A stretch of DNA of 64,000 nt from Thalia democratica. Lineage: Eukaryota. How positions within the stretch are numbered: position 1 is the stretch's first letter; every line of letters begins with the position of its first letter. The stretch spans positions 93,930,001 to 93,994,000 of the forward strand of contig OZ241826.1 in assembly GCA_965202585.1 (NCBI GenBank). The letters run 5' to 3'. The position numbers and the translations under genes are program-made. Below the pieces are notes generated by a model. That model had not been told where the DNA came from. It saw only the letters and a program-made list of their open reading frames with translations, and did no database searches. Of this stretch, positions 1 through 64,000 are shown piece by piece.

Positions 1-936
1 TTTTTTGTCACCGAAACCTGATTGTAAATAAAATATTCGATTTGCACATCTTTCTTTAAATAAGCTCTTTAAACTACAGTTAACTGAGCAATCTGTTTTA
101 GTTAAAACAAATAACCATATATTATAATTGAAAAAATTTTATTTTTAATTTTTAAACAGACCAAATTCATTTTAGTGTTTGAAAAATTGTACTAAATGAT
201 TTATGAATTGTACTAAATAACTTAAATTTGTGGTTTTTAAAATTTCACTTGTTTTATTAGCTATGTAACGTGTTTTCAAAACTGAAGTAACTGTAAAAAA
301 AACAGAGATCTCTTTATAAACAACATTAGAACAATTTAAATTCTGTAGGTACACTTTATTACGAACTCTAAATGTGATATAATATTTCTGGAAATAAAAT
401 AAAAAGAAGAAATTAACATAAGAACTATTATTTGTTTAAAAAATACTAAAACACTGAGAGGTTAATTAAGATTTTTTTTTAAGTTAACCGGATATTCAAT
501 ATAAAATTTATATTTTTTAACCATAGGAAAATTTTATGTAGTTTCATTAAAAAAACATCTATGTTTACCAAAACCTCAAATAATAAAATTTTACGTTTAA
601 AATTTTTAGCACAAACACTTGGCCATAAGCATCATAAGTTTTCAAAATAAGTAGAAACTTTTATAAAGTATACAGTTTAAGAAGAAAACAAATTGAAAAA
701 TTGATTAAATTTGGTCTATTAAATTATTGTCTTTGTGCAAGTCATGTTAAACTTATCAAACAAAATGATTAAAAGTAATAATTTTTATTAACATGTTATA
801 ATTTTTAACAGTTTTTATTAATTACAAAATAAAGTAAAATTATTAATCTAGTTATATAATGAAACGCTCTGTAAAGTCATCGAAAGAAGCGCCTTAAGGG
901 TAAAAAATACTTGTAGGTTTTTAACATAAAGTATCT

Positions 937-1241
937 TTTCTAGAAACAGTGTGTTTATAAGGTGAAATTTATGTATTACTCAAACACTCAGAACAAAACT
1001 TCATTAGAATAGTAAAGTACTCAACTTTTCAAAAGGGTGGAAATCTGTAAATAAATTTCATGATCGTCATCAAATCAATGTTTGTACCATTTCGATATCA
1101 GATGAAATAATTGTGTTTGGAGAAAATCAAATCGAAGTTATTTCTTACGACGTTGATACATACGAATGGAAGGAAGAAGAACTTAAAATTGAAAATTGTT
1201 TCGCATGCGGATGCTGTATTAAAATTTCCAAGTGCAAGTAA
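937..1241 (+). pseudogene. Kelch-like protein C-terminal pseudogene fragment
   Basis: Reads TVCL*GEIYVLL...IVKYS (in-frame TAA at 958-960), then a frameshift to SKGWKSVNKFHDRH...TISISDEIIVFGENQIEVISYDVDTYEWKEEELKIENCFACGCCIKISKCK* (stop 1239-1241). This parallels the last blade of the Kelch ORF at 17-18.5 kb (AFSIGSEIYVF...IFNIETNEWYEKPC...CFASAKVP). Confidence 0.7.
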
Positions 1242-2477
1242 AAATACCATAGAAATATGTTTTAACTATCATTTTGTGCACTTTTTTGCCTTTTGACTTT
1301 TATGTTTATTTTGTTTACAAATAAAACTTTTGGTTTAGCCAAAAATGAAAATATTAGAAATATTTTAAAATTAAGTTTTGAATCTAAAATTCAAGTTATA
1401 TCTAAACACTTCGGTAAAGTTTAAAAACGTTTGCTCTTTCAAAGTAAGATATTTTACTCAAGAAAAAACAAACTTTTTTTTTATGAAGTGAATGCTTGTA
1501 TCAACAACAATAACAAATAAAACACATAAATCTCTGTTTCTTAGTCTGTATTGTAAAGTTATTACAAAAGTAATTAAAGATTATGAACTACTAAAAATTT
1601 GTAAATAGTCTACTTACAGCTAGAAATATTTTAAATAATTAACATAAAATGTAGTTAAAAAGAAAAACAAGTAAAACTGTAAAGCTTTGTGCCTTTAAAT
1701 ACAAAGTCTTGTATGATAAAATGTTTTGCGATGTAGCTACAAATAATGTACAACTATTTTTATTATTATTTTAAAATAAATTATTCTATTATATAGTTTT
1801 TTAAACTGAAATTTAAAGTATCTAAAAATACCCAAGTAAGTTTTAAAACATTATTTTTGAAAATTTTAATATTACAAATAACAAACCAAATTAATTATTC
1901 AGTGAGTTTAAAAATTTCTTCAGTTAACGTCAACTATCTTCATAATAATTTTGCTATATTTTTTTATTTTCGTATTTTAGCTTATAATAAGCTAAATAAG
2001 GTTTTATAACTTAAAGTGATTTGACTTTGAAAAGAAGTACAAAATTTTAAAAAGCTTTATAAAGTATCAGTTTGTATACTTTTTTTGATTTGATAAACTA
2101 AAGTTAATTTATAAAGGATCTGATATATGTTAAATTTAAAATAAACTAGTCAACGAACGATCGTAAATAACAGACTTCTGAATCTTAAAACAATAACATC
2201 ATAAATTTAATATTAAAATATCAAATTTTAGTTACATTTATCTGGAAGTATTAAGTACTTTACATGTCTAATTGTACTTTCTGAGTTATGTACGTTTATA
2301 TTAGAAAAATGTATATTTTATGTACCTAGAAACAACATTTTTTACATATAATTTTTTTAATGAAAATTAATTATATAAACTTATTATAATATAGTACATT
2401 ACTAACTAAAAAAGTCTTCTAATTGTATCAGTTGATACTCGACAGTCTCAGGATGTTTCAATAGTTTGCTAGAAAAT

Positions 2478-2556
2478 ACATTTTGTTATGAATACTAAAG
2501 TTGGCGCTCAATTTTTAAATAAAATTTTTTTGGTACATTATATCCATACGTCATAA
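2478..2556. repeat. Dispersed conserved module, copy 1 (partner at 55407-55484)
   Basis: acattttgttatgaatactaaagttggcgctcaatttttaa matches 55407-55447 at 39/41 nt. Both copies are followed by atacgtcataa 67-68 nt after the block start. Confidence 0.8.
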
Positions 2557-5500
2557 TAAGAAAGCACGCTTTATACTTCAAGTTTTTCTCACTGAAATTA
2601 ATTGTTAAGAAAAAAGATCACAGCAATTTACAGAGAAAAGCTTTCAAACCAAGTTAGACTTTTATTGAGTTGGTCGACTTTTCCTACTTTAAGTTCGTTT
2701 TTAATTATCTAGGTGTAATCGTCTAAATGTTTCATGTAGCATTCTTGGTTTGTTCTGTTTGAAAAACAATAGTATAACTTGATGAATTAAATAAAAGTAA
2801 TAAAATTTTTATACTAGCTTTCCAAGATAAATGTAATACGCCCATCTAGATTTTTTAATTATCTTAATCTTCACCGTCCTCTCTTCTGTTTTTTATCTAC
2901 GTTTAATTAATTGTTCCAAACCGACTTTCTATGCTCTAAAATTAAACATTTTCTATTTGAGTGCTTTAGTTTTTTCAACTAAAAGAATGTTAAACATACT
3001 TGTTTGTCGAAGACAACTCTATTTCCCATTAAGAACAATGAAATTACAACCTTTTAACATTCAAAATAGAGTCCTTTGCCAACTTATTAATTTTCTGGCT
3101 GGTCTTGACCCTTTTGAATCTTTCGCACCATTAATGATATATTCTATTAAAAAAGAAACTTAGAACCACATAATAAGTAAAATATTTTTTGTACTGGTAC
3201 AAACCATAAAATCTTTGACAAACAGTGACCTTTCAAAATATACCAAGGTATCTCACCTAACAAATCTTAAGAGTATAACTTTTCAGTATTGGGACTATTT
3301 TCTGCGTCTTCAAGGAGCAGTGGGAATTTTCATTTTTCAGTTCATGCTTTTACATGAAAGTGGATCAATTTCCTTATTATCAAAAATTAATTTGAATTAA
3401 TTTCAAAAAATGATTGGTATCTTAGATAAAAACAATCTTCAACTTTTTTGACAAAACACAAGTAATAAATAATTATCACTATCGGACAATTATTAATTTT
3501 GTTATTATCGTTATGATGAATTTGAAACAAGTTTTTGTAGCAATTTTGAAAATAAAGGCTCAATTTTTTGAAAAAACAGTAGTTTACAACTTTCTTCTAC
3601 TACAAATCTCAACTTTCATTATGACCATCATTATGTAAAGTAAATTACATATAAGTTTGTTTAACTTCTTATTTGCATAATTTGGAAAATTTATCATCTA
3701 ATTTATAAAGTGCTAAAACCTTTTGCTTTTTTGACTGAGATCTAAGTCTTCCTTTTTTTAAGGCGAGATTCCTCCTTATTTTTCCGGTCGAAGGTTTTTT
3801 TTGTAAGCTGTACATTTCAAACCCAAAAACTTGCTAAACATATCTTTTCAAATTAGTAAAAAGTCTTTAAAAACTTTTTCTGCAATATTTTTTTTAAAAA
3901 CATAATTTATCGGCAATAACTATTTTAGATACAAAAGTGGAAAACCTTCGTCAAAACTCTACAGTCAAAATATTTGTCACTGTATTATCTGTGAAAATTA
4001 TGATCAATTTTACTGAAATATAATTACCATGTTCCCACATTTACAATAAGTAGATGTGGTGTATCAACTGTTTTTTCCGATTTATTCTCGCCAAGCTCTG
4101 TTTTAAGTGGATTAACTGCAATCTCTGATTAAAAATCGTTCTTTCTAGATGTTACTACATTCCACCTTCAAACAGTTCTTTTATAATAACACTATTACTA
4201 GAACATAGAAGTTATTATGTATGTAAGTTTTTAACATATCTTCAAAAAAAAATGTTTGCATACTGTATTTTTTTGGTGCTCGTTTGAAACACTAGTATTA
4301 ACTGAGCTGTTATTTGATTTGTGAAAGATAGTTGTGAAGATTAAGAACTTTACCTCCAGCTATTTTAAATTTATATTTTTTGATTCGTCATCTCAATATT
4401 TTTTTCTATGATAAAATAATAGGTACTACATGACCCTCATTCCAGTACAACTTTACGGACTTGGCTTATTTGCTTGTTTTGTTTATACAGAAGGCAATTC
4501 CATCTTCAACTGCTGAATTGTCTCAGTTAAGAGTTTCTGGATCAATGCTATCATCAAACACTTGATGATTTCTCATATAGAGAATATTGTTATGTCTAAA
4601 AGGTTTGATTATGTTAGGAAAAGTAATATATGGCTAAAAAGTATAACTAATAACATATATCTTCTTCGTGCTTGTTCTATAAAGCTTCAAATTTCCCAAA
4701 CCTTCCTTCTTTTTGTAATTTAAAGCTTCTTCTCGATCCGGATGACAATATTTTAAACTTCTACAGCTTGGTTGTTTTGGAACGTTTCTTCGTTTGGTGA
4801 AAATTTCAATAAAACATCATTGACAGTGGAATGATTGAAGCCCACTGTGGAAGGATATACGTGATGAACCAGTACAAATGATGTTTCTCTTTCTGCAATA
4901 ACTGGTGAGCTTGCTTGACTTTGTTTTTTTTCAGTTACTGGTGAGTATGCAAAAGTCTCTCTTTCTGCAGTAACTAGTATTCGAAAATTCCAATTTTTTT
5001 TACATATTTTTTACACTTTGAAATTTATAGTAAGAAGTTTAAATACAGCTACTCTAGATAAAATATAGTCATCTAACGGTTCCGTATCTATCACATTCAA
5101 TAATAAATGGATGATAACGAAGCTAAAGTCGATTATGATTTTGAACGGCAGAACTTCAGTAAATTTTTGAAAGTTGTACGACCACATTCTAATAATAAAT
5201 TGTACCACACATTTCCATTTAAAAATTTATTGTTTAAATCAGAAAACGGTTCAGCTGGATTACTTGTTTTGTGTTATCCACAGAATTTGGAAACGTAAAA
5301 TAATCTTTCCAAATTTTTTGTCTTTGATGGCAATAAATTCTTGTTTTTGTATACATAATATTTTATTTTAGTGCTAATTAAACTAATAATACATATATGC
5401 TTTTGAATTTACATGCTTTTTATTATCTTTTAAAAATTATAAAAAACACATATAATTTTTTCTTGAAATTATTTTAGTACTATCATAGTAATTCTTGTCA

Positions 5501-8092
5501 AAAACTGTATCATACTAAATTAAACTGAATTAAAATAAAATTATAATTTGTTGAAGTCTCTTATTACATTTCACTTGATACTAAATCTTTATTATTTAGA
5601 AATTAAACATTTATATTTCTGTAAGATAAGTGAACAAACTTTGGCTTCCATTTGCAATAGTACAAACAGTGCGTAAAAAAATGTTAAAAATTTTTTGAAA
5701 TTAAACATATTTTCAAAGTTTTTATGTGGTTTGTCAAATTAGTATACTGGACAACTTCATAATTTTGTTTTATTTTCAATAAAACAAAGCACATAACTGT
5801 TTTATCATTTTTATTGTCGCTTTATTTTACTTTTGTTTTAACATTTTTCAAAATTATTAACAACAAACGAACTAAGGAGACACAAACATATCCTGCCATG
5901 AATTCCATCTAGGGTAAATTGAATTTCCGCTTGTACAGCTGGTCTAAGTAGGACTGTAATAATCGTTTGAATAACTAGCATACTGTAAGCTTTGGCCACT
6001 CACAAAGTTATTAGTAGCTACATTTCTCATAATACAACTTTAAGGCAATTAAGTTAACCTTTTGTCCAAACTTTCAAACTTCCTGGCCTGAGAAAATCCT
6101 GTTAACAGAACTTTCAACACTCCGCCCTGCCGCTAGACCTGAATCTTCTCAGAGCTGATTAGCTTTTGAGGTATTGGTTGGCTTAGAATATATATAAATT
6201 TAGTTTTCAAGCGATCATGTGATTATTGCAATCATACTACTTGAGATTTTCAATTTTGAAGTAAAATATTTATAACAGAAAGTTTATAGATGATTGAGTT
6301 AAAATCTAATTTTACTAAATCTTATATTGAACTTCATCTAAGTTTAGGCTTTTGAGTTGGCATCATTTTGTTCATTATAGTATTCTTACTTGGAGTTGGC
6401 ATCTTTCTCAAACTTTAGTTGATGTTTACATTTTAAACCTTCAACTAAACTATTTTTTTTAGTACTGTTTTAGCTACGAGACTCGGTAGAACTTTTCCTT
6501 GTTTACTAGGTGCGTATTTTCTTTTAAAACTCCGTTGTTCGTGAATGTTCTTTTTAAACAGCGGTTATAATAGCCTTATCTGGTGATTGGTATATTTTTC
6601 ATAAAAAACATTATCATTAGAAAAAAAAACTAGCATTATCTAAATTAAATTATTTTCAAGGTAGATTCAAACAAAGTTAAATTTTTAATAAAATACTTTT
6701 AAATTACCGAAAATGTAATGAAATTCATTATTGCAAAAAAAAAACATTTATAATCAGTTCTCTTATGTTACTGAAGTTGACGATAAACTTTTTATATTTT
6801 ACCTTGTTCTTAAATTTACATTAAGGTCAAGAACACAAATAAAGTGTTATGCTTTTAAACAAGTGAATTTTAATGTTTTATAAAAATCTTCGTTTTCTAG
6901 GACTATATTCATCATGACTTTGTAAAGATACAGAGTTTTTACCGAAACATTAACAATTCTGCTTATATTATAAATTCAGCTACTCTCTAAATTCTTACAT
7001 CTATTTATAATATTAAACTTATGTACTTACTTATAAGAATAGTATACTTATATAGCTGACGATTTACTAATTTTTAATCATTGCCTTTTCTATAATAGTT
7101 CAAAATTGCAAAAACTCGTCTGCTTTTAGCCTAGACATAGGATCTTAGCGTTATAAAATGTTAATTTAAACTGTTGATAATTATAATCCATTATACCAAA
7201 TGTAAAATTGACTAGAGCACGACTAAATTAAAAACATTTTAGCCAGCATAAAATATAATTGAAACTAAACCATTTTATTACTACATAATTTAAAAATCAC
7301 AGCATATCATCTGATTTGGGACTAGATATATTATCAATGCACAGGCCACCATCAATCAAGGGAATCATAAATTATTAAAGAGTTGAATTTATACAAATTT
7401 AACTCACAAAAAAGTAAAACAGGTAAATTTTAGGTATAGAGTAGAAGCAGTGTGATAAAAAAAAATAGTTTGTTATTTCTGCCTCAATTTTCATTTACTG
7501 TTATTTGGTTTGTAATAGTCTTAAACAAAACCTATATACAGTTGCTAATTGTAATCCTGTAGACTGTATTGATGCTAATTATTTATTTGTTACTGTCTTG
7601 TTTTATACTTCATTAAATTTAATGATATTTAACCATGCTACTATTTTTTATCTATAGAATTTCAATTTTCTGTGTTTATGAATTAATTTCCCCAATAAAA
7701 CTTCATTGTGTATAATTCCATTTTACATTGTCTAGTGCTGTACAATAAAAATGAGCCCTCATTTCATTGAACCCGAGGGTCAACTAATTTGAGTGTATAA
7801 TTACCAAACTTTCTAGATTCTCATTGTCTGATACTGGTAACCGTTGAATTTCAGCATTTGACCTTCTTAAAAGTTTTCCATCTAATTAACTTTTTGGAAG
7901 AACTCGCTACATTCCTTAACTTTATCAGCAATCTTTGATAATTTTACATTATCTGCTTTTAGCAGTTCTAATTAAGTTTTCCTTCTCCACTTTGTCGAAG
8001 CCACCACCACTAATTAATTTCACTGATTTTTCTAGCTCAACAACTCTCTTCTTTTTGGTTACAAGCTCTTCCTTCTGTTTTCTCATATCCTC

Positions 8093-8194
8093 TGGGTGTA
8101 TTGTACTTATTTTATTGTAAAAGGAATCTAAATCATGGTCGTTTTCCATAAGGAAAAATATGTCATCTACATATCTTGAGTTGAAAATAGGTTT
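8093..8194 (-). mobile_element. Penelope-like element reverse transcriptase fragment (catalytic YVDD motif)
   Basis: Minus strand reads KPIFNSRYVDDIFFLMENDHDLDSFYNKISTIHP, matching the PLE RT pattern KP.fy.RYVDDif......f...ln..hp. Flanks are decayed. Confidence 0.7.
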
Positions 8195-10754
8195 TGTTTT
8201 TACACTGGGTGTTTTCTTTGCTTGTTATAAACCATTTTGCTAAAATATAATAGCTTGTATTAATACAAAAAAATTAGATGTTTTCACAAAACAACAATTT
8301 TCATCTTTGATTACAAACATTTTCAATTCTTAACACCCACATTCATAATATTGGTACATTTGACAATATGTTAATCTCAAACCTAGGTTTTGAATATAAT
8401 AATAAGTCTTTTTCGACAATCTTTGGAAAGTTTAGAGTAAACAGAAGGTGAATTTTTTTAATATATTTTTTCTTAAGGTAACCCCGTTTTCATAATCACT
8501 ACGTATTCCTATTACACTATATTAAGAGTTTGCTAAGCTTTTTATTTCGGTTATTATCCGAAGGCCAACTACAATGTACTGCTGGCATTATTTGCTTCAC
8601 AGCGTCCGTGTGCTCTAATATTTAAAAATCTGCATAATTTAATTGTTTGCTGTTGATTAATCAACTTATGGTTTTAAAACATTTCTAGTTGATCTCCTTT
8701 TCAAATCTGGTCAAGATTCATATCGAAAGTTTGAAAAAAAAAACAGAGACTATAAAAGTACTCATGTTTGCTAATTCAATTTTACAAAGTTGACTTTTTG
8801 CTTAAAGTTTCTTATCTTACTTAGTACAAATAATTTAAGATTGCCTTCATATGATTTTTATGACTAAAACTGTGAAAGCTGTAAATCAATTTCAAAATTA
8901 TGCTTCTTGATGGAAAATTACAATTATGGGCAACAACTTTTTTTTAACTATTTTTATTAGTTAACTGCACGCTTTAATAGATAATCAAATATCTTTATAG
9001 TCTTGATTTAGTACCGTTAGTTACCGTTCATTTAAAATTGTAACTTACGATTGGTTATAAATGCTTACTCATTTATCCGGACATATTCGGCAAGATTTTT
9101 TTGTAAACATTTATAGATAAGCATTTATCAAGAAAAGTAGAATTTCTTTTGTAAAATATAATAACTGCTGTTTATTATGCAATGCATAGTAAATAATAAA
9201 ATCGTTACATTTAAAACAAATAGTAATTATGAGTAAATGATAATAAAATGACAATTAATTAAAGCTAGATTTAAAGTTAATTAATTTATTTACTTTCTAA
9301 GGTGAAAAAACATCACGCTTACTAACTTTTTGCTACAAAATAAGTTTGTAAGAGTCAAGCAAGTAAAATTCTTCATTTGTAGTTTCACCTGACCTAACTA
9401 TTAATTGAGAAAAGATTAATTATAGTTTAAGAACCAAAATGAATTAAACTTGTTTTTATAAAGAAAAAACTATGATTTAAAAAATAAAACAAATATACAT
9501 ATCTCTATCTTTGGAATAAAGGTTAAATGTAGGCTTTACTACTACGATATAATAATAAACAGTTGTAGAATATAAAAATGCACTTAAAATTTATTTACAG
9601 AATGAAAGCTGAAATGTTTTATCACACAAAAATATTTGTTTTTGATAATAAGTTTTTTTAATTTTCTTCTCGACTGAAACTGACTGGATAAGTGAATAAG
9701 CACTGTACTATATTAAAATATCAAAATCGTACTATCCATGTTTAACAAAAACTAATTAAATTTTAAGAGTTTTATAGCTCCTAACTAATAGTTTCTTTTT
9801 TACATTTATGGTTTATTTAATTGATACTAAACTAGTCAATTAGTTTTAACCTAGGTTAATAAGTATTTTGATTACATAAGTTAATTTTTATTAATTGCTT
9901 GCATGACAATTTTTTTTCAATAACTTTTAAACAATTTTATTTCTTTTTCAATTTACTTTCATTACTGACAATCTCTTTGAGCAAAACTTAGTTTGCCAAA
10001 AAAAGTTAAAAAATATATGTTTTATTCTAATACCAGTTTTGCTACTGTTCCTTTTACTTGAACATTGAATATAATAAAAGCGGTCAACCAGAAAACAAGC
10101 TGATCAGAAAGCAAGTTGTAATAAGATTTTAAACTAAAGCAAGTTTACATTTGTAAGATATAGCTATAAAACCAGCCACAGTGTGATTGCAGTGATATTA
10201 TAGTCAAGAGTTTCCAGAACTAGTTTTGTTTGTTTGTATATTGTAAAGTCCTTTTTTAAATAGTGTTTATTACTTACACTTGATTTTTTTTGGTTCCAAG
10301 TAGTTAGTTCTTAAATAAGTTTTACATTCTTTTAGTATATTTCTGGTAGTTTAATTTTTGTGTAAAAGTTTTGACCACATTTAGATTATTTACTAAAGTA
10401 TGATGTTCTTTATTTTTTGGTGATTGGTATCTTCTAATTATAAATTATAACCACTGAAAGTCATGCCTACTTTTCATAAGTAATATAGAATACTTTTAAG
10501 TCTAATTTATTTCTAAGTTGAAGTTTAAATTTAATATTGTTTAAGATGTGGCTGTATAGTACATTAGAAACTTTCATGTCCTCCTCAAGGTAAAGAAAAA
10601 CCAGTTTTTCAGGTAACATCTAAAACCAATACAGCAATTTACTTTAAATAAATTTATTTTATAATACAACCTTCTATTTTCAAGGCAGTATTTATCACAT
10701 TTTTATCTCACATACTTTTATATGTTTGAAATTGTATTTCATACTGCATTTTAT

Positions 10755-11136
10755 CAGAGTTTCCACTTAACCTGGAAACCTGGAATTTGACAATTTGGCA
10801 AAAAAAAATTGCAAAAATCTGAATTTCATAAATTTAAAAAAACTAGAAAAGCTTTTTAAACAATTTTTACAAGTCATTTAGAAAAATATTGATTTGACAC
10901 AAAAAATCTACCACAAAGATAATTTTTTTTTGTCATCGTTAACAGTTTTTTTTATCAAAAAACACATTTGAAGCAGCTTTACTGTCTTTTTTTTCAATGT
11001 TTTGATACTATTTAAAACAATTTTTTATCTTAAACTTAACTTAAACTAAAAATAGACCCTAAAATATGTACTTTTAAAACATGGATGAAACTTTAAAACC
11101 TTGGAAAAAGTTTGGCAAAACCAAGTGGCAACCCTG
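10755..11136. mobile_element. MITE (non-autonomous DNA transposon), 382 bp
   Basis: Terminal inverted repeats CAGAGTTTCCACTT / AAGTGGCAACCCTG (12/14 complementary). Flanks attttat and attttag may be an imperfect TSD. No coding capacity. Confidence 0.65.
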
Positions 11137-11401
11137 ATTTTAGGAAAAAATAGATTCAGAGAAATAAAAAAAATAGCATGCACTTTATTTTTGAGGCAAT
11201 ACTCACATTTACTTTTTGCTCTTTTAAAAGCCCTTGAGGTTTAACCATAACTAGAAAGCCATATGGGATAGAAAAAACTATCAGGCAATAAAGGGTCTCA
11301 TAATGGTTAAAATACCATAAGAGTATTTAAATGCAAACAACAAAAGGTATTGTCTTAGTGTTAATCAACAAAGTCACTAAAAAAATCACAAAATTTAGCT
11401 A

Positions 11402-11580
11402 AATAAAGTCAAAATACAACTGACAAGATATAAGTCCACCAAGTCACAATAGAACTGTAAATACTCAAATCAATTAAGTCAAAATACAACTGACAATATA
11501 CAAATCCACAAAGTTACAATAGAACTAAGAAAACTTAAATCCACAAAATCATCATAGAACTGACAAAATAAAATTCCAAA
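11402..11580. repeat. Tandem repeat, about 70-bp unit, 2 copies plus a partial copy
   Basis: aagtcaaaatacaactgacaa at 11406 and 11476; caatagaact/catagaact recurs three times. Confidence 0.8.
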
Positions 11581-14439
11581 AAACTCTCAAGATTGTGGAC
11601 AATGTATGAATACAAATAAGTCACAAAAAATAAAGACTAATTTAAAGTCATAGTAAGTCATGTTAATTAATGTAATACTCTTGAATCTTAATTGCATTAT
11701 GGAAAAGACAATGTTTATTAGTAACTAAGATAGCAAAAACCAGTAAAATGCTGAAAATGTTTTCGAATTAATATCAAAGGGGTTCGCATAGGCATGACAT
11801 TTGTTCAGTTGAAAAAGTTTATTCCATTGTAAAGTGTGTAGAGTTATAAGTTGATTATAAGAATACTTTTTAAGTTAAAAAAAAGTAAATAAACAAAAAT
11901 TTTTGAATAGGAATTGTATGTAAGCAGTTTTTTCTTAATAATATTTTAAAAGAAATTTATATGAGTACTTTGAAAAGATGTTAAAGGTTTGAAATCTGGT
12001 AGGCTGTTCAGTCTAAAAAGCAGTAAATTTGCTAGTACCTTTTGAATACAAGATCAGTTTATTATGTGAAGTTTTCTATTTTAGTTAAGTATTATGTGAA
12101 ATAAAACTAATGAAGTAACTCTATCAAGTAGGGTTCAACAAATTTAGTAAATAGTTCTTCTTAAAAAACTAGTAAACTGTTGCTGAAGGTGATAAAAAAT
12201 TTAGCTGATTAAAAAAAAAGTTTTATAAAATAACTTTTACCAAATATTTCAAGTACACACTTTTGTACAACTTTTAAACAGTAAATTTTAGCAAAACAAC
12301 TTAGCAAATTTAAATTGTTAATGTGTTTTTTTTTTGGTTTTTGTTGTTTTATTGGTGGAATAAGTTGATACGTTGTTATAGTTTGAAAAACAAAATAAAA
12401 TATAACAGCTAGTCTTTTAGTCACTTAAATAGCTTTTTGTATCATTTTGAAAGTTTTTAGTAGACTGGTTATCGAGACTGTCTAAAAATTCATATCTTAG
12501 GTCTATCTACTTGTAGTCTGAAATATATAATTACATAAAAAATTTTTAATTTAAAACAAACCTAGTTTTTTAAATTTTTAGATTGTCAGTACTTTATCTA
12601 AAGAAACTTTTGACGCACAAGTATTAAGTACAAACATAAGTACAACATGACTATTAAAAATCGGTTTCTTTATACTAACTATACTTAAATCTGCTTAATT
12701 TTAAAGTATTTTGCTTTTGAAATTATTTTTTTGAAATAGTTTTAAAATGTTTAAAAAAAAATTCATTAAAGTTGTACAGTAAAATATTTTATCAAGTAGC
12801 TGTTAGTTTTTTTTAATTTGTCACTATAATTTTAATAAAGTTGTAAAATAGAAATTTCTGGCACATTTACTTTAAACTTTTCGAATTCAAATATCAGTTT
12901 TAAAACTTTCATAGTGATTTCTTTCTACTTGATATGATCTTAAGAATAAATGATTTTTTATTGCTACATACTATATCAACTACTTTGAAATATGTATTTG
13001 TACAAGATTTATTCATAACAGGTAAAAAAAATCTATATTTATTTGTATATAGTTTTCAGCAGACTTAAACAGTTTTAATTTTGTACTGGTTTTGTTTTAA
13101 AATTGCAAATTTTAAGTTTATGTTAATATGAAATAAAACAGAATCATCTCACTAAAAGTTCATAGAATTTCAAGAGTGTGGCTAAAAAAAGGCAGCCAAA
13201 AATAATCGGCCAAAGTCTACATGGCCTAAGCCTAAACTTTTATATGCCGTGGGACAAGCTCAAGAGCAATGAAAAAGATATATTACAAAATATTCAACAG
13301 GTATACACCAATCAAAGACATTGGGTACTTATTACTACTTCTTAATACGAACATAAATTGAAATGATTTATAAGTTAGGTTTTTGCTTGTTTGTTTGTTT
13401 ACTCATCTTTGAAATTTTCATGGTGGTCTTAAATTTGATGTTCTATATGCTATTTTTTTTTTGTTTTTTAATTAATCTCTTAACCAATCTCTTAACAAAT
13501 CGTGTCTATAAGCTTTATTATTTTTTAATGTATAGTGTTAGTTGGAAACATAATATCTTACAAGGGCTGAAATAATAAAAAAAAGTTTAGCTAAAAAAGT
13601 TTTGGATGTGTTAAACATAACTACCTAAGCAACATTGGAAACCAATTAAGCTAAAAAGATAGACAACAAAACAAAATAGCCCATGATTTAAAAAAAATAT
13701 GCAATTACATTCATAACAGTTTACATGAATCTTTTAGAACATTTTCAACCTGTGTTCGAAATAAGGCAGAAACTTGTAATTTCACTATAGTTAGTGAGTG
13801 TGAGTGTGGAAAAAAAATTACAAAAGTATACAGAAGAAGTGGTCTAAGACGTGATGCTTGCAGGTGTAGGTAACGAACATATTTGAAGAGAAGTTTTAAG
13901 TACTGAATATATCTTGTCCAAAATATCGTTTGAGATAATTTCAACAGATAACTGATTGAAATTTATCAGCGGTATCTTCGTTTCAACGTAAAACAAGCTA
14001 TTTTTTATTTATGGTAAATGTCCCAATACGTACCTTGCCAGTGCTGAAAAAGTTGTTTTATCGATTCAAAGGAAAAGGAACTCAGAATGTAAAACCTTTC
14101 AGATATTATTTATCTTGTTGGCGCAACCAGTCAAAGAAGGTTATGCTGTTGTTTTTTTGCAACAGAACACACAAATGACATTTTACGCTAATAAACAAAT
14201 TATGCTGAACAACGTTATTTTTGACAAGAGAAACTTCCGTAAAGCCAATACATTCGACCATCCAAAAAAATTCATTAAAAATTTGGTCCGTTTAGATATT
14301 TTGAAAATCTCAGGCTGTACTTTATACTCTTATTTTAAAACAATTTTAATTATATGTTTTTATTAAGTCTTTTTGTTACATTTTGTATATTTTTAGGTAT
14401 TCGAGGTTTTTTTCTTAGTTAGTGAATGTAAATTATACT

Positions 14440-15330
14440 TTTTCATTTTATACAAATTAAAGTAATTTCGAGTCTGCCTTGATTAACTCAGTTTTGTCTT
14501 TAGTCACCCTGGCTAGCTTTTTTTCTCGAATTATTTAGTTTTAAGTAATGAATTTCATTAATAATTTTATGATTAAACAATAACAAGTATTAACTTAGGT
14601 CGATAAGCTTTTTTTGCAATTTTTAAAAAATTTCCAAACTTTAGATTCAATTATTGTCTTTATCTTTAAACTCAGATTTTTTCATTCTAAAGGATAACCA
14701 TCTGATAACCCAATGCCTTTATTACTTAAATTAATATTTATAGTTTATATCTCACATAGGTATAAATTTTATTAAGATATTTTATTATTTTCATATGCAT
14801 TATAACAGTATTTCCATTCTCAGTCTTAAAATTTAATAAACATGTTTTTTTTCTCTTTTTCAAGTCTGTTTATTAGTAAAATATATTTCATTAAGATATC
14901 AAATAAATTGTGCATGGTTTATAACATACCCATTTCCAATTGTAAACTATTACTAAATTTTTTTTTTAAGTTGAATAAGTATAATTTTTTGAGTTGGATT
15001 ATTTGTAGATTATACTCTTTTTGATTATCTCTCAACTAAATATATTTAATTTTTGTCTTATTTTTTAAATTTAACATCTAAAATCTAACTCTCATTCTAT
15101 TTTTCACTTATCAAATATTTTCCACAAAAAGCCATTTTATCCTTTTTTATCATCATAATATAACTATGTTAACATCAACAGCAACAATTCTTTATAAGTT
15201 TCCTAATGTTTACTCCCTGGTTTTATTTTCAACTATATTACATTATTAATTTATTATTAGAACTAGGTGCTTTATGATATGTATCTACTACTCCATAACT
15301 TCTAACTCTGTAAATGTTTTATCTTTTTAA
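14440..15330 (-). mobile_element. Heavily decayed non-LTR retrotransposon (LINE) ORF2 remnant
   Basis: Scattered minus-strand motifs appear in LINE order: APE-like ...IVAVDVNIVIL (cf. GDFN), NKALGY (cf. K.PG.DG), KLARVT (cf. KIAKVTP). Many stops. Confidence 0.35.
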
Positions 15331-16570
15331 ATCCATTAGATGTCAATATCCCACTGTATACCATGGTTTTATTGTATTTGTTTATAAACTATAATTTAAT
15401 AATTTTTAAATTAAAGGTTGTTTAGCATCAATATAATTTTTAATAAATTTATTAAGTTTTTTTGTATAAAAACTGAACTCAGACCAATTTTTAATTATTT
15501 TTCATTTTTACCATAATTATTTTACTACAGATTTACAATTAGAAAATTCGCTTTACGGTGTGACTGAGTATTTGTTTATTCTCAAAAATAAAATAAATTA
15601 TTAAGCAGTTTACTTAACAGGTTCGTACTTGCTGCTTATTGGAACACAATTTCTGTATTTGTCTTTGCGTATTTGAATTGAAACCCAGCAGTTTGTTTCT
15701 AGTTTTAAATGAAATAAGAATTTTAACTACTGATATATACAATATAATTAGGGCTTATTTTAATTTAAACTACTACACTGCTAAATATTTTATTTGACTA
15801 ACTTTCTATTTTTTAGATTTGTATTTATTTCTATTGATTTAAAGCTTAATAAATTCATTATTTAACATTGCCTTGTATTGAACTGCCTACCACTCTGAGT
15901 CCCCCGCGCAGGTTTAAGGCAGACTAACATGCTTGCAATCACGGTTTTACATATCATTTGCTAGATTGCTTTTAAGTTCTGTAAATATCTCCATGATAGT
16001 CATTTTCTCTCTGTAGTCCCTAAAATAAGAATTAAGCGATACAATTTGAATATTGTTGATAAAACAAAATTGATGCAACAAAAACTTTCATGGGAAAGTT
16101 AAAGAACTTCATCAATTAAAATATAATTTCGTGAGAATTTTGCATAAATAAGCTCGATCAACCATCAAAGCTCAAAGCGCAGAAATTTCTGCAGTTTTAT
16201 TATAAAAATAAAGTTATTTACGTGTTTCTACAACTAGCAACTTGAGGGTACACATGAATTGTTTTCGAAGTTTAGTGTGCATACATTTTTATCAGGTTAA
16301 AGACCACTGAAACTAAGTATAAATATATTAATTTAGACAAGTTTAACATATAAAGCAAAAACAAAAGCCAGTAAACGATATTTAATAATTGAAAACAAAT
16401 TCGTTGTTACTCACAATTTTGCCTTTATAAAGTTTTACAATGTATCAATAAAAACAATTAATTTAAAATTAAGCTAAATAATTATTTTATTTCGAATTTT
16501 CTTTATAAAAATAAAAATTCGTTTCTATTATAATCATCTATTATTAATTGTTTTTCAGAAATAAAAAGTT

Positions 16571-18565
16571 ATGCATAATAAAAGTTTAAAACGAGGTACT
16601 TCATGGTCAGATGAAGGAAATAAGAAGCTGGTAGTTGCAAAAAAGTCGAAAATCAAGAGTCGTCATCAAGATACACAATTTGAATTTCTTCAAGTATGCC
16701 GTAAGAATGCACATAGAAAGAAGTCAAACGAGATTGCTAAAAAGCATTTTTTGGCATATATCAAAGGAGTTTCAAATCTAGGTAAGAGTTAAAAAAAAAA
16801 AAACTTAAATTATATATTTACTCTTTTGAAAAGTTATTAGAATTTAATAGTTATACCAACTGAAGTAACTAAGCAAACATTTTTATTAAATACTTTTTTA
16901 TATAAATTCGGTGAAATTTTCTAATAACAGAGAAACCACTTAGGTAAAATTACATTTACAATACCTAACTTAAGTAAAACTTATATTCAGTTAGTTGGTT
17001 GATAATTTAATGTAATTATCTAAAGAAGTTTATTTAAGTTTTAATTGTTAAGCGTATATCTATTAGGTCATGCTGGACAAAAAGACTACAAAATGATCTA
17101 TTCAGCCCAGTTGAACAAAGTATCTTTAGACCACAAAATTGAGAAAACAATATCTAAAAACATAAAAGAAAATATTTATAATAAGGATTTCTCATTAACT
17201 TTAGTGCTTCTGAATTTTTTTTCTCCATTGAGTAGGGAACATTTAAGTGATATGGATTGGTGTTGCCAAAAAATTACGAAAACTGATAACTTCCTGCAGT
17301 TGGATTTAGAATCAGTTAGGAAATTGCTTTCAAGCTCCAGACTCTTGATTACATCTGAAGTAGATATTGTTAGGTCAGCAAACTCATGGGTAAATTTTAG
17401 TTATAGAGAAAGAAGCAAGTTTGCCAAAAAACTTTTACTAACTGTCAGGCTCCCGTTGCTAAAAGAAAACATGTTAAGATACATTTTAAAGGAAAAATCT
17501 TTATCTTTTAGCGGAAACAAAAAGTGTGTTTCGCTGCTAAATAAAGTTTTAGAAAATAGTAAATACATTTACAAAGGTAAATCGAGTGAATATTTTAAAC
17601 CTAGGTATTGTGCAAGATTCAATATTTTAGCCTTTGGAGGTAAAAACGAAAACCCCGAAAGGCCCGTCAGAAAAATAATGAAACTTTCTGACGATTTTAA
17701 CACACCTGAGGTCGTTTCTTCATTAGTTGAAGCTCGTTATGATTTAGTCACAGTTTGTTATAAAAATTACGTTTATGTTTTTAACGGTATTGACGGGAGT
17801 TCTGATGATATGAGAAACTTTGGCTTGGGTATGAAAATTATTTCATCAGTAGAAAGATACAGTCCAGCTACCAATACTTGTGAAGTTGTAGCCGATGTAA
17901 AAGACATAAACGACTACGATATTGATTTATATTCTGTGTGCGCCTTTGATGATAGTATTTTCCTCACCGGAGGACGTGATGATTTGGAAGCCATAGCGAA
18001 TTATTGTTACGAGCTCAACCTAAAAGATTTTAGTTGGCAGGAAAAGTCAAGAATGAGTGAAGCGAGGGAATTTCCTTCCTCTTGTGTTTTTGAGGACAGA
18101 ATAATCGTCACTGGTGGGTTGCAGTACAATGAGGACGGGACTGATGTTAATTACTACGATGAACCTGCTTCAGATTTAGTTGCAGCGAAAACATGTGAGT
18201 CTTTTGATCCAGTATCTGATGAGTGGGAATCTTTTCCATCAATGAGTTATTCCAGGTGCTGCCATCAGTCTGTTGTTATTAAAAACAAATTATATGTAGT
18301 TGGCGGTGGCACAGAATTTTCTGAGGTTTACGACTCAACGTGCATGAAGTTTACTGTAATAAAGAAGCGAATAGTGCAATATCACAATAAACTTTTGATT
18401 GATCCTGTTGCAGCGTTTTCAATTGGGTCTGAAATTTATGTTTTCAGTAAAAGGTCATCGAGGCTATTGATATTTAACATTGAAACCAACGAATGGTATG
18501 AAAAACCATGTCAAGCTTTGAAGGGTATCAGTTGTTTTGCGTCAGCAAAAGTTCCTTATATTTGA
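16571..18565 (+). CDS. BACK + Kelch-repeat (beta-propeller) protein; predicted 2 exons (16571-16781, 17067-18565), 569 aa
   Basis: BACK-like segment NFLQLDLESVRKLLSSSRLLITSEVDIVRSANSWV...VRLPLL, then Kelch blades with GG and W hallmarks (ILAFGG, VERYSP, IFLTGG..FSW, IIVTGG..DEW, LYVVGG). Donor CTAG|GTAAGA (16781/2) and acceptor tattag|GT (17066/7) are both phase 1 and join the 16571 ORF in frame. Exon 1 linkage is inferred. Confidence 0.8.
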
Positions 18566-19587
18566 GAATAAGTCAAAAGAAGAAGCAATACTCTATCCAG
18601 AAAAATTTTATTTGTGTATTTCGTTAATCTTCCTCGATTTAATCGATGATTTAACTGGCAATACAAATGCTTATATGCTTCTAATTTTTAACATTGGTTC
18701 CTAGATACTTAACATTACTATAACATTTTTAGGTTAAAATTAGATAAAGATCTATTGTTTTGACTGTTCTATTAAATGTTAACTTTTGAATGCCATTTTT
18801 TTTGATTATCAAGTAGTAAAACAAATCTTTCTTCCGGTATATTTAAGTTTTATGGCTAATTTATTATATTAAAAATAGTTGGAGATTTTCTTTGATTTCA
18901 TACTGTTTTTAAAGTATCACAGTTATGAGTTCAACTTGATGAACAATATTTTTTCAAACATCTTATATAATTTCAAAGCATTATTTCGTCTTCTAAACTT
19001 TTTCATGGAGTTAAGACGTGTTTAATTACCATCATATTGAATAGAAATTGCTTAAAATTCGAAGTTCTGTGTGCTTAAAATCCAATAAATGTTTAGTCGT
19101 AAGTAAAGCTGTAAAACTAGTATCGTTTTATAAAATTGCAATAACAGCAGGTCAATTCTATTAATATAATATTATATTATAACTTCTTAAACAACATTTA
19201 TTAAACTGATTTTATAAAAGTTAAAAAATCAACGTAGAATAAAAGTAGATAGTTAAGAATAAAAACAATTATGTATAATAAATAAAGCTTTTATAGCATC
19301 GACAATACTAAGTAACTTTATCAATCGTTTTAGAATATTCTTATAAATTTCGATTAACTTGAATGGCGTCCAATAAAATTTAATTCATGTTTTGTATTTC
19401 ATTATAGGTTTTTAAATTTAGGTAACAACTACAATAACTTGTGTACAAAGAACAAAACTATTAGAAATTATACTAGTGTATCGTTGAAATATATTATTAA
19501 AGACGGCTTATTTTTTAACTACAATCCTGTAACTGTATTTATCATCGTAGCAATGACCTCATTGGTCTTATTTTGTAAGAAAAGATG

Positions 19588-21352
19588 GGTCGGTATTTTT
19601 ATGGGTAGTTTTTTATGGGCACTATGTTATGGGTAGAATTGCTACAATCAATTCTGCCCATAGTTTGATGTGATGTCATTATGATTATGGGTAGTATTGA
19701 GATGTTGCTGCAATTAAGTTGCTGCAATTAAATGAAAATAAAATACTGACTAGAATTATAAAAATATTATGGATAGTTTTTGTTGTTTTAAATTCATAAA
19801 CAAACAAATAAAAAATGACTAAAATACGCATAAACCAATAGTTTTATTTATTTGTACATTTATTTAAATTATATTTTGTAAACTAACAGAAGTAGTGGCT
19901 AGAACAATTAAAATATTATGAATATTTTTTTATTTAAAATTTAATAAAGAAAAATAAACAAAAACTTGTATACACTTGAATCAATTGTTTGATTTATAAG
20001 TTTGTTTTTAATTAACATTTAGTAAACTTATAGAAGTAGTAGTTTTGCCTTATATGTACTTTTTTATGGGCACTATTTTATGTGTAGAATTGCTTACACC
20101 AATTCGGCCCATAATATAATGAGATTTCATTTAAGTTATGGGTAGTATTGATATGTTGCTGCAATTAAATGAAAAATAAAACAATGTCTAGTTACAAATA
20201 AACTTATTGTTTGATATAAATGTACATATATTTAACTTATATTTCTTTAAAATTAAAAAATAAAAACTTTGTTAAAATTATAAAATAGTGCCCATAAAAT
20301 AGTATACATAAGGCCAAGCCACTACTTCTATAAGCTTACTGAATAAAAATTACATATGTACAATCATAAATCAAACAACTGGTTTATGTGAACTTTTTAA
20401 CTTTGTTTTTAAAATCTTAAATACAAAAATTATCAAAAATATTTATAATATGCCAAGCCATTACTTTTCTTAGCTTACAAAATATAAATTACAAAAAAAA
20501 AAACTTATAAATCAAACAATTGGTTTTAGTGTATTCAAGTTTTTATTTTCTTTATTAAATACTAGATAAAAAAATTATACACAATCTTTTAATAAGTTTA
20601 GCCACTATTTCTTTTAGTTTACAAAATATAATTTAAATAAATGTACAAATAAATTAAACCATTGGTTTATGTGTATTCAAGTTACTTTTCAATTGTTTGT
20701 TTATAAACTTTAAAATAACAACTATCCATAATATTTATATATGGCCTAGACAGTATTTTATTTTTAATTTAATTAATTTAGTTGCAGCAATATCTAAGTA
20801 CTATCCATAATTTAAATAAAATCACATCAAATTATGGGCAGAATTAATTGAAGCAATACTACAAATAAAATAGTACCCATAAAATAGTACACATAAGGCC
20901 AAGCCATTACTTCTATAAGTTTACTAAATAAAAATTAAAAAATAAACTCATAAATCAAACAATTAATTTAAGTGTATAAAATTTTTGTTTATTTTTCTTT
21001 ATTTAATCTTAAATAAAGAATTATTCATAATATTTTGATAAATCTAGCCACTACTTATGTTAGTTTACAAAATATAATTTAAATAAATGTACAAATAAAT
21101 CAAACCATTGGTTTATGTGTATTCAAGTTATTTTTTATTTGTTTGTTTATAAATTTAAAACAACAAAAGCTATCCATAGTATTTGTTAAGGCCTAGACAG
21201 TATTTTATTTTCATTAAATTGCAGCAACTTAATTGCAGCAACATCTAATTACTACCCATAACTTTATTGATGTCACATCAAATTATGGGCAGAATTGATT
21301 GCAGCAATTCTACCAATAAAATAGTGCCAGAAAAATACTACCAATAAAAACC
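19588..21352. mobile_element. Foldback/Mutator-like non-autonomous element with long, internally repetitive inverted arms
   Basis: About 19590-20195 is the reverse complement of about 20740-21350 (e.g. gttgctgcaattaagttgctgcaatt versus aattgcagcaacttaattgcagcaac). A further reverse-oriented unit lies at about 20280-20720. The element is flanked by the direct repeat aagaaaagatg (19577-19587 and 21353-21363). Confidence 0.8.
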
Positions 21353-21864
21353 AAGAAAAGATGTTGTTTCTGGTGATATAATTCAATTTTTTTTTTAACT
21401 TTTATTAAAATTTTAAAAGTTTTTAAGTTTGGCTAGCTTCGATTTATTTGGTTTGTATACGCTTATATAAAGAATTTGAGTTTGTTTAGTAATATGTAAA
21501 CTCACTACAGATAAAGTACAATTTAAAGTTAAATGTAGATTTTAAAGAACATTTTAAGAACAAAACTATTGCGACCTATATTAACAGTTTTATCAAAGTA
21601 TAGGTTACACAACATATAAATTAAACTACTATTTAGAATTAGGATTTAGTGCATAATAATTTTATGATACTATCATATTTTAATTCTATAGCTGTTTTTG
21701 TTTTACAATATACACTAATGATTTCAAATAAACACTATTTTATAAAACTTTTAGCTTAAAATTGAAATATAAATTAAAACTCTTGTTATTTTGAGATTGA
21801 TTTCTAAAAATGATTAATATTTGTTATTTTTTGATATTAGTTTTTGTGTAGAAACTATTTATAC

Positions 21865-22407
21865 AGGTAGCAGTTTAATATGCACGAAATGAAAAAAACT
21901 TTTGCACAAAGGGTAACTTTTGAAAGAATGGACTTTTTTGCACGAAGACACTTTTGCGGGTGTTTATTTTTACTTTATTTTTTGTCAACTTTTTTTTTAA
22001 ATATCACTACTACCACTAACTCTTACCCTTGGTCGGTAATGTTTATTTTTAAATTTTTTGATATTTTGTTAATTTTTTTTTTCTTGATTTTCGTTTATTT
22101 ATATTTTTTATTAGGTTTTTTTTTTCTGTCACTATCACCTCTAAACCTTAACTTCGGTCGGTAACTGTTTTGTTTTCAATTTTTTGATTTTTTATTAGTT
22201 TGCTTTTAGTTTTCTTATTTTCAGTTTTTGTTGAACTTTTTTTTAACTGTTATTTTTGTTTACTTTTACTGTTACTGTTAACCTATTCTTGGTCGGTAAC
22301 GTTTTTTTAAATTATTCTTTTTATATTTAGTTTTCTGTTTTTATTCTATCTTTTTTGATTTTTTTACTCTCGTGCAAAAAAGTCTTCGTGCATATTTGAC
22401 CCGTTCC
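21865..22407. mobile_element. MITE-like element with subterminal inverted repeats and internal 125-135 bp tandem units
   Basis: gacttttttgcacga (21931-21945) is the exact reverse complement of 22370-22384, and aatatgcacgaa (21877) is inverted at 22385-22396. ggtcggtaa occurs at 22031, 22156 and 22291. Confidence 0.6.
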
Positions 22408-25400
22408 AATTTAAACATATTAAACTTTACAAAGAATTTTTTTTTATAAATTTAAAGTTTGTTTTGATTATTTTATTTTCAGTTAAAAACGATATAATCT
22501 TTTCTAAACTACCACATAAAGTGAAAACAAAACAAGTTAAATCAAATGATTAACAAAAGCAGGTTACAAAAAAAAATTCGTGGTCACAGTGAATTTTTAC
22601 TTAATATTTAAGAAATTTATTTTAAAGACATTTTTTTATCTCTTAGTAATTTAATTCAACTTTACACACAACAGCTATACTTTAAAGTTGAATAATTTTC
22701 AAACTCATTAAAGTTTAAATTAATTTATTCTCATAAAACTTCTTATTAAAAGAATTTTGTCAATTAACTAATGTGACATCACTAATGTGTGACAATAGCA
22801 ATTCTTCAATCGTCAAGCTCCAATTAAAATATGTGTAAACAAAACTTCAAAAACTAAAATATGTGCACCCTAAGGTCTAATTTTAGTTAGCGCCACTAGT
22901 GGTTGGAATATGTAATAAATTTTGTTAATTTATTTCTGCCCTTAAAAATTAATAATTTATTAATTTATTTCTAAATAAAAATCTTATATTACCTAAAGTT
23001 GAAATTTATAAGTATTTTTATTAATAAATACAATTTTAATAAACATCATATTTGATTTACCTTATTTCCATAACATTTTAGTACTAGTTTAAAATATATA
23101 TTTATTGAATTTGCATGTCTCTGCAATCGTTAAAAAATCCAAAGAATGTTTTTAATTATTTATTAAGTATGAACTAAATATTTAAGTTGACTCTACAATT
23201 TTTCATTTTGTAAACATTATCTGTATTCCAATAAATAAAAAAAACCACAGCAAAATAAAAATTAATAAATTAAAGGTAGCTAAGTTCAGAACAATATATA
23301 TCTTGTTGCTCTTCGTACAATATTTGCACACTATGAAGTTTAGGTTTATAAAAGATTGTTAATTCTATCTTTTAAACAAAATAAAAGCTGAAAATTATTC
23401 ATTTGAGACATATTCGAATATAGTATTTTTACTTCAAAAATGAAAGCGATTTTTTATTGTTAGGAAGTATATTTCAAGTAAATTACTAGATTTAGTAATT
23501 TTTTATAGAAATTTGTTACAGAGTTGTGACTGTTTTTAAGACAAAAAAAAACCAGCCAAAGATTTACTAAGTTAACCCAAATAAAAAAAAAAATATATTG
23601 TTGGCCACAAAAATAATGTAAATTGTATAAAAATCAAACAAACTTAATTAATACACAATATTGCGATTTAAAAGAAGTTTTACAATTACTAAGTTTTAAA
23701 ATTAAATAACATTTATAATCTTAGCGTCAAACTCTGAAATAATATACGAGAATTTAAAAGGAAAAAGGAAATATTAACCGGCCAAAAAAGGTGGTTTCCA
23801 CAAAGCATGAAGCTTAAGGAAAAAAAATTATTGTTCAAAACATCGAAAAAAATAATTATGGATGGCATACGATAAATAAAAACAAAATTGATCTAGTTGA
23901 TTCAAGTAAGAAAATTTGTTAAAAAGGTATAGTCTAAAAGATGAAAATATAAATATAAAATAATTTTTAACATTAGAATACAGACGCAAAAACCTGAAAA
24001 AAAAATTTTTATTTCTACATAGTTGTCTGTAGTTTAGTTTAAATGCTTACCATTGCCTTAAAAATTAATACTGATATGTTGTCTTAAAGTTTATTGAACT
24101 ATATGAATCTAAACATACCAACAGAAAGGTTTCAAGCATATTCTAATAAATCGGTATCAATACAATTGCTGTAGTAAAATAGAATTTAGAGTTGTGTGGT
24201 TTTCTTTTAAAATTAATCATACTTAACATTAAAAGACATGAAAAAAAAATGTTTTAAAAAGAAAATTTAAAAACTACTACAAATTCTTAATCAATTTAGG
24301 GAAGTTGTTAGCACACAAGATAAATTTAAACGGAATCTACGAATCAAAGTAAAGTTTTCTTTTATATTAATGACAAGAAAGAAAAATTGACTAAGTGGAA
24401 CTTAAAAGACTGCTTTAAAAAATTTTAAAGACAAAAGACATCAATAGGAATAAAAATCTTTTCATCGTGTTCAGTAAAATATCTTAATTATAAATTGCAA
24501 TTTAAGTCTATGATATCATAAGAAAAACAGGTAAAATTATATAGCTTTCTTTTAGTATAATTGGAAAGTTTTTTAAAATATAAAATGTTGTAATACAGTT
24601 TAAATTCAGTTTGGTTTTGAGTTAATAATGTTTGACAGTATTAGTTAAGAAAAGTATATAGCTCTTTAAGAGTTATAGCACTTCTACGTCTTTTCAAAAT
24701 AAACCTATCTAAGTTGTTATTATGTATCGAATTTTTTTGTTCAAATAAGTTTTTTGAAGTGATTAAAAAAAAAAATTATTACTAACATAATTCTAAATAC
24801 GAAAAAAATCTCAATATAGTATGAGCGTAAAAATAAGTTATACCATGCCTTTTTTAGTTTTGTAACGGGATTTGTTTTTAGAAAAGTAAAAAAAATATTA
24901 TCTTTATCCCAGTGTTACCCTTATTTAAGTACTAAAAGCTCGTCATTCTTGAAGACAGCAAAAGTATGTCGGGTTGATAGCGTAAGGAGAAAGTTTTAAC
25001 ATCAAGCTTAAACACAAAAGCAGAAGTTTTGGCTACATGTAAATTACTAAATTAGAAAACAAAAACAAAATGATTATAAACAAATTTTGACTTGTTAAGA
25101 AGTGATTTAGTAAATAAAAAACGAAACTTAATTAGTTCTTTAAATTTACTTGACAATTTCAACTTTAAAATAAAGTAAATGAGAGAAAATTTATTGATTA
25201 TTTTTAATTCATTTACTAAAGATTTGTGCCTTATGTTAATAAATTATTTGAAAAATATGTTCATTTTCACATACATTTTTGTTGACCACAACACAAAAAG
25301 ACAGGTAAAAAATGCACTTTTAAAGGAAACTTTTTATAGCATAGTTTATAAATCAAAAATAATAAGTTAAGCTCAACAGTCTAAGTAAGTTAATTCAAAC

Positions 25401-26874
25401 TTATCGATAAGCGCAATTGAAAACCGTAGGTTTAAGGTGCATATAATAACATTTAAAATTATTCAAATCAATGATTGGTCATTTTATTTTGTTTAAAAGT
25501 TATTCATTACAGTTTAAATATTTTTAAACATTAAGATCTAAAGCTAATTGTTTGTTATTAAACAGCTTTAAAAATTACAAACAAATTTTATGGTGGATTA
25601 TTAAACTGGTTTGTAAATTTTACACTGATGTAAATTTAAAATGGCTTGTTCAATAATAAAATACGATAAGATTATTAATTAATTGAAATTAACTGATATT
25701 TTACTCTCATTTTATAATTTTAAGATTAGAAATAGAAAACTATATAATTGCCAAATAGTTTAGCAGCATTAATATTTTCAAACAAGCTTTTCAAACGAAT
25801 TAATTTCTTTCAAACAGTTAAACAATCTTTTTCTCTTTTTGTGTGTCCTGTTTAAGTGGCTCAGGTTTTGATGCCTGAGTCCAACATTGCAGAATAAACA
25901 ATATAATAATAATAAACCTTTTATGTTATATAGGAAAGTTTTAGTAAGAATAAAATGTACCTATAACATTCATTTTTAAAATGCGCTCAAATTTTTGGTC
26001 CAAGGACCTGGTGTACGAAAAAACTTTTCATTTATCAAGCAGGATACAGTTCAAGTCATGTCCAGGAAATTACTAATAAAATAATCAGTTAAAAAAAATA
26101 AAAAAATGAAAAAAAAAGAATAAAATAAAATAAAACTGAACGAAAACTAGCTGAATCTTGTGTTTAATAATGTACTATGAATCTTGTTTAGTAACATAAG
26201 AACAAAAAAAAATATAACTATAAATTGACTTTTAAAAGGAAATAAATAATGCTATTAGCAAACGCGTGGTTATTTAAATTAAAGTTCACAAACTCTAAAA
26301 AGATAGTAGAATGTAATACGCAGAAAGTTTTTAGAAAAAAAAAATATTAAGTATTTTGTGCTAAAAAGGTAATTTTTATTTTATTTGAAAATTTAAGTTG
26401 AAAAATGAAAATATTTCACATTTGAATAATTAAATAAACCATTGTAAAACTTTTATAAAATTTTTAAAAAGTTTTTTTACAACAATTGAACTTAATTTCT
26501 AAAAATGAACATATGAAAATAAGTACTGTAAAACTTATGCTTTCAATGAGAATAAATAAAAAAAATAAAAATTTTAACAATAATTATATTTCACCAACAA
26601 ATTTCTTTTCCTTAAATCATCAAAAAAATCTTTTTTGAACATTTGTATACGTTTTAACTGTAATAACAGAAAGAAAACAACATTTGCAAACAAAAAATAA
26701 GATTTTTTTTGCTCTTTAAAACTTTTTTAACATAAATTTGCTTGAAACTGTTATCTCAGCTTACTTTTTAAATACTTTACTTTCTGCTAAAATATAAACA
26801 TCTTGTACTATTGTTTTTACATTTGCTTGCAAAATAAAAATTGTAATAAAACTCTGAACTTATTTCAAAAAAGT

Positions 26875-27130
26875 AATCTTAAACTACATTCTTAAATAAC
26901 TAGACAGAAAATGCTAAAATATCGACTAAACCAATGTTAATGTAACCAAACATTTCTACTTTACAACAAAATAATAAAAAAACAAAGTAAAATTTTGAAA
27001 TGAATTAAATAATAAAAATCTTAAACTACAATCTTAAAAATAACTAGATAGAAAATTCTAAAATCTAGACTAAACAAATGTTACTGTGACCAAACAAATA
27101 CACTTTCGAACAAAAAAATTAAAATATAAA
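26875..27130. repeat. Tandem duplication, about 142-bp unit x2
   Basis: aatcttaaactaca...taactaga.agaaaat.ctaaaat...gactaaac.aatgtta at 26875 and 27017. Confidence 0.8.
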
Positions 27131-27249
27131 ATAACTAATAAAAACTTAGCAAACATTTATATACGTATTAAATGACAAATACTATTAACTCCTTAAACAA
27201 AGTAAATAGGCGATAAGGAATGATCACTAACTACCTTGAGAACCACTAT

Positions 27250-28112
27250 TTAAAAGATAACTTTTAAGTTTATTCCGTAGCTTTCCAAAATGACTTATAT
27301 TTTTTAAACATAATGGTAGCTTAGTGCATAACTTACTACCTTGGAAGGATAGTAATTTATGACGTGTTTTGTGTTGATTCTAAGTAGGAAAAAATTTGTT
27401 TCTGAAGACCTGGTATGATAATTATTGAATTTTTTTCACATTTTTATAGTAATTTTTAAAGTTATCCGGTAACAAATTGCTGTTAAACTTAAACGTAAAC
27501 AGACCTAATTCGTAAAGATACAAACTTTCAACATCTAATATTTTCTTCTGAATTTTTAATTCTCTTACACTGTCATCATATTCTTATAATGTATGCATCT
27601 AAGTGCTCTGTTTATGAGAACATTGATATCCTTTATAAATTTTTTATTTGCTCTTCCTCAGCACAACAAGCCATATCTAACATTGCTCATAAGCAAAGAA
27701 TTAAAGATCAAATACAATGCTTTCTCATTTAAGAAGTGTTTGGTTTTATATAATATACCTAATGTTTTTCGTAATTTTTTTTATAGTTTCTATGTGTTCT
27801 CACCACTTTAAATTTCTGTCTATAATTATTCCCAAATGTTTATAGCTATTGGTGTTTGATATAACTGTTTTACCTATTTTTCATAAGAATCTTTATTTTT
27901 TCAAAAACTATATTTGATTGGTATAAAATCATGCTTCTGGTTTTATTAAGATTTAGTTTAAGTTTGTTTCCCAATCTGATACCTATTTTAGTCTTATGTT
28001 AAAACTTTTATTGTCATTTTGATTTTCTTTTGTATATTTTTTGTATAAAATTGTGTCATCTACGAAGTTGAGGACGTTAAGATCAGTGTTGTTCTGTAGG
28101 TCATTTATAAAA
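27250..28112 (-). mobile_element. 5'-truncated LINE (CR1/L2-group-like) RT C-terminal fragment, degenerate
   Basis: Minus strand: FINDLQNNTDLNVLNFVDDTILY...LK.VSDW..NLKLNLNKT..MI; YKHLGIIIDRNLKW*EHI; FNSLLMSNVRYGLLC*G; YHTRSSE; GSKLCTKLP..LK. These are typical RT-to-C-terminus motifs of this group, interrupted by stops and frameshifts. Confidence 0.85.
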
Positions 28113-29909
28113 AGTAATTAGGTTCTTATCTTAGTCTACTTTATAATAATACAAAAATATTAAGCATTAAAACAAGATAGTTTATACGATTTTATGTTTT
28201 AAAGCTTATGTAGTTTTATGGCATTTATGTTGCAGATTTTAGTAGTCTTTATAGTGTGTACATGTACTTACTAGTATTGAAATATATCTAAATTAACCTA
28301 AAGCTCAAAAATTGTGACTCATTTTGAAATTTGCACCAGACATTCTTGAATTTATGATACACACCAAAAAAAAGAAAAAAAGATCTTCTATAAGAAAAGT
28401 ATGTAACTGCGTAATATATGCATTAAATTACAAAAATACGTAGTAGCGAATAGTTTTTGTAAATTATCTATAAAAAAAAATTGTATTAGAATTTAAGGCA
28501 CATTTAGACAATTAAATTTCATTTTTATTAACTCTAAGAACACAATAATAGACAGCTTTTTATAAAAGTACACTTGGTATCAGCTATTACTCGATGTTAA
28601 AATAGTAACAATTAAACACAATCCACATAAGGTACGCACCTTTTTTGTACTTAGAAGACGCGTACCTTATCAAATTTCGTACTCCTTATTCTGTTAATTT
28701 CATCTATTCTATTTTTTTTTAAATATGCTACCTTTTTTGTTGTGGTTGTTTCATACACTAAGGTCCAATATCTTTAAGCGTTTACTTTATTTATTTTTAT
28801 TTTTTGTTCGGTGTTAGAAAAACTATTTAAATTTTTCATTTAAAACATACTTGTTTTCAGTCTTATTGTTTTATTTAAAAAGAAATTAGTACAAAAATAC
28901 GAGAAATGTACTATAAACAACCACAAATATTTTAAATTCAACATAGTTCGCATAGGTATTTCTATAAAATACTACCATACAAACTTTTATTTGTTAACAA
29001 TAAATTTTTCGATAATTTAAGTTTGGATATGTTTTGAAATAGAAAAACAATGTATCAAAATACTTATACACATGATTTTTAACTACAAAAATTCAAGCTT
29101 TTTTTTTGATAATTTATAAATGAATAAATAAATAAAAAAATAATTTTTTTAATTTTGGAAAGTTCTCAAAATACTTATATAAAACATACACTTAAATAAA
29201 CTTAATTAAAAACTTAAAATATTACATAGTCAAGTGAGCTAAAAAGAGCATATTTAGTTTCTTCAAACAACTAAGACAGAAAAGCTAAATAAAAAACTTT
29301 TGAAGTTTTTAAAGTTTGTTTCAACAAACTTAAGCGTTTGCTTACTCTATGTACTTATAATTGAAAGAAATATACCAAATCATCAAACACCTAAATGTAA
29401 TAGAAAGCGCTAAACAAATTTTAACTAATTTTCAAAATAGTAAATTTTATTAAGCTTTAATTAACTTTGCTAAATGAGTAGTATGGGTAAACTTGAGAAA
29501 AAAAAACTATGAAATTAAGGTTATATACTTAACCATATTCAATACAACAACCATTAGTTTAATTTTATACTTTATTTAAAAAGGAAGTAGATCAAATTTA
29601 TAAAAGTTTTATAGCCACAAAAACACTTATACTTCAAATATTTACTAGTTCACTGTACTAAGCAAAAGTGAGCAACAGAAGACATATTGAGTTTTTTTTA
29701 ACAATTGAGACGAAAAAACTTTTAAAGTATACACATTTTTTTTCAACTAAGAAAAACACTTGACTATTTTAAAAAAACATTTCAAATGAAAACATATTTA
29801 AAAAAGTCAAAATATATAAAAAAGTAGAATACAAAAATAATAAACGCCTAAATTTCAATAACAACAGAAAGTGCTGAATCAGTTTTATTTACTTCTTAAA
29901 TAGTCAATT

Positions 29910-32166
29910 TTACAAAGCTCTAATGATTTCTGCTAGAGAAGTATCACCAATTTCTTCTTCGTTAAAGAAAAATACTGGATGCTTAATCTCTTCATCTAGT
30001 AGATCTTCGAAAGTTTCAATTTCATCGCCAAGATCTTCAAAATAAACACTATCGTTTGACATCTGGTATAAGTATCCCAATAGAAATCTACTTTCAGCAA
30101 ATTCATCAAGAACTACATGTGTTTCATTGTCATTTAAAAATTTCCTATTCTTATTTGTAGTCACAACAATGTTCTTCGTAATTTTCGTCACTTTATGTAT
30201 ACACCAATTGCTGTTCAAATTGTCCATGTTGATTTTATCTAATTTTAAAACTCTTTTAACGTCGTTTCTGTCATAACACCAGTCTTTATCCAAATCCATA
30301 TCGCCATCAAGTGGAAAACAAACTTGAACCAATGAGCTGTTGATAGCATCTCTTGATAATTCTTCTCCTAATGTTAAATACTTTCCATTTATGTAGGTGG
30401 CGTCTACTGTTCTTAATGTGTTTGAAATTTTCAAAACAACCAGTTTTCTACCATCATCATTATCAAGTTCTTCTTTTAACTTTTTATTCATTTTTGCTGT
30501 TTTAATTTTGTACAACTTTGCATCTCGCATAAAATTTCTTTCATATGTTGATCTGAAGTTTAATTCAAATCTTTTTGTAACAGGAGTTAGCAAGTTTGTA
30601 TTATCAACTGCAAGATATTTAAAATAATTCAAAATTTTTAAGGAAATTGTTAAAATAAATAACTTTATGTTAAATGATTAGTTGAGAATACTTCAATGTG
30701 TTTATCAAACTTATAAAATACTAATAAATATAAGCTTCCAAGCTTTTACGTGTTTTATATATAACTAAAATGAAGAAGTTATAATAACAATATTAAAACT
30801 ACTTTACAAAAGTTGATGTTAATGATACATTTGTTTTAAAAATAAAACAAACAACTTCGAATTAAATTTTATACTTTGTATTAATAACAACATTGTAGAA
30901 ACTAATAGTTAATTTATCAGAATGTATTTAAACTACTTTATTAAAAAATAAAAAGTTTTGCGCAAATAATCTATAGAAAACTTGGCAATGTTATCAGTTT
31001 ACTACATTGTTATTTAAGAAGCCTGTTTTTATATAACTATATTATATTATTATAAGTATATTATTAAATAAGACATAAAATGAATATAATATATATTATG
31101 TATTGACTTCTAGAAAAATTTTTAAATGTTGAAAACAGAAAAAAAAATTAAATAGCTAGTTATAATAAATACCTGTTTCTTTATGGTGTTCAATTGCCTT
31201 ATTGTTATGTCTACTATCTGATGCAATTTTATTTTCTAACTTAGTTGACCGTACTATCACTTCTGTCTTTTCATAATTTGCTATTTTATTTTCTGAATTA
31301 TCATCAATTATTTGCACTTTGTCATTTTCTGAATTGTTTGCATTAGTTTGCAATTTTTCATTCTTTTGCTTATTGTCAGTTTCATTTACATTATCTTGCA
31401 AACTACCCTCATTACTATTTTGTTGCATATTAACACTTTCAGAAGATGTTTTTTTGTTCTTATTTTTGGAATCTTTACCATCTTTAGGTTCTAACAAGTT
31501 TGTGTATAGTTTATACAAATGCTCAGTACCGTTAGCTTTCATTGCACCAATCAGGGACCTTTAAATATAAATGTATTGAAATAAACAAAGAAAATGAAAT
31601 ATTAATTTAATAAAATATTCAAATATACTTGAAATAATACAAAAAACTATTACTAGGGTATTTGCTTTAGTCTATACTAACACTTTAAAACTTTTTAAAA
31701 GTCAGTATATAAAATTGTAAAAACTAATAAACATGTCTGGTTACAAATAAAACTCAACTTAACTAACCAGTATGTTTTATTACTAGGATTTATATATTTC
31801 CAGCTGTTACCAGCATGAGAATCTTCTCTTGGCTTCCAGTACGCTCTCCACTCTCCATTTTCGATGCCAAATGCCTCATTGACTCTCGACTGGTCTATTT
31901 TCTCCCAACCATCATCCTGGTACGAAAAAAAAAGAAGTTTAAGAGTTTCACAATATAGGCTTTAAATTATTTACAAACACCAAGTTAGAAATAGATAAAA
32001 ACAATTTATTTTTAAATACTAAATTGGAGTGTAATACTTTATTGATAAACTTTTAATAAGTTAATTTTATAGAAATTATTTTAATTAAACAATTTTCAAC
32101 TAAATTAAAAAAAATAACTTTTTTTGGTTCCCATCTTTTCCGCTCGACTAATTTCTTTGAAGCCAT
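29910..32166 (-). CDS. Four-exon gene (32166-32119, 31916-31768, 31558-31173, 30607-29910), 426 aa, N-terminal MBD-like domain plus unknown C-terminal domain
   Basis: All three introns are GT-AG (202, 209 and 565 bp) with matching phases 0, 2 and 1. Exon lengths 48+149+386+698 = 1281 nt = 427 codons with no internal stop. The model joins track ORFs 31156-31542 and 29910-30632. Exons 2-3 give GEWRAYWKPREDSHAGNSWKYINPSNKTYWSL. Confidence 0.8.
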
Positions 32167-35100
32167 TGTTATTTTTAATAACTTAAACCTAAACTAAAGA
32201 CATATGGTCTACCCGGTTAAATAAAATTATCTTTTTTTAATTTTAAAGTTAATTTAATTTAATAAAAACATTGTAACTATATTTGGCCTTGTTTTATTGT
32301 TAAAGTTGTTTTTACAAAACATACTTATACTATAACTCAATCAATCATTTTTTCAAATACACAACTTCGTAAATGTAACAACAAGATTACCAATAATTTC
32401 GACAACACCAAGTAATAACTTAATTATTGTTAAATATTTATGTGAATGTTATTAAAAACAAATATTTCTGTAAAAAATAATAAAAGTATATCTTTTAATT
32501 TTTGACCATATAAAATGCATAAAATTTATGAGAATCTTAGATAATTAAATGTTTTCAAAAAAAGTTTTGAAATTTGTTGCAGATTGTTTAAACAGAACAA
32601 TAGACTTAACCATCTAAAAATTTAAACACAAAGACTTGAAAAAAAAAAAAAACTAAATTGTCCTGGACTATACAATAAAAGGTTTGACTCGTGCACCACG
32701 TCCTAAGAACAAACATTTTGAGTGTTTGTTTTGGCGTTGAATAAAATAAATGTTTATGCTAAATATGTTTTAATATTTTTTTTTTTAAACTTTGATACAT
32801 ACATCAATTGTTGGACTATTTAATGAACAGTAAAATGTCTAAATAAAATTAATTTACAAGTTTATCAAAAAAGCAACACAGTTGTTTACAATCTTTAAAT
32901 ATATAGGTTTAGTCATAAAAGTTAAGAATTTTTTTAATGAAAAAGAGCTGTATATGTTAAAATTACATCACAAATTTAGAATACAGGTTTTAGTTATTTA
33001 GAATTATGTTCGTGTTTTAAAATTTACTGGTTTATTCATAATACTTGTAATTTAAATTAAAAATCAAATCTAAATTAGTAAAAGTATCTATGTTAACAAC
33101 ATTTATATATGAAAACTGCATTTCAACTTTTATATAATGTAATTTAAAAAACTTTATTTTAATTGTATAGATGATCTATAAATTTAGTTAAAGTATACAC
33201 TTTTAAATTTATTTTTAAAAGAATAACCCTAAGCAGGGTTCGAAAGCGTTTATAAATACGTAAATTTGTTTCAATTAGTTTGTAAGTTTTTTTATATATA
33301 GATTTTAAACAAAAACTCAAAGTTATGACTAAAAGTGTTAAATGATATGCTATTAATAACGGTAAATACTGTTTAAATTCTAAAGTATATACCTTAGAAT
33401 GTTTTAGATTATTTTTATAAATAATTGACAATGTTATGTTATACTAACACTTATTTTTATATATTTCATTATGTTTGTTATTCCTGAAATAGAGTCAGTA
33501 CTAGCACAAGATAAATAAAATTTTAAAACAAATTCCAAGTTTATAATAATATGTTACTTCGTGAACTTAAATATTAATTAATTTATCAAGTTTACATGTA
33601 TCAATGTTAAAGTTTTTAAACTAACATGCTAAAAAATTCTTTAAATTTAGTTACATATTAAAACAGTAACATCAAACATTTGTACATGCTTAACAGTCGT
33701 TATTATATTTTAGTAAACTATGGGAACAAAAACTTAATTTAGAATAAAATCTTTAAAGTAATTTTTAGTAATTTTTAGTATTTTTTAAGCTGATTTTATA
33801 TAGTTAAGAACTCTAACTTTAATAAAACTAAAAACTGTCAATATTTTATTTTGTTACTACATTTTAAAAATTAGTTAAACAAGTGTCGTGACGTTTACAT
33901 AGTCATTTGACTTACATTTTACAATTATTAACTAAATACAAACAGACTATTTTAAATCTTTATAAAGTACCTAATACAGACTAACTATAGACTTCAAGGA
34001 TAAAGTGAACTACTTATGACACTAGCTAATTTACTTAATATTTTGTCTTAAATCGAAAATGTACTAAAATGGTTGAAACTTAAATTACTTATATAAAATT
34101 AGATTAAAAATTTTTTTCAAAATTCAACTTTATTGTTTTTATACTTCCAATAGATAATACAAAAGTTTTGACACAACATTCTAAAAATAAAAAATAGAAT
34201 TTTATAAAGGTTATAACTTTCATAATAGTTTTCTTAAGTACTAAGACTTTTGTTTGAACAAAACAAATTTACACTCACTACTGAAAACTACTGGTTTTTT
34301 TTGTATTACAGTTTAAATACCATTAGAAGTATAAAAGTTTAAAATCAACAAATAATCTAAGTTATAATAATTATGTCTAATATTAGCTTCTTAAGTTTGA
34401 ATATATACTTTTTTACTAAATATATACTTTTTAGATTTGTTTATATATTTACCAAGGTTTAAACTAGACTTAATTTATAAGCCTTTAATGAGATTTAAAT
34501 TAAACTTTTCGGTGTAAGAATATTTTTAACTTACAACTTTTTGCAAGTATTAAATTTTTATTAATTTATTCGAGTTAAGTTTAAAGAATATGTCACAAAG
34601 TATCTCAGATTTGGAACATAATCAAGCTAAGTTATTTTGTATTATGGAACCTAATAAACACATGTTTGTACTTTTAACACGTTTTTAACACATAAGATGT
34701 TTTTAAAGTTTTAATTTTGTTATTTTAATTTAGATTTATTGCTTAAATTTGTAAATAAAACTGCTCGTAATAAGAATACTATGTTTGTACATATCTGTTA
34801 CAAAATAACTTGAAATTTAATATATTTTATTGTTTAAAAATAAATATTTTCTTATTTGAGCATTTTTTATAACTCGGTATCGGTTAATGATTTAATAATA
34901 AATAACAGTACTAAAAATTACTTAATAAGCAAAGGATCACTTAGTTAAAAGTTTAATAAACTACTTTATAACATTAAAAAACTAATTGTTTATTTATGTT
35001 TATTCATAAACATTTATCTATCAGGTTGTAAAACTAGAAGCTCTAACAGATAAAAAATAACTTTTTTACTGTAATGGTAGAGGTTGTTTAAGAGTTTATA

Positions 35101-35619
35101 AAAGTTATATATAATTAGGTTCAAAACGCAATCATTCGGCTATTCAAAATAGAAAATAGCTCAACAACTGGCTTTGTACAATTACAATTATCTATTTATC
35201 TGTTGAATTTAACTTAAACACATTCATTTATAAGCTAATGAGTTTTTGAAGTCAATTACTTGACTATAAAGATTAAGAACATAATTAAACTTTTCTTGTA
35301 ATTTAACTCATTTAAGTTATTTAAAAGTTTCTTTCAAGATTTTAGTAAATAACACACTGAATCTTTTTAAAGTTTTAAATTAGTTCAAAGCTGATGAAAA
35401 TGTGAATCAGTTAAATATAGCTGTTCAAAAGGAACACAGAAAATAGGTTATTCGAGAATTCCTTATCATTTCTTACAATGCACATCAACTGATTTGACTG
35501 TACGCTTAAAATTAAAATCAATAAAAGTTTGCTGTTTAAATTAAGTTTAAACACAAGGTATTTCAAAGTTTCATTACATACAATTTATTACAAATTATAT
35601 ATTTTTCAATGTTTGCGAC

Positions 35620-35725
35620 TTTCTGTTTTTTACGTCACAGTGATACGCAAACGTCAAGCTTCGAAGTGAACATTTCGCAGTTTGACGTGAAACTGTGTTG
35701 TCAGATTTATAGTGACGTCACATAC
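35620..35725. promoter_or_regulatory. Cluster of CRE/ACGT-core motifs (candidate regulatory element)
   Basis: ttacgtca, aacgtca, tgacgtg and the palindrome gtgacgtcac (35712-35721) fall within about 100 bp of a locally CpG-richer patch. No linked gene was identified. Confidence 0.3.
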
Positions 35726-38700
35726 AATGTTTCCACTGAAATGTGCAAAATTGAGCTGGTCGAGCTGATTTTAATTTACAAAACAACTTTTTATTTTTTA
35801 TTTTTTCAACTTTCAAATTTTTTTTTATGATTTTATTTTCCAGTCTGTATGACATTTACCAACTTTCGCAGCTTTTTTTTAGAAACCTTCTAAATAAATT
35901 AGTACAATTTTTCATAATTGATAACTATCTAAGCTAATCTTTTAGCTATAATTGTACTAACCAAATAGTATTAAGTTTAAAGTTAACAACTATTTAGCTG
36001 TCTACAAAAACTATAAGCTTTAATATTGATATAGTTTTTTAAAATTAAATTTTAAAGTTTACATACAAAATAAAAAACAGAATTTTACATAAACTTTTTT
36101 GCTAGCCGAATTTTTAAGATGAATTGCCTTTCAAATAAATAGTATACAAGCAAATATTAACAAATTTGTATAGATTTTTCGGAACTGTTTACTTCTATGA
36201 GACTTAGTTTTTAAAGCTTCTTTTAAGAGGCTTACCAACTTAGCCAGTATTATTTTTTTTATAATTCAAAAGATAACGTTACTTAATTCTTGTTTTAAAA
36301 ACTATATTGTTTTCTGTTTTCTGCATTTCATCAGAAATGGTTTTAAATTTTTCACTTTTTTGGTAGAAGCTATATTAAATACTAATATGTTAAAACAAAA
36401 AAATAAATAAATGTTTTAGCTAAAAACTTATAAACAATAAACTTTTAAAATGTAAATTTTTATTCGGAGTAATACACAAGATTAGTCAAAAAACTTACTG
36501 GACTTGTATATAAGTGCACCATAGTAGTGATTATTGTAAACTGATGTTAATGAATATGTGTTACCATTTTTTCGAAATGTTTTTAAGTATTAAACAATTT
36601 CTTTTAAATAAATGATTAACTAATCAGTATGAATATTGGCTTTATAGGTAAACTTTTCTAATTTTATAACCAGATTATTTATAATAAAATCATATTTAAG
36701 TTTAAAGCTTGTCCAATTTTGTAAAATAAAATGTTCATGATGAAAACGGATAAATTTTGTTTGATGTTAAAAAAATATTTTCAACACTAGATCAATAATA
36801 TATATTAAGGCATTTTAAACTTTTTATGAAGTTTAAAGCAAGTTGAAGGTCTTTTGTACTTTCAACTTTTTGAAATTTTCTAAAGTTTAAAAAAAAAGAA
36901 TCTAAAGAAATAAGATACGACTAATAATCAAAATTAAGATAATCGAAACCAATGTATCTAAATTAAATTTGTTTTTATTCTTGACAATTATATTGCTATT
37001 GAACTAGCTAATTTAATTACTAAGTTTACTAATTTTGATAACAAAAAACAAAGAATTTAAAAAAATAGTATAACGTAAAAACCTGAAAATTCACTTAATT
37101 CACAATAGATTAAATGTTTTGTACTTTTGCGATACGATTTGAAGAAATGTTTTTAGCAACTTATTTAGACAGTAATACAGATTAGGTTACGTTATAAATA
37201 AATCTAGCATCCAGCTGTAAATTGAATATTAAAGTAATTCATGAGTTTATTTTACTACCTACTGTTAGTTGTTTTTTCTAAATATAGTTTTCTGTACTTG
37301 ACAAGACGTTGAAATGTATTCGTGGTATTTTACTCGATAGCCGAAAAGTGTTTTCACCACGTCAAAAATTTTGAATGCTAATTTTATTTCAGGCAATAAA
37401 CAACATCTTATGTGTAACAATCTATGTTAAAACCTTAAATTTAATTTTTCAAGAAATTGATTTCTAAGTGATAACTTTTTATGATTAGGAAAAGCTTTTC
37501 TGTTCAAAAGTTATAATGTGGTTTATGATTTAATATCTAAGAAACAAATTTTATTTTGTAATTACTATATAATTGCAAACCTTTCTAGAACTTTTAGCTT
37601 TTTATTAGTCCTAGCATAGAAAATAAATAGTCTAAAAAATTTATTAGTATACAGTTTAAATTAATCAAATTTAAAAACCCATATTAGTTGTTAAAATCTT
37701 ACTTATCATATTCCATATTAATAAGTCATTTGAATTAAAATTTTTTAAATTTGTCTTTTATTTATATATGAATGAAACAAGTTAAACACGTATATAACAT
37801 AAGACTAGTTTACATTTTAATTCTAATATAGGTTATCTTTTTTACTCACATCTAAATCAAAATGTTAAACAAAATTATACGTTTATTACCTTCTATCTTT
37901 TTTTCGATTTTTAAACAATTATGTCAAAAGTCTAAAAGTTTTATATTTAAGTTGTTGATAATAATCTATGTCAAATTATTTTTGTATATTACTTTTATAT
38001 AAAACTGATAATATTCAAAATATAAGTATGTTTATCCATGTTTACTAATAATTACAAAACTAATCAAATTATTATTTAAACAGATTAAACATTAATTCAA
38101 CTAAAAAACTTTAATACTTTTAAACTTGCAAAACTTCAAATTATTTTAAGCATTTTTTAGTTGACACATATCCTTTTTAAAAAGATGATTTTGTTAAATT
38201 GGGAAAAAGAGTACTAAAATCAGAAATCAATTTCTTTGTAATTTTTAAATCTAATTTCAAGACATTTAATTATTTCCTTATCGTGATTATTTAAAGACTT
38301 TAGTTAAATTAAAATTTAAACTGAGTATAATTGTTTTATTTATTAACATAGAGAACGTAAATAAAATCACGTATATATTATATTGTCGTAGATACATGCA
38401 AAAACTGAATATATTAAGTAATAATTTTGTAAAAGTAGAACATCGCAGTAAAATGTTTGAAAGTGTGTTAAATTTTAACACTAGGTAAAAGTTTAAGGTT
38501 ACTTTTTTTAAATACGTTTGAGTGGCACTTAAATCAGTATACGTTTTTAGTTGGAACTTTTAAAAAATAATTTACTGATAACTTATTCCACCGTGAGTTT
38601 TAAGAATTGGATCTTTAAAAATCGAATTCAGGTATTGATTTGTTAATTTGAATTTTACGTAAAAAATATTTCTTTGTAACCATTATTAAGTAGTAATTAA

Positions 38701-40427
38701 ATTTTATAAATTTTCAAAACAGCAAAAGCTATTTATTTTTTACAAAACTTTGTTTATTGTTTTTTAAATTCGAATGAAAAATTAACGGACATACTTCAAA
38801 ATTAACTTGAATAAAATACATGTTTTTTAATAGTTTCGCTAGAAAAATAATTAAAAATAAACAAATGTTTATCTAAAACTTTATTGTAGAAACTTTGTTG
38901 TTAAATAAATTTTGTCAGTTAAATTTTATTAAGTAATAAGCTTTCAGTAAATTTTTTTCTTTATTATACTAAAATATCTAAAATCCAACAATTACGTGTA
39001 ATTAACTTAACTGTTATAATTTGCGTGTTGAACTATTTCTAGAATGTATTATCGTATTCTATCATATTAAACACAGCCAAAATAAGTTTGTTAATATATA
39101 CATTATATTGAGTTACAGCAAAACAAAAAAATACCTGTACATTACTTGATTTTTCTTTATTAAACGAGTTATATAAACATTATTTTTAAATTATATATTA
39201 TACAGCAATAACTTTTCTATATGATCCAATTATCTATCATTTTTTATAAACACTAAGAACATTGGAAAAAAATGTTATAGTTGTTTAAACTTAAACTTGA
39301 AAATTCTATAATAAATAGATTACTAGATGTAAGTTAACTAAAATTTTTTATGAATATTTTTTTTTTAAAGTTTCTTTCTTTTAATAATTCTACAAAATTA
39401 ACAAAAACTATGTATCAGTAAAAAAACACACAAATAAATCAAAAAATAACAAATCTGTTGTTTTATATTTAGTTTACATTAAAGACTATGTTTATACTAA
39501 GTTTTTAAAGACCAAAAAAATTAAATATTTTTATAATATATTAAACTTATTGTTAAAAAATAATAGGTCGTCAGAAAATTTAAGCAATTATCAACTTTTA
39601 CTTTTTAGAGTTTTAAATAAAAGTAAATTGTTGATATTAGATATAATTTTAGTTACTATTTTTTGTTAAAAATTGATTTTGTACAAATCATTTTAATTAA
39701 ATCTTTCTATTGACAAGTTACCGCTATCAAATATGTTTAAAAAAAAAACGTTTAAAACTTTATTGCAGATTTATACAATTTTATAGATACTAAAGCAATA
39801 TTTACTTATATGTCAAACTTACAATAAACATTGGTGAGATAAAACAGCTTTTCATTAAAACAAGTTTTATATAGAAGGTTTAAATACAACTGTCATATAT
39901 TGACAAGTCGCATGTAGGTAATTTACTTTTTTGAGGTAACTTAACTCTGAATTGAAACAAACTAGAATTTACATGCATTATTGGCAACTGTTCTGAAATA
40001 GCATGAAGTATCTTTGGCGATGATTAAATACTGCATACATTTTTCTTTTACGTTCAATATAAAGATAACCTTTTGTTAAATAACGTTAAACTTCGGATAT
40101 AAATGCATTACTAAAGAAATTTTAAGTTTTCAATGTTTCCATTAAATTGTTTATAGGATTCGTTTAAATTAATAAATTATAGGGATAGTACTATATTTCT
40201 TATTAAAATTTATCTCTATTTTACTTTAACAAAAAGTTCAAGGGAAGCAACTTAGTTTATTACAAAAAAAAGGTTTCCAACAATAAGACAATTTGCATAT
40301 AATAAAACTTATATAGTAAAAATAATAATGGTAAGTACAGCAATATAGCAGTTTGCGTTTAAATATGTACCAACATATTTTCAAAACTGTACACGAAGGT
40401 TTACTAATCCCAGCTGTTTACTTCATC

Positions 40428-41081
40428 TTATAGTTCTTTTAGTTTTCTGTTAGCTGCGTCTTCTAACTCTTCTGGCAAATCAGGTAACCCGGATGATCCT
40501 CTTTCGTGCGCTTTAGTAGCAATAGAACGAGCTTCATCAACTGAACAAAGTGAACGAAAAAGAAAGTCAGAATAAAATCGCGCAACATCAATTGCAACTG
40601 GATGTGCTGGATTGAGGTTTTTATTCGCTAAATCGACTGCTTTCTCAAAAAGGATTGACGCTTCATTCAGTTCTAGTTCTCTATCTTCCCCCGATGCAAC
40701 ATAATATTTACTTTCATATTGAACAGCTAGAAAGCATTTGTAATCTGCAACAGCCTCGGCATTGGTATCTTTTTTAATCCAATAACTATTTACCAATTCA
40801 ATAGCCTCATCACAAATTGTGTTTGTTTCTGATTGTGCTTTTTGATTTATTTCCCACTTTAGTTTCTGATCTACTTTCGAGTCACCACAGGAAACAAAAG
40901 AACGTTGATATAGTAATTTAAGGTTTTGATAACTGTTGTAAATCATATTTCTTTCTTTAAAATTGAGAGGTGTGCCCATTTTTATTACTTGTTTCATGTA
41001 GCTAATTACATCCTCATTACGATAATTTTCATAACACATTTCAGCAAGAGACACTAATTCACTTCTATCAAACTGAGACAT
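40428..41081 (-). CDS. Highly divergent, intronless 14-3-3-like protein (217 aa, last helix truncated)
   Basis: Colinear with 14-3-3: DRSELVSLAE..., YMKQV...PLNFKERNM..SYQN, ICDEAIELV, LNPAHPVAI, A.SIA.KA. The functional status is uncertain. Confidence 0.8.
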   Translation of the reverse strand: MSQFDRSELVSLAEMCYENYRNEDVISYMKQVIKMGTPLNFKERNMIYNSYQNLKLLYQRSFVSCGDSKVDQKLKWEINQKAQSETNTICDEAIELVNSYWIKKDTNAEAVADYKCFLAVQYESKYYVASGEDRELELNEASILFEKAVDLANKNLNPAHPVAIDVARFYSDFLFRSLCSVDEARSIATKAHERGSSGLPDLPEELEDAANRKLKEL

Positions 41082-43232
41082 TTTGAAATTTTAGCTAAAA
41101 AATGTACTAATTTTAGAATTTGAATACAAAGTAGTTATAAAAAAGAAAGGTATAAATTTAAAAGGAGTTTAATTTTTTTTACAAACTAACTTAGGTATTT
41201 CAAGGTTAAATTAAATGACTTTTTTAAACAATATACAGTTTAGGCTTTAGTCTTTTCAAAAACACATAAAGCTACTCTATGAAGGTACTTATACTTTATC
41301 AATTAATCAGAGTTTAATATAATCATCGATTAGCAATCAGGCTCAAGACTATTAACAAAAAATTTTTTTTTAAAAATAATGTTAATTTTTTTTTTATCTA
41401 TAGTAATTGTAAGTAATAAGTATTAACAAAAAACAAGGTAAAAATATTAATAAAAAGTAGTAAAACCGTCACATGGTCTAAAATCGAAATCATAATTTTA
41501 TTTTTTTCTTTTAATTTGGTATGCTTCTAACATTTAGTCGTATTTATATTTTATAATTTTACTCTGTTGTGTTTGTTAAATGGTTTAGATAAAAAAAAAT
41601 AAAATGTAGTTTTATTAAATGCATATAAGAAACAAATTGTTTTATTGAAATTAGTACAATAAAATTTGTTGCTTGTAACTTTATTTTATAAATATAGTAT
41701 ATTAATTTGATTAAATTAAGTTTGATTGTAATGTGTAGCTGCTTTTTATGATAAGGTCTACTAACAATAACTTTAAAGACTTGAATTAGTTCGTTTAATT
41801 ATTATATAAAAGAGAAATTTACGCTAGGTATGGTTTTTTAGGTGCATTTTTAACTTAATTGTTGTGTTTAGATTTAATTTCAAATTTAATTTTATTTTGA
41901 ATAACTTTTGTTTAATAATTCAAAGTATGTGAAATGAAGAACAAAATAAAAATTGATTACTAGATTTCTAACGTTTCCTTTACAAACTAGTTGTAAAAAA
42001 AGGTACTTTTGTTTTTAATTTTAGCCTGACTGCAAGAAGCTAATAATAATAAGCTGCTATTTACAAAATAAATATAACGCCCCTTAATAAAATGAATTTG
42101 TCAATGAGTTAATTATAACTTATAATATTTTTAATATCTTACTTTAAAATAGAATATTACCACTAATAAATTTTAACTAGGATTTTACTATAACTCTCTA
42201 GAAAATAATTAACTCTCTTATTTTTTTTGTGTGGCTAGTTGTACATATATAAAAACTATAATTACTTATTGAAATATAAAACATGATTAATTTAATTTGT
42301 TTTATTTTTGTTTTACTTTGTCTTTCATCTTTGTTTGAAAGATAAAGAAAAAACTTAATCTTAGTTTAAACTGCAAATAATATTAGTATGTTTTTATACT
42401 TTTAAAAATTATATTAGATTTAACTTAAAGATTAGAAAAATTATATTGTAGATGAAAATGTACGAAAGCTTATAATAGATTAATCATTTTTAATGTTTAA
42501 TCCTGATTGCTACCAGTTAGTTATAAAATACTTCAATTAATCAATTATAAATTACGTTGTTTAAGCTTAAGTCTTTAAAAATTAAATTAGATGATGTACA
42601 AAAGAATCTAAAGCTCTAATTTCAAAAGTCATACGAATAAATACTGAAATAAAAAAATTGTAATAAAATTTACCAACTAATTTTTTTTAGTTTTATTTGT
42701 TTTCAGACTTTGATAAAAATATTTCTAGGTTTTTTAAGAATAGAAAATCTTATTATTTCGCAAGATGTTAAAATGCAGAAGTAAGATTTTTATATGTACT
42801 CCTCTTTGTAAGAAATGAACCCTTAAAGTTTTATTTTTTAATATTTTCTTTTTAAAGATACTCATAATAATAAGTTTTGTTATGTAATGTAAAAAAATTA
42901 TACAAAGAATTATTTTAAATTATAGTTAATGATTCGAGATAAAAGTGTTTTTTATTTAATAAAGTTTAAGTTTTGTTGATTTACTTTTAGTGTAAAACAA
43001 TTTAATCGAAAAATGACAATCAATTTTGTTTGGACTTTTACGTTATACATTTATAAAGACAATCGCAGTTTTACGATTTATGTAACATATTTTGTTAAAT
43101 GGGAAAAATTTAGTATTAACTTATCTAACTGTGTAGTTAACTAACCTTTTGTTAAATACTAAACGTTTAAAAAAAATTATTTTAACAAATTGCATCTATT
43201 GAAAGATAAATATGTTTAAGCATGAAATAAAA

Positions 43233-43918
43233 ATGTTTCAGTTTGATAGAAGTGGATTAAAGTCACTTGCTAAAATGTGTCATAAAAATATTTTTTATGA
43301 GAATGCAATAAGCTACATAAGCTACATGAAAGAGGTCATAGAAAAGAGAACACCTCTTAACTTTGAAAAAAGAAATATGTTTTTTGAAAGTTATGGGAAG
43401 CTTACAAAACCGTATGTTAATTCATTTTTTTCCAGTGATGACTCGATCGTAGATGAAAAACTACGGATATAATTAAACCAGTAAGCAAAATCAAAAATAT
43501 CAGGTTTTGTTATGAAGCTATACAATTGTTAGACAGTGACTGTGTTAAAAGTGATACTGATGATGAAGCTATTGCTGATTACAAACGTTTTAAAGCATGT
43601 TTACATTTTGAAAAAGCTGATGTTTCATCAGGAACAGAAAGAAAAATTGAAATTTGTGAAGCATTGAAGCTGAATGAGGAAGCATATATTATTGCAAATA
43701 AAAGTCTTAATCCAGCACATCCAGTTGCGCTAAAGATTGCAGTAAATATATCTTCATTTCGCTACAATTTAAATGAACCCGGTAATGCTCATTCCATTGT
43801 TACAAAAGCCCACAAAGAAGGTTTGTCAAACCTATCTGCGTTACGTGAGGAGTTGAAAAACAGTGCTGAAAAGTATTTGGATGCTAGAGAAGGAAATCTT
43901 CGATTGTGCATAATTTAG
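43233..43918 (+). pseudogene. 14-3-3-like pseudogene (paralog of 40428-41081)
   Basis: MFQFDRSGLKSLAKMC...PLNFEKRNM...KLRI*LNQ*AKSK, then a frameshift to FCYEAIQLL...LNPAHPVALKIAVN...EGNLRLC*. It has two in-frame stops, one frameshift and a 9-bp duplication (ataagctac x2, 43308-43325). Confidence 0.85.
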
Positions 43919-44684
43919 TTCTGGTGCATAATATTGAAATTTAGTTTATGTTTAATTCTATGCTTTTAATGACTTATAGGTTATGTTTAACACTTTTTTG
44001 GTTTGAACAATATAGTAAGAAAAAAATAATAACAGTAAGAAACTTTTTACTTTGATGCTTTGTTTAAACTAAACTATAGATAAACACTTGTACAATCTAC
44101 AATATTTTCATACGTGCTTTCTAATTTGTATAATTTAGTTACAAATGTTGATATATCTCAGTTTCTCAGTTAAAGTTTTGTAGTTTTTCGTAATAAACTT
44201 GGTAATAAAGCATGTGCTTCTAATATCTTTTATAAACAATCTTACATTAATTATGCTTTCTTTCCGGTGTTCTAGCTTTATAAATTTATCTATGGTATCT
44301 ATGCTTTTCTGTAGATAACCAATGAATAAAATTAAGTTGTTATTTATTGTGACAAACATGTTATACTAACATCTACTTATAGATATTTCCAAGGTTTTAC
44401 CTTTTGTAAAACTTAGAGTGTTAAACTAAATGGTAGATGGTAACTTAACGTTAATTCATTATATTACTGTCTTTGCTTGGTATTTTATTTTAAATTTTCA
44501 AAGAATGGTTTCATATTTTGTGACTTTGACAAGTAAATAACGGATGTTTCAAAAAAGTAGTTATTAAATGATTTTGTTTTTTAACTTTATGGTTAATTAA
44601 TTAATTTTACTGTATTTTTTTTCATACGAATTAGAAACGTCTAAGCCTGGGGTCGGCAAACTGCGATATAAAATTAAACTTTAT

Positions 44685-44834
44685 TATTTAAACGATAATA
44701 TGTTTTCAATTGTTTGTAAAGGACGTAACATGTATCATTTAAGTGTTTTAGAGTCTATATTTATTAAAACTAATAAGCCAAGTTTATGCAAACAAAAATT
44801 TGTTTATAACTCTAATTTGTTTAAATTATTGTAA
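44685..44834 (+). mobile_element. Penelope-like element 3' fragment (C-terminus of GIY-YIG endonuclease)
   Basis: YLNDNMFSIVCKGRNMYHLSVLESIFIKTNKPSLCKQKFVYNSNLFKLL* matches the PLE C-terminal pattern F.Il.......L.ilEs..I....P.Ln. Confidence 0.75.
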
Positions 44835-47749
44835 ATTCGCAACTAAGTTTTGTTTTTGTTGTTTAATTTTATTTTAAGAAAGTTTAAATAAGTCGGTTTT
44901 CTCTTATTAAAATTGCTATTAATACTTTCAATTTCTAGTACTTAAGCTTTATACTTTAAATTTTGTTAAACCACTTTATATTAGCATCGCTTAGTACATG
45001 TAATTTTATTTACCTATTATGACGCATAATCTTACAATTTTATTAATTTTATTATTTTAGAAAAATCTATTTAGTTATCTACAAAAACTATTGAAAAGGG
45101 TAGATTGAAAAATTTTTAGTTAACAAAAATAAAATATACTGCAAAATAAATTGTTGTCTCAAATTTTTATATAAAGTTAGTACCGAAAAGAAATTATTTA
45201 AAAAGAATTTAAGTTTTAAAAACGTAAGCCTTGTGAAGAAATCAGAAATTTAATAGTTTTAAGTAAATTTGTTTGTCATAAAATTTTTTTTTGACATCGG
45301 ATTTTCTCAATTTAAAGATATAACAATGTTTACTTGATATAAATAAAAACCCTTTACGTTGTCTCACGCTACTTGACATATATTTTATCGTGAAAAATAT
45401 GTTTTAATTTGTTTTGAAGCTCTAAATGTGCTAATATTTTAATTTTTTGCTTACCAAAATAAAAAAATCATTTGTTGCTTGTCCACCCTAAAATTCTTTG
45501 TAAACAAACGTTTGCTTACAAAAAACAGTAACATACTATTATAATGCAAATTTTATTTTTAGGTTGAATATATGCTTAACCCCACGCAACGCTTCTGGTA
45601 AAAACTATATGTCAAAGATCTATTTTTTATATTTGTTGTAAAACCAACTTGGTTGTAAATTTTTATAGTCGACTTTTTTTTTGCAATAGTTTGCTACTTA
45701 ATAATCGATAGCTACACCAAGCTATTTGTATACAATTTAGATGTTTTCAATTTGTTTAATGTTTACGACACTTGCTAGAAAGTACCATAAAAATAAAATT
45801 ATTTCCCAGGAATGCAAAACTAAGTATAAACGAATACTTGAAGCTAAAGAAACGAGGTCTTAAAAGCTGAATAATCGAGAGAAAAGCGAGTTTTTTAAAT
45901 GTTTACGTTTTTGTAGATTTGCAGTACCCAAGCTACGTGCCAAAAGTTAAGTACCCAGGCTACGTGCCTGCTTTGTAATGAAGTTACTAAATAGTAATTG
46001 CTTTAGACCTGTAGTTAAGCAGTAGATAAATTAGCACATAGATGTTACATATTGCTTTTTAGTTTCTTATCAGCTGTTTTTCTTTTAGTTCTAAAATGAT
46101 GACTACTTAATACTACATTAAAAAAAGTGAGGTTTATCTAAGAAATTGACGTAAAAAAATGTGTTAAAGTATGTTTAAGTTTTTGAATTTAAGTTTGAAA
46201 CTAAAATATTGTAGCTATCAAAAGTTACGTACTCATAAATGGTAACTCGTATGAATTTCTAAAAACTATGTCTAATTTTGTATTTAGGGGATATGCTATG
46301 AAGCTGATATACCTTAATAGTTTAATGATAAGTACATTTTATGAATAGAACAAAAAATACTCAATTGAAAACATATTTAATACATTCATTTGAATTAATT
46401 AATTTAACTTTAATTCGATTAAATATTAAAGCTTTTATAATTGAGAAACTTACAATATTATTTTTTTTTTCTACAGATTGAGTATAAATTGTTTTTAAAC
46501 TTTAGTTTTACTAGGATTATTATGATTTTGTTTTTTTGTACAAAATATTGTAATAGGAACCTAAATTTAAACTTTAAAATGATTTCGATTAATTAAAAAC
46601 TAAAAACAGTTATAATTAGAATGTGGTAATTTGCTATAACATAGATTATGTTACTGTAAAAGATAAAAACAAAAGTGTCTGCGTTTTTTTATACCACATG
46701 TTCAACTTTTGCAAATTTTTTTTAAAAATACTGTTACAACTATTTAGAAAACTATTAGTAAATTATTACTGTCTTGTTTGTACTTTTGTAAATTACCTTA
46801 AGTTTTGTCATCTTGCAAATAACAATCAAAAGAGTTTGTTGTATAAATGAAAGTTAGTTTTTCATAGAAATTTTGTGTCACCGTTATTAAATAGATGCTA
46901 ATTTTTCTATTCAATAAATATATTTTTGGCAAGTGTATAAGCTCCATTATAAAAATATTTTTTTAATTTTATTACAACAAACTTTAAACTGTATTTTAGT
47001 TTTAGATGCAGGTGTATTTTACATTATCGTTCATCTAACAGTTAACTACATTTAATAGGTTTTGTACTAAAATTTCATCAACATTTTGAATTTTATATTT
47101 GTTCTAAAATAATTAAAGTGTTTTATCTTAAGTAGTTTTTTAAATACAAAGTTTAGATCTAATATTTTATAATTGACGAGTTAAAATGTGCTTTCTTATT
47201 TCCTACGAAAATTTTCTTAACTTTAGGTAGTTGGTTAGATAATTAATTACAAATATTATAATAGAAATCTACTATTCAGTAAAGATGAAATTATAATTTA
47301 AATTGTTTTTAGTACTAATAACAAAATTAATTTACTATAAAAATAAATAGCAGTAAAAAACGTAGCACACTAGATGACTTGAATGAGTATCATAATACTT
47401 GAAATATATAAATACTGTTTTATTTCAATTATTTACAGTTTTATAATTGTTGAAGTAGTTTTTATTCTATTTAAAATAAATAAAATTAAGATATTTGTTG
47501 TATTTAATACATTTTTTAACAACAAAACTTGAAAAAATATAAAAAATTAAGTTGGAATAAACTTAAAATTTAAACTTATTGATGATTAATATAGTTCAAA
47601 CAACTGTAAAGCAACTAATATTTTTAAGTTTTACTTTGAGTTTACTAATTATTTCGTAGTTTAACTGTTAAAAGTTCGATCCCAATTAAAATAAGTAAGC
47701 ATTTTATATTTAAATACTTTTACTTCAGTAAAAGTGACATGAATTTTAG

Positions 47750-48177
47750 ATCAGCTTAGTTACTCAATCGAACAATTTTATTCTAATGTATCAGCTATTC
47801 CACATAGTTTTGACATGGATTACCAATTTAGAGGTTTGCTCGACATTCAACCGATTGAAGGTAGAAATGGCTGTACGATAACCAGGTTGGTCAACCGTAA
47901 AAATTTCAACTAGGCTTTAATTGATTCAACAGTGTATGGATTTTGTTTGGCAAGTTTTATAAAAATGTTTGTTACCTCTAGTTGTCAGACCTCATACAAT
48001 GATATGAAACGTTACATTGAAAATGGAAGAATCAGTTGTTTTTATACGGTATTAGGTGAAAATCATTTGATTCCTGATGCACTATTGAATGGATCTGTTG
48101 CTGCTTTCAGACAGTTTATCAAGAATGCTGATCCAAGTTCAAATATAGTTCGAATTTTCGTAAGGATTGATTACTAA
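47750..48177 (+). pseudogene. Exon-like coding segment of unknown product, about 140 codons, with a single in-frame TAG (47911-47913)
   Basis: One frame reads DQLSYSIEQFYSN...RLVNRKNFN*ALIDSTVYGFCL...IFVRIDY*. It is preceded by the acceptor-like ttttag (47748-47749) and is clearly less AT-skewed than its flanks. Confidence 0.5.
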
Positions 48178-48384
48178 ACGTTAGCTGGTATTTTTTATAA
48201 CGTTATTATTTACTACTATTTTTGATCGTTACGTTTTGTAATAAAATGTTTGCGTTTTAAAACTAATAAATAACTTATCTATATATCAATAGTGTTTTGT
48301 TGTTGTTGGAATTATCTTTAGACTAGTTATTAAACAAAATATATACATAGTCATAGTTATAAAATGAAGTACGTTTACTTATAT

Positions 48385-49898
48385 CAGGGGTCTGAAAACT
48401 GCGGCCCTCGAAGTGTATACCTGTGGCCCGCGAGCATGTTTTTTATTTAAATGGAGTGCGGCCCGCGAGTACTTAAGTGTGGCCCTCGAGCATGTAAATT
48501 TGGCCCGCTAAACAAAACAATATTTTAAATTGATGTTTTCAAAAAAAAATACAGTATTTTTAAAAGTTTTGTTTCTAACTTCATTGATATCATTTAAAAC
48601 TAAAAACCATTTATCAACTTCACTTCTTAAGCTTAAATATGGGAAAAAATTCATACAGAAGTCTATTTCTATTTTAAGTTTAGATTTTTCTTTTACTTTT
48701 AAACAACAACTTCTTGAAGTGTTTACAAAAGCTCACGTACTAGGATTTGAGTGTTTTTAAGATTCAGTAAGATGACAATGCAATAAGTAATTTTATTTTG
48801 TTTAAAGGTTTTTATGTTCACAAACACTGTGCAAACATAACAGTGCTTAACTAACTGTCAACATTTTTATCATTTAGGTTTTTGGTTTGACATGAGATTA
48901 TAAAAATGCTTCTTTCATAATTGTTTTATCACTATATTGAAATTTGCAAAGAAACATAAAAAAAATCAAAAACTATTTATTTAAACTAAAATATTTCTTA
49001 ATTTGGAAATTATTTTGTTGAAATGGCAAAGTTTTTCAATCTTGGTTTTTTTTTACATATTTTAACTAACTGGTTTGATGTAATTAATTGTAATTTTTTT
49101 GTTTCAAAAACTTTAAACCATGAAAACTTTAAATAGATTATTAAAGTATTTATGGGCCTTAAAAGAAAAACTTGCGCTGTTTAAAATGAAAATGATAATA
49201 TATATTTTGTTTGTACTTAAGTTAACTTAACAAAAAAACTAAAACTTTAAGTATGTGATGTGCAGTGTATTGATTATATAAAGATTATATTCAACAATTT
49301 AAAATAAAATAGTAACTAAATAAACATAAGTTGATTATATAAAAAGTGTACAAAGTGATCAATATCTGTTTTTTAAGCTAATTTTTTTTCAGATGTCAGT
49401 AAGAGTTGCTTGTAAATGACTAGGTGAAATGGCTATCTACAAAATGCAAAAGACTGGAAGAAAGAGAAAAAAACAACACTTATTTATTCCGAACTAGAAG
49501 AGGAAATGGATATCAGTTTTTATTAATTTTTTTATTTCATCACTGTATTTGTAAGTCGATCTTTCATTGTTGTGTAAATATATTTCAAACACAAAACGTC
49601 TAAAAGATTGCTTATTTAATTGTTAAAGAGTTAAGTGAAAATTAAAAGAACAAAACGGTTGTTTTAATAAACTAATTTTATAAATAATGATAGAAATAAC
49701 ATTGGGACATAGTATTTTATCAAGTATAAACTTTAGACTCTAAAATGAAAAATACATTTCAAGTAGGTCCCCTATAAGTAGCTAAATGTGACTAAAATCG
49801 ATTATAAATAAAAACTGACAGAAACTAAAACTGCGGCCCGCGGAACATTTTGAAACTTGAAATTTGGCCCGCAGTAACCAATTGCCTGCCGACTCCTG
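48385..49898. mobile_element. hAT-superfamily non-autonomous element, 1514 bp, 8-bp TSD
   Basis: Ends CAGGGGTCTG... and ...CCGACTCCTG, with repeated subterminal GGCCC(G/T)CG motifs. An identical ACTTATAT lies on both sides (48377-48384 and 49899-49906). Confidence 0.85.
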
Positions 49899-52800
49899 AC
49901 TTATATAATAGTTACAATTGGCTTCTATCTTTAGTATAAGTATTCCCTGGATCGCAGTAAACAGCATTTTTAAAACAACAACAAAAATTAATGGTGATGT
50001 TTATCAATTTCCATATTAACATTTAATTCTCACCACAACAACTATTTTTGGTAGTAATTTTCAAACAAATAAATGGTCACTTGCGGGCCACATTTAGTTT
50101 TTTCGCACCGATCTTGCCTGTGGGCAGCAGTTTAGCCATCCCAGTACCTAAGGGATTTAGATTGTGGAAACGCCAAGTTTATAAATCTTATTCATGTATC
50201 AAAGTGTAAAACATTTGGTCGGTAAAATATTAAGCACCAGTTTACACAATCATATTATGACTTGAACTTAATTTAGCTATGGAATGTTTTACGTAAGTAA
50301 TTGTTGCTATGATATTAAATTGCTGTGTTTGTGGTTTAAAAATCAGTTATTAGTTGTTCCACAAACTTTCGTAGTTAACTTGTTGTTAATTACTTGAACA
50401 GAAAATTATTAAATTTCAAATTTATAACTTACTCTTGTATTTATTGGTTTTGTGGCTTTAGAACCGCTTTGGTCATAGTGCCCAAATATGAAAAATTTGC
50501 TAGCTAACGTATTTGTTATCAAAAGCTCGATAGTATAGAAATATTGTTATAAAAATTAAATTTTGTGAAAAACTTTCAAGTCATTAAGCTTAACAACCTT
50601 ATGAAAAACAGTTAAATGACATTTTGATTTATTTCAGTTTGAAACAGCTTACAGTCTGCACCACACCAATTAAATATTTTAAAGATAAAGGATTAATTAG
50701 TGAGTTAAATTAAACAGTTCGTAAATATCATAAATATAATTTGAATTTAATACTTTCGTTTAGAGTAGTTATAAGCTATTTTATATCATTAAAAAAAAAT
50801 TACTATTTTTTTTGTTTACGAGGTCGTAAGCTTAACCAAATCTTCGATGTAATTAAACCCAAAAGCCACAAAATGAGGATAAAACATTATCTAATTTTTT
50901 GTCAACCTTACTAAAACGAACTGTGTAATGCAACAACAAGCCTACAACAATCCTTGTCTTGACTAAATAGAAATTATTTTAAACTCAAACTTTATTAAAT
51001 AGATTTTTTAGCTGTCATAATTTCAATTTAGTATATGACTTGTTCTAATAAGTGACTAAAATTAAACTTTGAGGTAATTAAGACTAAACTAAAACTAAAA
51101 ACATTTATAACCAGTCTTTTATATTTTTGTGTAACATAGGTAGTGTTAGTGTAAAAAATTAAACCAAAAGTAATATTTTTCATCAGGTGTTAAACTTTTG
51201 CTAATAAAATTTAAATTTATTGTTATAACTATTTGGAAACTGTAACTTGCTAATAACTGTCTAGGTTACCTCATGTTTTTTATCTTGAAAATACTAACTA
51301 ACTAAATTTTTGTACTTAAAATGTTAACAAGTTCCATTCCCAGAATTATTGTTTTACTATAATTGTTATTTGTACTTAATAACTGAAAAAAAAAAGGATA
51401 ATTTATTTTTTTATTATTTAAAATGTTTTATGTAAACTAATCAAGAAAAAACAATTAACGAAACATTTATAATATTATTTTTAAGAAACAACATTTAATT
51501 AGTATAAAGTTACTTTAGTAAAACTACTCTAACAAATGCATAAAAAACGACATAATATTTAGATTTTAATGTTTTTTAGAGTTAAATAGTGTTTTGTTTT
51601 AGCTGCAAAAAACAATTTATTAATAAAATGAAAAAATTACAAAAACTCAGAGAGTAATTATTGTCGGCGGTTTAAAATAATAACAAATTACATTTAAGCT
51701 TCCAAATAAAAATTCGTTAGTTTTTTTTCTTTCTTTGTTTTAAAACTTTTTAAAGTCAATTTTTAAAACACATATACAGTTATAAAATGTATGATTAAAA
51801 CAAAAGCTAAATTTAACATACAAAATATTTTATGATTAAGTTGTAAAAAAATACATTAAAACTAAAAAAATATTTAAAAACAACTTGATAAAGTTTTATC
51901 AAAGATAAACATATTAAACATAGTTGTTTATTTTCATAGTTACGGAAAAATAAGGTTTTTAACTTGATAAAAAAAAAGGTTTTGTTTTACAAATAAAACT
52001 TGAAAATATTTCAATTAAAGCTTTGATTTCAAAATACAAATTTAGTGCTTGTATAAACTTAAAATAAGCTTTACAAAAAGTCATGATGAGTTATACTAAT
52101 ATTGACATAAACTCTTAATTTTAACTTTTTTCTACTTACAGATTGTACTATATTGTTTATCTAATTGATAGTTACCTGTATAATACAAACACTGACTGTC
52201 GAAATATTTTAAAATTTTACATATCTGTTGTATTATAGTTCGTATAGTTCTCTAACTTATGTATATCTAACATATGCGAGATTAAAAAAAAAAGTACATT
52301 ACTGTACCTTCAAAATTTTGAAAGTAGGTTCTACTATAAACTGAAACGTTTATTTAACGTCAAAAAAATCTCTATACATTCTAATAATTAAATTTTATTT
52401 TGTGTGTAAAACTCTCATGACGTCATTAAGCGTGGCAGAGTGCAGTTATGATTAAAATGCATAATACGATAAATTTTGATTCTTCATTTTGTTTTTAAGT
52501 AAACTTTTGTTAAAATAACTTATAATAGATAAAAGTTTAAACAATTAAAATAAGAAAAACACTTACAATTGTAGATTTTAATTTAAAAATGTACTCATTT
52601 CTACAAATTTTCTTTTAAATTACATTCTACTTGATTGCAGACAAAAATTTAAAAGTACTTCAAGCAATTATAACTAGTGTAAATTAAAAATTTTGCTGAT
52701 TTAGTTTTCGAAATTTTAATATCTTTTTTTATATTGCAACTGAGATAAAGACAAAAAAGTCAAAAAAATCATTAACATAACTTAAGGAAAATTTGAGTAT

Positions 52801-54666
52801 TAAATTGTACATTACAAATATTATAATATTGTTACTGTGAACTTTAAACGTATAAAGTTTTAAGATAATAACAAAAATTTACATATTACAAACATTTACT
52901 TTTTATTTTAGTTATGAGTATTCAAGTAAAACTAAGTAGAATAATTTATACTTTATAATATTAAACTAAGTAAAGAGTTTGGTTAATAGTAAATTAGGGT
53001 TTTATATGAAATAATTTGAAAGTGAAAAAAATTAATAAATTTAAACAATAAATATTTGAAACAGAAAGCTGCTATGTATAAATATAAATGTTATAATTAG
53101 TTTCTATAAGTTGAACTTTTTGGTTTACCAAAGAAAAAAGTTGCTCACACCTGTAAAGAAGAAACTTTCTGTCAATTAGTTCAGTGTCGACAACTAACAA
53201 ATCTTAACTTCAATTAATTTAAACCAAAAAATATTTAATTAGTTTAAAAATCAGGCAGTATAAATATAAGTCGGTAAAAAAACACTAATAATGTTCTAGT
53301 CTTTATGTTCCTAAACCCTTCTAGTATAAAAGTCGGCAGAAATTTATAGTTTAGAGTGGTCCGCAGTTCTTTAAAATAATTCTAACTAACTAATTAAAAC
53401 TAATTTTTTAATCATACATGGAAAATTTCTTAGTAAAAAGTTATCACGAGTAGATCTACAATATAAAGCTTGGCGGGAGTTGCAGTTGTTTGAAACAATT
53501 TTAGGAACTTTGAAATTCTAATTAGTTCAAGTTTGCAATAAAAAAGTGCACTAGTGATTAAACCAGGTAGATATGGAAATGAGTAGTGAGTTTTTTTTTT
53601 ATAATTAGAATAAATATGTTCTTAGCCGAAAAAAATTTACGGGACCAAATTTGCCGACCTGTTTGAATAGGTTTTTTTTTGTGATTTTTTTAAATGTTGT
53701 TTAAATATAAAGAATTATGTAACTCCTTAACTGTTATATCTTGTAAATGTTTGCACAGTGGTGATTTATGCAAATTTACGACTTATTTTATCAAAAGCTA
53801 TCCAGTTAATTACAAAAAAATTTACCTAAAGAAAAAATCGGGTTTGAATTATATTTACAAACATTTTGATGACTATTGTAACTATTAAATGATAATACAT
53901 TATTTCTATCAAATTAGCAAAGTAATTCTACTTTTCTCATAATGGTTTTACGCTTAAATACGAAGGGCCTTCATTCCTAGCACAATAGTTTAACTTTCAA
54001 AACTGTACACATTAGTTTTTATAAAAATGTATTTTTTGTTAATAAGTGGAAAAGTTTTTTTAAGTACCTTAATGCAGTGAGAACAACAACAATTTTCACA
54101 ACAGTACTCTTGGGCTAAATAAATAACTTTATTTTGAGATACATGTTTTTTCTCGGGTTTCTAAGTCAAGAAATAAAAAATTAACCAGATAACATATATT
54201 TCATTAAAACGTAATTAAAAAATTAAACAAAAAAAATTATTAACACTTTCGTCAAAAACAAAAAGAAGTTTATGATCTCCAAGATAACTAAATACATATA
54301 GTTTTTAGTAATTTTGACATATCTTAAAAAACATTTAATATTTTGCAAAAAGAAAAAACAGTATATATAAAATATATATATTTTTTATTTTTTTCAAACT
54401 TGTATTACTTATTGAGATATAGTCTTTTAATTATTTTTTTAACAAACTGATTTGTCGAAATTTTAGTTGTCCGAATTAGAATTTGTAACCGTAACCACTA
54501 AAAACCTAGAACTGTCAATATCGAGTTTTTAGCAAATTTCCCTCTAATTTAACAAATTTTAACTAGTTTGCCTATTTTTTATAGTTAAATTCAAATATGC
54601 ATCAAATGAGTCATTTTTTATTTAAATCGTAATAAAACTTCCGGCTGTATATACGACTATTTAGTA

Positions 54667-54754
54667 TTTTGTGTTCATAAAAAAATCCACAATACTTGCA
54701 CAAAGTAACTTATTTCTTTTGTGCAAGTATTGTGGTATATTTATAAACACAAAA
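54667..54754. repeat. 88-nt inverted repeat / hairpin
   Basis: Perfect 18-bp stem ccacaatacttgcacaaa (54687-54704) / tttgtgcaagtattgtgg (54718-54735), a 13-nt loop, and an outer 14/15-bp stem. Confidence 0.85.
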
Positions 54755-55406
54755 CTTCTTCACATTAATAAAATTTTACCACAGTTCTTCAAATAAAACT
54801 GTTTTTCAAAAATGTATCAAAAATGTATTTTATCAAACAAAAAATTATAAATTCAAGTATACAGTTTATTGAGGTAATTTACAATAAACACATAAAAGAG
54901 TAACTCAAATTATTTTGATAAAATATTTTCAAATAAAACTAGTGTTATTTTTTTATTACAGTCTTTCTATATAGTCAAACAAAGTTTTAAAACTCTATAT
55001 GTTTATTACAATAAAATTAAATCGAACGTGTTTAATTTATTTCGTAAACATAAAACATTTTACCTAATTTGTTCTTAATTTCGCTTTGAGACTTCTAATA
55101 TCTTATTTTTACACAATTCTTATTTTTATGTAATATTTTTTATTATTCATTGCTTATCCGTTCTTTAGTTTTGGAACTGAAAACGTTTATTTTTCGCAGG
55201 AATGAATGTGAAAGTTTAAAGCATTTAGCTAAAAAACGAATTATAAAAATTATATTTTTTTCGATGAATACACTTATTTATACTAATAGCTAACTTCAAA
55301 TCGAAGTGTATTAATTACAATCAAGATTATAACTAGTGATGTTTTAAAACAACTAAAGTTTTAAACTGAAAGTTCTCTGATCAAGCTGATAATTTAATAA
55401 AAAAAG

Positions 55407-55484
55407 ACATTTTGTTATGAACACTAAAGTTGGCGCTCAAATTTTAAGTGAAAAAATCGAGCTAGTTCGATTAATACGTCATAA
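55407..55484. repeat. Dispersed conserved module, copy 2 (partner at 2478-2556)
   Basis: 39/41 nt identity to 2478-2518, plus atacgtcataa at conserved spacing. Confidence 0.8.
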
Positions 55485-56718
55485 ACCGAAAGTTAATTTT
55501 TTCTAACAATTTTTCTTGAGCAATTCATTTGTTAACAGCAAGTTTAGAAGTTACAGCTTGCCAAGCTTGTATTAACAAATCTTCTCTCCATCAAAATTAT
55601 TTTAAACTATTTTGTTTACTAGTTTTATGTCTCAAATGTGTAGTAATGTAATAAGCTGGAGCTTGTTGAAAATGACCCAATAACTCTTATCAACTTTTTT
55701 TGTTCAAACAAAGATGCTATTACTTTCAACTTTTGTTCAGTCTACTTTGCAAGTATGGTTTAAATATGATGTTAGTTCAGAATTTCTTATTAGTGCATGA
55801 AAAAAGCTTAAGAATACTATTAAACCGTAGCAAGAATGTGTAGCTGTAGCAACATTTTGCACTAGAAGTATAAGTCAACACACACAAAGTGTCTACCTAA
55901 GCTGTCTTTTTTTTTTACAAATGCTCAGAAAATTAGATGTGTCTTTAGTCATACTGTTTCACAGAAATCTGATAATCAATAGCTAACTTCTAGATGATTG
56001 ACAAGTAACTAATTAAACACTGAAAATTCAATTTCTGACTTTTTTGCTAAACACTAAATTCAACATTGAATTTTTTACTTGACCAGTTGTGGAATGTTAC
56101 TTATTTCAATAATGGGTCATTTCTTCATTATCTGATTCTGCTTGATTTGCCTTTGTCAAACTTGCAATAAGTGTCTCTTTCTTCAGTAACTGGTGAAGAT
56201 GCTTGAGTGTCTTTTTCTGCGGTATTATGATCTTTAATACCTTTGATTCGCTTTTGTTTAGTTTAAGCATTTTAATGATTAACTATTTTATTTGCATAGT
56301 TCATTGATTAAACATAATTATCAACCAAAATCTAAATGTTGTTATATGCAATCAAGAATTGCACAAACATCTTATTCTGTTAAGAAGTAGTGCTATCAAA
56401 AAAACAGCATAAGTTTAATCAGTCTACGTTCTAATTTAAAAGGGAATTGTCTTAATGGTCTTTTACTGCTATGAAAGCGTCTATTGAAGTGAAATAGAAT
56501 GTGCTTATTAAGTTTTACTTCATATTATTTTGATTTAAGACAGTCCTACACACCTGAAGAATCCTAATTCTTGTACTTAATATTCTCAAAGACCAATCAT
56601 AAAGATAATTTGCCTCATTTGAGAAAAAAAGGTTAATTTGAACTGTTATAATCATTGCGCTAGTTAGTGTGAGCAAATCATTTTAATTAACCTTAAAGGT
56701 TTTTATTTCGTTTGATAA

Positions 56719-57386
56719 TGTAAGTGTGTCATAATATTAATATCGAAATTTTCGTAAACAATAAAAACTGCGATAAGCTTTCTCATCGGAATTTTCGTAA
56801 ACAATAAAAAGTGCGATAAGCTTTCTCATAAAAATCATTTAAAGTTGCATAACAAAATATCATTAAAAAACAAAACTGCGTTAAGCTTTCTCATCGGAAT
56901 CTTCGTAAACAATAAAACTGCGATAAGCTTTCTCATAAAAAATCATTTAAAGTTGCATAACAATAATCATTTTCCCATAAAAAAGCCAATATTGAGAGAA
57001 TATGTGTTCTTTCCGAATGCATATATAAGCGGTTGTTTAAGAAACAGTGCTCGCTTTTTGTTATGCCCTTGAAACAGCGCGGAACTCAACTATAAGCCGC
57101 AGGAAAGGTTTACTACGATCAAAGCTGCTACGACTTTCAAACGGATATCTGTAACGTGTTAGTGTGTTTTATAACTTGTCACTGCACTTTATACTTATTA
57201 AAGCACAATTACTTAATCACACTGAAGTTGTATAAAATAGCAGAAGTTTAGTAATAATATAAATGCCTCCAACGCGCGGAAAAACTTCCAAGTCGAAGAA
57301 ACTTTCCCTTCAACGAGTTTTGCGGTCCAAGGACAAAACGGACAAATCGACTAACATGGATAACTCTAATACAGGTTACAGTTTCA
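56719..57386 (+). repeat. Candidate 5' LTR (right boundary uncertain: about 57221, 57380 or 57386)
   Basis: Starts TGTAAG at 56719. U3-like tandem repeats at 56744-56971, TATATAA at 57022-57028, ATTAAA at 57197-57202. CA-ending candidates are at 57221, 57380 (GTTACA) and 57386. The 3' LTR is not in the window, so the boundaries are unverified. Confidence 0.55.
56744..56971 (+). promoter_or_regulatory. Tandem enhancer-like repeats in the LTR U3 region
   Basis: A 42-43 bp unit cg(a/g)aat(t/c)ttcgtaaacaataaaa..tgcgataagctttctcat occurs three times plus a partial copy, interleaved with aaaaatcatttaaagttgcataac x2. Confidence 0.7.
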
Positions 57387-58603
57387 ATGGAGACCACGCC
57401 CATGCACCGTCCGATAATAACCCGGAATTTTCGCAGCGCAGTATTAACGAAAACGTAACAGAAGAAACTCGCGCAAAGTCTAACATAAGTCCTAATAATT
57501 TAGACTCACATAAGGTTATAAGTGAGGGGGAAAATTTTATTTCGTCAACTAATCCCCAGGAAGATCTTGCGCTTACACGATCATTGTACAACCAAAAATT
57601 ATTAGAGGTCCAAAAGTTAGAAGCGCAGGAGGAATTAGTAAAATTACAAAATGATATTAAAAAACTAGATATTAGGTTAAATCAAAACAAAGTACAACAG
57701 ATGCCAGATTATTACGATCGCGATTTGCAACATAAAAGCGAACATTTTTTCGATAATTATGAAAACAGCCAAAATAATACTAACAATAATTTTAACGATA
57801 CACTTAGAGCACAAAGACTAAGTAAAAAATTTAAAAGATTAACCGTTGTAAGAAACCCGCGAGACACCATAAACTATTTCGAGGAGGAACTGTACGATGA
57901 AAACGTCATAAGCGACTCAGAAAAATACAATTATCTAATAGGGTTTTGGCCAAGAGAAGATATTTCAGATTATTATAAAATTATTGAAAGAGGCGAAAGA
58001 AATTATAACTCACTTAAAAACTTCTGTTTACACCGTGATAACGAATTAACCGAAATCTTAGACAAAATTCCGACCTGGGAAACCAAAACTACATTTAATC
58101 AAATCTTTTCAACGGCCACAAAATGGGCCAAATGCCCAGAAGACGACAGAATAAAGTTTTTTCTCGCGTACTTAATGCCCTCCGCAATAAAAAGTAAAAT
58201 TAAAGAGTATTACGACGCGGACCTTGATGTTTTTAGACGTAAAAGTCAAGCTATATGGAATGCCCATAAAGAAAGCGCATTACAAACTAGTCAAGTAAAT
58301 TACAATAGGCTACACAAACCCGCTCAAAATCATTATAGCTTTAGAAAAAACTATCAAGGTAGATTTCGCGCTGAGCCTCAACAAGAATCTTACCAAAGGC
58401 ATAATAATACAAACAATAACTACAATCACCAAAACCGAAATAGAAACTATGCGAACAATAACAACTCGAACCAATCTTATCAAAACTACCGATATAATGA
58501 AAACAGAGACCGAAACGATTCTAATTCGTATCCACGTCCTTATGCTCGCACAAACAATCAGAATCGACAACAGGGAAACGGGTCCCCGTCGTCCCGACAA
58601 TAA
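57263..58603 (+). CDS. gag: Gag-like polyprotein, 446 aa
   Basis: First long ORF after the LTR. It has a basic N-terminus, a coiled-coil segment, a helical capsid-like core (INYFEEELY...SEKYNYLI...YNSLKNFCL...LMPSAIKSKI) and an N/Q/Y/R-rich tail. No CCHC knuckle is seen. Confidence 0.85.
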   Translation: MPPTRGKTSKSKKLSLQRVLRSKDKTDKSTNMDNSNTGYSFNGDHAHAPSDNNPEFSQRSINENVTEETRAKSNISPNNLDSHKVISEGENFISSTNPQEDLALTRSLYNQKLLEVQKLEAQEELVKLQNDIKKLDIRLNQNKVQQMPDYYDRDLQHKSEHFFDNYENSQNNTNNNFNDTLRAQRLSKKFKRLTVVRNPRDTINYFEEELYDENVISDSEKYNYLIGFWPREDISDYYKIIERGERNYNSLKNFCLHRDNELTEILDKIPTWETKTTFNQIFSTATKWAKCPEDDRIKFFLAYLMPSAIKSKIKEYYDADLDVFRRKSQAIWNAHKESALQTSQVNYNRLHKPAQNHYSFRKNYQGRFRAEPQQESYQRHNNTNNNYNHQNRNRNYANNNNSNQSYQNYRYNENRDRNDSNSYPRPYARTNNQNRQQGNGSPSSRQ

Positions 58604-61600
58604 GAGGAAGAGACGATGGGTACAACAATAATCCTCTTAACAACACTATAAATAGCCCAACTAAAGTAGCTAATGTAACTCATCGTAAATATCATAACCA
58701 ACTTACAAACAAAAATAATAATCCTATATATAAACCTTACTTTAATGATGCCAAAAGGCTTACAAAAAAATCTAAACCATATCAAAATAATAATGAAAAA
58801 CCGCTTGCAAATACTAATTTATTAAACAGTAAAATGTCTACTACGAATAATTTGAAAAGTGATGATGTTTGGAAATTTGAAATAAAAAAAGCTTCACACG
58901 TTAGCTTTGAAAAATTACCACAAAGTTTACCATTTATAGTAGATAATAATTCCGAAGCATTATTTTTGGTCGATACGGGTTGTGAAATCAGTATTCTTCC
59001 AAAAAATCTAACAAATGGTATTAATCACTATTTTCGACCGCAAAGTAAGACCATACAGGGAATAAGTAATACTCCTATACATCCCTTAGGTAGTGTTAAG
59101 GTCATTTTAAAATTTGGTAATTTAAAAGATATCGAACATAATTTTTGGGTCACTCAAGAAAATAGAGAATACGGCATCATAGGAATTGACTTTTTGAAAA
59201 CTTATAAACTATCTATTTCGTTAGAAAACTCTAAGTTGTATCAAAATAAGACCAATCGTGTAGTTAAATTATATACGGCTAACGAATTGCCAAAATCGGT
59301 TGCAGTTACCTCACACAATTTAAAAATAACTGATAACGAATTTATTTCACACTTTGAGGATAAATGTAAAAACTTACTTAATGAATTTCCAGAACTTACA
59401 GAGACACCTGATTACACTCGACCAGTAAAACACGGGCATTCTTTGGAAATTATAGTCGAAAATTTTAGCCCTAAAATAGTCAAAGCGCGCCGATGTAATG
59501 GTGTAAGACGAAGGAAGGTTGAAGAAAATTTTAATGACCTTATTAATAGGGGTGCAATGTCACGTGGTACGGCAGATATGTGCGCTTCGCCCATTACGAT
59601 AGTTCCAAAGAAAGACAATTCCATACGTGTGTGTGTGGACTACACAATTCTTAATGCACACACACGCCCAATGTCTTACCCCTTGCCTAGGATTGATGAA
59701 CTTGCAGAAATCATTCCTGAAGGAACTAAGTATTTTTCGTGTCTTGATCTTAAGGAAGCTTACTATAGCTTGCCTATCAAGCCTAGTTCTCGAAAATATG
59801 CCGCAATAATAGCTCACCATGGGGTATTCATACCCCATCGCACGTCTTTTGGACTAAAAAATGCCCCAATGGCATTTCAGTCCATGATGCAAAGCATACT
59901 AGCAAGTTGCTCTGAGTATACATTTGTGTATCTTGATGATATTTTGATTTTCAGCAAGTCTGAAAATGATCATTTAAATCATCTCAGAAAAGTTTTACAA
60001 ACTTTACACAAGAGTGGGTTATATCTTAATTTACAAAAGTGTGTTTTTGCCAGAAACAAACTAGATTTTCTTGGTCATTCAGTAAGTATCGATGGGGTTG
60101 ATGTCCTAGAAAATAAAGTAGCAGCAATTAAAAACTTACCTATACCTACGAATCGCAAAGAATTAAAACGTTTTCTTGGCTTGTGCAATTATTATAATCG
60201 GCACATTCCAAAGCTAGCCAAGGTAACTGCTCCACTTAATGAAATATCAGGGGGCCCTAAATCTACTAATAGGAGACCTTTACATTTAAATGAAACCCAA
60301 ATTAAATCTTATAACGATACTCTAAATACATTGTCAAACGCAGCGACCCTCGCCTTTGAAGACCATGAGAGGCCACTAATCGTTTATTCAGACGCATCCG
60401 ATAATCACATTGGGGCTGTACTCGAACAGGAGGGTAAAAACGGGGAAAAACGTCCACTCGCATTTTTCTCTAAAAAACTTCCAGTTCTAAAAACTGTCAG
60501 ATCGACGTTTTTTAAAGAATTGCGTGCGTTATACTTAAGTCTAAAACATTTTCAAAGTCGCGTTATAGGTCGAAATTTAATTGTCAGGACTGACAGTCTA
60601 TCTGTAGCAAAAGCTATCAATAACCCTATGGGGAAACAATCTCCAATGGAACAGAGATACATTGCCGCAATTAAAGAATTTAATCCAATAGTTACTCATG
60701 TATCAGGAGATGAAAATAAGGTAGCGGATGCCTTAAGTCGACCCCCATTAGTGACGGCCATGTACATTAAAGTACCGCAAGAAGATTCGGATTACATCTA
60801 TACCTCCGAAGAAGATGACGAAGACAGTCTATCAGACTACCAGTCATCTGAAAGTGAGGAAGAAATCATTACCCCAGAATCTTTAAACAAAAAAGAGATA
60901 GCTAAGTTACAAAGCAACGAGCCTGATTTAATACAGGCAGCTTATGAACATAAAAAAGACGTTCGTTTTTTAAAACCAGAAAATTTAGCAGTAATAGTAG
61001 AAGACGACCAACAACGAATTATATTACCTTTTGTTTTAAGATTATCTGCTTACGAGTTAGCACATAGCTACTTACATTTAGGGAAAGAGAAATCTGTTTT
61101 AGCAACGGCAAAAGATTATTGGTGGCCAACGTTACGGAAAGATGTAGAGTATTACGTGCAAACGTGCTCAACCTGTCAAGCTACGCGAACGACGAGACAC
61201 AATCGTCCGAAACTGGGTTTTTACCCAGAAAACATTGAGCGTTTTCAGTTTGTTCATGTCGACCTCATAGGTCCAATTGAAAAAGATTCAGGAACTTTCA
61301 ATTATATTCTTACAATGAGAGATAGATCAACTGGCTTTCTTGCCACGGCTCCAATCGTAGACAAAAAAGCAGAAACAGTTAGAGATGCGTTTATACAAAA
61401 CTGGTGTGGACACTATGGTATTCCACAGGTCGTAATGACTGATAATGGACGTGAATTCTCAAATTTAATCTTAACTCGCACCTTTGAAGAGCTTGGTATT
61501 GACCATAGATTTACACCTCCTTACAGTCCCCAAACTAATGGTTTTGTGGAAAGAATACATAATCACATTAACGTAGCACTTAGGGCACTTTCTGATAAAG

Positions 61601-62136
61601 CAAACTGGCCTTTGCATTTGCCTTTAATAACGATAAACATAAACAACTCGTTTATGGAAGGGTCGCCTTTCACACCTTCACAATATGCGTTTGGAACGTG
61701 CGTAAATATTAGCGGTCGCGTAATGCTAAACGAAGTAAATGATAACGAGCCAGAAACCAGCGTATTCGACACTAAAATTTTCCTTCATACAATGTCTAAA
61801 GTTAGTAAAGTTCATAGAAAGCATGAAGAGAAAAAAGCTTATTACGAACCGGGTTTGTTTGAATGTGAACAAGTATGGTTAAAACGAAAAAGTAGAAAAA
61901 AACTTAGTTCTTTATACCAAGGGCCTTACCCCGTGCATTCATTTAGTGAACACTCGGCTATCATTGATAAAAATTCAAAGCTTATTAAGGTTAGTATTAG
62001 AAACATTAAAGCGTATTTTCCTAGGGAGGATCTTAACAAAAATGGCGAAAAAATAGGGAAAAATAAAGCGTATGATTTAAGAGAACGAAGAAATAAAATT
62101 AATTACGCAGAAAGTTCATCTGATGACGAAATATAA
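58525..62136 (+). CDS. pol: Pol (aspartic protease, reverse transcriptase, RNase H, integrase), expressed as a Gag-Pol fusion of about 1624 aa
   Basis: PR: FLVDTGCEIS. RT: RVCVDY..LN, YLDD. RH: DASD..IGAVLEQ, NKVADALSR. IN: H-H-C-C (AHSYLH...CSTC), VHVDLIGP, TDNGREF, NGFVERIH, GPY motif LYQGPY. The frame is stop-free from 58525, so the track's ATG at 58834 is probably not the true start. Confidence 0.95.
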   Translation, partial: FVSTSLCSHKQSESTTGKRVPVVPTIRGRDDGYNNNPLNNTINSPTKVANVTHRKYHNQLTNKNNNPIYKPYFNDAKRLTKKSKPYQNNNEKPLANTNLLNSKMSTTNNLKSDDVWKFEIKKASHVSFEKLPQSLPFIVDNNSEALFLVDTGCEISILPKNLTNGINHYFRPQSKTIQGISNTPIHPLGSVKVILKFGNLKDIEHNFWVTQENREYGIIGIDFLKTYKLSISLENSKLYQNKTNRVVKLYTANELPKSVAVTSHNLKITDNEFISHFEDKCKNLLNEFPELTETPDYTRPVKHGHSLEIIVENFSPKIVKARRCNGVRRRKVEENFNDLINRGAMSRGTADMCASPITIVPKKDNSIRVCVDYTILNAHTRPMSYPLPRIDELAEIIPEGTKYFSCLDLKEAYYSLPIKPSSRKYAAIIAHHGVFIPHRTSFGLKNAPMAFQSMMQSILASCSEYTFVYLDDILIFSKSENDHLNHLRKVLQTLHKSGLYLNLQKCVFARNKLDFLGHSVSIDGVDVLENKVAAIKNLPIPTNRKELKRFLGLCNYYNRHIPKLAKVTAPLNEISGGPKSTNRRPLHLNETQIKSYNDTLNTLSNAATLAFEDHERPLIVYSDASDNHIGAVLEQEGKNGEKRPLAFFSKKLPVLKTVRSTFFKELRALYLSLKHFQSRVIGRNLIVRTDSLSVAKAINNPMGKQSPMEQRYIAAIKEFNPIVTHVSGDENKVADALSRPPLVTAMYIKVPQEDSDYIYTSEEDDEDSLSDYQSSESEEEIITPESLNKKEIAKLQSNEPDLIQAAYEHKKDVRFLKPENLAVIVEDDQQRIILPFVLRLSAYELAHSYLHLGKEKSVLATAKDYWWPTLRKDVEYYVQTCSTCQATRTTRHNRPKLGFYPENIERFQFVHVDLIGPIEKDSGTFNYILTMRDRSTGFLATAPIVDKKAETVRDAFIQNWCGHYGIPQVVMTDNGREFSNLILTRTFEELGIDHRFTPPYSPQTNGFVERIHNHINVALRALSDKANWPLHLPLITININNSFMEGSPFTPSQYAFGTCVNISGRVMLNEVNDNEPETSVFDTKIFLHTMSKVSKVHRKHEEKKAYYEPGLFECEQVWLKRKSRKKLSSLYQGPYPVHSFSEHSAIIDKNSKLIKVSIRNIKAYFPREDLNKNGEKIGKNKAYDLRERRNKINYAESSSDDEI
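58573..58639 (+). other. Programmed -1 ribosomal frameshift signal (slippery heptamer plus H-type pseudoknot)
   Basis: G GGA AAC (58573-58579) is in gag phase, followed by a 5-nt spacer. Stem 1 is cccgtcgtc (58585-58593) / gacgatggg (58612-58620); stem 2 is taagagga (58601-58608) / tcctctta (58632-58639). The -1 frame is open from 58525 into pol. Confidence 0.85.
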
Positions 62137-62890
62137 GTCTGGCTGTAAATGCAAAAAAAATATTAAACTTATAGTTTCAGTTTTTTTCGGAATCACAAAT
62201 ATTGATTTTCTAAGTATAAACTTACTGGTAAAATCAGCAAAAGTTATTTTTGATAATCAATATTTTCTTATCATTTCACTTGTTGGGAAACAATGCTGAA
62301 ATTAATTTATTGAAATATTTTAATACTGAAACTAGTTTGAAACTAAGTTTTTGTGTTTAAGCAAAGAGAAAAAACTTTGACGACACCAGTTTAATAAAAA
62401 AATCATCTCTTATCAAGTTTTAAATTAATTGTTTCCTAAGTTTAAAACACTTGTCAGTTTTTATTACATTAGCAAGTTCAAGCGAAAATTATCGAAAGTG
62501 TTTCTTTTCACTCCCTAATGAATTTCATTCGCTACACGCGTAAACTTGCGGTTTTTATTTTCCCTTACTTTTTAAGTGTTCTGTTACGAACTTCAAAAAA
62601 ACCTATACAGTTTTCTTTGCTTTCGCTACAATTCCAAGAATTTTTTTCTTTATTCATATTCAAGCCTCTAGTTTTAAAACAGTGATTTTGTGAAACTTAA
62701 ATGTTTTATAGACATACTAAGCTTTCAAAGTTAAAATGTAAACCAAATCATGCACGTTTAAAAAAGATTACAAAACGGAAACACCTGCATAAACAAAAAT
62801 AAATCAATGTTATCTCGATGTTTAGTTTATTTTTAAACCGTACTCCTTTGATTATAAATAAAATGGATATTTATAAATTTCTATGACAAA

Positions 62891-62929
62891 CTTTTCTTTT
62901 CTCTTTTCCGTCTTTGTTTCGATATATAG
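62891..62929 (+). promoter_or_regulatory. Candidate splice acceptor for a subgenomic env mRNA
   Basis: A 30-nt pyrimidine tract (cttttcttttctcttttccgtctttgtttc) is followed by gatatatAG (62928-62929), ending 34 nt before the env ATG. Confidence 0.5.
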
Positions 62930-62963
62930 CGAACATCGTTTTGAAGCAAACATTTGTTTAAAG

Positions 62964-64000
62964 ATGTTCCGTGTAGTAGTTTGTCTGATTCTGGTCCTTA
63001 TTATAAAAGCGGATGAGGTTATCCGTAAGCAATACTTACCGCTTTGCGAAAACTTTCCAGTAAAAGCCTACAAGCTGACAGACCCAGGCCCTTGCAAATC
63101 TTATAACGCCACACAAATAGTGTCCCCTGTTGACGTTTACAGACCAATAGACGACACGAAAACATTAAAAGCAATTGCATGTAGAGTTAAAATTGAGTAT
63201 CATGAGTGTACTTATTATTTTTTCTTTTCCAAAAACTGTATTTTGAAAAAGGTCGAATATCGACCGGTAGACGCTGATACATGCAAGCGTGCAGAAAGAA
63301 ATAGGGTTACAAGGCAGGGAGTCTTATCCCCAAAAACTGATAAAACACTTTCATCCAGAAACATTCTTAAACCAGTGTTTAGTTACCCGTGGACCACGGT
63401 AAATAAAGTCGAGAATTTTATACTCGCATTTATAACGGTTAACAAAGAGAGATCTTCGAAAACGTTTTCTCACATAACACTTGGAACTTTAAGATGTAAG
63501 CAAGAAGAAAAAGTTTGCTCAGCTGATAACTGGATCATCGTATACGAGGAAAAAATAGAAAACAGTTGCAAAGACCCACCAAAAATAAAAAATACCAGTC
63601 TGGTTTTGCACACTACGGCAAACGGCGTAATTTACGAGATTAAACAAACTAATCTCATTTCCACGATTCTTTCAAAGTGTGACGATAAAGTAACTAGATG
63701 TATACCTACAAAGGAAGGGGAAAAACTATTATGTTTTCTTTCCGGTCACGTCATTAAAATCAATGAGAGTGCAAATGTTTCATCGACAGAAGGGTTATTG
63801 ATGAACACTTCAACAAAATTCAAACAATTGTATGCAGCACTAGCAACAGTCGCAAATATAAATTTGTTAAACACACAGCTACTGCAGCGTGTTTTCGAAA
63901 ACGCGCTATGCAAGAACGCACGAACTAGTTTAGTAAGTTTAATGGGGTCTCAAAAGTTTAACCCTTCGAAAACTTTAAGCTTCCTGTTGGAAAGGGAAGT
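62964..64000 (+). CDS. env: Env-like membrane glycoprotein, class III fusogen-like (partial, 345 codons, runs off window)
   Basis: Stop-free from ATG 62964 to the window end. Signal-peptide-like MFRVVVCLILVLIIKA|DEV, 13 further Cys, and 5 N-X-S/T sequons. Motifs AIACRVK...ECTYYFFFSK...YRPVDADTCK and LCKNARTSLVSLMGSQKFNPSKTLSFLLEREV. Confidence 0.85.
   Translation, partial: MFRVVVCLILVLIIKADEVIRKQYLPLCENFPVKAYKLTDPGPCKSYNATQIVSPVDVYRPIDDTKTLKAIACRVKIEYHECTYYFFFSKNCILKKVEYRPVDADTCKRAERNRVTRQGVLSPKTDKTLSSRNILKPVFSYPWTTVNKVENFILAFITVNKERSSKTFSHITLGTLRCKQEEKVCSADNWIIVYEEKIENSCKDPPKIKNTSLVLHTTANGVIYEIKQTNLISTILSKCDDKVTRCIPTKEGEKLLCFLSGHVIKINESANVSSTEGLLMNTSTKFKQLYAALATVANINLLNTQLLQRVFENALCKNARTSLVSLMGSQKFNPSKTLSFLLERE

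Follow-up and report, generated by a model that had tools for sequence, protein, structure and literature searches.

A recently inserted element with intact gag, pol and env

The analysed stretch (the window) comprises 64,000 nucleotides of contig OZ241826.1 from Thalia democratica. At its right-hand end it holds most of a 10,030-bp Ty3/Gypsy long terminal repeat (LTR) element with genes in the order gag-pol-env, all on the forward strand; the remainder lies in the adjoining stretch (L001). A 4-bp target site duplication (TSD), AGTG (56723..56726), precedes the 5' LTR (56727..57386; 660 bp, TG...CA) and is repeated directly after the 3' LTR, which lies beyond the window behind a purine tract (L001 3297-3956). 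The two LTRs match at 660 of 660 positions, giving an upper bound on their divergence of ~0.45% (rule of three, 0 differences in 660 bases). The 5' LTR carries a repeat array near its own 5' end, a TATA-like TATATAA at 57022-57028 (read from sequence only), and the first 124 nt of gag. All three genes are open: gag (57263..58603, 446 aa), pol (58525..62136, 1204 codons including the stop) and env, of which 345 codons from 62964 onward fall within the window. The env frame is also free of lesions beyond the window, where it closes at 573 aa. The rest of the window contains six ORFs of at least 110 aa, none of polyprotein length.

The LTRs, the order protease, reverse transcriptase (RT), RNase H, integrase, and the Gypsy-type RT place the element in Ty3/Gypsy (Metaviridae). 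It also fits the operational meaning of 'errantivirus' in the parts of PMC13524379 considered here: gag, pol and env free of interruptions, bounded by LTRs and accompanied by a primer site. The original prediction described a young and intact element and proposed LTR identity and the TSD as checks; this is borne out by the identical LTRs, by AGTG on both flanks, and by 13 env copies in the genome at 98-100%. All of the integrase motifs that it quoted are located in pol. The interval that it gave, 56719..64000, does contain a real element, but the true start is 56727. The element is intact and very recently inserted.

Gag, primer-binding site and predicted frameshift

The predicted Gag has a capsid-like core and an N/Q/R/Y-rich tail, and no Cys-His knuckle. 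A Pfam search with Gag returned no match; Atlas features indicate Retrotrans_gag (0.94), a lead only. Gag is 38% identical to that of P0322, a relative that bears a CHCC-type knuckle. The gag frame, with its start codon 124 nt inside the 5' LTR, runs through the primer-binding site (57388..57400), whose 13 nt are the complement of the 3'-terminal bases of host tRNA-Arg(CCT). The predicted tRNA end is matched 51 times in the genome versus once in a control, ARAGORN assigns Arg(CCT) at three of four tRNA loci, and a related copy (L018) is complementary to the tRNA-Arg(CCT) end over 18 of 18 nt. A Trp primer site was also considered for this copy and was ruled out by the tRNA end matches and the ARAGORN assignments.

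The pol gene lies in the -1 frame relative to gag. At the end of gag we identified a predicted frameshift signal (58573..58620) that consists of the heptamer G GGA AAC, phased with gag, and a 9-bp stem (arms 58585-58593 and 58612-58620). The fold of this region has a z-score of -4.29, and none of 200 shuffles was as stable. The heptamer occurs at the end of gag in all 11 stretches checked, including a family at 79% nucleotide identity. From these features we infer that Gag-Pol may be produced by -1 frameshifting at GGGAAAC.

Pol and its relationship to the CsRN1 clade

The 1203-aa Pol contains, by Pfam, a protease, RT, RNase H, an H2C2 motif, an integrase core and a GPY motif, and its best solved relative is the Ty3 Gag-Pol (E 1e-75). 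RNase H and H2C2 are joined by an acidic bridge of ~100 aa, one third of it acidic linker by sequence, which looks too short to hold a second, 'pseudo' RNase H like that of the insect errantiviruses. RT-RNase H trees were built from hand-picked rows: a FastTree of 120 rows, an IQ-TREE analysis with bootstraps of 50 of those rows, and a 38-row LG+G4 tree. The outgroups are matches to the query instead of named errantivirus, Mag, Osvaldo, Tor or Cer references, and the 14 CsRN1-type rows are likewise unnamed sequences, CsRN1, Boudicca and Kabuki themselves not being among them. In both the 120-row and the 50-row tree the element's lineage is recovered as a clade with the CsRN1-type rows as its sister group. 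The 50-row tree supports the clade at 100/100 and the join at 99/93, and the lineage lies outside the CsRN1-type rows, its stem measuring 0.78 changes per site. The quick 38-row tree recovers the same join with a support of only 88.

The 'CsRN1-type' label derives from row P0343, which has both DUF7041 and CX2HX9CX3C; the former we take to tie this row to CsRN1. The element itself has no Pfam match to DUF7041. The CX2HX9CX3C (CHCC) motif in Gag is the signature given in the part of PMC2582038 considered here, and no CHCC is present in any of the six frames of the element. Relatives P0322, L085 and L087-L091 have the variant CX2HX9CX4C, with X4 instead of X3 spacing, and a Trp-type primer site, TGGTGACC, is present in L084 and L085. 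The 4-bp TSD is as in the CsRN1 clade, whereas the tRNA-Trp primer of that clade is replaced by Arg(CCT) in this copy. Because relatives keep the knuckle and the Trp site and this copy has neither, the element probably derives from CsRN1-like stock yet misses two features of membership. The original description of pol as CsRN1-like is supported for a sister lineage and not for membership of the clade. Pol probably represents a long-branch lineage, sister to the CsRN1 clade, in which env was already present before that lineage radiated; the element's family has likely since dropped the CHCC knuckle and changed its primer tRNA. A literature search, with subscription journals, Repbase and GyDB outside its scope, found no report of a CsRN1 link for a gB-type env.

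Env is a predicted class III fusogen under purifying selection

The env gene begins at 62964 and its first 345 codons reach the end of the window (62964..64000); the complete 573-aa frame occupies L001 164-1885. Between pol and env lies a spacer of 827 bp. Most relatives lack a further in-frame ATG that stands upstream here, at 62883. The protein has a signal peptide, a predicted class III ectodomain, a C-terminal transmembrane segment and seven N-glycan sequons, and its sequence contains no R-X-K/R-R (furin-type) site. Pfam gives weak rhabdovirus (Rhabdo_glycop_FD) and gB hints, a sequence search against solved structures gave no match, and a profile search retrieved 142 relatives.

A model built from a 66-row alignment reached a pLDDT of 85, versus 37 from the single sequence. 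Foldseek against the PDB ranked herpesvirus gB first (E 5e-20), and against a viral library it returned gB and negative-strand RNA virus G proteins intermingled, at 9-15% identity. VIA gave Z-scores of 11.7 and 11.2 to gB and 7.8 to Chandipura G. The structural matches to gB have TM-scores near 0.4 at an rmsd near 10 A. By prediction, from a monomer model, env is a class III (gB-type) fusogen. Its dN/dS is 0.11-0.29 in four of six pairs compared; one further pair is saturated and one close pair gives 0.53, not significant. These ratios show that env is under purifying selection.

Downstream of env, beyond the window, the element encodes an 84-aa, Arg/Ser-rich ORF4 with a hydrophobic C-terminus (L001 2800-3054). 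Three families retain it as an ORF of 80-121 aa that includes the motif RTRSRSP; its dN/dS is 0.6-0.7, not significant.

When JGI metagenome contigs other than viral ones were scanned with env and RT profiles, no family member was found, and the deep alignment holds no stretch conserved enough for scanning. The env stretch is also present in marine DNA runs from several studies, and in one marine metatranscriptome 27 of 30 bins are covered by contigs at 85% likeness. Since many of these contigs are divergent and the comparison has no silent-stretch control, they are not evidence of transcription.

Env is shared by a local radiation and resembles published ascidian gB-type envs

The genome holds many more env-bearing families, and many multi-copy families keep an uninterrupted env. 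One RT clade (support 100, 38-row tree) is spanned by eight elements in which both RT and env are open. Across these eight, env and RT distances are correlated (rho 0.78; none of 2016 permutations as high), while the env and RT trees of the local elements have only three of five splits in common. Env is common to local families whose RTs are only 48% identical, and 12 cysteines are invariant in all 10 local envs. In the COX1 of the assembly, AGA and AGG fall at conserved glycine positions and are read as Gly, so the host is a tunicate; pieces of COX1 also occur on chromosome C4. A freshwater cnidarian host, considered earlier, was discarded in view of the COX1 code and the marine DNA runs, and the marine metagenome matches tentatively suggest a pelagic tunicate.

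Nine ascidian gB-type elements, all in one RT clade (T), are described in PMC13524379 (Chary & Hayashi, eLife 2026) as Tunicata HSV/gB-type (C3) errantiviruses: Clep_errantivirus_1/2/4/5/7/8, Amen_1/2 and Atur_1. One ascidian element there carries a Trp primer site, like L084 and L085 here, and the single thaliacean assembly surveyed scored 0. Compared by eye, the Clavelina env domain I-II row in the supplement has eight cysteines in register with residues ~57-257 of this env, with a YFFG loop and an LH motif at matching places; within that supplement file, YFFG is confined to five Tunicata_C3 rows. A 6-letter RT motif of the element's family has no match in the supplements. By a rough count, also by eye, about one quarter of domain I-II residues are identical between this env and the published ascidian sequence. 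This env has an extra cysteine pair (82/92), present in eight of 10 local families, that is missing from the ascidian rows displayed. The Arg primer end of the element's family occurs in no row of the PMC13524379 table. The supplements considered do not mention CsRN1, Boudicca or Kabuki, CsRN1 is also missing from the text, and the parts considered here describe no gag start inside an LTR, no ORF4 and no pol-less satellite.

These comparisons, together with likeness of host and primer site, make up the basis for group membership: the element most likely belongs to the published ascidian gB-type 'errantivirus' group, and env is therefore likely old rather than newly captured. The independent env acquisition that was originally proposed is not supported: env is common to the whole local radiation, tracks pol, and matches the ascidian 'C3' env by eye. 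Placement inside an already known env-bearing family, which that proposal had named as evidence against itself, is nearly what we find, through the env match and not an RT tree.

Copies, recombinants and a Gag-cold-shock family

The env query scored 40 of the 47 candidates in the genome. Thirteen env copies are full length at 98-100%, comprising 10 gag-pol-env elements and three pol-less recombinants. All three frames are open in half of the full-length elements (5/10). Besides the copy in the window, nine are full length, and six of these have LTR pairs with 0-2 differences; inspection by eye shows matching 4-bp flanks for 14 of 22 copies. Eight further copies lack env and carry an acidic ORF taken from a distantly related family. 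As they share a single breakpoint, this env-less form spread without its own env. Env is dispensable in cis, as both the pol-less and the env-less derivatives multiplied.

An abundant pol-less family in this genome encodes Gag fused to a Y-box cold-shock domain (CSD). This family has recombined with that of the window, yielding the three Gag-CSD copies with env. For the cold-shock domain, four of five pairs give a dN/dS of 0.28-0.39 and the fifth gives 3.3; the pooled value is 0.41, and the best p is 0.05. We infer that such exchanges between families reflect shared particles. Within the same literature scope as above, no report was found of a Gag-cold-shock fusion or of recombinants with it; the Csp genes of Styela described in PMC7540406, as far as that source was covered, are of bacterial type and unrelated.

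Discussion

Taken together, we are fairly confident that this is an intact, very young Ty3/Gypsy element of a tunicate, that it belongs to the ascidian group, and that its env is of predicted gB type and old. It resembles the Tunicata C3 errantiviruses (PMC13524379, in the parts considered) in its tunicate host, gag-pol-env order, by-eye register of the gB-type env, intact elements in multiple copies, comparable LTR length and, among its relatives here, Trp-type primer sites; it differs in its Arg(CCT) primer end and extra cysteine pair. With herpesvirus gB, rhabdovirus G and thogotovirus GP it shares the predicted class III fold, at an identity of only 9-15%; relative to gB the env is smaller, and no gH/gL-like partner was seen in the element. 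The Oikopleura Tor elements (PMC4402516, in part) and insect errantiviruses are also env-bearing Gypsy elements, but their env is F-type and furin-cleaved. The F-type env with a furin site that marks the insect errantiviruses (gypsy/17.6) is not seen in this element: its predicted fold is class III and R-X-K/R-R is absent.

Two alternatives concern where the element and its env come from. A CsRN1-like element might have captured env independently and fairly recently from a negative-strand RNA virus, with a rhabdo-, chu- or nyami-like G as the source. Atlas features do point to mononegavirus glycoproteins (0.97, with a recognition of 1556, below the level at which a high score is strong), and both the weak Rhabdo_glycop_FD matches and the many negative-strand virus G proteins in the viral fold search are in keeping with such a source. 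Env nevertheless follows pol across families that diverged to 48% RT identity, and the ascidian retroelement env matches in register by eye, whereas the viral matches are 9-15% identical. Recent capture is thus largely refuted and very improbable, and a remote viral ancestor may remain. Alternatively, the element could fall fully within the CsRN1 clade (CsRn1, PwRn1, AgCR, Kabuki, Boudicca), comparable to Boudicca or Saci-3, both reported with an env-like third ORF in the parts of PMC2582038 and PMC8220671 considered. Common to the two are the RT-RNase H sister position, the 4-bp duplication, the GPY motif and the overlapping gag/pol layout with a -1 frameshift, and relatives here keep CHCC-like and Trp-type sites. 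Against membership, this copy has no CHCC, no DUF7041 match and an Arg primer site, its relatives space the knuckle by X4, and it lies on a long separate stem outside the CsRN1-type clade. We regard full membership as improbable. A further difference is that the env here is modelled as a class III fusogen.

The main rival concerns function. The element may be an ordinary intracellular retrotransposon whose env is kept for another role, such as cell-cell fusion or receptor interference, or is simply a passenger. The eight env-less copies with a common breakpoint, which spread without their own env, are what this would lead one to expect, and so is an env without a furin-type site. Yet the env-less copies could have been complemented in trans, and not all class III fusogens require furin cleavage. 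Purifying selection on env across families, and its openness in many multi-copy families, also argue against a purely intracellular element, which we consider unlikely. We lean toward spread between cells mediated by the predicted Env.

For such an element, a life cycle may be proposed as follows. The LTR would drive genomic RNA, from which Gag would be translated, beginning at its LTR-internal ATG, and ribosomes slipping by -1 at GGGAAAC would yield Gag-Pol. Reverse transcription would be primed by tRNA-Arg, and integrase would then insert the new copy. Env could be made from a separate RNA, either spliced or internally promoted. Placed in the membrane of a budding particle, it could mediate fusion with cells nearby, among which germ cells would be the most useful target. 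This particle-to-cell route would be analogous to that proposed for the Tor elements (PMC4402516, in part), whose expression beside the germ line offers a model for how this element could work.

The recombinants suggest a further, more tentative possibility: a live helper-and-satellite system in this genome. Many gB-enveloped families of the CsRN1-sister lineage would be active simultaneously. Alongside them would be a satellite that lacks pol, probably in much greater numbers, and whose Gag gained a Y-box cold-shock domain captured from the host. This domain could take over RNA binding from the lost zinc knuckle. When packaged together with the family of the window, the satellite would have given rise to pol-less elements with Gag-CSD and Env, which then spread. 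The whole of this scenario is possible, though we do not favour it; if true, it would offer, in an invertebrate, a counterpart of the defective retroviruses that transduce host genes.

Overall, the element is most likely an addition to a published group, with an env that is old rather than a new capture. It also likely supplies a phylogenetic anchor missing from the PMC13524379 survey, in the parts considered: tunicate gB-enveloped elements appear to be sister to the CsRN1 clade, and some of their families still show a CsRN1-like knuckle and primer site. Very young, near-identical enveloped families are available here in an invertebrate chordate. They allow the question of that survey to be asked directly, namely whether a gB-type env without gH/gL can carry a retrotransposon between cells, and their recombinants would be a record of which families share particles.

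A pol-less, putative satellite family and its recombinants

The Thalia democratica genome carries a pol-less family with LTRs, about 4.4 kb in length (L049-L067 in the assembly, G000; for example L051, positions 193-4783), whose single 611-aa ORF is a fusion of Gag and a Y-box-type cold-shock domain. The domain was identified by Pfam (E 1e-21) and matches zebrafish YB-1 (E 5e-32). The satellite gag shares 72% nucleotide identity with gag of the window's env-bearing family, and the primer site is of the Arg type in both. All 40 scored matches, from 441 candidates in the assembly, are full length at 96-100% identity. Among 20 copies taken from these 40, the ORF is open in 10, and LTR pairs are 96-100% identical in 17.

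Recombinant copies (L018/L019, L022, L025, and L048) combine the LTR and 5' gag of the window's family with a cold-shock segment joined in frame, generating a Gag-cold-shock ORF of 688-689 aa. In three of the four, the cold-shock segment is followed by the spacer of the window's family again and an open env; in L048 the 3' part is that of the satellite. The first breakpoint is identical in all four, and the genomic sites differ.

LTR arrangements and other features

The LTR 3' ends of copies L002-L032 have two alternative sequences, both within the gag frame, and in some copies the 5' and 3' LTRs end differently. Pairs of oppositely oriented LTR matches, with a spacing of about 600 bp, occur at C2:4340240-4341121 and C4:61865026-61865894 of G000. 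Large clusters of the tRNA-Arg(CCT) gene are present on chromosomes C4 and C6, and many COX1 fragments with stops on C4.

Other ORFs in the window include one of BACK-Kelch type that looks intronless (17045-18565, + strand), one of divergent 14-3-3 type (40428-41090, - strand), another that by eye resembles the latter (43457-43918, + strand), and one of 255 aa with no Pfam match (29910-30677, - strand).

A wider radiation of env-bearing families

We identified a radiation of additional env-bearing families (L038-L041 and L078-L108) with env 23-64% identical. Most have LTR pairs that are 99-100% identical, and primer sites vary (Arg, Trp-type, and TGGCGTCC type). In the L040, L078, L080, L082, L083, L087, and L089 families, as in the window's element, the LTR contains the start ATG of gag. 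Some families (L078-L081, L106, and L108) have a pol-env gap of several kb together with a low-complexity ORF longer than 370 aa 3' of env, for which no Pfam match was found.

One element (L085, 966-9890) has identical 729-bp LTRs, gag, protease, and an open env, and no RT or integrase match within it. It is another pol-less, env-bearing form.

Eight copies without env (L023 and L026-L032), two with common flanks, have, in place of env beyond base 121, a segment that carries an acidic ORF roughly 123 aa long. Because this ORF normally belongs to a distant family (L089-L091; RT 49% identical), where it follows env, the sequences indicate that recombination occurs between distant families.
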